A stretch of 63,989 nt of DNA, counting the filler, from Dimargaris cristalligena (Eukaryota), in NCBI GenBank assembly GCA_003614675.1. It is 3 parts of 3 records of this genome, joined end to end, with 100 filler letters (N's around TTAATTAATTAA, not from the genome) between each part and the next. Parts side by side here need not be neighbours in the genome. Positions count along the whole stretch, not along the records: positions 21,478 to 42,846 come from ML002665.1; 2 more parts are not named here. The stretch is one strand, 5' to 3'. Each line of letters starts with the position of its first letter. Position 1 is the first letter of the stretch. Below the pieces are notes generated by a model, which did no database searches, was not told the DNA's origin, and saw only the letters and a program-made list of their open reading frames with translations. The translations under genes and the position numbers were made by a program. Of the stretch, positions 1 to 63,989 are shown piece after piece.

Positions 1-168
1 TATCTATCTTTTCAAATAAAGTTCAGTTTTCAAGGATTTGATTTCAGTTCTTTACAGCAGGATATTTCTGGGTTTATGTATCCCCTGGTCTCTCTATCTG
101 CCCATTGAACAAACCAATAACATATTATTACTTGATTTGTTCATCCACTGAGAAACCTTTCCTTTGAT

Positions 169-691
169 TGTTGCCCAGGTTAACTACTCTTAGTCCATCA
201 AGAGTCCTGGGGATAGGCTTCTAATGGTAGGTGGGGCTTAGGCTCTGCTAAGCAGGTACTAACCAATAAAGGATGAGTGTAGGCTAATGCAAGGGACGTG
301 CAACAGGCACACTTACTGGCTAATACAAGGGGTGAGCATATAAGGAGTTTATTGAGTAAACTGAGGGGGTAAGAATAAGCTAAGGAACTGAACCAGTCCC
401 AGAGGGGCCCAGTTATTTATACACAGGGACCACTCATAACAAGGGGTCCCTAAGGGAATGGGATGACTAAGGTAGAGGTGAGGGTTGGAGTCTTGACTGG
501 GTAGGCTTGCTTTCAGAAGACTCTCACTGTGAGGGGAGGGCCATTGGATCAGCCAGTAGAGTATGGTGTGAGAAGCATTGGGACCCAGTCATAGTGGGTT
601 ATATAGTTGAGGGAGGGGTAATATGGCACTATAAGGCAATAGGACGGGACATTCAGTGTTCTGTATTTAGGAAGGATTAAGTGGGCTGACA
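169..691 (-). mobile_element. Solo LTR of an LTR retrotransposon with 5-bp target-site duplication
   Basis: Bounded by TG...CA (TGTTGCCC...GGGCTGACA). TTGAT lies on both sides (164-168 and 692-696). On the minus strand a TATAAATA (414-421) is followed by AATAAA (348-353). Colinear similarity to 20408-20992. Almost no CpG. Confidence 0.85.
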
Positions 692-1924
692 TTGATGAAG
701 GGCAATTCCTTTCATCTTGGGATCAGTTGTAATATTCATCAAATAAAAATATAATAGCTTATATAAATAAAACAAAATAATAAGATATATATTATAATAA
801 AGGAGTACACAATTTTGCAATACTGACTTTGATTAACTCACTGTCATTAGCTTGTTATTGATACAAATCACAAATCAGACAACCATTTCATTTGCTATTA
901 GCTGGATTGTCCATGTGTGCCATTAACTTTGATTCCCACGGCACCACATATTCACCCCATACCTGAAATGGTTGTTACAGCTAGCTTCAATAGACATTAT
1001 CATTTAGTTTCTTTGATATGGGTTCACAAAACTAACTTAAGTGGTTTTTTCATTACAAATACCAGTTGCAGCCTCACTTTGATTTTACTGGCGCGGTACT
1101 GGACATTCAGTGTGGTTGGTTTGGTGGTAAACACAGTCATACTGTGGACTATTTTAGAGAGTTAATACCAACAATTACGAAGTGTGTAAAAAATATTGCG
1201 CCCTGTTTGGGCTGAGTTCAGATATCCACTAACTATGTGGATTCACCAACTACTTCTTAGCTGATATCATCCAGCCGAGCTCCCCAATTCGCTTGGCAAT
1301 TCTAAAACCCGACTCTATCATATCACTTCTCCTTGCAGATATAATACACCATGGCCTGATTTCCGTATTTACATTTCATCCACACCACTACTATATGCCT
1401 TTGTTGTTGGCCAGCTCATTAGCCCAAGCAGTAATCTAGACTCTCAATAACGAATTCTTCGTTAAAATGGTAACTAAGCTATTTTTATTGATGTACACGC
1501 GAGTTCTGGGGTTAAGTGTAAACCAGGTTAAAATGGTATGGTTATAATATTTACCACTGCACCAAAACATTTACAACAATAGCAGCCTAATATTTACCCA
1601 ATATATATTCGCATAAGGCGATTTAAATTTTAAAAGAAAACGAGATAGGTAAATGATACTAAATAGCCCATAGCTGACTGCTCTAGACAGTGTTATTGCG
1701 AGTGATAGGAGGGGTAAAAAAAATGGGCCCGAGTACTGCAGTGAACCCTCTTTTGGCCGGCCGATATTCGAAGTATACTAAGCAATTTAGTGTTTAGTAT
1801 GGACGGAGTCGGCTGCAACTTATTAGCCAGCTATAATGAGACGATTCCCGGTAAACCCATTGGTTTGGACCTGGTTAAACTGAGGGGCATTGTTGTCAAT
1901 GTACTGGGTGCTATGCTATAACCC

Positions 1925-2170
1925 TGTTGGTTATAGGAAATAGGCTATTGGTACCGGGAAGTAAACTGTTGACCCTGGCGATTGACCCATTGGTTCTGCT
2001 GATAATTCTGTTGGTTATAGGAAATAGGTTGTTGGTTATAGGAAATAGGCTGTTGGTTATAGGAAATAGGTTGTTGGTTATAGGAAATAGGCTGTTGATT
2101 ATAGGAAATAGGCTGTTGGTTCTGGTAAGTAGACTGTTGGTTTTGGTTAGTAAACTGTTGGTTCTGGTAA
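1925..2170 (-). repeat. Coding 21-bp minisatellite (GTTGGTTATAGGAAATAGGCT)n
   Basis: About 5 near-perfect units at ~2010-2120, degenerate units on both sides, and one unit beyond the present stop codon. Confidence 0.9.
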
Positions 2171-2943
2171 GTGGGGAGTTGTTCCCGGGGAGGCAGGGGC
2201 GGGGGATTGGAGATATTGTTACTATTGTTAGATCCGCCAACGGATGAGTTATTCTGGTCGGTTGAGGCATAGGTTTTGGGTAAATTAGCGCTGGAGACTG
2301 CTGCTTGGCTGTTGGGGGTGATGGGCAATCCAAGGTGGGGGCCAAAGCAACGAACCATCCACTTTTTGGCTTCACTCTGTTTCGGAATTCCGGTATCCAC
2401 GTTTAGATAGCCAATAAGGTACGCGGTGGCCAGGTCCGAATCAGACGGCTTCTCGGAAGAATTTTGGGAAGGCTTATATTTGGACGCGGTATCAATCAAA
2501 GCGTTTTCGTTACTCACGAATACCGGAAAAATGCGATTGGCCCATTTTATCATTGCGTAATTCTCTAGATTGGGACCAAATCTCGGTGGTTTCGACATAT
2601 ATTTACTACCTAAGAAAGCAAACTCGAACTCATCGAAGAGCCAGTAATATCCGTCTAACTGATCCTGGCTTTCGATGAATTGATTCGTAGTACCGGTACC
2701 AAGAGTCTCCTTGATATCCCGTAACTGTTGCACATAATTACGGTGTTGGTCTTTTCCAGCCTCATCACTCGGTTTGATATCATAGAAGGTCGCGCAGAAG
2801 GGATGGATATTTGGGCCAGTAGGTTGATTCCCAGGGTTATTGGTCCTGGTGCTATCCAGTTGTGTTCCTCGGATGGGCGTAGCGGAGGACAAGCATACAC
2901 TGGCAGCTGCGAGGACGATAATAGCGGAGACGTTGACTTTCAT
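1945..2943 (-). CDS. Secreted protein with C-terminal Q/N-rich (ISYNQQP)n repeats; lineage-specific, effector-like
   Basis: 332-aa ORF with signal peptide MKVNVSAIIVLAAASVCLSSA, CCACC-ATG context and a 21-bp tandem repeat encoding SYNQQPI. No family recognised. Confidence 0.8.
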   Translation of the reverse strand: MKVNVSAIIVLAAASVCLSSATPIRGTQLDSTRTNNPGNQPTGPNIHPFCATFYDIKPSDEAGKDQHRNYVQQLRDIKETLGTGTTNQFIESQDQLDGYYWLFDEFEFAFLGSKYMSKPPRFGPNLENYAMIKWANRIFPVFVSNENALIDTASKYKPSQNSSEKPSDSDLATAYLIGYLNVDTGIPKQSEAKKWMVRCFGPHLGLPITPNSQAAVSSANLPKTYASTDQNNSSVGGSNNSNNISNPPPLPPREQLPTYQNQQFTNQNQQSTYQNQQPISYNQQPISYNQQPISYNQQPISYNQQPISYNQQNYQQNQWVNRQGQQFTSRYQ

Positions 2944-5900
2944 GGTGGAGACGAGTGTAAAGGCTCAATTAGCTGGATGGCTAACCAGAGAGGATGGCTT
3001 CGGGCGAGGAAAGGTTTTCACGTACTAATGGACTGGAGACAGTGCAACTGGTAAGCGCATACACAAAAAATTGTTGATAATTGAAAATGTCGAAGGTGGG
3101 GGAAGAGAACTCGGGGGGAAGGCAATATAAAACTACTTTGTCAGAGGGAGATGTTGATAAGCGTCTTAGGGGTACTTGGGTCACGTATTTATATTCGAAT
3201 GACCCAAAGCGGTTCTACGGTTATACATCCCCCCTCTCCCATTTGGATTCAGCGGAATGGCCCCATTTCGCCAGCCCCAATTATGCAATTGGTACCACCA
3301 TCAATGGTTATTCATTGCATTCCAAAGACTGCTCGGCTTTATGTTTCTTTCTCGACCCAACCGCCGGCTACTTTAATCCACCGGGTAAAGGGTAGTTGGT
3401 CAAAGTCACCCGAGTTGGTTGGGATTGAGCCCGAAATTTGAGTAAAGAGTTCATTGGCCTTTAACACATTAAGCTATAGTTCTCGATTGAACCAGTCTCC
3501 CTGCAGAAAAAGCTATTGCCCTCGTATCCCCTTTTGAGCTCCCCTTCTTTCTATCCCTTACGACCTTTTTGCGGATGCGAAACTATTCTACAGGTGAACT
3601 CCAATCCAACCGTATAAGGTGTTAGATGAGACTGCCTCAAAATAGATTTGCCTCTTTTTTTACTGTGCCCATCTCAACCATCGCACCAAACGGGAGCTGT
3701 GTAGTAGAGCGGGGCCAAGCCCCACCCATATACAGTGCGCTTTAGCGGATAGTCCTATTATACGACTCAGCTACGCGCCGACCCAGGACCACTGGCTTTA
3801 CTACCCAAGGCGAACGGTCTAATGGTACTGTATGAGATAAAACCTGCGTCCGGCTTTTCGACCCTACAAAGCCGTTCGCATCCTATATTACGCACCCCAA
3901 GCAGTTGTATTGCCCCATTTTGGGACCGAGTTGAATATTAGGCGGAAGTATTCGGCTGGCTACTGCCGTCACCCCTTCCCATACCAGTTCCCCGTCGAAT
4001 ATATCCCTATTGGCGTAAATAATGGGGTCATTGAAAGGAAAATGGTCATTGTACAGAGTATTCATGGATAGTAGGATTGGTAGGCTAGTAGAAGCCGAAT
4101 CCTCACCAGTCACACTGTACACCGGCGTCGGTACATCGCAAAAGCAAAGGAAAGCCAGTTAAATGTCGCGGAGGGACACCCTTTGTCTACTAGCCCCTCT
4201 TTATCTCTTTTAGCCCTCCAACAGATCCCCTGCTCCAGGCTTGTATTTTCTCTTGTCGAAAAAATGACGCTGTTTTTAGGAAATCTCGCCTAAAAGAAAT
4301 CCCGCTGGTCCATTCAATTTACTCTGTACTCAGCTACTATTTTGCACAGAAGGCACTGCCTATTTATTGCCCACTTCCCTGTTCATTGATACTCTGCACC
4401 AAGTGCAGAGTGTACAGGTCCTACCTAGTCTCCGTCGGAGTAATGCCTAGTATCCTCAATATGTGCTTTGTTTTTTTATACCTGTTGTAATAGTAATAGG
4501 ATAGTATTTGAGATGGAGGTCATTAATCGGAAAGAGGGCGGATGTAGTTGGTGTTATTCCTGGCTGCTAGTAATTGAAGTCAGTGGTACTTGTAGTGGGA
4601 CAAAATGTTATTTAAAAGGCTGCCACCAAAGAAACTAATAACACTATTTATACCCTTTCATTGGTAGTATAATATAGTAAGGGTTGAGAGATCTAGTCCT
4701 TTCGACAAGCTGCTCTTCACTCCGGCTAACCCAAGTGCTTCTTGTTGGTAAAGAGTGAGCTTTTGTAAAGCCCATACGGCCCGTCCTTCTTTAGTGCATA
4801 AATATTCCCCATTTTCTCGGCTACTGTTATTTTTAACCCTGGCAATAGCGACATGGTAGTACCCTTGCCAGAGGGCGGTGTGGGCGGAGACCTGGTTTCA
4901 CTAATAGCCTGGGCATCCCTTAATGACGAACTTATCCACGAGTAGCACTGGGCCCGGCTTCCGATGCCTCACCACCTTACAAGGTTACCTCAAGGCTATA
5001 CAGCTCAACAGGGATGGACCTTATGCATGTTAAGCATTATCAGCACACGCACGATATAATATAGCCCGACTATATAATGAGTGGTCGGTTAATATGCTCG
5101 AATATAAATTCGATACGATAAAACTGGAAGTAAAGGAAGAAAGCAGCTTGAGGCCGGTAGGTGCCTCAAGGTGGTTAGTTTTGCTGAATAATGTAGTCGG
5201 TAGGGGGCATTTTTAGTGGTTGAAATGAGCAGACAAAGAATAACTAGCTAAGCTAGTGTAGTTGGTCCGAAACAAGGGGGAATGGAAGACCCGTCGGGGT
5301 ATATTTTTCAATACAATTGAGCACCAGCTACGCTCCTCTACCCCATGTGAGCTCCCTGCCACTGTAAAAATCAGTCTGACATGGTTCATGTGGCAAATAG
5401 TAGATATTTAATGCTGAGACGGGGGCGAAGGTTGTATTAGTCTCGCCGGGACACTGTGTCCCGAATATCTCCATTTACCTATTTAGCTTATGCCCTACTT
5501 AATCGGTTCGCACTTATCTTAGGTAGGACTATGATTGTAATATCCGATTTTGGGCTACATGTCGGACGCCGGACTTTGCCCAATGCCTTAAGGCCTGTCA
5601 CATTAAACCAGTTTCATTATGTTTTATATAGGTATATCCCAATGGCTATGCAGGGTTTTAAACAAAATGTACACGGCAAAATAGGCGATACATTTATTTT
5701 TACATTGACATATTAGCGGTATCGAATCTATGTTTAGTTATACAGCTGAGCTGAATGTCTCCCATATGGATTTCCCCAACGGGGACTTCGTTTTTTTAAA
5801 AAAAACAGATAACAGATGATGCTCGGAGAGATGGGTATATAGACTACCTGCAACGGAAACAATCGAAAGGGGGTTGAAATGACCAGTTTAGTCTTCATTA

Positions 5901-6967
5901 GCTATGGATGTGTGTGTACGTGTTCTGGTTCACCATTCTACGAAGCGATTCACACTTCACAATGTGTACCCTTCCATCGAAACCGTGCACTTTTCGCTAA
6001 ACCCGCGAAGACCTCTTGGGACTCCCCTTTTTCCAATGGTATTTGACCCCCTTTGATCGATTGAGAGCAATGTCACCAAGATAAGATTGGTTGGTGTGTA
6101 TCGGCCACAGTTAGCCTCTGGGATTGCAATTAGGAATATCCAAAGTGGGACAACGACGCACTCCATCGACATTATTTTCAACGAGCGAAAAAACAGCCCA
6201 GGAATTCGTGAGGGGTTCAACCATACGGGTTAACCAAAAAAAATCCACCGGAAAAGGCTAGCACAGCTAGTTAAAAATCCATAGCCTGCCTATTTCCTGC
6301 ACATATATAATTTACAATCATGTACAGCTGCGCTGAATTTCACTCATATGAATTTCATTAATGTTCGTTTCTATTTTTCGCCACCCTCAATGTATATTAG
6401 GAATACTGTTGCACTTTCCCCCTTTCCTCCCAAATGCCGCCCCATTCGGCCTTGAAGCCGATGATTGGTTGCACATACCCATACCCTTACGGGGGTTCGG
6501 TTGATTCCTTTTCGAGCACCGACACTACCGCGGTTGGTCTGTTGACGTATTCCAAATTATCCGTTTAAGAATCGGGGGAGCCAACCAACTGATGGTTAAC
6601 CGTATGGCCTTCGCAACAATGAACCTCACGAAGGACCAGCCCCCTGGGAGTATTTTGTAGATGGATTAACGGGGCATCGACGTCGTCCTGTTTTTTACGT
6701 TGCCCAAACCTCCAAGGGACTTGCGCCGTGAATACACTTTGCATAAATAGCGAGTGCCTCGCACATCTCTCTAAAGTTACCCCACTCCTATTAAATTTAT
6801 TTCGCTTTAATCTTGATCAACTACCCACCCAACTCGACTTCTCGTCAGATATTCCTAACTCTGTACTTTGAGAGTTTCTTCATTCTTTAACATCCCCCCT
6901 CTCACACTCCCACACCTACTCTCACGCCCACCCCCTCCCCTACTTTCCCAGTTGCAGAAGAGCCGCC

Positions 6968-7509
6968 ATGAAACCCAATCCCAAGTCCAAACTATCCAAA
7001 AACGCAGCTATATTCCTAGCAGGCTTCGCAAGATCTACGATTGCATTAAGACACCGACCCCCCCTTTGCCGTCTTCAGAAGCCAACGAGGCTCTAGTAAC
7101 CCTTCGGGCTCAGAACGAAGAGCGGACCCGTGTCATGCAAGAGGCTCAAGCCAACCTAGTGAAACATTTTGAAGAAGCCGCCCATTACCAGGAAAGTGCC
7201 GGGTTTTTAACCGAGATTAATGAGCGATACCAAAAAGCCAAGAATACTGAACTAATACTACCCTTTGAAATCCGACTATCCGAGAAAACTGAACCCGCTT
7301 TTGTGCATTCCATATCCATGGAAAAGCTCCGAATGTACGTAGGTCTAGGACCCAAAGGACAGGGTTTGGTTCCTTGGATATTTTACCTTCGCCCGAATGA
7401 CCCCGTTGAAAAAGAAATGCTTACCCACATTACATCTGCCGAGTACGCCAATAATTTTTTTGATGTGAAAACTGGCGTAATTGCCGCTGATGACTCAGCC
7501 ACTTCATAA
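6968..7509 (+). CDS. Putative prefoldin alpha-subunit-like (UXT-like) protein; gene structure uncertain
   Basis: A helical segment ending INERYQKAKNTEL, then AFVHSISMEKLRMYVGLG, resembles the UXT/prefoldin-alpha helix plus beta-hairpin pattern (IERLQEAKHSEL...FFVDTVVPDTSRIYVALG). The GCCGCC-ATG at 6968 is out of frame with the main ORF (6868-7509). Confidence 0.4.
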
Positions 7510-8038
7510 TACGCACGAGACTGAGTTCAACAATTTCCAGCACCAGTGCTGCTACTCTATTCATCAATATGCTACCCCAGGTGGACCGCATGTCCGATGA
7601 AAACGGGCACAAGTGTATTAATTCCTAATAGCCAAATTACCGCCGCCTGGTCCGGTGTTATCCATCGATATGCTATTGGTTCGTTATTCTGGCCTTTCCT
7701 TCCATATATCCATTAGTCCCTTTAAAATCTTAGGACAATTCGTTAGAAATATAAATAAATAACGTTGGGAGTCTATTGCCGGCGGAGTGGTCCATCTTTT
7801 GACCGCGGGGTTTCTTTTATTCATTCAAGACGGGACCTTGGTGAAGACGTTGGTTTATAATTTATTGATCATATTAAAAATGGATTAGCGAGTAAAAGAA
7901 TAGGCCATGCTAATAACTGTTGGAAGTATCGACACATTCACGGATAGGAAGACTGTTCGTGATAAAATTAAAGGGTTTATTCGGCCGGCAGTTTACTTGA
8001 ACCATGAGGAAACAAATGGCCGACACGTCGTGGGATGA

Positions 8039-9903
8039 CTATTCCTTCGCCGGCAATAGTCCTTGGACCATGGCAAGAACCTCCCAGGCGCAGCTCCAGC
8101 TAGTTTGGTAACCTGATGAATGAACCAAATAAGCATAATATTATTAGGATTTGATATACCATAGCGTTCAGTGAAATACATCCTAGGATCAGCCGTGTCC
8201 TATTCATTAAATCGGTTTGAAAAAATGGCTTCAAACCTAGATACATAGGCAATTATAAAGACACCATTGACTTACCGTAGCCGGCATGCCCGTAATTGTG
8301 GATGAGGTAGCGATCTTGATCTTGCAATTGAAATACAAACATAAAAGGATATACAATTACCGTAATATTTGAGATGAGCCCACATGTATAGGATTAGTTA
8401 TTAGTTTAAAGCTTTAGATTGATATGGCGTTGCTGGGGTGTTGTCGCTGTGCAACTATTTAGAAGGCCTCAATACGCGACCGGCTTCCAGAATTCAAGAG
8501 AGTAATAGTATCTTTTAGCCTTGTTCGATTACCTTGAGGCTCCATATCAACACGGGGTCCGCCAACTCGACCGGGGCGTAGACCGGCACCCTCGGCCAGG
8601 ACAAACGGTTCAGTTTTGTCAGCTTGGGTGTTCCATGCGTTGTAATCAGCTACAAGTTCGGGACACACGCTAGTGCAGCGCTCCCAGATAATGTCAGAGG
8701 TGGCCTTGTTGACAGTCGCATCACTAAAGAGGCGGGATTCCGAATTAGAGTAACGTACGGTATAGTGAGTGTCGGAATTAGGTGCGAAATGAGTTGTAGC
8801 ACAAAAATAACCCTCCTATTATGCGGGTATTTTCTAGGCTGGGATTGAAGTACAGGGCTGTCATTATTACTGTTAAAAAATCAACCACTAAAATAATCAC
8901 ACCGGCCTATTCAGAATGACCAGCGAGGGATAGTCTACGGACTCCATCTATATGACTTACTAGCTTGAACTCTCCTTGCTGCCGCCTAAAAACACCGTCC
9001 CATCGCCCCGCGGAATGATGGTAGTCATCATAGCGACGGGGCCGGGTTTAGTGGTCACATTGATACTATCCTTGACGGAGGGAGCGCGCACAAGCATCCA
9101 CTGGCCTCGCACCGAATACACGTCCAGGTCCTCCACACCACCCAGCGTACGGGCACCTAACCCCGTACAGTTGACCACAATGTCCGCCGTGGGATGCTGG
9201 GGTTCGTGGGTAAACGCCCCATTGACATCCGAGTAGTAGCTGTCCAAACGAACCACCTTAACCCCTGCATCAATGCATTGCTGGTATACCCACTGTAGAT
9301 AAACCGGGACATTGATGGCGATTTTCTTGTAGGTTACGCCCATCTTTGTATTCGGGACGAGCTCCTCCGGGGCCAATGTGCGGAACTTTTAGAGCAAAGT
9401 CCATAGAAATACACTTGCGGAAATAGCCAAAGTTAGGTACTCAGTATATATATATATATATTTCGCATGGAAAAGACCAAGAAGCCCACCTATGGGGACA
9501 CACTACGTTGGACCCCCAGAGCGACGTTTAAGCTTGGGCAGAGCAAGCAACTTACCTCCGGGACCAGTTTATCGAACCAGACACGGGCGCCCCCTTGGGG
9601 AATTTCCTCCCAGTAGTCAAACGAGCGGGTGGGCACGATACCGCACTCAGGGTGCTTCCGGGCCAACTCGAACAGGCGGGCCAGGGTCAGTTCCTCGAAC
9701 CGCTGCAAACGCACGTCAGCGGCGTCGGCCCAGGAGCGCCAATGGGCACCCGCGGATGGACTGGCAAACTGGGCATTCCCCGCCTGGCCCGGAAGGTCTT
9801 TGGCCAGAACCGTAACGGCGTAGCGGCTCTGGCGAAGGACCAGGGCGGTGGTGAGACCTACAACACCACCTCCTAGAACCTTGACACACGGCTGGGTGGC
9901 CAT
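8039..9903 (-). CDS. DAO: D-amino-acid oxidase (FAD-dependent), 5 exons
   Basis: Exons approx. 9903-9556, 9385-8961, 8723-8533, 8320-8276, 8112-8039, with GT..AG introns. Motifs VLGGGVVGL, FASPSAGAHW, VVNCTGLGARTLGGVED, VRGQ, IIPRGDG, GLRPGR, IHNYGHAGYGYQTSW. Confidence 0.93.
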
Positions 9904-10621
9904 AGTGGCGGACGAGGTGGGTGGAAGGAGGTTCTGCGTAAAGGAATGGGAAAGTGAAAAGAAAAAGGTACAGCCGAGTGAGCTGTGGGTTAGCGGAAGA
10001 TAAATGCAGAGTAGGGTTTACAGAATAATAGTGGGGTGAGAATGAGGAGAATATAATGAGAGCTTTTAGTAAGCAACAGTTGGAGAGGCAAGGTGATAGA
10101 ATATATATATCCCTGAACCGCCAATGTATGGAGTAGTTAAGCTGTGGAAATAGCAGCAGTCCCGTTGGGAGTCACGGCGGTCTATTAGTACCGGTCGCCA
10201 GGGCACCCATAGGCCAATAATCGCCCATAATTTGGCAGGTGGGAATAGCCGCACCCAATCCAATAAACCATAGTGGTGTGTGCTATAGTGTTACTAGACC
10301 CTGGCTTCTGTAGAAAATAGCAATCATGTGCACACTGTTGATCATTCAAATATAGAGGTCCAAAATAGCCGCTTACAAGTCACAGGTGCAGGTTATTATA
10401 ATATATTATATTCTCCGGGCCATCTTGGACAGTGCTGCTCCATAGCCACTCGTGTATTTGTTGGCTATTCAAGTGCCTCTATACCCGAAAGCCTCCACCC
10501 AGAATCAATACGAGTCATTATCCGTCACAGCAGTACTATAGAATTCCCATGAGTGCCCAGAAGTACAATTTATTGGCGGAACAGGTCGCGCAATTCAGGG
10601 ATAAAATGGATTACATTGGTA

Positions 10622-11552
10622 TTAAACCGGGATACCAAATGCGTCATTGGGATAGCCGTTTACCAGTTCATCATTACGGGACGGGCTAATTACAACGTGG
10701 AGATAGGGTAGCGTATACTGACTTCCAATACCGCCGAATGTAGCATTCACCAATTCATCGGGCCGCTGGTTCCAAAAGGAAAATAGATTGATCGAGGTCA
10801 TCCGAAGCGGGCGTGTATGCAAATAGTCATAGCGTTAGATAAAAGTTAGTCGAGATGAGGACATCCTTTGTATCACACCCCGTAGTCAGCTCAGTGTAAC
10901 TATCACGCAAATTAGTACCCATCCTCGACATGGCTAAATGACTTACCCCGCTTAGCGATAAGTGCACTACATTACTTGTATCCAGGGCCGCTCGCCGACA
11001 AGCCGACAATACCGGTACTGCGGTGATATGATTAGGGTCAAAAAAGCCGTATGTCCCACCCTCCGAAGGGGCGTTGTCGTAAGTTGTTTTGTACTGGTCA
11101 AAACTGGACCGGAGTTCCCGTGTATAAATCCGGCCCAAATTTTTCGAAGTGATGGGGTTCGCCATCACCAGCGAGCAAATCGAAAACGTTTCGTTCCATT
11201 TCAGGGTGGGAATGGGGAAACTCATAAACGTCTTCATGCTCACTCGGTTAAAACTGGGCTCCGCCCGGTCCTGTTTGAGGGGCGCGGAGGCGGATATCGT
11301 AACCGTGGGGTGGCTGGGATCTTCCGCTATGTTTTCGCGGACGAGAAGATACGGAAGGCGGCCAAAGTTGCGCTTGGCACAGTCATTTTGGGGGCATAGT
11401 AGGGGGATAGGCTGCGTCGACTTGGCTACGAAAATGGCCTCATTTGCCGAAGTCTGGTGGAGCACATGGTCGGTGATAACCGGTCGAGTCGTGAGTAGCA
11501 GGGTTAGGAGGAGTCCCCAGGAAACGGCATAATATGATACTACTCGCATCAT
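10622..11552 (-). CDS. Secreted Cys-containing protein, CBM96/DNRLRE-like family (paralog 1), 2 exons
   Basis: Signal peptide; CPxxDC, SFPIP, CxL, NAP, YGFF and VPVLSACR motifs shared with the neighbour. Donor GTAAGT at 10946, acceptor before 10765, giving the C-terminus RPDELVN...PYLHVVIS...GIPV*. Confidence 0.75.
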
Positions 11553-12082
11553 AGAGACAGGGGCCCGGAATACTAATGTGGTCTACAGAATAATTTAACA
11601 ATGCCGTACCACTATAATCAAATAAGAAACCACGATGGGAGCGTCGTCCCCGTAAGTAATTCGAGTATAACTGACTAGGCTACACTATCGGGAAGGAGGA
11701 TATTTATCAATCGACTATAGAAGGCGAAGCGGGTCCCGTCGTCATTGGACAATCAGTATGAAAAGTCCAAAACAAGCCCAAGGTTTTAACTGACCCAAGT
11801 GTACGTGCCCCTTGTGGAGAACTAAGCTGACTCAGCGACAGTCTGGATCCAGCTGGGTGAATGGGGCAATAAAGTGATTAAGTTAGCAGGAGTAAGTGAA
11901 ACCTACACTCGGGATTTATTGGTTGCTAATTTACGTCAATAAGCCCAATGTATTCAAGATGGGGAAGTAGGGAGACGGTGTTTCTCCCCCCAAAAAACAT
12001 ATAATCTACGAACATTATCAGACCGAGAAGAGCTTCGGGGATATCGGCTATTTTATAAGCCAAGGTAGTGGGGTTTAACCGA

Positions 12083-12986
12083 CTAGAATACGACCTTGTT
12101 CATATCCTTATCGTCGTCGATTTTGAATCGAAGGGCGGCCGATTGACCTGAATTTTTGCCAGGGAACACTACGACGTCATCGGTTAGCTAGAAACCCCGC
12201 CCCGCCATCCAGTAGTCGGTGGTCAGCGGCCAAATAATACAACCCAGTAAGTAAATAAAGGACGTTAGGGTTAAACATGGTTTCTCGGCCCATCATTCAT
12301 ACATAGATACCTTGGCTTGGGTATGCGTTCCGGTCAGGTAGTCAATCCATGACCCCCGCTGCAATGCCCCCGCCCTACGCTTTGGTCCTCTTACTCAACA
12401 TTGGACAACTTACCACCGTGACATAAAAATCCGCCGTTGAGACAGCATTGTATTTGACCGCCGTGCGGCACCCTGATAGCACCGGTACCTCAATGGGATC
12501 GCCGGCCTTAAAATAGCCGTAGATGTCGCCCAATTGCGGGGCATTCAACCCATTCATGGGCTTGTTGTTCCGAATAGGTGGTTCGCCGCGGGCTTCGGCG
12601 ATATACACGGTGACGTTCCCCCCCAGCGTCGCAGGTGGCAGTTTTAAATAACAGCTCTGGACTATGGGAGTATCGAAAATGGGAGGCACGGGAAACGACA
12701 AGAGGGTCACCACGTTACTCTTCTGCTCCTTGGCCACATAGAATGATTCGCTCGTGTCGAAAACACACCGCCGACAGTCCGGGGCTTTGGAACAGTCGAG
12801 AGGGCACTGGCCTTGGTCGTTGGTGGCAGCACTAAGGCCAAAGCTGACTTCGTGGATGGGTTTGATTTGACTGAGACTATTGTCGTTAATGATCAGTTGG
12901 CTTCGGCAACACGGCAGAAACGAGCTCCACACCAGTGTGCCTATAATGAGGCACGCATAGAGTCGGTTGGTAGTAGATTGGACCAT
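12083..12986 (-). CDS. Secreted Cys-containing protein, CBM96/DNRLRE-like family (paralog 2), 2 exons
   Basis: Signal peptide; CPLDC..DCRRC, LLSFPVP, SCYLKLP, NGLNAP, YGYF, VPVLSGCR. Donor GTAAGT at 12413; exon 2 (12187-12083) reads LTDDVVVFPGKNSGQSAALRFKI...VVF*. Confidence 0.78.
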
Positions 12987-13661
12987 GGCCAAGGTAGAGG
13001 AGGCTGCAGGGCCTTTTTGCGGGAAAGGGCGTGTCCTGAAAATTGGATAAGGACGTTTTGGAAAAGGCTTAATCGGGGTATTTAACGCCGGGGAAATTGA
13101 ATTAGGAAATAGTGACCGTGAGCCAGCCTATAATTGTCAATAAATGACGCTGGTCATGAAATATAACAGGTTTAAATGTGGAATTACAAGTAACGGAAAG
13201 TTCATTGAGCCGTACCATCGAATATAGTCGTAATTAGTGAATTAATGAACTGGAGTGTAGCACAAAACGGTATGCAGTCCTGGTGTATACTGCTCCCGAC
13301 CATGCCTTCCCCCCTCGGCCTAATTCGTCTGAAACCTAATCCATTTTTGTAGTTGAACCATAGCATCCCAATCCCAAGTCTGACTTTAATTTGAGAGTTG
13401 CTTTGATTGGGACGATATGAAACATACGAATAGAGAGGGGTCAAACACGAACTAGGCCTGCCACTATACAAGGGAGCATGTCTGTCCCATTCGGCCAGTG
13501 GATACTGGTCCAGTGTGGCAGGTTAGTATGTCATTGTTAATTAAGGACCCTCCTGCGTTTCTCCGACTCCAAGTGGAATAGGTGACCAGCTAAACCAGCC
13601 TGTCATCTCCGAATGGTGGTTTTTATTATCGGGGTCCAGCCCATTAATCCATGCGAGAACC

Positions 13662-13989
13662 ATGTGGGAAAGGTTCAACCAGACTGTATAATGATAAATC
13701 CGTTGGATGAGGCAAAAACCACTGGTTAATAATGGATCTCTCGTATACTTTCCCATACGCGTAGTATCCAAAACCTTATACATCTGCACTGAATTCCACC
13801 CATGTGTATTTATTAGCAGCTGGGATGGAGTGTGGGTGGTTATGCATATGGGTGAACTTCAACCCAACTGTATAAGATTTTACACAATATATGTATGGGA
13901 TAATATGTGGGAGAATAACTTTTGACCAGTAATATTTACCTCATCAAATGGGTTATTCGTTATACAGCCTGGATGAACTTCTGCCATAT
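13662..13989. mobile_element. Inverted pair of ~144-bp MITE-like units (fold-back, ~40-bp spacer)
   Basis: 13662-13805 aligns to the reverse complement of 13846-13989. Each unit has its own ~30-bp imperfect TIR (approx. ATATGGGWGARRTTCAACCAGCTGTATAA). Confidence 0.85.
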
Positions 13990-14571
13990 TGAGAAGGCGG
14001 TAGCTTATCCCAGCTTATAGGCCGAATTGGAGTAAAGTGACAGTCAGAGTTAGCATGTCACCTTGGCTATTTTTTTACCCAGTCTAACCGCCGTACAAGC
14101 CCTTTCACCAGGGAAGTGATAGGTCGAAAGCGAAGCCAAGAGGGTCATAAGGGGGTGGTCCAGTTCGCCCAAGGACAATTGGTCCTGGGGAGCGGGGAGA
14201 ATAGGTATAAAAAGAGCCTGTCAAACTCCCAGCCAAGCCCACCGGTATACTTCAATGGAGCCGAGGTAGCCCCCCTCCCAGTGGTGGTGGTGCGTCGTTG
14301 TGACCTTTGGAACACTCGTTGGAGGAGCCCAACCACTACGTGGCTATTACCAGTCGGGACTTCAATCCTGCCCCATAGTTACTTTCATTCTAGATGCTTA
14401 TTCCTTTCATCTGTCTCGGCAGTTGCCCTATGTAACCTCCCTTATCCTGGCTTGCAATTCATTTTCCCTTATTTCCCACTTTCGTCTTTCATCCCTCGCT
14501 CGCCCGTTGCCCCAACCCCCATTCATCCAACTCTACACACTCCTTACACCAATCCCTTTCCATCTACCATA

Positions 14572-17500
14572 ATGAGCTGGCAAAAGAAGGACAAGGACAT
14601 CGGTAAGTACCGCCCACTGCCTATACCCTCGCAGCCTTCAGCGACCTAGGGCCCATCTGCCCCATAAACACCCGTCTCAACCTGCACTCTCGACTAACCC
14701 ATATTCCCATGCTGATTTGGTCCCATTCGATGCCTCTATTAACCATGCGCCGCCAGATGAAGGTGGGATTCCCTTCCACCTGGACAAGTCCGCCGTCCTC
14801 CAGGAGGCCCGTATATTCAACGCCACCCCCATTATGCCGCGCAAGTGCCGAATTCTCCTGGCCAAAATCATTTACTTGCTCTACCAGGGTGAAACCCTCG
14901 GCACTGTCGAAGCTACCGAGCTGTTTTTTAGCATTACCAAACTTTTCCAGAACAAGGACATGTCCCTCCGCCAGATGGTGTACCTGGTCATCAAAGAATT
15001 ATCCACCATCAGCGAAGATGTCATCATGGTCACCTCCAGCTTGATGCGCGATATGCAGCCCAAGTCCGACGTTATCTACCGCGGCAACGCCATCCGCGCC
15101 CTGTGCAAGATCACCGATGTGTCCATGCTACCCGGTATCGAACGGTTCCTCAAGGCCGCCATTGTGGAAAAAAATGCCGCCATCTCCTCCGCCTCCCTCA
15201 TGTCGAGCTACCACTTGTTCTGGCAGGCCAAGGACTTGATCCGCCGCTGGGGTAACGAGGTCCAGGAGGCCCTTAACTCTAAGGGGGGCTCCTCCAGCGG
15301 AGGGTTCTTCTCCGGCTCCGCTTCGTCGAGCCCCGCGGCGGTGGCCGCCGCCGCCGCTTCGCACAGCACCATGGTCCAGTACCACGCTATGGGGTTGATG
15401 TACGCCATTCGTCAACATGACCGTATGGCCGTGGCGAAACTGGTGCAAGGGTTCACGTCCGGCAACAGCGGAGGCAGTCGCGGCTTCTTCGGGGGCAGCT
15501 CCGGCTCAGTGATTCGCAACAACATGGCCCACTGCCTGCTCATCCGGTACGCCTGCCAGGTCATGGAAAACGACGTTAGCGTGGACCGCCAGCTGTATGA
15601 CCTGCTCGAGGGCTGGATCCGCCACCGCAGTGATATGGTCAGTCTGGAGGCCATCCGGTCCCTGTGCGCCCTACCCGGGATTACCGACAAGGACCTGGCT
15701 TCCTCGGTTGCCGCTCTGCAGCTCTTCCTCGCCTCGCCCAAGTCGACCATCCGCTTCGCCGCCATCCGTACGCTCAACCAGCTGGCCGCCGCCCACCCGC
15801 AGGCCGTGGGTGCCTGTAACATCGACATGGAAGGGCTCATCACCGACTCCAACCGTAGTGTGGCCACCTTTGCCATCACCACCCTGCTCAAGACTGGTAA
15901 CGAAGCCTCGGTGGACCGCCTCATTAAGCAAATCGCCGGGTTCATGAGCGAAATATCCAACGAATTCAAGGTCATCGTCATGGAAGCCATCCGGTCGCTG
16001 GCCCTCAAGTTCCCTTCCAAGCATCCGACCATGTTGACCTTCCTGTCCAATGTGCTCCGCGATGAAGGCAGCTACGAATGCAAGAAGGCAGTGGTCGACG
16101 CCATGTTGGACATGGTGCGCGAAATCCCCGACTGTAAGGAAGTGGCCCTATCGCATCTGTGCGAGTTTATCGAGGACTGTGAGTTCCATAAGTTGTCCGT
16201 CCGGGTCCTCCACCTGTTGGGTGAGGAGGGGCCGACCACTGTCACCCCGTCCATTTACATTCGCCACATCTACAACCGTGTTATTCTCGAAAAATCCGTG
16301 GTGCGTGCCGCCGCGGTCAACGCCCTCACCAAGTTCGCCGTCAATGTCAACGACCCCGCCCTACAGGGCAGTATCCGTATTCTGCTGCGCCGCTGCCTGG
16401 AGGACCGCGACGATGAGGTGCGGGACCGGGCCACCTGGGCCCTGCGGGTGTGTGATAACGCCCAGGCGTCCGAAAAATACATCAAGGACACGTCCAGCTA
16501 CGACTGGGAGACCCTCGAAGGCAAGCTGTACCAGTACTGCGCCGACCCGCAGGCGGCTCAGGCCGGCCCGTTCAATGTGGCCCAGGTGCCCCGGGTGTCC
16601 AAGACCTACGCCGAAGCTATGCGGCAGCGCACGCGGGCCCTCGGATCCGAATTGGAAAACGCCACCCCGCTGCTGCCCGCCCCGGGAACGACGGGTAAGG
16701 ATGGTAGCGGTGCGATGGGCCGGGACGGTACCAAGAAGAGTAGTGGCGGCGTCGGCGGCCACCCCGCGTCCACTGAAGATAGTGCCTCGGCCGCCTTCAA
16801 GCGCCAAGAACTCTACGCCCAGGAACTCAAGGCCATCCCTGAATTCAGCGGGTTCGGCCCCTTGTTGGTGAGCTCAAGCAAGCCCTGCGAACTTACCGAA
16901 GCCGAAACCGAATACGTGGTCCAGGGGGTCAAGCATCTTTTCCGGGGCCATGTGGTCTTCCAGTTCGACTGCACGAACACCATTCCCGACCAGCTGTTGG
17001 AAAATGCGTTTGTGATTATGGCTGGTATGGAGGATGATTTGGAGGAAGTGGCCACGGTACCTGCGCCGGCCCTGGCCTGCAACCAAACTTCGGCCACCTA
17101 CGTGGCCTTTGCCAAACTGGGCCTAGATGAGGGTGCCGATGAATCGGCCGCTCTGCAACCGATTGTCGGCAGTTATAATACCACGCTGAAATTCATGGTC
17201 AAGGACTGTGATCCCAACACCGGCGAGCCCGACAGCGACGAAGGTTTCGAAGACGAATACGTCCTCGAGGACGTCGAACTGACCCTGGCCGACTGGATGC
17301 AACCCCGTTACCTGGGCGAGCCCCTCAAAGTCTGGGCGGAATTGGAGGGTGCTGCGGAACGCGTCGAAACCTTTGCCCTGTCGGCATTTGTGAACCTCCA
17401 GGACGCACTGGATTCCGTGGCGGAGCTGATGGGCATGTACCCCTGCGATAATACCCACCGGGTGCCCGCTAAGAAAGTGTCCCATACGGCGATTTTTACG

Positions 17501-17646
17501 GCCCTGTACGCCGGGCAAATTAAAACGATCCTGCGGGTGCGGTTGACCATGGCACCCCACCAGGGGGGGGGGGCGTCATGATGGAATTGGCCGTGCGTAG
17601 TCAGAACGAGATTGTCAGCGAAGCGGTGATGGAAGTCGTGGCTTAG
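14572..17646 (+). CDS. SEC21: Coatomer subunit gamma (COPG/Sec21), with an apparent 1-bp frameshift in a G11 run near the 3' end
   Basis: Exon 1 14572-14602 (MSWQKKDKDI), GTAAGT..CAG intron, exon 2 from 14757. Motifs DKSAVLQEARIFN, NRSVATFAITTLLKTG, LCEFIEDCEF, ELTEAETEYVV. The conserved tail GVMMELAVRSQNEIVSEAVMEVVA* resumes in another frame after 17573. Confidence 0.97.
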
Positions 17647-17804
17647 GTTAAGATGAGGGATGAATGGATGGTACATCATTGTAAAGGGTGACTGCGAATG
17701 CCCCCCCCCCCTTCCTGGCCCAGTGGTGTCGAACTATTGAGAGAAAGAGAGAGTACCTTATCACTTTTCTCCTACGCAAATATTATATATTTTCTTACCT
17801 ATAC

Positions 17805-17810
<6 letters not shown>

Positions 17811-17844
<34 letters not shown>
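17811..17844. repeat. (CT)n microsatellite
   Basis: About 17 TC units downstream of gamma-COP; a shorter run lies at ~18108-18125. Confidence 0.9.
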
Positions 17845-17847
<3 letters not shown>

Positions 17848-18225
17848 TTTACGCATTTGGCTGTTTTTTATATTATTATTATATGTTTCTCCCAAACCCA
17901 TGTGAATGCCTATTTTATTTTTTATTTTTCACGCTGATCACTGATGGTTCTTCCTCGTGTTATTATTTGGTGAGGTAACCAGGAAAAGTAGGATTCATTA
18001 GGGCACTGGTGGTCTTCGTTCAATGCAAATATACCAGAATTTATAAAAATTTAGGTTTGTATAAGTTGGGGGTTCAGCAGGTAGATTAGCCTAGAGTGGA
18101 TGGCCCCCTCTCTCTCTCTCTCTCTAAAAAGGCAATACGTTCCTACTTGGTCTTGATGTAAGACTATTATTACCTATGGGAGACCGTGACCTCAAGACAT
18201 TCCCTGTTTAAAGTTGGGAGTATGC

Positions 18226-18369
18226 ATATGGGAGAGGTTCAACTAAGCTGTATAACGAAAAATCCGTTGGATGAAGTGAATATTACTGGTTGAAAATAAA
18301 TCTCCCATATATTACCCCATACATGTATCATTTAAAACCTTATACGGCTGGGCCGCATTTCACCCATAT
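18226..18369 (+). mobile_element. MITE-like ~144-bp unit (full copy)
   Basis: ATATGGGAGAGGTTCAACTAAGCTGTATAA...TTATACGGCTGGGCCGCATTTCACCCATAT; colinear with 13662-13805. Confidence 0.85.
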
Positions 18370-19619
18370 ACTTTAAACAGATTGTGCCTTTGAAACTTGA
18401 TTAGCACTGCCATTCTACCTATTAATTCCGCTGCTAGCCTGTACACCATAAAAAGTATAGTATGTTAATTGCTGTACTGCCATGACCAGGAACGATTTCC
18501 AGCTTCCATGGGAAGAACTGGTTAGCTGCCCTCCATCACATAATGCCAGCATAAGTCAAACAAGCAATTACTGCATTGGATGGTTCTTTGGAAACTGTCA
18601 TTTAGGTGACCAATTGTTTTTCTTATTTCTACTACTTCCACATCATCAGCTTCATATTTCCAGTTGAGTTGGAAGAAATATCTCTTCATACTGAAACCCA
18701 GTAGGCAGTGATGAAGTTTCTTTATCTTTATCCAGTTACTATGAACACCTTGGTGGATCTGATGTGCTTCCACTTTCCATTTTTCCCTAGCAGTTTCCAC
18801 ACAAAGTTCAAACTTGAAGACCAGGCCAGTTTTCCCCTTCATGGTTTTATAGTTACCAGTCCATCTGAGGATGATGTCTGAAAGTTGTAGCATAAGTTTA
18901 GTCTATAACCCCAAATATTTTCATATATATAGTATCCCAGTCAGCCATTAAAATGGCAAGTTATCACTAAGATAAGTATTTATTATTCAGAATAAATATC
19001 TACTGTTAACTTCAACCAGAAGTTGATTTTACATTATTTCTTATTTTATTTTATTTACTTTACTCTGTTTTCACCCAGTTTAATAAGACATAGCCACTGT
19101 GGCTCCTCCAGTACCTAACTCTGATGGCAGGAGCTTAGGATCAATCCATGCAGAACATTTCCCACTGTTGTCACAGTATAGTGGTGTCAAGCCACTAAAA
19201 TAAATAACAAAAATATATCAAAAGGGCAGGGTAGCTTCTCCAGGTGAACTGGTTTGTTACTCAAATGAAAAATATATTAATCAAACTAACTATATGAAGT
19301 TTTTAACCAAAGTAATCCAATATAAAAAATACTTATTTGGAAGCTCAAAAGGTCAGTCCTTGGCAACCATAACTTGAAGTATATAAACCAAATATCCACA
19401 GTAGTTATAGAGGTAGTTATATTATAAAAGAAAGATGAAAGAAAGATGAAATAAAATTGGTACCCAAAATTTAATACAAAGAAATTGACATACAGAAAAA
19501 AAGAGGGGGAAAAGTTATCTCATATATGTAAAAATATGCATACTAATACATGTACCAATCACTCACATGAGTGTGCTAATCACCTGCATGTATGGCCTAA
19601 TTGAGTGCATTGATGGTGC

Positions 19620-19761
19620 ATATGGGTGAAATCCGACCCAGCTGTACAAGGTTTTAAATGATGTGTATGGGAAAATAGGCAGGAGGTTCATTTTTAACCA
19701 GTAATTTTTACCTCATCCAATGGATTTTTCATTATACAGCCTGGTTGAACCTCTCCCATAT
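19620..19761 (-). mobile_element. MITE-like ~142-bp unit (full copy, inverted relative to 18226-18369)
   Basis: ATATGGGTGAAATCCGACCCAGCTGTACAA...TTATACAGCCTGGTTGAACCTCTCCCATAT; colinear with 13846-13989. Confidence 0.85.
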
Positions 19762-20407
19762 TCAATTTAAAAAAATACTACCTTTGGCTCTATAGTAAAA
19801 AATGCCAAGCCATTCACTGTATAGGACTGAGAATTATTAAAACCAATAAGCCTACATTGAACCTGCATAACCAATTGCAGGAAAAATAAGAATTCAGATA
19901 GTAAAACCAATAAAATAAAGGATAGGAATAAAACTAAAGAGCCACTAATAATCATGTATGAATATGTATACCCAATTATATGAAAAGGGTGGATTAACCA
20001 ATAGGAACATAAAAATTTAAAGGGAAAATTCATATGGAAAGAATGGGTTGAAGGGGAAGGGAAAAAAACTAGTTATACCAGAAAAAAAAGCTGCTTCATA
20101 CCCTGCATAATAGTAATAATAATAATGAAATAAGTGTGGCTATAGGGGGATAGTCCACCTTGCCACAGCATGCCCTGCTTAGGTGCAGAGCACTGGGGTG
20201 TGGATAGTGGTGTACCCGGGCTAGATGAAGGTGGGATACTAGGTCCAAAGGAATGAATGGGGAGGCATAACATTGAAGAGAAAGTTTTTAAGTATTTATG
20301 TATTTTTGAGTAAAGAAATAGATTATTAGTTTTTATTTATGATAGTAGTAATCATAAAGGAAATATGAATTATGAAGTAAATATTGTTTTCTATTGCAGG
20401 AAGAGGG

Positions 20408-20992
20408 TGTTGCCTGGGTTATCCACTCTTAGTCCATCAAGAGTCCTAGGGGTAGGCTTCTAATAGGCAGATGGGGCTTAGACTTGCCCATGTGGGTCCT
20501 AGCATTAGGATAGGGCACAGTACTAACTAATAAAGGCTATGAAATACAGGCTCAGGTAAGGGATATACAGGGAGCACACTTACTAGTCAATACAAGGGGA
20601 TGAGCATATATAGTCTTTATTGGGGTAAACTAAGGGGTAAGAATAAGCTAAGGAATCTAATTGGTCCCAATGGGGCCTAGCTATATATGTGTGGGGGATA
20701 ACTCCAGAGGGAGGTCTCTGGGGGAAGGTACTACTAAGATTAATGGTATAATGGATAATCTGGCTAGATGGTCATGAGGACTTGGAAGACTCTGTTGGGA
20801 ACTGGAAGAGTCGTTAGATCAGCATGGGAGTGATTAGTGTAAACTATGGAGTCTGGCAGGGGAATGGTTATATGATAGAGTATGATCCCATAGTACTGGG
20901 GGTGACCATGGGGAGGTTAATAGGGCACTATAAGGCCTAATAAGGGCAGATAATCATTAGGTCTGGATTAGGTCAGTTTAGGGGGGCTGACA
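20408..20992 (-). mobile_element. LTR, same family as 169-691, without matching TSD
   Basis: TGTTGCCTGGGTT...GGGGCTGACA. Shares blocks ACTCTTAGTCCATCAAGAGTCCT, TAAGAATAAGCTAAGGAA and GGCACTATAAGGC with the first copy. Flanks GAGGG and CAGCC differ. Confidence 0.8.
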
Positions 20993-21377
20993 CAGCCTTT
21001 CAATATTGTATTTAGAATCCCCCCTTGGTAAAAAAAAGTACAGTAATTCAGGTCTGCCTTAGCCTAGCATAATTACAAACTATGCAATATATACAAGTGA
21101 CATTCAGTGCAACTGTATTGGACTTTGAATTTAATGATGATGCAATACAATTAAAAAAAATATTCAAGATACCAAAAGAGTGGTACATTTGCAGCCACCA
21201 CAGGGACCAACCCTGGTCACTGAGACAGTCTGGTTCCCTTGGAGCCTGTTGATATAACTAGATCTGTAGTTTAGGCCACAGCATCTGGGTGAAGTTCAAC
21301 CTGGCTATATAGGGTAAAATCCATTTAGGTGGATCATCATGTTCAGGTCACATGACCTTTGGGGGATGGATATAACC

Positions 21378-21477
21378 NNNNNNNNNNNNNNNNNNNNNNN
21401 NNNNNNNNNNNNNNNNNNNNNTTAATTAATTAANNNNNNNNNNNNNNNNNNNNNNNNNNNNNNNNNNNNNNNNNNNN
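21378..21477. other. Artificial contig linker (N44-TTAATTAATTAA-N44)
   Basis: Palindromic six-frame-stop 12-mer centred in exactly 100 positions; identical structure at 42847-42946. Confidence 0.97.
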
Positions 21478-21614
21478 TATTATAGGTCTTATGATTGATC
21501 ACAGGGTCGGGGATCATTTTTCCCTCATTTTTAAAAAAAGTCCCATCGATCTACCTATTTCCCGTTTCGATAAAAAAATAGTCCCGCTACATCAATTGGA
21601 ACTTTCATTCAAAT

Positions 21615-21691
21615 CGTTATATAGCTTGATTGAACTTCTCCCACATGTATTATATAAAACCTTATACAGCTGGTTTGAATTTCACCCAAAT
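21615..21691. mobile_element. Rearranged MITE fragment (two termini fused)
   Basis: CGTTATATAGCTTGATTGAACTTCTCCCACAT followed by AAAACCTTATACAGCTGGTTTGAATTTCACCCAAAT. Another terminal fragment lies at ~21286-21330. Confidence 0.7.
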
Positions 21692-24600
21692 GGTCATGCT
21701 ATTTATCAATCATTCGAAAGCCATAGTTGCCCAGGTTTTTAACTTTGTTTATCAAGAACCCAATAAAGCCATCAATCGGACATCCCTCTAGTTTACCATT
21801 GCGTAACTTAAGACTGTCTATTAACAACGTATACACAAGGCTCCATACGAAACTCCAAACACGGAAGGGGTGAGTAACAAAATATCACATAGTTTTACTA
21901 CTAAAAGGTCCATAGCACCCCGTTGGGGAAATACCATAAAATATGATAGTGTTTATCCCAAAGGCTCAATTAACTCCATAAACCCCGTGCCATTTTCTTG
22001 GTCAAGCATGTCCCGTTGGTTGGTGCCAAATTAACGGGCTAGAGATATTTTCAATGGCTCATCACTCGAGGGCCGCTTTCGAGGATACTAAGTAGGAATC
22101 TGCTAAACCAGGGACGTTCGGCAACTCAGACCTATTAGGTGTCGCGGGAGGGGGGTATCGATATATAAGAAGGGTGTACCATTGTATGGGGTACCACGAT
22201 GGAGTAAGCGTATAAAGTAATGGGCGTAAACATCGGGTATAGGTCGCCATCGTCTCCAAGGGAAACCCAATGAGACACCTTTTTCGGATTACCTGTCCGG
22301 CTGTTCAAGACCCATATGAGCAGTTGATCAGATGGCTCAGATAAATACCATAATTCCCCAAGACATATTTCCTGGTAGTGTTTCTAGATACTCGCTGGAG
22401 CTCCTTGGCGGTCGTAGCTAGGTAATTTATCAACTTAGCCCATGACTCGACTAATAACATCAGTCATCTGATCTTGCCAATGTGACTTCTCCATGTGGCA
22501 CGAGGGAAACACAAAACAGGGAATGGCCTTGGTATCTTTATCTCGCTATACTCGCCATTTGCTCGCATTCCAGCGGTAATTGCATATTTATTTGATACAG
22601 ATGCGATACCCCAAAAGGAAATCTGACGCGTAAAGTCGGTATTGCATCTAAGCACCCTTTAACAATTCCGTAAAGGTGCACATCCGATGATTACTAAGCG
22701 AAACCTACATAGTCACATAATTTACTTTATAAAAATAATGCTCGCTTTCCAAGATCTCTGTCGGGGGTATAATCCCCCCCTCGGCCCCGTGTATCGTTTA
22801 CAGTGGTTATCTATTTTCTTTTGGTGCTACGGCAGCCAAGGACTAGTGGGGCGATGTTTTGGCGCGCCCATGGAGGGAAGTATCCCCCTCCCCCTCCCCA
22901 TACGCGTATAGTTGTGCCCCAAAATAGGAAGGGCAAATCGACACGAGTAGCGACGATTAAATCTGAACCTAAGTTTTCCCCCGCCTTGCCACTCCGAAAT
23001 TCCCGGCGGCGAATAACCCTCAGAATTATTAATAGGTGTTCGGAGAATCTCTGGTTTTTTTGGCCAACCATTGGACATTACTTTATACGCAGCACGAATG
23101 TCCACGGGCCTCTCGAGTTCAAAAGTCACTGTAAGGGCGTGGTGGAGGTATTTTTACCACACCCAATGGACTATCGTCGGAGGGCTTCTCGTTAGGGGGG
23201 GCGGCTCAGCCACAATTGAGTAAGCGAGACTGGTCAGATGGGTTATTTTCCGTGTACTCGTTGTTCATCCATTGAAAAAGGCTCTCCTGTATCGCGTGAT
23301 TCGAAAGAAAAATAATACAGTTACGGCACTTACCTATGGTTTAAATTAATTTAAACCTACCCCCTGCGTAGAAATGGCCACCCGCATTTCACCCCCTTTA
23401 AACACCTGGGCTGGTCACGAGGGTGTGGCAAACCAATGTAAGCTTCACAGGGGGGGGAAGAGGAGGATATGGTGAAGGTAATATAATTTAAATGGGTAAA
23501 AGGGTACATCTGCACGAATAGAATGTCCTTCCAACCGCTACAGGAAGGGGCCAGATTAAAGCCGGCGACGGTTAATACATGAGTAACACTCACAGCACTA
23601 AGAGGGGTGATTATGCCAGGGGTGTTTGAAGGGCCAACCCCACACCCGAGGATCGTGCTTGAGGGAAAAGGTGGAAAAAGGGGGTTAGGGGAGGGGGAAG
23701 GGTTGGGTAATCACTTTGGTTAATATCTCCGACTGAGGAACAATTGTAATTCAGCTTATACTAGTATACTTTAGATGGGCTGTGAAGCCCTTGGCGGTGT
23801 TTTCCAAAGGCCTAATCAATGGTTAGGGATAGTGATGTACTACCCCGGCAACAGTGACTGGCTTCGAATACCAGGCCATGAGCATGATTCCCGACCGTAT
23901 GGTCGAGTATTTCGCCCCCAGCTGGCTTACAGCCTGGTCTATACCATCTGCCTCCCAAATAGACATGATTGCACGTGTTATTATGTTTGGTGTCTTCCCT
24001 CAAAATTAGGTAGGTTGCCATTATATTCCGCTCCCGAACTGCCCAGCCAGCTGCGCGGGTCATGCGGCCAAGACCGGGCGATTCGACTCATGACTGCTTT
24101 ACAGCTATTTCTAGAAGAAATTCTCCGCTATTTACATTCCCATAGCCGGTAATCATGACATTAATTGTAAGGAAGTACATATTCAATCCCAGTGAGTTCA
24201 CATATCTAGTGCCATCTGTTTATTGATAAAGCATAAACACCATGATGTCGACGCAGTATCTATTAAAGTGACCGCAGGGCCGCTATATGACATGATTTCC
24301 TTAGGCAGGGTCAAATGGTTTATTTGTAAAACTGTTTAACCTAGTTTATTCGTACTAAACCGGCCATACTTTGCCTTTGACTGCATTTTCCAAGTCAAAC
24401 TATGGGAGTCAGGCACTTCAGTCGTACTGGGGAGCAGTAATGTCAAGATCAACCGGCGAAGCTCTGGCGAAGCGGTTTAAGGTCGATGTGACCTAATTGT
24501 TGCCAATTGGACCCAATTCCTGGCTGGCCTTGTTGCCATTACAACAACGGAAGAAGCAATCGACGCTACAGAGGGCTTCTACCCCCCCTAAGATATTACC

Positions 24601-26380
24601 GTGGGTAAACGCTATAGTATTTTGATGGCTCTTGGCTTGATGAATACCCTCCACACCATCACACCAACCCCCTTCTTCAATTGGCTCTAAGCTCCGTATG
24701 AAAAGTAGGTATAATTGCTCTTGGCGACGAGGGGGTGACCGCCGACGGAATTCTCAATCCAACACATCCACCCCCCTCCTTTTTCCATTTGGTCCAATGA
24801 CATTCCAACTCCCTCAAACTAAGAATTAACGAACATCGAATCTCGAATATCAGAATGGGGTATATCGAACACGTCCAGGGTATTAAAGTAATATATCCAA
24901 TACCCTTTTTTCAATAAATAAAAATTGCTACTATACGAAAAGTAGGCTTTTGGAGTGCTGCCAGTTCAATTTTGGCGGACTCTACTTCCATCCCCAGCCA
25001 CCCACAGTACACCCTTGCTTAATATGTCCGGCCAACAACTATGGGATGGATTGAGGGTCCTTCGCAAAGGGAGAGTGTCGTGAGAAACCCCGTAATTAAT
25101 GCACAGGGGGGAGCAGGTGCATCTGTTAGATGGGTGCATAGTCATACACTTGTCAAGGTTGGGGAAGGGAAGTATTAGAGCGACTACTAAGGAACCAAGT
25201 CTGCACCGCGGCCATTGACTTATCAGGGAATCACCCGCCCCGAGGCGAACGTCTCGACAGGCTGTGGTAATAAAGACAATGGGGGGGGCAGCGGACCAGA
25301 AAATAAAAGGGGGGAGGAGGGTATCATTTGAAATCAAAAGAAACACCCACCGGAGTGACACATCCGCGCATCTGGCTACGCTGGTGTATGTAGCCGTGAT
25401 TAGGTTACCTACGTCAGTCCATAGTGGAACTGTGCTATTATCAATAATAATACCCCTCCCCCCACATTCCCCTTTTCAACCTTCGGGACTTTTTGTGGGG
25501 GTGAAAGTGGCAAGGAAAAATCAAGGAAACGAAGGGACTTGGACCAAAAAGGAGTACAGTGGAGTTGCAAAATTAGGGTACTTCTCCATCGCATCTTCGT
25601 TATTTTTGCATTCCGTCTGCGACCGTATATTACACTGGACTCGGCGGCTCTTCAGGGTTTGGTGGTACAACGGTATCACAGGCTCAGCTAAGCCAGTGGA
25701 GAGAATGCATGACTGTTGAATTAGGGTGTACCACCGAGGCGAGAGCAGCCCAAGAAAAGTAAACGCATGGGTGAAAGTGTCGTAAGGCCTGGAAAATGAC
25801 CAGTAGCTGCATCTCGGTGGCCTCATGGAAGACTCCCCTGCTTCCAGCCATTACCGCAAAGGCCGTCGGGCCCTTCGCCCATGGCAACTGGCACCGTAAT
25901 AATAATAATAACAATGGAAGAAGGGTTGGCTGAACGGATGCTTCAGGGTGCACAGATTGTCTCACCCAAAAGCGCTCACAATGCGCATCAAACCGGCCGT
26001 ATAGTTTTTGGGGATGAACTACAATAACCCCATACACTTACAATAATTGCACAATCGATGGGCTGGGACAATCACCAACGCGAGCCGAATGGGTCTTTTC
26101 CCCCTCCTCCTCCCCCGACCCGTGCGGTTCTCGATGGCCTACATGGAATGAAGGTGGGTGGCCCGTATTAGCTGTATGATTCACCCTTTGGTGTCCCCCT
26201 CCTGCCTCTATGTGTATAAATACCATCCCATCGCCCACCCATGAAAGCACCACCATCATCATCTCCTTCATCTCCGCTATCATCTCCCTCATCCCTCTGT
26301 TCCTCCTCTTCATTTCTTTTGTATTTTAGACCACCCCGTCTCTCATCCACTCCCCCACCCCCTCCCTCACTTTTATCACC

Positions 26381-26788
26381 ATGCAGTTCTCCACCCTGAC
26401 CGTCTTCGTCGCTGCCCTGGCCGCCGTCGCCATTGCCCGTCCTCAGAACGACAACAACTGGAACTCCCAGACTGAGGTCCTGGATTGCATCAATAACTGC
26501 AAGGACAAGGCCGGCCAAGATGCCACCAACTGCTTCCAGAGCTGCTTCAACCAGTACACGAGTGTTATGGCCGTGAGCAACTCCGAGACTACCCCGCCCA
26601 CGGCCACGGCCGCCGCCACCAAGACTACCGCTACTGGCACCAACACGGCCTCGAACAAGTCCCACACTGGTACCGGTACCGAGACCGAGTCCGAGACCGA
26701 GTCCCCTACCAGCGGTGTCGCGGGCTTGTCCGGCTTCGCCGTCTGCCTCATGGCCCCCGTTGCCGTTGCCCTACTCAACAAGTTTTAA
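26381..26788 (+). CDS. Small secreted, probably GPI-anchored cell-surface protein (4-Cys domain plus Thr/Ser stalk)
   Basis: Signal peptide MQFSTLTVFVAALAAVAIA; CINNC...CFQSC; T/A/S-rich linker; TSG omega-like site followed by a hydrophobic C-terminus; strong C-ending codon bias; TCACC-ATG. Confidence 0.9.
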   Translation: MQFSTLTVFVAALAAVAIARPQNDNNWNSQTEVLDCINNCKDKAGQDATNCFQSCFNQYTSVMAVSNSETTPPTATAAATKTTATGTNTASNKSHTGTGTETESETESPTSGVAGLSGFAVCLMAPVAVALLNKF

Positions 26789-28340
26789 TTTAGTTAGTCA
26801 TTAGGGGAGATGCCTTTGTATTTGCTACTAGTGGACCAATTTAGTTCACTGACTGCCCATCTCCCTTCGCTCCTGCTACCGTAAAAAGCTAACCTACATA
26901 CATTCCGCTTCTTTTTTACTTTGTTCTTTCCATTCACATCTCTACCCCCCCCCCTCACTGTTACCGCCTTTGTTTTGTTACTCTCGGGTGTAATTCATTT
27001 ATTACCATCTATGTCGTTTTTGCCAAAATATATTGTCGTTGATTGATTTTATTCGCCCATTTCACTGTACGTGAGTGAGTTTGGTCATCAGAGGGCTTTG
27101 TGGATAAATCCAGCACAGGTCCCCTTATCACACCTTGCTTAGCGGTTTTTTTTCTATCACTGACGTGCCTTAAGTTGCCCTCCACACTCACCTACTTTAT
27201 AAATTGGGCGCTGATGATTTTGCCTTAAGTTTTTACTAAACTGTAAATTTAACCCTAATAAAACAGTCAACATTCCAACCTATACTCACTGATGTTCATC
27301 TTTTTCGGGTTGCTCCTTCACTTATGTGTGGTAATTAGGGAATCTGGTCTAGATAGAAGTGGCCTTATGATAACCCAAACCCGCGGTAAAAATTATTGCA
27401 GCTGTCTTAACCAAACCATGCCTACATTTCCTGTTTGGCATGGCCCAAATCGGGGCAACTAGTCTGGCGAGCTGGGTTGGGGGCCATTCAAGGCTAGGCA
27501 ATAATGAACCTTTGACAGCCAGTGGCCGGGGTTTACCGGTTGTTTTTTCATTGGTCAGTTGGTTTACCTTGTCACCTCCCCCCTCTCTCAGTTCTATTAA
27601 TAGGCCAACGGCCTAACAACCAGAGTGCCAAGGCGGTGCGGGTGACCGAGACGGCATCAATTGATAAGGTTCATGGATATGGAAACACTTAATATGTACA
27701 GCAATAACACTATGGGAACAAATGAAAAGCAAACATCTCCAAGTCCCATGGCTGCCAAGTAGTAAGGGGCGGAGGGGATTCCGCGGGACCATGCTGTCGG
27801 AGGAGTGCCTCACAGACTTGGCGTGTACTGCTCATGCGCCTGCCGAGACTCCAGATGGAACCCCAGGCGATCGGGACGACGGTATTTGGCATCGCTGATG
27901 TTCCTTTCCTTCTTCCCCCCACCTTCAAAATCAAATGTGAAGTATCTAGTTAGTGTAACCAAGTTGGAAACCACTATTAGTGAAGGTGTGGGTGATCCCT
28001 TCACAACAGACTAGCCCAATCCTTCCATAAATTGTCTGCCAAGATCGCTCCGTGTTACCTCGTTCATGGGAGTTTGGGGGAAATTCTTAGGAATATGACT
28101 TTCCATAACAAGTATGTAAATAGTGAAGATAATCCCGGCAGGGTTCACTGTGCCTCCCTGATCAGATTTCTTCCTTTATGACGTCATTGGCATAGCCAAC
28201 TCATGGTTCTGCACCAAATTGTGAAATCCGATTTTTGTTATAAACAAAGGAAGGGGAATTTTTATTAAAGTCGTTTCAAAATGAATAAAAATACAAAGCA
28301 AAAATTAGTTTATAAACCACGGCAGAAAAAGGATATCAGT

Positions 28341-29719
28341 TCACTCAATCACCTTGTTGGTTAAAAACGGGTGTTTAAGGATGGTGGCCCAGGTGAAGCG
28401 CTGGTCCAAATCGCGCTGAAGCAGACCCTCCAAGAAGCTTTTGAAATTCTTGGGAATGCCCTTGGGCCAGGCGATGGGATTCCGGGTGACATAGTCGGTC
28501 AACAGCGTCAAGTCACACACGGTAAAGGGGACCTGGCCCACGAAAATTTCGTAGAGCACCACCCCGAACGACCAAAAATCGCATTGGTAGGTGTAGCGGG
28601 ACTTGATCAGGACCTCGGGGGCCATGTACAACGGTGTTCCTTTCAGAATGGTTTGGTATTTGGTGCCCTGCGCGGGGGTGAGATGGGTAGCCAGCCCGAA
28701 ATCGCATATTTTGACCCGCCCGTCCAGGCCAATCAGTATATTCTGGGGTTTCACGTCGTGGTGGATAATACCCCGGGCGTGTAGGTACTTCAGCGCGCTC
28801 AGGATTTGCTTGGCGATGGTGCGGACCTCGTCGACGGCCAAGTACTTGTGTATACGGAGGTAATCCCCCAGGTCACACTGGCGTGATTAAGCAGGGTCCA
28901 ACGGCCATCCCCACGGGAAGAAATAAATAGGACAATCAAACAGTTGAACGGTTAGCATAGTCATCAGGCAGGTAAAATTACACAAGGGAACCCCAATTGG
29001 GTTGGCGACTATTAATGGCCATTGAACGAGTTCCCAAAGACGAAGCAGAGTATGCCTGATGAAACGGGCGGTCATGGGCGTTGGTTAAAAATCAACCTAC
29101 GTACGAGCCAAATGGGGGATATTAGAATATACATGCTGGCCAATATTGAATCTGGCCGTATAGCATAGTGACATTTACCTGGCAAAACTCCGTGGCAATA
29201 CATATATCGTCTTTGGTTTCAAAAAACTCAACCAGGTGGACAACATGGGGATGCTGTATCTGGCGAAGAAGCTCCGATTCTTCTCGATAAATCGTCAGCT
29301 CGCGCTCGCTTTTTCGCTTTTTGGAGACTAGTTTCAGAGCAACCAAGGCACCCGTACCTCGCGAGTGGGCCTATTTCATCACATTATTGTTATAAGAATA
29401 TAAAAGTAAATAGGGGGAGGGGTTAGAAGGGATGTTCGGATTATAGAGAAGCATGGGTGTGTCACAGTTTACTTATCTTTTATAGGATAATGGCAGGGGG
29501 CACAGTTGAGAGTAGGATGGTATTCTATCGTTAAATACCCTTCCTTGATAGAGTATAGGGGGTGAATTAAAGATGCAAAACGGCTAATCTATTCTCAAAA
29601 AATGAATTGGCTTTGGATAAGGCGGTTCTTACCTTGAAAACACGGCCGTACTGTCCCTCCCCCACCTGTACCAAGGTAATGTACTTGTCAAGTGCTTCGG
29701 GGGGTAAATCGTCGGCCAT
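28341..29719 (-). CDS. STK36: Fused/STK36-like Ser/Thr kinase, kinase domain only, 3 exons
   Basis: Exons approx. 29719-29633 (VGEGQYGRVFK), 29370-29179 (VALKLVSKKRKSEREL...HPHVVHLVEFFET), 28877-28341 (HHDVKPQNIL, ICDFGLA, LKGTPLYMAPE, WP..FKSFLEGLLQRD..QRFTW..ILKHPF). These match the Fused-family pattern. Confidence 0.85.
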
Positions 29720-30351
29720 GGTTGCCAATGGTTATAAAGTCGTTAGCGGAAGTAAAGGTGTTGGAAATGTGGTTATATGTATTGAAAGATGAAGTCAAGC
29801 GTTTGGCCACTAACGCGACATGGGCAGGCCAGCGATTCCAAACTGTCACGAAGCAATCCGGATTAAACTTAATGTCAAAAACGGAGTGCAAAGTATAATA
29901 AGAGGGAAAAGAAAAGCCATACACGAGGTTCAGAAATGTTGACATTGCCTTTGTTTACATGTGGTTCGCCTCAAGCAAGAACAGGGACAGGTTGTGCACA
30001 ACGCAGCCAAATCCAACTCCGCCCAAACGCCACTGGTACTCCTCTCAAAATAAACACTCTGGTGTTGGCCCTGAGCCGCATTCCCCTGGCCTTGGTCACC
30101 TCTATGTTGGCTGCCAGGTGTATTGGAAGATTACTGCATATTTCTAAATGTCTTTTTCTGCTCTGTTTACCTGGTTTCGAGTTGTCGGGTCGTGGCCCGT
30201 GTCACAGTCAAGCTAATCGCTCAGCTTCTTTTCGCAACCGCAGTTTATTCGGCTCCTGAATTGCCCGAACCCATTGTCTTTCCCATTTTGAGTCTTTCGC
30301 CGCTTGACACCGACCGTCCTGTATTCTGTTCACCAGCTCTCATATCACCAC

Positions 30352-32605
30352 ATGGCGACACTCATAGCTCCGTTTCCGTTGTCCACCGACTCGGACGACA
30401 TGCAACTCCTACTGACCAATTTGAACCTTCTCGGCTGGCAGCCCTCCCAAGTCTGCGTCGGTCCTTATGGCGGAATAGTGGTCGACACCCAAGTTTTCCG
30501 CCAGGGCCACCAGCACCACAAAGCGGCCGAAGTCATCCTCAAGTTTCTCTTCGACCGACTCCATGCCAATCTCAGTCGAGACACCTTCGCCAGCTGCTAT
30601 CCGGCCGGCGATCCCCGCCAGGCCCGGGAGTTCCGCAACCACGCATTCAAACTTTTGGAGCAGATTCGGAAGGAATCCAATGTCGGCAGTAGTACTGGTA
30701 GTGTTGACCACGCCCTGCCCCTCGTATCGCCTGCTCCTACACTATTGAATCCCCACCTCCATCCGGCCTTGGCCTTTCCCGCCCAATTTCCGCTTCGGCG
30801 TTCCTATTTCGACGACTGCCGGGGTCTCCGCTTTGAAGCCCTTTTATGCCATCTGTCACGACACGTGTTGGCAGCCACATTGGTGAAAGAGTTCCATTGG
30901 CGGCAAGGCGTCCGTCCCCAACCCGCCAATTCGGTGGAGGGTCTTGCGATTCGGAGCCGAAAGACGCTCGGGGCCGGTATAGTCGATAAAGACCTACCAC
31001 CACCCACCGACCGCACTTCATCGTTTCTCGACCAACTCTATGCTCAGGCGCACAGTAAGCCAACCCCGGCCACCACAGGCAGTTCCAATTCATCCAATGA
31101 TACCCTCAAACGGACTCTTTCCTTACATATTAACCGGGAGGCCCGGGTGTTTCTTAATACCATGTCGGTCCAGTCTTACATTCAAACGCGATGGCAAACC
31201 CTGGCTTCCGAATTGACCCACCTTTACGGTGACCGTTCGGCGTATTTGGCCACTATACAAAAGCAATTGCGGGACCTTCCTGATATACCCCCGCCATCCC
31301 CCGCTGGCCTAGACAGTCGGCTAAAAGTGGACCCTAGCGAGTCCTCTCGATGGGCCTCTCGTTCATCCCTGTTGGAAATGTTGACTCAGTCCGATTTGCT
31401 GCCCCAATCGGCTAAGGTTACAGCTCGACAGCAATTGCTCCATACTCACGTTCACCGAGCGATGGGACGATGGCTACAATTGGATACGTATTTAGATACC
31501 GCTAGTCGTCAACAAGTCATTATTGATGCGGCCGCACATGTGAACCAACGCCCGTGGCAACTTCGTGCAGTCGACCATCCTCTTGTAATATCCGAGGATA
31601 TGGCAAGTCGGTGGAAAGAATGGCTCCAAAAGGTAGGCAGGGCCGAGTGAACACCATTACTTTTGCAGAACTGGCATGCTGCAGCCAAGTTAAATTATGT
31701 TTCTGATTAATGTACTAATCTCCACTCGAGGGCACGGCCATAGCCATCGGCGTTGCTAACTTCCTTTGCTGGCCACTATTAATCCCACCTATCCTCACCC
31801 ATCCCATTTGCCATATCAGGCTGAATTAACTCCGTACGAGGGTTCCAAGCTTCAACTAGTGGATATACTGCAGATGTGGCAGTTGACTACACGAGGCCTA
31901 TTTTATGCCGCCGGACTCGAAACCAATCCTGCTAGCCCATCTCCCCTAACTTCGCAAACCAACCAAATTCGCAGCTCGGCTCATGAGCCAACAGCATTAT
32001 TGCCGCGCTCCACCGACCCGACACCCCTCGACCAGCTTCTCCCCCATATCGAAATACTACCCCACCTTTCACGGCCACCTCACCAGGCCGCCCCCACTGT
32101 ACTTACCACCGATTTGTTCACCGTTGGCCCAACTCACTGGAGCACCTCCTCCTCCTCCTCTGAATCCTCCCGGCCTGGTCATGCCACATGGGATAATCTG
32201 CACAAAGCAGAACAGACCCGGTTGGAGCAAATTCGGGCCCTGAAGGCCAAGCTACAGTACCGCCACGATCAATTGACAACCCAGTTGGAAGCTCGACAAA
32301 CTCGGCCCAATGCATCATCTCTATTACAACCCACCTCTAGTGACCAAGTAATGTCGCCCCCTGCCCTTCCAGAGGGCCTGCGTAGAGTGACTATCGCCAG
32401 CCCCCCTATCGGAACCAATTCGGGATTGGATGACCGTCTCAACCAAATCCGGGAGCAGTTGGGCTCCATTTTCGACCTCACAGTCTTCCGGTCTGAACTC
32501 GAAGAACCCTGTCATGGCCAAGATACTCCAATAACCAATTCGCCGTTAGTGCCCTCTCATACCACTGGTTCATTTAAACCATGCTCCGCTATGGACACGG
32601 AATGA
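30352..32605 (+). CDS. HAUS6: HAUS augmin-like complex subunit 6 (Dgt6/HAUS6 N-terminal domain), 2 exons
   Basis: LLLTNLNLLG, KAAEVILKFLFDRL, F..CYP.GD.RQAREFRN.AFKLLEQIRKE, LRRSYFDDCRGLRFEALLCHLSRHVL. Intron 31633-31819; exon 2 begins AELTPYEGSKLQLVDIL. Confidence 0.85.
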
Positions 32606-33166
32606 TCCGCTCATAATTTGTTAAGTGACATCTCTTCTACTTTCACGCTTATATGTAATTATACTTCTATTCTTTTCTCTCGCACATTTAATTTCCCCCA
32701 TTCGGTTATTTATATAATCCTTTAAATAAACGGCATTTTAAAAATTACTCACCAAAATACAACTGGGCATTTTTTAAATGAGGGGCGGGATCGCCATTAT
32801 CAATTCCTGAAAAGCCATCAACTGCAAACTGGCAATTGTCAGTAGTAGTGACATTCTGTTGGATCTTTTTAAACGGGTACTTTCCCATTTGGTCTAAAAT
32901 ATTAAAGGACTACATACATTACTCCCCCCCTTAGAATTATTATAGGGGGTTTTCATACTCTAAATTCACAGCCCCCTTATCCCTTGGCCTCTATGGCTGA
33001 AAGGTGGGGGGAGATTCACTTGTCAACAGACCCGACGAATTTCAGGTCCCTTCACTTACCCATGCTGGTTAATTGTCGTGTAGCACTCCTGCGCAACCTA
33101 ATGCTATTACTAGTCCCCTTTCTTTTCGTTTTATGTTCCGAGTTTTTGCTCATTCATTCCTCAGCC

Positions 33167-34697
33167 ATGAGCCAAACTGCGCTATCCACTTTAGTTCGAA
33201 CCTGCTTTGATAGGGCCAGAGCGTCGGGCGCTTTGTTGTTTACCCCGACCAGTTTGCACATTGAAAGAGCGGCAGGCATTAACGTAAGTAGTTAAATGGC
33301 CTGAATTCACCTGTTCCTGAGGCTAAATAGGCAGTAGTCGACCACGATATATGCGTCATGTAGTCGTTAGCCAGTGCCGCCATATACACCCTTCAGAAGT
33401 CGGTAGAGATTCCCAATGGATCTTCAACGCGAACCGGGCTCTAAAACGAACATTGTATGCTCCATTATAACGCCAATCTTAAAACAATCCACCTAACCGA
33501 CTGATTCAAGTTCGAAATCCGCTTAGTAAGTGCCCTCGCCAGCAAGCCCGTCAAGCCCGTAAATAAAGACAGCGGTGCCGTGCCTCCTAAAGTTAACCCA
33601 TTCCTTCCATACGACCCCGAGCTTTATGTGACAAGCCATGACAGCTTCCACATTCTTTTGAATAAATACTGCGTCTCTCCGCACCATTTGCTTATTGTCA
33701 CTAAAGGTAAGTCTTATGGTCTATACCCAAGGTTAATTTAAACCCTACGTGCTATGAATGGATATTATATCGGTACTGTATGATTAGAATCATTCTTATT
33801 ACCTTTTTTTTGGTAGGTCTTTTGGAGGTCAACTAACTAACTACCTGTCGAGCGTGACAACTTGACATAAAATTAACTGGTTTTTAGAATATAAACACCA
33901 GGGAGACCCTATCACTCTTGATGAGTTCGGTACGGCAATTTGGGCACTGAATAATCTGGATACCAAGTACATCCTCTTTTATAATTCCGGGCCAAATTCG
34001 GGGGCCAGTCAGCCGCATAAGCATCTACAACTACTGCCCAGCCCCTCCCCTGACGCTCTTTTCCCGCCCACATTAGCTGCCGTACAGCATTGGGAATTTG
34101 ATCAAAGTAAGCCGCTACGCATTATCAGTTTCTATCTAATTATCCCGAACTTGTAGTGCCGGATTCAGCTACATTATCAACCCCGAGGCCCTTTATTAAA
34201 CAGTCTATATACTAAATCGCCTCTGTATCCACCATATCCCCAAACCCTTCCCGGCCGGGTTAGTCAATCAAATCCCCGGTCTTCCATTTGTCCACTGGTG
34301 TGTCCGGTTACGCCCCCAACACGTCCATAATCTAGACTCATCTGCTCCGTGGACTGGCGTTGAATACCTTCACCGATCTTACCAGGTCCTACTTGAACTG
34401 GTCGCTGAAGACTACCAAACCCACCATCAACAGCAGGGCCAGGAGGCCGAATCCTCAATCACCCCAGACCAAATCGGTCAAGACGCGACTAACGGCGTTT
34501 TTTCCTATAGTTTCTTCTGCTCATCGGACATGATGATGATAATACCCCGCCGCAACGAAAAATGCGGCATTACCAGTATCAATTCATTGGGATTCGCTGG
34601 TATGATCCTGGCTAAATCCCAGGATGAACTGCAAACTATGAAGCAGGTGGGCGTTCTTGGTATCTTGGAGCACGTCGGCTTTCCACTGAAGGGCTAG
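33167..34697 (+). CDS. APA2: Ap4A phosphorylase / ATP adenylyltransferase (Apa1/Apa2 family), 4 exons
   Basis: Mostly absent from the ORF track. Exons approx. 33167-33283, 33511-33706, 33888-34106, ~34264-34697. Motifs NPFLPYDPELYV, LLNKY...HHLLIVTK, FYNSGPNSGASQPHKHLQLLP, MMIIPRR, SINSLGFAGMIL. Confidence 0.92.
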
Positions 34698-35792
34698 CTA
34701 CCGAGCCCCCCAGGCAGTAATTGAGAGAATCAACCTATTCTTGTGATACCTTATGTATTTTTCTATTTTCTATCCCCTTTTATTTATTTATTATTTAGCA
34801 CTAAAAAGGTCGCTTAATCGACCAGTTCGAGTCAATGTCGTGTTGAACTTTTCTGTACCCCATACCATCGAGCCAAGCCAATAATTATCGTGCCAGCCGT
34901 CTTAAGTCCAAATTCTAAACTTGGAATTAGGTACATCTGGTATGAGTTGCTCCGGTACGAGGTTTAAAATTGAAAGGCCGTAACTGCCAATATCGTTGGT
35001 ATGGGAGTTCGTCGTTGAAGGATTAGTCCTCGGGAAACTAGTCTTAAGATGTGATACGGAATGTATGCAGGGTACATGTTATAGCTGGGATTGGGGGTAT
35101 GGCCGTGAAAAACGATGATCAGAGTAATGTATATCCGAAAAATTGACATGCAGAGCTGGAGAAGTGACCAGTATTAAGGCACTGGCACACAAAGGCAGGG
35201 CAGTGGCTGGTTATATATAATGAATGCAACCATGAATAGTTTTACTGGGAAACACTAAGTATGTATTGATATTTAAGTCCACTAGATACGGCCGGCAACC
35301 CATTTATCGATATTCCTCGAGTTTTAATTCTTACTCGGCTGGTGTATTTCCACAATGAAAAATCGCCCGAATCATATATGACCAATGCTAATTAATTAGC
35401 ACTTTTTGTAGGATTCTGCTGCCCCTTGATTCAAAGCATTAATATAATTGCATCGACGTCCACCATCTAGTAAATGATTGAACATTGGATCCTAGGTACA
35501 ATAGTACAATACAGGCAACTGATTCGAAATACTAAGCTGGTAATATTTAGCATAGCCAGTGGATAGTGTTTGGCGCAAGAGTCGGTTATCGAAGTGACCG
35601 GACGTCTGAAAATGCGGTTTATGCTGGAATCAAGTCGTACATCTCAGTAGAATTTAAGATATTTTTATTCTCCCATCTGGTAAAACCGAAATGATTTTAT
35701 TGATTACAAACTAAACATCCTACATTAGCTGCACGGTAACCCACCTAACCCATCATACACGTTAGTCGCTCTGAGATGGACCAGTCCACTTA

Positions 35793-38700
35793 TTATGAAT
35801 CGCACCAGGTCTGCAGGTCCATGATACTGAACCCCACCGACAGTTTATCCTGGGGGAAGCAACGGGCAATCAGGGCGTTGAAACGATCATGCTGATGAAC
35901 CAACTCGAGATAGATTTCCTTCCAGACAAGCGATTTGATGGGTCCCGAGTCGGAAAAGTGCTTTTCCACTCGTTTATGCAGGGCCTTGATATTACGGCGC
36001 AGTTCCTCCCCTTGGTATTGCACCAGGACCTTCTTGAGGGCGGCCTTGTTGTAAGACAAGTGATAGCCCACCTCGCTAGCGTCACCCGTTTTAAGTAGAC
36101 TTTCGATTCCTTCGAAGAATTCAATCAGTTTTCCCAGGGGGCGCCGGATCACCGTTTTGACATACGCACTCATGGCCATGTTGTAGTTGGTGAGTGCCTG
36201 TTCAATATAGGGCTTAAGTACCGATACTTCGGTCGCCCGGAGCGCACTGTAAAAGTAATGCATATTCTCTGAATTCACATAGTAGCATAGCAGCATAGTA
36301 ATAAAGACCAGGGCCAATCAATGGGGCTTTAGTTAACTATCCACAAGGTTCATCAACTATGCGTAATGTTAATCAGGTCGGCATTGAGTAACAGAGGAGA
36401 GACTTAGTGCAACCCATTAACAAAATGTGGCCACAACTCTGAAACTGAGCACTACAAAGCAACTTACCTAGGGTTAGAATATGGGCGTTCAGTTGTTCCT
36501 TCACCGCATCCTTATCGTCCGTCTGATAAGATGCCACATCAGCATCACGGGCAATTGCCAGTAACCGCGCGAACATGGTCCGAACGATCTTCTCGTAGCC
36601 TTGGCTCACAAGCTTACGTGCCTCCGTCTGGGAGTTGCCCAGTATTCCGTCCAGCTTTTTGGCAAATCTCTAATCAAAATATGCATTTCCAACAAGTCAA
36701 GATGGGGGGGGGGTGATTGCGATGGGTGAGTGAATTTGGTGGATGTACGCTGATAATATGCCCCAGGGTTCGATACAAGACAGTTGCGACATTGCAAAAT
36801 TATTCTTACCGGAAACACGCGGAAAAAGGGGAGAATTCCGATACGCTTTTTAGTGGTGACCTTGGTCTCGTCAATCGCCCTTAGTTGCTCGTCCTGGCAT
36901 TGGGCAGACGATGAAAGAAAATACATAAATATTAATTAGCCATTTAATATTGACGGTGAAACAGATATCGAATACATCTGTGATAAAATGACCTAAACTG
37001 AAATACGCAGTACCCCATCGATTACTACCAAGTGGCATCCAGCCAAGCAATACAAACAGGTTATTGCCGCCAATATATCCGCCGTAGGCTTACCACAAAT
37101 CGGGCAAAAGTAGCTGCCAGCTGCTTCTGCATGTTCTGTAACACGACGAATAAGAATTCCTGGTTACTAATTTCACACTCCTTCATATGCTGTTCTACCG
37201 ATACCATCATTCCAACCGAGTGACTGCATAGACATAGATGGAATAGGAAGTGTGATAAGCCATATAATGTTAACTAAGGCGAGGCTAGAAACTGCCGTTA
37301 GAGTACGATTCCATAGTGAGCATCGTCAAATGCATACAGAGGATACCCTTTGTTTACACAGCAAATCATTAATACGACTGAAACTTACATCTTATCATTA
37401 CGTAAACCCAGTTCGATAAGAGATGGGATCTCACTGCCCAGTACACTGAAGGTGAGCCCCATTAAATCCTTGAGTTCTTTAGCGATCTGGGAGTCTTTTT
37501 CGCGTGGTCGGGGTACCGTCAGATTGTCGAGGGTCCGGAAATCGCTTCGTGAGATGTACTCGTAAAACGGGACTGTGGGGTGTATGTTAAAGGTGTCATC
37601 GATAAAATTTTGTTCGCCAATGGCCAGCGGGATGACACACGTCATCGCCAGATGGAAAACCTGGGGATGGGTATTAGATGTTAAAAAATATGGAATAGAG
37701 GATTAGCGAAGCCGACTAAGACACGTTTCAATCGTGAAATAAACGGTGGGGTTGCTTTTACCCCAATGCCATCAACCGCAGAAGGTTAGTCAATAACCGG
37801 GCCTACCTCATCAGGGCGTGTTTGGATATCTTGATTGGCCATTTGGGGGGTGTTGAAGCTATTGCGACGGGGCTTCACGGCCGATTGGGCCAGTTGCATT
37901 GGAACCGTCTTGTTCGGTACGTTATAGCTAGTGAACACTGTTAAAGTAAGTTTGGGGTATAGCATGTCACGCGGTTAGGAACTACTCGGATTATAGAAGC
38001 CAGTGAATCGGCCATGGCCTACCGACTTCAAGTCTACGCGCGGCCTATATATTTATGTCGAGGGGTATGCCATTTTTAACAAATGAAATATCCAGAATTA
38101 GAAAAATATATCTTAATATGGCTTACAATGCTCGGCGTCCTCGTTTGTCGACTTGGCTTTGAACATGAGCGGACGTACCGAGTCCACGAGATCCTTAATT
38201 TGTGCCGAATACAGGTTGCTCATAGATTGTACGTATATCTACAGTTTAAAGGCGAAATAATAGGTGCAAACCAGTTAGATCCGGATGGTAGTAGAATGTC
38301 GAACTGTGGATATCACTATGTCTACTACAACCGGAGGAATCCTAATGGCAGACTCCTTATGACAAAAAACCCAACCAATATCCCAGGAAATTTGTCTATA
38401 TTTATTCCTCCCACTTACCATCCGCAATTCTTTATACTTGGCGGTCTCCATCTGCTTAAGCCACAGAGTCAAGGCCCGGTACTTGAGCAAACTTTCATGG
38501 ACTGATAACGGCCCGATCGGTTTAACAATCACCCCCGGTGCTGGGGCCAATTTGCCTCGAACCCGGCTCTTATCATTTAGGATAGATTCGATATTGAACT
38601 GGAACATGACTTTAAGATATTCGGACACGCGGGCCGAAAAGCTCGACGCGAAGTATTTATAGGACTCCAGTTTCTCCTGGGTGGCGCGCATGGCCTGGAG

Positions 38701-39670
38701 CTGAGGGTCCAAGTCACTCTGGAGCATGCGCTGCAATCGACCGGCGGCTACCTCAATCTTGTGCAGGCCTTGGGCACTCTCGAGGGTCTCTTCCCGTAAA
38801 ATACCGAGTTCGTCATCCGAAATGGTGATGCTGTAGAGAAGGTACTCAAGCTCCTCGAGAAGGCGGGACTGGTTCTTTTCTTCAACTTTAAGCAATTCGT
38901 TCTGGGATTGGATTTCCAGGATATCCTGCTCCATGGACTATGGTCGAGACCGGCCATGGTGAAGTTTCATTCGAAATTAGTAGTGCAGATCAAGTAGAGG
39001 GAGACCTTCATTTAGTTCTGTGAGGTGAGCGTAATTGTGGCTTACTTCTGCAAAGCTAGATAAGCAATGTGCCGTCGAGAGTTAACGACTATCAGGTAAG
39101 ATACATAAGTGCTAGTGAATCAATACATTACATCTAATTCGTAGTCGTAGCCGCGGAGCCAGCTGTGAATGGCATCCAAATGGTTATTGGCGTTATCGAG
39201 CTCGCCGAGAATCGATTTCACCGGGGTATCCGCGTCAATAATCGATCGGACTGTGGTCTAACGAGTCGGCCAGTCGCGAAGTTCACATAGTTGGACAATA
39301 GGCATAGAGTAACATGTTTTGTATTAGCTCGGTTAATACTGGCAAGTATAAGCATCGGCCTTATTTGAAATACCGCGGTCACTATAGGGTTTGTTAGGCT
39401 GCGTTCTAGTATACGTTAACTTTAAGGATACATTTCAACCGACACACCCATGGGGTGGGCCGCAGTTGAGTGTAAATGTATACTTTAAAAATGGGTACCA
39501 CAGGTTATTTGGCTTACCTTCTCCAAGGCCATGAGCTCTTGTAGCAATTTCTGCTCCAGCGCAGTGGCCCCTTTGCTCGCATTCCAGCCGAATTCGCTCA
39601 ATAAGTCATCGGCGTCCAGGAGGGCAGCTTGGTTGGCCAGGTCTACATTGGCCGGATGAGTGTCCGACAT
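35793..39670 (-). CDS. SEC3: Exocyst component Sec3 (EXOC1), multi-exon, coiled-coil plus C-terminal domain
   Basis: LLSEFGW...ALEQKLLQELMALEK, DILEIQSQNELLKVEEKNQSRLLEELEYLL, ALTLWLKQME..KYKELR, EQNFIDDTF, KKRIGILPFFRVFP, ENMHYFY, RRPLGKLIEFFEGIE, KALHKRVEKHF. Many GT-AG introns. Confidence 0.9.
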
Positions 39671-40771
39671 GGTGGTTCGCGTTTAAAAGGGCAAAATGAG
39701 AATGGAGCCCAGGTTACTGGGGACTGCGTGGGGTGTTTAAGAAGAGTGGCGTAGAATAGGCCCAGAAGTGTGAACGACGGTTTATACCGTGGAATAAGGG
39801 CTTGAATGAGTTAGGTATAGCTGGTATACAATAAGATGAAACAAACGGCTCAAACAACGGTCTAGACTTCTGAACAAGGAACTGGGGAATAAGCCGACGC
39901 CTAAAAAGACTATGACTACTACTTGTCTGTCGTAGGGTACTTTGAGTTCACAATGGTAGATGGAATGACATGGGTCTTATGTTGCGCTCACAACAGACTC
40001 AACTTAAGCCATACCTTTAAGCTAAATTAGGTGTTGGTCACGTGTACAGCCCCAAATCTCAGCATTGTTGAACGTTGGTAGTAAACTCAATAGGGAATGC
40101 CGGATTATGCATCGTTACAGACTACCAAAAAAGGAACTCGTCAGAATAATTAGAAACCCAACAGCTATATGGGTTTAATAACCTCCCCTAATAGATTGGT
40201 TAGCGTACAAAGCCAATTCTTCTTACCGTATGGGTCAGATGCAACAAATATTCTTTAGAACCAAAGGCCGATAACAATTACAGCGCCCATTCATTAAATG
40301 GCATCTCGAAGTAATCACGGTTACCATGCTATAAAAATAAAAATTAGGCCCAGAAAGTGCCGAATAAAAAATATAAGAGTAATATAATATCAAGTATGAT
40401 ATTATTGAAAGATAGTTTATACGCCTGTGGGAGACGGTGATAAAACACCAAGTAATTAGTAAATAAACCGGACTCTTTATTTTAATAGCCGTTTTAGGGA
40501 TGCAATATTCAACTAATAAGAAATAACGGAAGGATTGTGCAATGGACATAGTGCGGTGGTCAAAAGAATCGCCGCAAGAGGTGTAATAAGTTCATAACTA
40601 AATGTCGCAATGAAGTTGCAAATGGTATTAGTATGGGTTGTGAATGGGGGGGGGGTAGAGCTAGCTCAGTTGGAGAAAGATTGTCAATGTTTCGATCAAC
40701 AGCGAAGTAGATAAGCGAGAAGGGTAGTGGAAATAATTTTTGAATCATTTACGTCGTCAGGAACAGTGAGC

Positions 40772-42846
40772 TCAGTCGTGATAGCACATGCCGAGTATCG
40801 GCCGGGGTAGTATGACATTGGGGTGAAGATGAAGTAAGGCGACGTTTCCGCTAGGTTGATCGGGCAGGGTGAATACAGTACTGATCGATTGGTTATTGAC
40901 AATATCGGGTATATCCATTTGGGCCGAATAGGGTGAGCGAAGAGTTGCACCAGGAAGTAATACCGGGCGATTTTTGACAAAACCCACCAGGAAATGTTCA
41001 TTAAGGAACTTCATTGCCACCCGAGACTGTCCCTTGTACTGGGGCGAATTGTGGAGACCGGAAATGGCCCCATGAAGTCGATTGCGGGGCCCTACCATCA
41101 GGTACACCTCTCCCAGAGTATTTCGCCATTTCTCTTCATTCGTCAAGGATAATTGCGACGGTGCCATAGCCTTGAGCAGCCGTTTTTCATCAAAAATGGG
41201 CGGTAGCCCCACGGTCTTCTGGCGAAGTTCGTTATTTGATAATACCAGTCTCGCGTTCGTGGGGTAATACTCGAGGATGGGAGACCGGCTGTCAACCATC
41301 AGGTTCGCAAATGCCTCAGGCAGGCACGACAAACAACCGGTGGGAAAGACAACCATTAACTGCTCAAAGGGCTTGCGTGGCTGTCCGTTCGGAAATTTAA
41401 TTTTCATAGTAGCGACCTTGATATCGGCAGCCAGCGGTGGCTGATCGTAGGGGAAGAACCAGGACCACGAGGGACAACCCTTGTAATAATAATTGAGAAG
41501 CCAGAGCATTCCCTCGATATAGGCTTTTGTCAGACGGCCCCGTAATCCAGACCGACCATGCAGCTTGATACCGAATACTTTCGAGTAGTATGCTTGGCGA
41601 AAGGTAGTCCATCGATGCTGCATGACAAATTGTTGATCCAAATCATTTTGGCTACCACCGGGGTGGGGAGGGGTCGATGATGGCATACCTGTGTTAGAAG
41701 AAATAACGCTTGTATAGAGATGTTTCGGCCATTTTGAGTGCTGACCTAGGTACATCCCGGTCTCTTTCTGTCCCGATATCTTCGTCAAGTTCTTTTTGCT
41801 GGCGGCGGTTTTCAAACACTTATTTTCCTTACGAAGTCTCTTCGCCTGTTTCTTGGCCTGGCACTTTATCGGGGGGGCTACAAACGCACTGCCCCAAATT
41901 TTGTCGATATTCTTCTGCTCACTGTCGGCCAGGCGGCACATAATCATTTGAACGAACTCTAGATCAATATCGCAACCATATGTTAGATAAGTGCCCCGTT
42001 GGGCAAAAATTTCTTGCCAAACTTCGAATAAGACTCGGAGCTTGTCCGCCTCTAGATTAAGTTGGGGAAGGACTGGTAGAAACGCGCAGTTAACCATGAA
42101 ATAGAGAAAAACCCAGTCGTCTATAGTCGCCTCCAAGTCATCCCCGTCCAAAGGCTGTTCGCTGCCACTGAGCTCGACCTGAAGGTATTCCCGTAGAATA
42201 TCGATTTGCACCAAACAGAATCCACTGTCCACTGACTTCATCCGGCCGCCAATGAGACCGTCCGACATATTGGGTTGAGTTTCTGTGCCCCGGGAGCCAT
42301 CAAAATGTTCCCGCAAAATGGCGAAGTGCGGTTCGTGGGTGATAAGAGCCAACGTAATCAAATCGGCGTCGGGGCTATAGAGAACATGGCGGGTGTTGGC
42401 CTTGTAACTGTGTGATGCTCGCTGGACCCGAATAAAGTCCATGATTTTGTGCCTGGCTTCTCCCGGAACGGCGGAGTCGGAAATAATTACCTGGATGGCC
42501 TGCCAGGCCGGCTCACTGCTAATACATTTGGCCGCGTGGTAATGGAGGCAGTTGGTCAGGCGGGCCATGAACGGAGTCCCCGGTGCTATAAGAATCGGCT
42601 CCGTTTGAGTTGTAGAATTATGGTCTACCATACCAGACTTTTGGTCCACTTCCGAAAAGATCCACTCCATCGGCCTGGCTGGGGGACCTAGCTGGAAATG
42701 TTGAAACTGTCGGTGGCGCATTACAGCCCGGGGCACCACACCATCCACCGCAATGTAGAGCAAATTTCGCGGTCGAATAAGCGCGAACAGGTGGTCGATG
42801 TACTCGCAAATGGCGACCATTACGTGCTCCTCAGTCGGTGGGGCAG
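40772..42846 (-). CDS. XRN2/Rat1-like 5'-3' exoribonuclease homolog with degenerate active site; 5' end cut by contig end
   Basis: PTEEHVMVAICEYIDHLF..IRPRNLLYIAVDGV.PRA, PGTPFM, SD..VPGE..HKIMDFIR.QR, NTRHVLY..DADLI.LAL.THEPHFAILRE, AYIEGMLWLLNYYYKGCPSWSW, KPFEQLMVVFP, SPILEYYP. Intronless ORF of more than 680 codons. Confidence 0.9.
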
Positions 42847-42946
42847 NNNNNNNNNNNNNNNNNNNNNNNNNNNNNNNNNNNNNNNNNNNNTTAATTAATT
42901 AANNNNNNNNNNNNNNNNNNNNNNNNNNNNNNNNNNNNNNNNNNNN
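42847..42946. other. Artificial contig linker (N44-TTAATTAATTAA-N44)
   Basis: Same structure as 21378-21477; the genes on both sides are truncated at it. Confidence 0.97.
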
Positions 42947-44012
42947 TGCTTATCTCGGTTACCTGCTCTACTTGGCCATCTCCGGCACCAATGATGTGGG
43001 TTACGTGTCGCTGATTCTGTTGGCCGCCGTCTACGGTCTCCAGGCCCTCATTTTCCTGATCAAACGGCAGTGGCAGCACATTGGCTGGATGATCATTTAC
43101 ATCCTAGCCATTCCCCTTTTCTCGTTTTTCCTGCCCGTCTACTCCTTCTGGCACTTTGACGATTTCTCGTGGGGTAATACCCGCGTGGTCGTTGGTGACA
43201 ACAAGAAGGCCATTGTCATTACTGACGAGGGTAAGTTCGACCCCAAGGATATTCCGCTGAAGAAGTGGGCCCAGTTTGAACAGGAAATGTGGGAAGTCCA
43301 GTCCAATGGATCGCAAGACTCGCGCCCCGCTAGCCGTGCCCATACCCACCAGTCTAACCGCCCCATGTCAACCATGAGCCACGCCCTGCCCCAGATGCCC
43401 ATGCCCGGTCCGTTCAATACCGGCGGTCGCCCCGGGTCCCGCGCCGGCGACATGATGTCTCAGTACGGTGGTGCCACGAGCGGTAGCACCAACGCCCCCA
43501 TGCTCCCGCCCACGGCCATTGGTGGCCCCTTGGATATGGGAATGAATAACCGGCCCATGTCTTCCATGAGCTCCCAATACCACCCAGGACCCGGTGCTGG
43601 TAATATGATGCCCCCGCGTAGCTCCCACTATGTCAGTATGGTTGGCCCCCCCGACTACCGTAATTCCCGGGGCGTCTCCCAGATGATGCCCCACGAGATG
43701 GGTGGAGGGCCCCTCGGTATGGACTACCCCGCTCGTCCCGGTAGTGCCGCCTCCCACTATTCCCAGCAGAATGCCCCCCACCATCCCCAGAGCTTCTACA
43801 TGGGTACCGGTGCCCCCGGTAGTTTCGAACATCTCCCCTCGGACGATGAGGTTCTTCAGGAGATTCGCAATATTTTGGCCACCGCTAACCTGATGACCAT
43901 TACGAAGAAGCAGGTCCGGGAGCGTTTGAACGACTACTTCCGCTGCGACTTGACACCCAAGAAGGATTTTATCAACTCGAGCATTGAATTGATCCTGCAG
44001 GGCAAGCTCTAA
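42947..44012 (+). CDS. 3' part of a class V/VII (myosin-motor type) chitin synthase with DEK_C domain
   Basis: LLAAVYGLQALIFLIKRQWQHIGWMIIYILAIP...YSFWHFDDFSWGNTR and the terminal PSDDEVLQEIRNILATANLMTITKKQVRERL...FINSSIELILQGKL. 5' part missing at the contig start. Confidence 0.95.
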
Positions 44013-46756
44013 ATGTCATTCGTGGTTAGCGGATTATACGATCCCTTTGCCTTAGGGCCACCGTCATTCCTGCTCCACCTCTTATATATATTTATATATA
44101 TATACTTTGCCTCGACTTCTAACTCCTAAAATTCTTACTCTCTAGCCCCAGTCCTTTTTCCATATTGTTGCCGTTTGTTCCCTATTCGGCCCCCGTTTTA
44201 CATTTAAATTGGCTCAACACCCCCATGTCATTTATATTTATTTTTCATTGGTAGGAAATAACAAAACCCTCCATGATTACTCAATTGTGCCTCTTTCTTC
44301 ATCAAATACTTCCCTTTTTGTCGCTTACCCAGCTTTAGTTTAGAGGTAACTACACATGAGGGTGTGTACTTGGTCCCCATACTATTACAAGTTCCGTTTA
44401 GTTCCTCTCCACGGCGTGTGCCTTGGGGGGGGAGACTTTCGAGAAAACTCTGTATCTCCAAATACCACACTTTCCCACTTCCTCTCTCACTAGTCTCTTC
44501 CTAATTTCTTTTATATACCGGGTTTCCATCCACCGTTATAGTAGTACATTCAATTAATATTCGTTGTTCTTGCTTCCAACCCCATCCTCTAACCCGCCCC
44601 CAATTCATTATTCCGTATCACTCTCTTTTTTTTCTCTTAATACTATTACTTACCCATTAGTTGACAATCTTTCAGTATATTTGTGCCCAGTCTTTTTTCC
44701 ATCTTAACTTCTAATAGTTTGTCTCCCATATCCATCTTCCCCCATTGCAAATTCAATACAGTTTCAATCAAGCGATCGAATCCCTAAATCAAATAAGGAT
44801 TGCATTTTAAGTAAGAATTTGGACGCGCGGCATACTATGAGTCAGGGCTGTATAGTGGGTTGGTGAGTTGGTTTTGAACACGATATAGTGCTGGCTGGGG
44901 CTTGTTAACTGTGATCGACTAGGCGAAGTAGGCTGGTGTTAAATAAAAGATGGAGTTTATGTTAAGAAGTACTACTATTATGCCCCACTGGTTAAATAAG
45001 AAACTTAAAATAAAAATCATGAAATCAGCTATAGTCCATCGATCCGAGTGGTTTCGAGCCCTCTTAATTTAATTTAATAAGAATCTGGATCCATCTTAGG
45101 AGGTAAAGCACACCACCTATCCACTTACCAGCTTTTATACCGACTGCCAATGCCAAATAATTCTAAAGTTATAGAACTAGGTTGAAATAGCTTTCTCACC
45201 ACCACTACCATCACCACCAACTACGATCATAGGACACTTAAGAGAGAAGCCCTTATTCCCAAAAAAAGGGATAGGTCGATGATCCACGTCTTTCACCCCC
45301 TCCCTCCTCACATTAACCCGGCCAGGTCGCATTGCTCATTAGTCTGACCCAGGTTACTGTAAATTATATTCATGTCAAATCACGATTTTATCTAATCAAA
45401 GGTAGCTAATGACAGCAATGGTCATGCTTGTGCTTCAAATACAGATAGTTCATTAAAATGCCATTTGGTGGCGTCACCTACACATCCTATAAACTATTAG
45501 GTTTAGACGGAAAGCGGGTTTCTGGTCTACATTAAAGCAAAAAATTAAAGAAAGGGGGCTCTGCTGCCCCACAAGGTGGAGTTGCCCCTATTCGGAATAT
45601 AGGTTAGAACTGGGGATACCCCCCGACATAAATTAATGCATTTTTTCCAATTTATGTCTCAGACTCATCAAGCAACCCCGATTTGAGGCCATCTAACCAG
45701 CAATACAATTGTCATTCCGGGTTTATAGGTTAAATTCAAACAAGAATATAGCTGTGACACCTCCCATATCCCAGTAATTTATGGAAGAATATCAATATAT
45801 GTATATAGAGAGGGAGTGGGGGAGAGCAAACCACGTGTGTGTATGTAAATAGATAATAAAGACCACCCTAAAATAAAATGTAGGCAGCCTAGATAAAAAA
45901 AGAGCCAACATGTTAAATGCGTGTTCGAAATTGAAAGGAAAATAAAGGTAGAGCAAGAGATCCTGGGAAATAAGCAAAAGGGGAACGAAATATAACGTGA
46001 TGTAGTGTATAATAATAATAAATACGGAGATTAAAAGCAGGCATTTAAAGAAATAGAGAGAAATGGACGATAGAGAGCCAATTATGGGGATATAAATAGC
46101 CAAAAGGGCAACCTAAGCCAATTGAATCGAGGTGATAAAATATATCGAAAGTGAGACCAATATAAATAAATACAAGTCTGGTTGAAGGCGAATGAATAAG
46201 CGAATATAGAATGGAAACGGCAACAGCCGACTGGGTATTGTTAAGCAAAAAAAAATGGAAAAAAATAGATTTCATGAAAAATGGAATAAACCCGAATTGG
46301 AATCAAGCCATTGGCCCATCCCTTCCCCTCTGACTCAATAGAATCCCCACGGGTAGATTGCGAACCCCAAGAAGTCCTTCACCCTCTATAATAGGTCGCG
46401 GAGGTTGGGGAATGAGTGGGTTGTGTGGAACTCTAAACTCATATGAAACAATAGAACGAGCAACTACAAATTAATGGACGAAACGCCACTGATGATGTTG
46501 ATTTTTGTATAGGATAATATATAATAATAATAATAAAAAACGGGGGCTAAAAGCTAGGACTAATATCGGGAAACGCAAAAGCTATAAGCGCAACCGTGCG
46601 GATGGTAGAAAGCCTTCAAAATATATTTGATACGAAGCAGTCCCATCCAAGTATATGTATATATATATAAAGAATTAGGGGCAACACTATATATGTAATC
46701 ATCACACACCTCATTGGGCTCAAAGAGCAAGCGCGAATATAATAAGTAGCCAGCAA

Positions 46757-49700
46757 TTATGATTTGTCAGCACTGGTGTTAAACGCCGCCGCTGGTCGCG
46801 GATCGGCTGACGCATCGGAGGCGGATGGTGGCGGGGCAGTATCGGCCTGTTGAAAATCGCTAAATTCGGTATCCTCTTCGAACTGATCCATCATCGTTGG
46901 AGCTGCTGACTGGTCGTTTCCAGTAGCAGCTGTGGTAGAGGCGGCCTGCTGCTGAGAACCACTGGGACGGGAAGCACCGTTGCCGGAATCCGTTTGGAAA
47001 TCGAAGCCTTCTTCGGTGATGACCTCCTTGAAAGGACTCGACCGGCCGTCGGATTGGGTTTCAAAAGCCTGGAGGAAATCAGCAGACCAGTCAGCCACAG
47101 TCAAGAGTTCAGTGCCAGCCATACTAGGGCTGGCGGCCACCATGGTGGCATCGGCGGTACTTAGTCCGTCGGGCTTGGTACCGGAAGTTGTAGGACCTCC
47201 AGTACTTGAAGTCGCACCATTATTGCTACCCGCGGGACGCTTCTCGCCGGCGTGAGAGACGGAGGAAGATCCCGCCGCAAATGACTCGTCAGCCTCGTCG
47301 TCGCTGCTGTTCTCGAAGGTGCCTAGGGAGGATCGCCGGTTGTTAAATACATCGGCTTCGTTCCCCAGCTTAGCCAGAGTAGGATTAGTGGCGGTACCGG
47401 TGGAATAATCAGGGTCGCTAAGGACCATGGCGTTGTCCGAATTAGGGTGCATAAGGGTGTTATTACTGGTGGTGGGCAGGTTCCGATCAAAAGTGAGTTC
47501 TTTACGATACTCGTTAATCCATCCAATCTCGGCGTCGTCGTCATCCCCCTCGTCGATGACGTCGTTTTCATCGTCGGAGGAGTTGCCGGCTAGGTGTTCC
47601 GGTAGTTCCGATGTGATTTGATGGCTTAGGTACCGGACGAACTGATCGCCTTCCATGCCGGCCCCTGTTCCACCCAGTAGACCTAGGCCTCCCATCCGAC
47701 CCATTCCTCCGCGAATACCGTTGTAGCCCTCTTCATCCTCATCGTCATCGTCGTCATCATCGTCATCATGAGGACCGTCCTCGTCCATGTCTTCGTTCAT
47801 GGATTCCATGTACGACGAGTCTTGCAGACGGGCCAGCATGTTGATGTTATCGGTGGGCTTTTCGCCGCCGAGGGGCAGACGGTCCCGCTCCCGGGCTTCC
47901 CGTAGGGCCGCGACAAACTCCCGCCAGGCCTCGTCGTTCATGTATTCCTCGAGCTGCTCGAGCAGGGGCGAGGTACAGCGCTCAAAGAGCCGCACCACTT
48001 CTTCGGCGATGCCAGTGAGGTGGCCCATATAGCCAATCCGTACGCCCTTGGGCTTCTCGCATTCGGCCTGGTTTAACCGGTGGGCCTCGGCAATCCGGGT
48101 GGTGAGCTTGGCGTCCTTGAAGGTCGTCAGGATAAGGGCCCGGTTGCACTCCAGGGCGAAGGGCAGATTGAGAATCTGGTGAAGCATATCAAACACCACC
48201 GAGTGAAGGAAGTTATTCCAGGGGAATTGGAAGAAGAGGTCGAGGCACATGGGGACCACCGAGTGCTCGATCATCTTCCATTTCAGGAGCTGGCCGACGG
48301 GGACCCGGTCGAGGTTAGACGGGATGGAAATACCGCTGGCGCCTAGGGCAGCCGCGGCATCTTTAGGGGTACCGTCGGCAGAATCTATGGCAACATTGTC
48401 CCCGGTAGTGGAGGGTACGGAGTCGATGGGCATGTCCCGCGGGGGTGATACAGACATGGTATCGTCAGCAAGAGCGGCGGCGGAGGGATTGGATCCGTCG
48501 GCGGAGGCGCTCTCGGTGCCTTCAGGGGCTACATTAAGTTTGTACATGTTAGAACAATGGAGTAATTCGGCGAAGAGTTCGCCCACCCGGAGCCGCTCAA
48601 AACCCAGGGGTTCGGCCTTGTTAGGCCCTACGGCCTGCACCTTGGACCGATGGCGGGGATGGAGCAGAAGCTCCTTGAACTGACCCAACCGGTGGGACAC
48701 TGCCCGCATCAGATCACTTAGGTCCACGGGCACCATGACGTTAGTGGGGGAGTAGTTGGGGTTGGCCTGGGGGGACACCACATTATCAGAGTAGTTGCGG
48801 CGGATGAGCTCGATGAAGATAAACACGCCATTAACAAGGGTGGAGGTGGTGTTGGGGGCATTAGGGTCCAGCATGTAGTCCATGATACGGGACACGATGG
48901 CCTCGCTTTTAAGTTCACCGACGAGGCAGTTGGTGCCGATGGAAGGTTGGTCGGGGTTATTGCATTGGGAAATGGAGATAATATCTATTTGGACTTGGCC
49001 GGCCATGGAGTGGGTCTGTTGGAGGAGTAAATAATGGTAATGCAGATTTATGTGGGGTGAATGCAGGTGAGTGACGGGTTGGAATATTTTGCCACGACAT
49101 GGTGCAGGAATAGTAGTATGGGCAATGTGATGAAAATAGGCTACTTACATCTACATCATTATGGGGGTCCAAAAGGTCGACAAGGCGCGATACTAGATTT
49201 TGAGAGCTAAGCCACTGTGGAACAGCGGGGAGGGTACATGTGGATAGGTATATATATATATATATATGCCCAAGCGAAGAATTGGATTATGTTAATATAG
49301 GAAAAGGGTATGAGGATCGATTAAGGGGGATATGCGCATACAATCACGAAGATCAGATCAATGATTGTATCAGTAGGAGTCGATTGGCTCTGGGGAATAG
49401 AATGAAAAAGAGAGAGAGAGAAGGGGGGAGAGGACACATGCGCGCATATCACCACTACCACCTTATAAAGTAAGGTACAGGGCCAAAAGGAAGTGGGTAG
49501 CGTGCATACACCATGAAGGGAGTGTCCAACTATCTACCTGTCAGACAAGCAACGTACCTCGGAAATGCCAGCTCCGACGGGGATTTCCTCCAAACTGATA
49601 AGCTTAAGCAACAAATCGATGATGGCGGAGGTTTCGATATGGTTCAAGAACTGGGACACCACGTCGGGCTGGGCCTTGATGTAGTCCAGAATCTTAACGG

Positions 49701-50094
49701 GCTCCTTCTGCAGGAACGCGCACATGACGCGGCTAAAGTAGCTGGCCTGGAGGAATTGCAGGGGGCGATCCCCGGCCATGTAACTCCAGAGGCGATCCAA
49801 CAGCTCCGGGTGCTCCACCACCACGGTGGCGAACAGGGGTTTGTCGACGGACAGGATTTCGCAGGCCAGGTAGGTATGGCGACTGGAAAGCTCTTCGAAC
49901 TCGGGGGAGACTACGTAGTCGATGAGGCGCAGCAGCACGCCCGGTTCGGCCAGATGGTCCAGGAGAAGAGTGTTTTGGCCTTTGACCTCCTGCAGCAGGT
50001 CATCCTGCTCAAAGAGCTCCTCTATGGTCAGGTCGGGTTTGTCCAGCAACTGCCGGATGTTAGACGGCTGTTGTAAACCGAAACGCCAGAACAT
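46757..50094 (-). CDS. SIT4/PP6 phosphatase-associated protein (SAPS family), 3 exons
   Basis: MFWRFG...LLDKPDLTIEELFEQDDLLQEVK; exon 2 WLSSQNLVSRLVDLLDP; IELIRRNYSD, PLGFERLRVGELFAELLHCSNM, LFFQFPWNNFLHSVVFD, RIGYMGHLT; acidic C-terminus. Confidence 0.95.
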
Positions 50095-50100
50095 CGTAGG

Positions 50101-50186
50101 TATGTGTGCGTGTGTGGGTAGGTGGGTGTGTGTATGTGTGTGTGTGTGTGTGTGTAGGTGCACGGGGGGGGTGTATGCGTGTGTGT
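50101..50186. repeat. (GT/CA)n microsatellite immediately 5' of the SAPS start codon
   Basis: Imperfect TG dinucleotide run; it accounts for the spurious HTHTH extension in the ORF track. Confidence 0.85.
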
Positions 50187-52473
50187 CTGGGGTGCGGTGG
50201 TGATAAGAATAGCAGAGTGGCGGGAACGGAAGGGTGTTTATGTGGAAGGATAATCAGCTAACCAAGGAGCAACCGGATCGGACGCGTGATGAGATGGCGG
50301 CGAATGAGGAAAAGGGGAGGGAGGGGTGAGAGAAAGTGGGAAAGAAACGGGAAGAAAAGGGAAAGGGCAAGTGAGAGAAGGAAGAAAGAGAGAGAGGAGA
50401 GGAACACCAACCAAAGGGTATCCGGATCAGGGAAGAGCGGAGTGTATGTTTTGTATGGCGAGAGTGGTTCACTACTGGACCGTGGTGGATATAGAAGAAG
50501 AGACAACAAAAGACCCCGCCAATGCAAAGTAAGCGGGAGAGAGAAAGAGAGATTAAGCCAGAGGGAGGGGCGTACAATAAAATAAGCAGGGAATCAGACG
50601 ACTAGAAATCAGCCAGGCCAAGGGAAGGAGAAGATAAAGGAGGGAAAGAGGAGGTGGGGAAAGGGCTGTATTGTTATTAGGAAGGAGCTGCTTGCTGCTA
50701 CCCCCTCCCCCACAGGGCTGATCGGTTATCGAGTCTCTCTCTTAACACACTTAGCGAGGGGATTATTGTGAAGGAGGCACTTGGAAAAAACACCCCGCCC
50801 CGCCCCTATTCCTTCCCCCAAAGGTACTAACTAAACTAAAGAGGCGAGTATACTATGTAATAAATAATCCTTTACCTACACCTACCCATGGTAGTACTCT
50901 GCCCTTCAAGGTAGGTTGCAAATTCTACCCATTGTCCTAACCGCTCGATAACTCTCTCTTTCTCTCTCTCTCTCTACCTTCTGAATCATCTAGCCAACCA
51001 GCTTACGTGGCCCACCCGGCCAAATCCAATATTCCGGAACGCCTTGGCTTCCGTAGCGCGGGGTGCTTCTTAACCCCGCCCCTTATCCAGCACACTTCCC
51101 CGGATGTGTCGCCTATTTGGTGGCTACTGTCGTCTCTCCCGCCTACGCCAAAATGGAGAAGCGCTTTTTCTCATATGAAGGGTCACAGTGAATAGGCGGG
51201 AAATGGAGGAGAGGAGAGAGGCCCACCCAGCAAGCATAAAAGCGACCAATGCACATTTACCTCTCTCTACTCTACCTGCACATGGCACACACCCGACCAG
51301 GTGCTGATCAAGCTGCCGCCGCCAACCTAGCAGGGCGTGTGCAGTTGGAAGAGAGCCCGTCCGGGTGGACTCAGGTCCCAAGGTGTAGGAGACTGTTGGC
51401 CAACTGACTAACTAACTAGCCAACTACTCTTCATGGTACACATTGGGGCGTTGTGATTTCCCGGCATCATTCATCATTTATTATTATTACTCCTTCTATT
51501 AATATTACTCTTATTCCTGATATCATAGCCATGGCCATGGTCATTATTGGTATTGTTATTGTTGTTGTTGTTGTTGTGATTACTGCTGCCGTCCGACCAA
51601 ACACGCCAACCAACTCAACACTGCATCCCTGGAGATTATCTTAGGCATCGGTTTCAATAGTACGGTAGGGTAAGCCATAATCTGGGTAGGGAAGGGAGAG
51701 GATACTCTAAGGTGGTGGTGGTGAATGAGAAACCTCCCTTACCCTCCCCCCGCACAGGCATCCCTGAATATAGGAGGAGTCCTGTGCCTCGGCTGGGGTA
51801 CCGCTGTGTGTCTTCACCCCGCTCTTTTCCAGTGCATTCGGCAATGCTTCTCCTAAGTCCAAGCACATACCCCCCACCCTTCCCTCCATACTCCGCCCCC
51901 TCTAGTGTCCTCCATGTACCCCCCCTTCTTCCATAGCTTCACTATATACACTTTTCTCCTCTTCGAATCTGACACTACTGGAATCTACGGGGGTCCCTCC
52001 CCCTGTCTAGCCCTGCTCAAGAATTAGAAAATCCCAAGAATGTAATTAAAAGGGTGTTGAGTGTAGTAAAATAACACCTGCTGTCTCCCCCCAAAAAATA
52101 ATAAGTATCGGTATCGCTGACCAGCTGGGCTTTCCCCATATGCGATTCCACCAGTGCTCGTTGACTTAATTCAGAATGATGGTCACTTTAAACACCTAGC
52201 CAATCCACATCCAACCCAGAGGGAAAAAAACAGTCGAAATCCCCACCCACTAGCCAATGGAACCGAGGATTCTTAGTAATAGACAGAGCTCAGAACCCTC
52301 CCCTCCTTTCTTATAAAATGTTGTATCAAAACTTTTCAGTAAGATTTAATGTAGTTATAACCCGAGTGGCAGAACCGGCGATAATCTAACCGGATGAAGG
52401 AGGTATGGTTCAGCCCTGTTCTATCCTGAGCCTACCTACAGTCCCTATAATACCTCAAATAAATCCGTCCAGT

Positions 52474-54099
52474 CTAATGCATGGTGGGCATGTTCACGCT
52501 GGCCCGAGTTTCACCGGCATCTTCGGCCCGCCACAGACTGGTGACCGTCTTAATGCCCGTGTAAAAGTTAATGCCGTTCCGCCCGTAGAAGTTAATATCC
52601 CCGAGGAAGGAGCCCCGCGAGCCGGTGAACGAGAACATGGGCAGGGGTACGGGAATGGGCACGTTGATACCGATTTGGCCGACATCGACCTCGTGCTGGA
52701 ATTTACGCGCGGTGGCGCCCGAGCGGGTGAAGATGGCCGTACCGTTGCCGTAGCGGTTCTGGTTGACCAGGGCGATGGCCTCGTCCAAAGTATCGACTTC
52801 GAGGCACACCAGCACGGGACCGAAGATTTCCTCCTGGTAGCATTTCATGTGGGGCTTGACCCCGGTGAGAATCGTGGGCCCAATGAAGTTGCCCTTTTCG
52901 AGCCCCGCCGCCACCGTGACTTGGCGTCCGTCGAGCAGCAGCTCGGCCCCTTCGTCCACCCCCGACTGGATCAAGGAGTGGATACGTTGCAGGGCCTGGG
53001 GGGAAATCACGGGCCCGACGTCCGTCTGGGCGTCGAACCCACTCCCCACCTTGAGCTCCTGGGCGCGGGCCAGAATATCCGGGATCCACTCACGGCTGGA
53101 TCCCACAAAAACAACGGTTGACAGGGCCATACAGCGCTGGCCCGCGGCACCAAACGCCGCCCCGGTCAACTGGTTCAGGGTGTGGTTCCGGTCGGCATCG
53201 GGCATGATGATGCCGTGGTTCTTGGCCCCCAGATTGGCCTGCACCCGCTTGCCGTTGCGGGTCCCGCGCTCGTAAATGTGTTTACCGGCGTGGTCAGATC
53301 CCACGAAACTAATGGCCCGGACACTGGGGTGGTCGCAGAGGAAATTGACCGTGTCCACCGCCCCGTGGACCACGTTCAATACCCCCGCGGGTAGCCCCGC
53401 CTCCGCCGCCAAGCGGGCCAGGATTTGCGTGGCCCCAGGGTCCCGCTCCGAGGGCTTAATCAAGCTGGTGTTGCCGCAGACGGTGGCGATGGGGAACATC
53501 CACAGGGGGATCATGGCCGGGAAGTTAAAGGGACAAATACCCGCGGTGACCCCCAGCGGTTCCCGGATGGTGTAGGTGTCCATATCCTTGGCCACCGCCA
53601 GCATCTGGCCCATGGTGAAATCGGTGATCCCGCAGGCGGCCTCCACCACCTGCAGGCCCCGCAGCACATCGCCCTGGGCGTCGGCGAAGGTCTTGCCCTG
53701 TTCGGTGACAATACTTTTGGCGATGGTGTCCATATTGGCCCGAATAAGGGCCTGGTATTCCAGCATGACGCGTTGCCGGGTCAGGATGGACGTTTTGCGC
53801 CAGGTTTGGAAAGCGGCGGCGGACGACCGGGCGGCCTCCTCCAGTTCGTCGGGAGTGGCCTGCGGAACGAGACTGACGACCTCTTGGGTGGCCGGGTTGC
53901 GCACTTCAATCCAGTCCTTGGTCCGGGACTCGATAAACTCGCCGTTGATGTAGAGCGGGGCCTTGGTCGGGGTAGCGCCGGGGACCGAGGTGGCAAGGGC
54001 GCGGGCGCCGGTGCGAAGGAGACGGCCGGCCAGGGTGGTCGTGGGGGTCACCCGCGAACCAGCGGCCAGCAAGGAAAACTTGGAGCTAAGGGCAGACAT
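52474..54099 (-). CDS. ALDH6A1: Methylmalonate-semialdehyde dehydrogenase [acylating], mitochondrial
   Basis: Arg/Ser-rich presequence; [88 protein letters not shown]; ends VNMPTMH. Confidence 0.97.
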
Positions 54100-56892
54100 G
54101 GGGGGGGATAAAGTTGTGTTGGAGAGGAATAATAATAATAATAATAATATGAAAAACAGTAAGGGTGAAATGGAAAGAGAGAGATGGTGCAAGTAAGGTT
54201 AAAGAGGTGAGCGAATGCGCCGGCCAGGGAAAGAGTCTGCTGTGCTTATTCTATACTGTGACGGCTTTTTGGAAGGAACGTCCTCTCTACCTATATCTAT
54301 GGGCTGAGTCAGTGGGAATTTTACCCATCTTCCCCATACATGTAAACCCCCCCCTCTGCTTTACCGTATGGGAGAGTGGTTGATTTGCCTAGCCTTACAG
54401 GAGGCCTGGGAACAGCGTGACTTGTTTTGGATGACCAATATGGTCCTTGGAGCGCCCGTTGCCTTCTTCGAGCCGCGACTGCTTTACCTCTTTTAATTCG
54501 CTTTCAGTCGATAAATTTACCTGCACACGGGTCTAGTGATTAAACCAACTATACTCACTCATTGGCGGCCCCTTTCCCTTATCCTTCACCGAATTCGCCA
54601 ACGCAACGGTAAGGGCAAATAAACTATATACCCGCCTGATTGTATACGGACGGGCCAATGCATACACTTCCCTAGAGGGGCGAGACCTGGCCTGTTCAGC
54701 CGGTTTATACGGCCTGGGCTATTTATGTCGTCGGGGCGGCCGGCCTATTAATTGGTGGACTTCCTAAACGGATCATCAGGTGGTGGGGTGGTTCGCAGAC
54801 CCCCCCTCATTTATTGGACGAACTTTGGATCCTAACGACCACGAGAAATAGGGGCAGTCACAGGTACCCTCCCCCCACCACCTAAAACTAAAAACCCCCA
54901 ACAGTATCCAACGCTGTCACTGTATCAGTGCTTAAATGTCTATTGGCACGCTTGATCGTTTCTGCGTCTGACCCCAACCCTCCTATTACTTGTCATTGGG
55001 TACAAAAAAATAGTGCAACACTGGTTGACTGTGGCGGCCTTGTCACTCACTATTGAATATTCAATGCCTCAGCAGCTCGATTATAGTAAATGGTTGTCTG
55101 AACGAAGTAGACGAGAAAAATAGAACCGATACCCACCAATTCCAACATCCGTGTAAATGGAAGGAAGACTAGGCGTATTATACCTTAACCCTTAATCACC
55201 TTCCCGGTTCGACCAGCTTTACGAGGAAATTTCTACAAGCCGCCGCCGGCCCCTGTAGTAGCTACAGGATGTCTGGGCCAATTGTCGTTCTTTCATGTTG
55301 GCGAAGCGAGGAAGAACCACAGGCCGCAGTAGAGGCATAGTACATTGGGGGCAGTCTAATTATTAGGCGAACCCCCCCCCTTCTGTCGGGGCTGTCAATG
55401 GTTGATTTATAGTGGTCGACCATAGACCACTGCAGGGGGGAAGGGGGATTCGCTATGTGCATCCGAGGATCGAGAACTCCGCCCTTCGCTCGCGCGCTCC
55501 TTTGGGTCTTCTATTAATATGTACCAATGACCACGGTTCTCGCTCCGACATAATTTAGCCCTCGCCCCTCCCTTTTCCTCTAACTCCTATTCCAAGATAT
55601 AGTTGGTCACCTTTCCCTTTATTTTAGCTGTTCATCATCGAGCCCATCCTCTATTACAATGCCATCCTTCCTCTTGGTTTCCGCTTCCCGAACCACTCGA
55701 CCTCCCCCGCCCATCTTGCACTCGATGGCTATCGGTTCTTATTATTGACCACCTCATGCTTACCTACCAGCTTATCTACTCCAAATATGAACTTCTCCCC
55801 CCCCCATGCGTGGAGTACGCCCCCAATAATTCATATTTAAGCCCCGATATCCGCCTCCTTCAGTTTGGGTGGTTTAAAAGCACCACCATCGTCTCGCAAC
55901 TCCCACTTTGGTATGTTAGTCCTGTTCATATTATACTGGTAGGTCATAGTCGCCACTATTTTAATCGGGCCTTATACTATTGATCTGGAAGTGGTTGCTC
56001 GCCCCTTTGACATCGCGCTTACATGTGGGTAAATTGAACCGTGCACCTTTCCATGCCCAGTTCTAACACACCTCGTTCTATTGGTTCGTATTCTCCATTT
56101 TACATTGGCATTTATATGTGTATAGATTTAATTTATATCTACGTCTATTCTACAACTTTGCAATTGACGGACCATGCTATTATGAGTATGGCTGGAGCAC
56201 GTCGCCGACTCGACCGGTCACCATTTCTTCGCCTTCTGATACGCATTCATCCCGCCGTCCACCTGGATTAGGCCCGGCCACACGCTCTACTCAGCAACAG
56301 CCTAAGTCATTGTTATTAGATACTGGGAGATATATGTATATAATAATATTTAGAGCGCTGGATCTAACCACTGAGAGTGGCTTAGATATAATTCGCAAAT
56401 GAAGGGCGGTTGGAATGAGGAGAGTCAATTGATCACGTGCCCTTTCTGATATCTGGGTGAATTACTTTATTCTTGTTCCAATTGAAATAATTTGACTAGG
56501 CTTGTTCGCATTCACCTGGGCCAGTCTATTCTTGGGATCGCCGCCGCCGGCTCACTGGGAGCGTCAATCTTCTGGTGTTCTATAGAAATGCACAACGGAT
56601 AAGCCCACCTACCGGATCAAAGGGACCAGCGTAATCTTCGTGACTAAAGCTAACCCATCGGAATGATGCGGGGCTGACATGACCCGGGGTTGGCCGAACC
56701 ACGTCGTTAAACGCATAGGAATAGGGTTCCACACTAACATCAGCGGTAAGAATCTATTATCCGACTCTTCCTTTTAATACTTCACCCCTTCCGGGCGTTT
56801 GTATGTCATCCCTTTGACCTGCCTTACTGCGAAAAGCGGGCCATGGACAGTTGACCCTGGCGTATGATAAACCACACGGGCCCTTCCTATTT

Positions 56893-57036
56893 ATATGGGT
56901 GAAATTCAGCCCAGCAATATAAGGGTTTACATTATATGTGTATGGGAGAATATATGGGAAATGTATTTTTAGATAGTAATATTGGCCTTACCTAATGGAT
57001 TTTTCGTTATATAGCTTAGATGAACTTCTTCCATAT
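56893..57036 (-). mobile_element. MITE-like ~144-bp unit upstream of cytochrome c
   Basis: ATATGGGTGAAATTCAGCCCAGCAATATAA...TTATATAGCTTAGATGAACTTCTTCCATAT; colinear with 19620-19761. Confidence 0.85.
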
Positions 57037-57624
57037 CTTCCCCAACAAAGCGCTTCTCGATATTTCAAAGCCACACCAGCCTTCGGCCCGTTTTCTAGTT
57101 GCTGGGGTGGGAGAGTACCACCATAGCATACCCCAGCCGGACACAAGTGGCGGACCAGCTGGATATACTTAGTTGTCGGACGCGTGGCTAAATGGTTGGC
57201 AAATAAGCGGGAGGAAAGGCGATGGGTGTGGGTTGATGATAAGGCGGTTCTTTATGCGCATGCATATCACTGCTATTAGTGAGGGATAACGATCGCGCAT
57301 ACTTCTTGATCCCCTGGACCGCCCAACCCACATTTACCCCAACCGCGCGCCTAGAGTCTAGTGGACCAAAGATAAGGCCGGGTTTTTTTATGCCACCCAA
57401 TGAGCGCCCCCTTTCCACCTTCTCTGACCATTGACACGTTTCACCTTCAATATATTTGGCCCCTTCCCCACCCATTTGGTCTTGTCTCTTTACCTTTTGT
57501 CACTTCGTTTTATTTTCTTGTAAAAAATTGTTTCTGTGAATTCTCTTCCCGAAAACCCCGTTGTGTTGAGATCCTTCCTCTTATTTAACGACCTCTCCCC
57601 TCTTTCTACCTTCCATCTCTCACC

Positions 57625-57951
57625 ATGTCCATGCCTGCTGGTAACGTCGATAACGGCGCTAAGCTGTTCAAGACCCGTTGCGCTTCCTGCCACACCGTCG
57701 AGGAGGGTGGTGCCCACAAGGTCGGCCCCAACCTGTTCCAGTTGTTCGGCCGTAAGTCCGGTACCGCCGAGGGCTACAGCTTCACTGCCGCCAACGTGAA
57801 GAAGAACGTCACCTGGGATGACGAGACTCTGTTCGAGTACCTCGAAAACCCCAAGAAGTACATTCCCGGCACCAAAATGGCCTTCGCTGGTTTCAAGAAG
57901 CCCAAGGAGCGCGCCGATGTCATTGCTTACCTGAAGACCGCTACCGCTTAA
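57625..57951 (+). CDS. CYC1: Cytochrome c
   Basis: CASCH heme motif, [23 protein letters not shown]; strong codon bias. Confidence 0.98.
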
Positions 57952-59074
57952 TTCTCCTCCACCTTTCTCTGCTCGTGTCTTACCGTTGCTTCTTTTTGTT
58001 GCGGAGCGTTATCGATCGCGTCGAGATCAGACCAGGAGAGTTGTCCAGGGGGCGGATCTGTGTAGTTCAGCCACTCCTCGATCTGGTGTTGTGCCGCCCT
58101 TCTCTCCGCCCAAGCCCCCTAAAATCAAATAAATTAGACCTATTATTATGTGATCGTCCTGGCCCGTTTCTGTTATCAATATCTCTCTTCCCCCCCCCCC
58201 CAACCCGCTTATGTAGGAGAATACACCTGGCCTGTCTCTTCTTCCCTCCTGGTGGCTGATGGGGTTGTCCTGATGATGCTTTGAGTCCTACATTGGGGTT
58301 GTGATACACGCTTGGTTTTGCATTCCCCGGCTGCCTTGTTTTGATTCCCAGCCATTGTAACCCCCTCCCCATATTTACGGATCAAATCACTGGAAATACA
58401 TACATAATGCCATATTTATATATCCAAAGACGGCGGGTATATATTGGCTTTGGTTTAGCCGTCAATGTCGCCGAAGATCCTTGATATTTCTCTGGAATGG
58501 GGAAATCCTCAAGTTTTTCAAAACACTCCAATAATACCGCGTTGACTACTCAGGATTGAATATGAGCCACAGGAGAACCGCCACTGATTGGTCCTGCCAT
58601 TGTGTGGCGGGGCAGGCTAAGGCCCTTAATTATTTGCTTAGTGGCTAGAATATTCCGTCAAGTAAAGAATAGTGTAATACCAATTAATGGACTCATGAAT
58701 GATTTTTAGCAATGACCCTAGAGTGTGTTCCATGTGCCTAAGGGGAGGAGGGAGAAGACTTTTCTCCATAAGGAGTTCTTTTCATTATTACTCGTTGAAG
58801 TATAATAATATCCCCTTCAAAAAAGTATGGCCCAAAGGTGGATTTGGCGTGTAAAGTCGTTCGCCAGAATCCACACGAATTTTATTTTTCACCTCGAGAG
58901 GCACTTTGAATCCACTATTACAAACCCCCCACTTTCCAAATAGCAACTAGGTTTTTTCTGTACATTTGATCATCCCATCCTGTACCATATATCCCTTTAA
59001 TTAACTTCTTCCATTTGATTTCCCATCCACCTTTACACAATTGTCCTTATTGACTGTAGCTATATTTTTTCACC

Positions 59075-59899
59075 ATGGACATGCAAAATCGCGTGGGCTC
59101 GAAGCCCGGGTCGGGCGGTGTGGCCGGGGGTTCCGAATCCAATGTAGCCCGCCGGGAACGTCTCCGCCAATTGGCCCTCGAAACCATCGATCTCGCCAAA
59201 GACCCCTACTTCATGCGCAACCATCTCGGCTCGTACGAATGCAAGCTGTGTCTCACGCTTCACACCAACGAGGGCAGCTACCTGGCGCATACCCAGGGTA
59301 AGAAACACCAAACCAATCTGGCCCGGCGGGCGGCCCGGGAGGCCAAAGAGTCAAACCACCAGAAAGTGGACTGGAGTACCATTCGCCGGCCCCGCGCGGG
59401 ACCCGACGTCCCGAGTTCCGCCACCACGGGTCCCGACGGTAAACCCCGGCGATCCGTCATCAAAGTCGGTCGACCGGGTTATGAAGTCACGCAAATCTAT
59501 GACCCCGTCACCCGGCAGCGGGGCATTCTGTTCCATATTTTGTACCCGGAAATCGGTCTGGACGTGGTCCCCCGCCATCGGTTCATGTCAGCGTTCGAAC
59601 AGCACGTGGAGGAACCGAACAAAGACTACCAGTACGTGGTGTTCGCCGCCGAGCCGTACTATACCATCGCGTTTAAAGTGCCCAGTCGGGAGGTCGATAA
59701 ACAGGGCGACCGGTTCTTTACCTACTGGGATCCGGATCTGAAGAAATTTACCCTCCAGTTCCAGTTTAAGAACGAGCGAACTTTGCCGTCCGGACGGCCG
59801 GGTCATTTCCGGCAACACGATAAACAGGGGAGTGGCGCAGTAAATCCACTGAACCCTTACCAGGCGCCGTCTATCCAGCCGACTTATATCAACAAATAA
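59075..59899 (+). CDS. SF3A2: Splicing factor 3a subunit 2 (SF3a66/Prp11)
   Basis: MDMQNRVGSKPGSGG, RRERLRQLALETIDLAKDPYFMRNHLGSYECKLCLTLHTNEGSYLAHTQGKKHQTNL, PRHRFMSAFEQ, AAEPY..IAFKVPSREVD. Confidence 0.98.
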   Translation: MDMQNRVGSKPGSGGVAGGSESNVARRERLRQLALETIDLAKDPYFMRNHLGSYECKLCLTLHTNEGSYLAHTQGKKHQTNLARRAAREAKESNHQKVDWSTIRRPRAGPDVPSSATTGPDGKPRRSVIKVGRPGYEVTQIYDPVTRQRGILFHILYPEIGLDVVPRHRFMSAFEQHVEEPNKDYQYVVFAAEPYYTIAFKVPSREVDKQGDRFFTYWDPDLKKFTLQFQFKNERTLPSGRPGHFRQHDKQGSGAVNPLNPYQAPSIQPTYINK

Positions 59900-60013
59900 T
59901 GTGATTTTACTATTTTTTATTATTACTAAAAGAATGGCACTAGTTGACTCGCTTGTTAGCGTTGGGCAATTCGGCCCTGTATCGTTATACCCACATCTCA
60001 GTCTACCTAATAA

Positions 60014-60118
60014 ATATGGGTGAAATACAGCTCAACTGCACGATACTTTAAATGAATTAGGGGTAGGGGGAAGTTGGCGGGATACTTATTTTAAACCAAA
60101 AGTACCTCTCATCAAATG
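60014..60118 (-). mobile_element. Degenerate MITE-like copy
   Basis: ATATGGGTGAAATACAGCTCAACTGCAC...TTTAAACCA...CTCATCAAATG matches the first ~105 bp of 19620-19761. Confidence 0.55.
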
Positions 60119-62123
60119 TTACTTCTGCGGGCATGGCAACTCCCAAGACATTGTTATATTGTCAGTGGTTAAATAGGTATTGCTGCTTGGTGCAGGAAGG
60201 TTCAAGGTTTAATATTATATAACCCATTATGTTCGCAAATAGCGACGAAGATATCCTTCCAAATCTTTTCTATGGGAATGAGAATGTATTACCGTCCTAT
60301 TTTGCCCATTTATATTTCCTTCGCAGTTATCATTTAAGTTCCAGTTTCCATTCTCCATTTATCATATATCGTCTGAATTCGTCACCAGTTCCAACAGGAT
60401 GAACAATATGGTGTGATGTTTTCGAATAGCCGAATGCCGCCGATAGACCTTCATACCTGAGTTTGGACCAGCGAACAGTTCTAGTTTAACCATAACCCCT
60501 AAAAATTAGAAAACTATTTAAACCCGATGTTTAATTGGTTAGAAATATATATAGTCAAGTGCAATCATTATTTTTATCATCCGCTTTATTACCTATCTCC
60601 AATATTATTTCAATTTCCTATAGTTATCTTGTCTATCAATAAATATAAAACCCTATAATGCCCGAGAATGTACCAACATCCTCACATTCTTCCGCCAGTA
60701 CCTCAGACGTCTCCACTTACCCTCACCGCTAGACCAAGTCCGATCATGGAAACGAACCCACCGGCGGGTACTCCGGCCATTGCGTCCCATGACGTAACGA
60801 TCACGACAGCCCCATCCGGGTCACTGGGTCTCGCCGCTACACAAGTGGGTCATTTTCCCTAATCTAAACTTTCTTCCAACCTCATCCATGGCCAAGATTC
60901 CAAAACGTCTCAAATTAATCAATGCATTGGCTATTAAAAATGTACAAGCCGAAGACGCTGAAAACTAGTACAGAGAAGAGCCAATTCCCACAGTAGCTAA
61001 CCTCAGGTTTCATTCTTTGTGGGATAATTCTGTTATAGCAAATCACACATACCAACTTGCAACAGCTGTCACCACCACTGGCTATATCACCAGATCAATC
61101 ACTCTAGAGAAAACCGGTCATTATACTAATCTTCCCTAGGCAGGCATTAAATGATTGATGAACCTACTGCTTTTGAATTTCGCGAACTAAAATCCCCCAT
61201 CACGATACCGAATTAGTCCGTCACATTATATCAACTGGTGTCAGGTTGGGGGGTATTACAACTCATTTACGCACTGGAAATCACTTTGCGTCGCTTTCGG
61301 AACTGGTTAAGGGGTTCAAGTATCCGCACGGGGACTATAACAACCCCCCAATCTGGCCATCCGAGCCTGCTGTTTGGTCTTTTTTTTTTTTTGAAACAGC
61401 CCACCGTAAAGTAAATGTTTCAATTTGACATGATATTACCATTATACTAGACTTGGTGCATATGACCAGTTGGCAACAGGAATACCATTTGCCGATGACT
61501 AAGTGCCGTATACGGTTTTTCAAAACTAAAATTTATTGGTAATATTGTTATTTACCCCTGGTTGCAGAGTAACCTGCCCAATTAATACCAGCTCAATTAC
61601 CTTAGTTGCTACCCAATTGGGTATGTGTTTATTATGGGAATCATATACCAGCCTTCCCAGTTAGCATTTAAAGGTCTACTCTGCCCACCTTTACTACTGG
61701 CCCGCGACTCTCTTAAATCACACCAGGGTCTTCCGAGCACATGCAAATAAAGTGTGAATGTGTCAGCGAGTGTATATACTAATGGCAAATATTAAATATC
61801 TAATGTGGCGTTTTATTGAAGCATATAATAGTAGGGATTAGTATTGTTAGACAGGCGAATATAATGAGCGGGTTCAAGTTAGGATGTATAGCGTAAATGA
61901 TAGAATGAAGGAAGATAGGAGCGGTAGGAACACTAGTAGACTAAGGGGGTAGCGGATTCCTGGAAGAACTCTCTTTATATAGTCGGATTAAATTTAATCG
62001 CGTAGATGTAAGAATACTGGCCAGTACGCGTGTCAGCCAGCTGGCTTGGGACCTGCCGATGGCCTTGTAATTCAGTGAATTTCGTATAATAGCCTCACTA
62101 CCACGTATAGGAGAGTTCGTCAT

Positions 62124-62430
62124 TCATTGATTGCCGGACCCCTGGCTATTTGGACCCCCGGCCCCATCGCCATCTGGCGGGGATACTGTTGGGTCACAAT
62201 TGGCAGGGCTAGCATCAGCCAGCGGGGTGGAGTTTACATTTACCTCATCCACCAGGATAGGAGTAACAGTATGTATGTAGCGACTGGGCAAATAGTAGCA
62301 AGCCAAGAGGTGTGTGTGTGTGTGTTCCTGCCATATATGTGGAGGGTCTTTACCCTGGTCCGGTCTGGGGGTAGGGCCAGTATCTCGCTGCCAATGGCCA
62401 GGGAGTAAGCACATAGCAGCAGGTTTTGTG
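62124..62430 (-). pseudogene. Possible degenerate retrotransposon gag end (broken CCHC zinc knuckle)
   Basis: The minus strand reads TGC TAT G TGC TTA CTC CCT GGC CAT TGG CAG CGA GAT, i.e. C-Y-(frameshift)-C-LLPG-H-WQRD. The ORF ends QGSGNQ* and abuts a CpG-depleted tract. Confidence 0.35.
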
Positions 62431-63870
62431 AGGGCATGGTAAGGTTAGTACTGTCAGTATTTCCAGGCCTTCCTTCATTGGAGAGCTGCTTGTCTGTGGG
62501 GAGCTCTACTCCATTCAAAGGCCTAGCACTCTACACTGCTTAGTCAATGTTAGGTGTCCTTATTGGTCCAGCTTTAATAATAGCTATTCACAGGGAAAAA
62601 GAGGGATGGTTGGTGGTATTGGATGGAAAGGGAAGCTATGCCACTGGGATCAGAAATTGGGCAAAGCAGAGGCTAGTCAAACCAAATTGATGGCTAATAG
62701 GTAAACATAAGAAGCGTCCCCAGGGAGCACTGGGTGGTGGCATCCTGGGTCCAGGAGATAAAGGGACCAGGGAAGAGCAACTGGTAAGCCATACTTTGGG
62801 GCTTGATTTTCTAACTGATGCAACCCAGCCCAGGTGGGAAGGCAGAGGGGCCCATTGTTGGTGCACTGTAGGGTTGATTGTTTCCTAGACCTAAGTGCAT
62901 TCTTGATCTAAACAGGGTGGGATATACAATATACAGAAAAAATAAGACAACATTAGTTAGAAACCATTATGCACTAAAATCCGAAAACATATTGGGAACA
63001 CACACTTGGTTATAGCAGCAATGAAAAAAAGAGCTGGCATAACAGCAAGGAAGCAAAGTGCTGCCACCCCAGTCCTCCTTTCACCTGCTCTTTCACCAAC
63101 TGCAGTATTGGTATTAATCATTCCAACAGCCAAATTACAGTGTGATGGTCAACAATGGAGAAGTAAAAAAAGGGTGAGGGGTTGCACTGGAGTGATAATA
63201 TCAACAATATGCATATATATAGATTCTAAACTTACTTTTTGTAAAACCCAATGGATGAGTTTTATGATAGGTGCCTTAGGATTAGCCATAGGGTAATCCC
63301 TACTGGGTTGATCCTTGCCCTTTATAAAGAAAATTGTTTTTGGCATCATTTTCAGTAGGTATATGGTAGTAAACTTATATTCAAAAACTTTTTTAGGGGG
63401 ACCATGTGTATTTATATATTCCCAGGGGTACACCACCTAGTCTGGCAAAAGTAGGTGTATTAGCCAGGGAATAGGGGTTTCCCTTATAAGAAAAAAATAA
63501 TTAATGAGGTCATTGGTGGAGGCAATTTTTAACATTGTCTGGTATGATAGTATTTCCAAGTTGGGGTTTCCTTGTATTGTTTCCTCCCTTTTAATTCAAT
63601 CTAATTCAATCACAAGTACCACTGAAATTGTGGTTTTATATATCCTAATAGCAGACCCCAACCTTTTCCTTGGAGATGGGGCAACTTTTTTACCAACAAT
63701 AGTACTTCCCACCCATTTGGGGAAGCATTCATTCCATGGATAATAATGCTTTTCCCTGAAGTAGCTAAGAACAATTCAGTGACTCCCATTTATTTTCCCT
63801 ACTAGTTAAAAATAAGGTACATGTGGTAAACTTACCACATTTTTTACCTACTTTTATTTTTAATCTATTT
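62400..63870. repeat. CpG-depleted, probably transposon-derived relic DNA
   Basis: By eye only about 1 CpG in ~1.45 kb; broken ORFs; lies at the window/contig end. Confidence 0.5.
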
Positions 63871-63989
63871 TTCGCACTTATCGGAAGTACGCCCCTGACG
63901 AGTGAATGAGCCCCTACCCCTGACGAATATAGTCATTTTTCCTCCATTTTCATTATTATATTGTTTTTTCTATTATTATATTTTATACC

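Follow-up and report, generated by a model that had tools for sequence, protein, structure and literature searches.

Our analysis of a 63,989-nucleotide stretch of DNA (filler included; "the window") from Dimargaris cristalligena, a haustorial mycoparasite of the Zoopagomycota, shows that it carries a gene that arose by duplication of this fungus's own, still intact XRN2, and that probably encodes an inactive but selectively maintained paralog of that nuclease. The gene lies in a single stop-free frame on the minus strand, which runs from the contig edge at 42846 to a TGA codon at 40772–40774. Its features outside the active site, and the joint next to it, are as follows.

Positions 40775 to 42844, minus strand: XRN2/Rat1-like candidate pseudo-exoribonuclease gene (product P0001), 690 sense codons, with its 5' end lost at the edge of the contig.
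Positions 40772 to 40774, minus strand: the TGA stop codon of this gene.
Positions 41689 to 41745, minus strand: in-frame 57-nucleotide GT...AG segment, an intron in the GenBank model of a near-identical gene (P0002).
Positions 41780 to 41866, minus strand: basic stretch KCQAKKQAKRLRKENKCLKTAASKKNLTK between regions CR1 and CR2, a low-confidence linker in the structure model.
Positions 42847 to 42946, no strand: artificial contig joint, N44-TTAATTAATTAA-N44, outside the gene.

A preliminary description of this DNA had reported an uninterrupted frame of more than 680 codons, and we count 690 sense codons with no stop, whereas each of the five alternative frames has 22 to 37 stops over this length. 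The protein ends (...LGMCYHD) immediately after the Xrn2 core. Linkers of the form N44-TTAATTAATTAA-N44 at 21378–21477 and 42847–42946 connect three unrelated contigs in the window; because of the second of these joints the 5' end of the gene (69 N-terminal codons) is absent, and because the joint is artificial the chitin-synthase fragment on its far side does not truly adjoin the gene. The missing 5' part remarked on earlier is thus truly absent from the window, but this is a matter of assembly, as the GenBank protein KAJ1981405.1 of the same species (P0002) provides the 69 additional N-terminal residues. The window protein corresponds to residues 70–740 of KAJ1981405.1, with 668 of 671 aligned residues identical (99.6%). 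Searches of the window by tblastn with P0002, P0003, P0126 and P0004 found a single XRN locus and no further copies there, and the missing N-terminal exon was likewise not found in the window by tblastn. The earlier term "intronless" holds in that the frame is open throughout, but in GenBank the near-identical gene is modelled with the 57 nucleotides at 41689–41745 removed as an intron; the homologous stretch is coding in the gene model of a second altered copy (P0003, below). The basic stretch at 41780–41866 may be taken to resemble a nuclear localisation signal. GenBank labels the D. cristalligena proteins of this lineage "5'-3' exoribonuclease 2".

By descent the protein belongs to the XRN family, and to its Xrn2/Rat1 branch, as judged by its domains, its placement in the tree (below) and its core fold. 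The window protein matches Pfam XRN_N (E 3.5e-53, profile positions 62–240 of 241) and XRN_M (E 1.6e-71, positions 3–438 of 443), and full-length P0002 matches both (1.1e-63 and 3.1e-70, respectively). The scores of the altered copies are about a third to a half below those of canonical relatives (215–225 vs 328–340 bits for XRN_N and 238 vs 393–478 bits for XRN_M). The top relative of solved structure is Schizosaccharomyces pombe Rat1 (3fqd, E 7.5e-108), and the alignment with it is colinear from chain residue 74 to 847, so that it covers CR1, CR2 and the Xrn2-specific C-terminal segment; the colinear XRN2/Rat1-like motifs of the preliminary description are therefore borne out. A predicted structure of P0002 (pLDDT 80.8, pTM 0.83) matches Chaetomium thermophilum Xrn2 (7opk; Foldseek E 8.3e-51, TM 0.76/0.86) and 3fqd (TM 0.78/0.84), with TM values of 0.76–0.88 to Xrn2/Rat1 structures overall, although this likeness is partly built in because canonical XRN2 dominates the modelling alignment. 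The superposition on Rat1 that had been proposed as a check thus agrees with the assignment, within the limits of a model.

The functional motifs of the window copy are these.

Positions 42734 to 42754, minus strand: IAVDGVV, acidic residue 2 (S. pombe Rat1 D104) kept.
Positions 42695 to 42733, minus strand: PRAVMRHRQFQHF, the remodelled 5'-phosphate pocket (canonical PRAKMNQQRSRRF).
Positions 42575 to 42601, minus strand: EPILIAPGT (canonical DSNxITPGT).
Positions 42446 to 42466, minus strand: PGEARHK, acidic residue 3 (E205) kept, residue 4 (E207, equal to Xrn1 E178) changed to Arg.
Positions 42356 to 42376, minus strand: SPDADLI, acidic residues 5 and 6 (D235 and D237) kept.
Positions 42074 to 42091, minus strand: NCAFLP, acidic residue 7 (D336) changed to Ala here and to Pro in the second altered copy.
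Positions 41435 to 41455, minus strand: FPYDQPP (canonical YPYHYAP).
Positions 41207 to 41248, minus strand: LVLSNNELRQKTVG (LVLSNNELRQK; canonical LDLNGKKxxWQGV), the base-stacking Trp (CtXrn2 Trp706) changed to Gln.

According to the excerpts of the papers on which we draw here and below, seven acids hold two Mg ions in these enzymes (S. pombe Rat1 D55, D104, E205, E207, D235, D237 and D336; PMC5499597; PMC9512700), the 5'-monophosphate pocket is basic, with a Lys, a Gln and two Arg (PMC9512700; PMC5499597), and CtXrn2 His61 and Trp706 stack against the first three bases (PMC9512700). In the altered copies five of the seven acids are kept (D55, D104, E205, D235 and D237) and E207 and D336 are replaced. 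None of the four pocket residues survives in the ungapped alignment of PRAVMRHRQFQHF (Lys to Val, Gln to Arg, Arg to Gln and Arg to His), and neither stacking residue is kept (His to Ser and Trp to Gln). The His position is N-terminal and lies beyond the window, and the Ser is read in P0002 and P0003; the LVLSNNELRQKTVG region is of low confidence in the model (pLDDT <50 at P0002 residues 589–592). The alpha-1 helix sequence is also altered in this lineage. All of the changes listed previously (in the pocket, PGEARHK, NCAFLP, EPILIAPGT and FPYDQPP) are present as described, and the losses of the stacking Trp and His come in addition to them. E178Q abolishes Xrn1 activity. The solved Xrn1 structure 3pie is, by its title, the E178Q mutant, and E178 corresponds to Rat1 E207. 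Sequencing error is excluded, because two assemblies of this gene (the window and P0002) agree on the lesions, which are also found in both records of a paralog (P0003 and P0331).

These losses have no parallel among the XRN proteins that we surveyed. GNDF[LIVM]P is present in all 207 other XRN2 homologs, as is the pocket motif if Met or Leu is permitted at one position, and PGEGEHK is present in 205 of the 207; one exception, P0122, reads VAGEGEHK with both Glu kept, and in the other, P0054, the pattern was not found. In a census of 472 XRN proteins the only entries with at least two acidic-site substitutions are the four of the altered D. cristalligena lineage; of the remaining 468, five have a single one, and such combined losses occur in 0 of 468. 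In these 468, E207 is invariant, and D336 is changed in just two cases, once to Asn and once to Glu. The altered lineage was found in a single species, D. cristalligena, by similarity searches that covered the best 150 of 1.84 billion representatives, and no identity value between 45% and 73% occurs among those 150.

We infer that the window protein cannot hydrolyse RNA, and it probably threads no 5'-monophosphate end in the canonical manner. It is quite unlikely that these proteins are still enzymes with an altered chemistry or substrate, in which the Arg at E207 and the Arg/His-rich pocket (VMRHRQFQH) could give metal-sparing hydrolysis or the recognition of another 5' end (5'-OH, capped or modified). 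The five retained acids, the two Arg and two His in the pocket and the core fold that the model predicts to be kept would suit such an enzyme. Moreover, S. cerevisiae Rat1 was inactivated by mutating E203, D233 and D235 (PMC4357727); since all three of these acids are kept in the window copy, residual or altered chemistry is possible. On the other hand, E207 and D336 are among the seven Mg-holding acids (PMC9512700; PMC5499597) and are nearly invariant in the 468 other proteins, Val stands at the position of Xrn1 Lys93, described as essential for processivity (PMC5499597), neither stacking residue survives, and the altered copies diverge from each other in the alpha-1 helix (4 of 11 residues identical). 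The remodelled pocket segment is identical in the two copies at 22 of 22 residues; we considered this as a sign of special conservation and set it aside, as it barely exceeds the 83% background identity of CR1 (0.83^22 is about 0.02).

The suggestion that the gene is a second paralog gains from the presence in D. cristalligena of an intact XRN2 (P0332, KAJ1987342.1), in which all of the catalytic, pocket and stacking residues are canonical, so that the check for a canonical XRN2 in this genome gives a positive answer. It was found by an exhaustive phmmer search and a cluster look-up, and is the nearest relative of the window gene (45% identity, 631 bits by phmmer among the best 150 of 1.84 billion representatives). 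Searches with P0004 (lengths 464–1479) and P0126 (lengths 30–619) as queries had returned no D. cristalligena entry among the best 120 of 7990 and the best 120 of 7355 matches, respectively. Loss of active Rat1 from D. cristalligena was considered and rejected, as P0332 is intact. A second altered copy, P0003, is 71% identical to the window copy and has the same lesions, and P0331, a second record of this copy, has these lesions across its 361 residues; since the two copies share them, the lesions predate the second duplication.

In a careful IQ-TREE analysis (32 rows, 932 columns) the altered pair is sister to P0332 (ultrafast bootstrap 100, SH-aLRT 96), and all three lie inside a clade of Tieghemiomyces and D. 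cristalligena (100/100) within the fungal Rat1/Xrn2 clade. A first tree that lacked P0332, in which the pair fell beside Dispira (branch 4.65, SH-aLRT 86), is superseded by this one. Rare motifs point the same way, in that LLHLHP, PPxTGR and IFA[QR]RGT[YF] are confined, among 472 proteins, to the altered copies and P0332. The stem of the altered pair is 2.8 substitutions per site long, and its tips are 0.33 and 0.32, compared with 0.43 for the intact sister; a relative-rate test gives 116 changes unique to the altered copy and 40 unique to the intact one in 597 columns (p ~1e-9). These findings show a duplication of the fungus's own XRN2, very fast change in one of the products and then a second duplication.

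Such fast change (about seven times that of the intact sister, 2.8 + 0.32 vs 0.43 substitutions per site) is what one would expect if the two copies were functionless recent leftovers in which a stop or frameshift has yet to appear, and the occurrence of the lineage in only one species fits that as well. The codon usage of the gene could be read in the same way, since its GC3 is 0.57, lower than in four other reading frames of the window (0.64–0.79; a fifth has 0.58), and its RSCU correlation with three long reading frames is 0.60, as against 0.82–0.96; this weak codon bias fits either low expression or relaxed selection. We nevertheless consider simple decay improbable. In a neutral simulation carried to 66% identity the two copies accumulated a mean of 13.5 stops, and none of 300 runs remained stop-free, whereas the window copy is open across its 690 codons, as the earlier claim that it is "still kept open" requires (for the second copy, integrity is taken from a gene model that has a gap of about 20 residues relative to the window protein).

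The divergence between the copies is also not uniform. They are identical at 300 of 363 positions in CR1 and at 192 of 290 in CR2 and the C-terminal segment, but at only 22 of 69 in the linker. Their identity is 92% over the 158 columns with a conservation of 98% or more, and 60–69% where conservation is below 50% (Fisher odds ratio 3.5, p ~1e-7). Canonical XRN2 pairs that have diverged to a similar extent show a steeper gradient, a point in favour of decay (Dispira P0004 vs P0122, 94% in the most conserved and 39–52% in the least conserved columns; Coemansia vs Kickxella, 100% and 50–52%). The ratio of divergence in the most conserved to that in the least conserved columns is, however, 0.20 between the altered copies, which equals the 0.20 of the intact protein against Tieghemiomyces; a proxy for the stem gives 0.44. 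If the fast rate was constant, the second duplication is recent and the tips are less informative. Damage at invariant positions is mostly shared, in that 32 of the 45 lost invariant columns carry the identical replacement in both copies, eight are lost in one copy only, and at five both copies depart from the consensus, each in its own way; most of the damage therefore predates the second duplication. The stop-free window copy, and the concentration of divergence in the linker and at variable positions, speak for selection and against decay. After the second duplication both copies kept the XRN2 core, and they are conserved in the way expected of a protein that folds and is in use; these protein-level proxies favour purifying selection after the catalytic loss.

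The alternative raised previously, that this is a processed XRN2 retrocopy, made intronless by way of its mRNA and recently relaxed, could draw on the uninterrupted 2.07 kb frame, but is very improbable, since long frames without introns are nothing unusual in the window (1001 codons for coatomer gamma, 795 for SAPS and 574 for aldehyde dehydrogenase), there is no poly(A) tract 3' of the stop, the GenBank model has a possible 57-nucleotide intron, the gene sits amid ordinary housekeeping genes, and the lesions are common to two diverged copies.

If, as we think probable, the gene encodes an inactive, maintained paralog, the loss of hydrolysis and of canonical 5'-end threading implies that its product would act non-catalytically. 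The shape appears to be kept and the residues that grip and cut RNA are lost, and the protein is probably a non-cutting binding protein; the surfaces that would be left for this are those of the core, the CR2 region and the C-terminal segment. It might serve as a nuclear scaffold or as a competitor for the partners of Rat1 (Rai1, Rtt103 or Pol II), or might have acquired a new partner. Rat1 carries its Rai1 site on the side away from the active site, in the segment that follows CR2, and this segment is poorly conserved generally (PMC11972402); the window protein has it (the alignment to 3fqd reaches residue 847). Of the modes of action that we can envisage, the binding of partners is the most likely one, though we put it forward only tentatively, and we would rank second a re-tuned RNA-end binder that does not cleave.

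A bolder proposal, which we regard as unlikely, is that the altered copies either brake torpedo termination and surveillance as look-alikes of Rat1, or hold another RNA 5' end uncut. As brakes, both copies would occupy the Rai1, Rtt103 or Pol II docking site without degrading RNA, and would be a natural dominant-negative on torpedo termination and on nuclear 5'-3' surveillance. As readers, they would bind a different RNA 5' end in the rebuilt Arg/His pocket, identical in both, without cleaving it. Either version, if true, would give the first example of a naturally non-catalytic XRN and a ready-made tool for separating the binding roles of Rat1 from hydrolysis.

Comparison with known systems places the altered copy as follows. 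It shares with Rat1/Xrn2 (S. pombe 3fqd and C. thermophilum 7opk) the same two Pfam domains, the colinear CR1, CR2 and C-terminal segment and the predicted fold, and differs from them in having replaced two of seven metal ligands, four of four pocket residues, two of two stacking residues and the sequence of alpha-1. P0332 is its sister in the tree and has the rare motifs in common with it, but has intact catalytic residues and a branch about seven times shorter; in addition, P0332 is 992 residues long with a C-terminal extension of about 250 residues, whereas the altered copy (740 residues in P0002) has no tail beyond the core. The Ssd1-type pseudonucleases (Dis3L2/RNase II) are likewise exoribonuclease homologs without catalysis that persist in fungi (PMC8097288; PMC8934651). 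They have a 3'-5' RNase II fold, unlike the 5'-3' XRN/PIN-like fold of the altered copy, and Ssd1 is old, widespread and a demonstrated RNA binder, unlike the XRN lineage described here, which is from one species and is known by sequence; the latter lies outside the Ssd1 family, and could be said to work like Ssd1 by analogy only. [quoted passage not shown]

XRN enzymes have been regarded as uniformly active. The excerpted portion of a survey of the PIN-like superfamily lists XRN_N only as "7 (+)", with no predicted inactive members (PMC5499597). Our searches of the full-text literature found no paper on an Xrn2 pseudoenzyme and none on a D. cristalligena exoribonuclease, and among the titles listed for pseudonucleases those on nuclease families concern Dis3, Dis3L2 and Ssd1, and none concerns XRN. 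The reach of the present findings is for now that of a sequence-based inference in a single, poorly studied fungus. There is debate over whether hydrolysis or binding underlies the role of Rat1 in Pol II termination (PMC4357727). Inactive Rat1 paralogs beside an intact Rat1 would provide a natural separation-of-function allele, and could help to settle the respective shares of hydrolysis and binding in that process. The altered XRN lineage would also be a further case of nucleases turning into binding proteins.

The XRN gene occupies the right-hand edge of the middle contig (21478–42846), where the uninterrupted ORF of more than 680 codons claimed in the preliminary description is borne out:

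42844 down to 40775, minus strand: XRN2/Rat1-like ORF of 690 sense codons, open from the contig edge to the stop
40772–40774, minus strand: TGA stop of this ORF

Each of the five other frames has 22–37 stops over the same stretch. The encoded protein (P0001) matches the Pfam profiles XRN_N (E 3.5e-53, from profile position 62) and XRN_M (E 1.6e-71), and among solved structures its best match is S. pombe Rat1 (3fqd, E 7.5e-108), with which it is colinear across chain residues 74 to 847. The nearest database protein, KAJ1981405.1 (P0002, 740 aa), is also from D. cristalligena; over 671 aligned residues it shows 3 differences from P0001, and it extends 69 residues further at the N-terminus. The 5' truncation of the ORF is a contig break, the gene itself being undamaged there. 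The P0002 gene model drops a 57-nt in-frame GT-AG segment (window 41689–41745). Long unbroken ORFs are common in the window (1001, 795 and 574 codons), so the uninterrupted XRN frame tells little about retroposition, the alternative origin raised earlier; a poly(A) tract was sought 3' of the XRN stop and none was found.

The three contigs are connected by N44-TTAATTAATTAA-N44 blocks (21378–21477 and 42847–42946) with a stop in all six frames; they create an artificial gene order, and sequences beyond 42946 or before 21378 therefore do not truly adjoin the XRN gene. The genes on its own contig are ordinary (protein kinase, HAUS6, ATP adenylyltransferase and Sec3). The other two contigs carry the following:

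42948–44009, plus strand: fragment covering the C-terminal part of a chitin synthase (positions 416–527 of 527 in the Chitin_synth_2 profile, DEK_C domain at the end), its 5' end missing at the linker 42847–42946
1948–2964, minus strand: 339-codon ORF with a hydrophobic N-terminal stretch and a Gln/Asn-rich C-terminus
10830–11582 and 12378–13127, both minus strand: two adjoining ORFs of ~250 codons each, with hydrophobic N-terminal stretches

The last three ORFs have no Pfam match. The C-terminus of the first is made up of ~6–8 tandem 21-nt units (1990–2172; QQPISYN repeats), and the other two are distantly paralogous (E 1e-07 in a single comparison, with 31% identity over 84 residues) and possibly form a small tandem family encoding secreted proteins.

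In XRN proteins two Mg ions are held by seven acidic residues, the 5'-phosphate pocket is basic, and His61 and Trp706 stack bases, as outlined in PMC9512700; the relevant entries of PMC5499597 give the S. pombe Rat1 acids as D55, D104, E205, E207, D235, D237 and D336, and Lys93 of Xrn1 as needed for processivity. The state of these sites in the window lineage is as follows:

Acidic residues (7): D55, D104, E205, D235 and D237 retained; E207 to Arg; D336 to Ala (Pro in the paralog)
5'-phosphate pocket (4): none of 4 retained; Lys to Val, Gln to Arg, Arg to Gln, Arg to His
Stacking residues (2): neither retained; His to Ser, Trp to Gln
N-terminal helix: MGVPALFRWL to MSNSAFSKCI

The stacking His and the helix lie beyond the window, in the 69 N-terminal residues, and were taken from P0002 and from P0003, a second degenerate copy. 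Re-reading and alignment show that all of the motif readings first made of P0001 were correct, and the stacking Trp and His losses are additional to them. The acid cluster had been described as dismantled; E207 and D336 are indeed replaced, but five of the seven acids are retained, and the loss is less thorough than was said. As aligned, this lineage has lost two metal ligands and all of the residues that recognise the 5' end, and has retained its core; the second copy is in the same state. The E178Q change reportedly inactivates Xrn1, in which E178 is the counterpart of Rat1 E207; one solved Xrn1 structure carries it (structure title). We infer that the P0001 lineage is without hydrolysis and without canonical threading of a 5'-monophosphate end.

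Among 207 other XRN2 homologs from database searches, GNDF[LIVM]P is kept in all 207, as is the pocket motif (with Met/Leu permitted at one position), and PGEGEHK is kept in 205, the exceptions being P0122 (VAGEGEHK) and P0054. A census covering all 472 retrieved XRN proteins finds at least two acidic substitutions only in P0001, P0002, P0003 and P0331 (the dead lineage); P0125, P0367, P0376, P0377 and P0403 have a single one, which may be real or a model error. In the census alignment another protein, P0465 (1047 aa), retains all seven acids but is changed at the stacking Trp and at three positions of the pocket; this may reflect partial remodelling of independent origin or an artefact of the alignment.

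P0003 (KAJ1975300.1, 1113 aa) is 71% identical to P0002 (514/722), with lesions common to both. P0331, an older partial record of the P0003 gene, has the same lesions across 361 residues and starts exactly where the XRN part of P0003 starts; the 360-residue extension of P0003 (no Pfam domain in residues 1–360) is probably a fused gene model. A canonical XRN2, looked for in the same species as had been proposed, is present beside the dead copies: P0332 (KAJ1987342.1, 992 aa; 45% identity, 631 bits by exhaustive phmmer), absent from the matches listed in two word-index searches, has all catalytic, pocket and stacking residues intact. For a tree (32 rows, 932 columns) with two animal sequences as its root, rows were hand-picked from the matches to cover the fungal phyla, and every Dimargaritales match was included. 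The tree topology is (Tieghemiomyces x2, (intact P0332, (P0003, window/P0002))), the dead lineage being sister to P0332 with support 100/96 and the dead pair having 100/100; branch lengths are 0.43 for the intact protein, 2.8 for the dead stem, and 0.33 and 0.32 for the dead tips. This long stem attaches to a short branch and not to another long one, and among the 472 proteins LLHLHP, PPxTGR and IFA[QR]RGT[YF] are confined to these ones from D. cristalligena, so we do not consider the grouping a long-branch artefact. With Tieghemiomyces as outgroup (597 columns), unique changes number 116 in the dead protein and 40 in the intact one (p ~1e-9). The dead lineage descends from D. cristalligena's own XRN2.

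XRN2 is duplicated in 3 of 5 sampled Dimargaritales species: Dispira simplex (P0004/P0122, 57% identical), Tieghemiomyces parasiticus (P0333/P0472, within one 90%-identity cluster) and D. cristalligena (P0332/P0002/P0003), and among these three the extra copies have lost the active site only in D. cristalligena. D. verticillata and D. xerosporica are placed with Dispira, not with D. cristalligena, in the XRN2 tree.

An AlphaFold2 model of P0002 (75-sequence alignment; pLDDT 80.8, pTM 0.83) is of low confidence at the tower top (123–147), at 258–274, in the linker (423–448) and in the former Trp loop (589–592). Comparison with Rat1, also proposed at the outset, gave a match: Foldseek places Xrn2/Rat1 on top (7opk, E 8.3e-51; 3fqd; TM 0.72–0.88), then Xrn1, and then, much weaker, FEN1/Exo1. 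The alignment is mostly canonical XRN2, so the model shows fold compatibility more than proof. The surfaces left in the dead protein would be the globular core and the segment following the second core region, CR2; in Rat1 this segment is where Rai1 binds, on the side away from the active site, as described in PMC11972402. The linker in P0001, between CR1 and CR2, has a basic stretch resembling a nuclear localisation signal, and is a putative one. Because the core and post-CR2 segment remain, the linker is of this kind and hydrolysis has apparently been lost, we favour a nuclear, non-catalytic role in which the protein would bind other proteins, as a scaffold or as a competitor for Rat1 partners. 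A re-tuned RNA-end binder that does not cleave ranks second. A residual, odd enzyme is a further rival; the positions mutated in exo-minus S. cerevisiae Rat1 (E203, D233 and D235; PMC4357727, as excerpted) are intact in the dead lineage, and E207, D336 and the whole pocket are not.

Selection on the dead copies was assessed by protein-level proxies. When the window ORF was subjected to random point substitution until two descendants were 66% identical (300 runs), the simulated pair had a mean of 13.5 stops and no run was stop-free (0/300); the window copy has none. Between the dead copies, CR1 has 300/363 identical positions, CR2 together with the C-terminal segment has 192/290, and the linker has 22/69. 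The two copies agree at 92% of the 158 columns conserved to 98% or more across the 207 canonical proteins, and at 60–69% of columns conserved to less than 50% (Spearman p 1.5e-9 for identity against conservation class; Fisher odds ratio 3.5, p ~1e-7). The family residue is retained at 116/158 invariant columns in P0002 and 118/158 in P0003; 32 changed columns have the same replacement in both copies, 5 are changed differently in both and 8 are changed in one, and from the 32 it follows that the damage is mostly older than the second duplication. The ratio of divergence at the most and least conserved columns is 0.44 for the stem proxy; for the dead copies compared with each other it is 0.20, a value found also for intact D. 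cristalligena against Tieghemiomyces. Taken together, the five proxies are consistent with a phase of rapid change after which the fold came under constraint again. Some observations point the other way, however: the conservation gradient is flatter in the dead pair than in ordinary XRN2 pairs (94–100% vs 12–62%); GC3 of the XRN ORF is 0.57 against 0.64–0.79 in the coatomer, aldehyde dehydrogenase, SAPS and chitin-synthase ORFs (a HAUS6-like ORF, 30292–31647, is similar at 0.58); its codon usage correlates with that of three long ORFs at 0.60 against 0.82–0.96; and the second dead copy is seen as a gene model alone. Plain decay is the remaining rival; the divergence of the dead copies is non-neutral. 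The main proposal of the preliminary description, a dead XRN2 paralog kept open, is supported by the lesions, the intact P0332 and this divergence.

By descent the dead gene is a member of the Xrn2/Rat1 branch. On three features that define an active XRN (acid cluster, 5'-phosphate pocket and stacking residues) the lineage falls short, and the GenBank name of its proteins, '5'-3' exoribonuclease 2', is therefore unsuitable. Among the nearest analogies is Ssd1, described as a fungal pseudonuclease derived from Dis3L2; the other is Utp23 beside Utp24 in the PIN-like superfamily, a survey of which, in its XRN_N entry, gives '7 (+)' only (PMC5499597). Our literature search found no description of an inactive XRN, though further papers or supplements could contain one. 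The dead lineage is probably a branch of the XRN family made up of pseudoenzymes, to date in one fungus only. Though narrow in distribution, the dead copy would be a neat natural separation-of-function case for Rat1.
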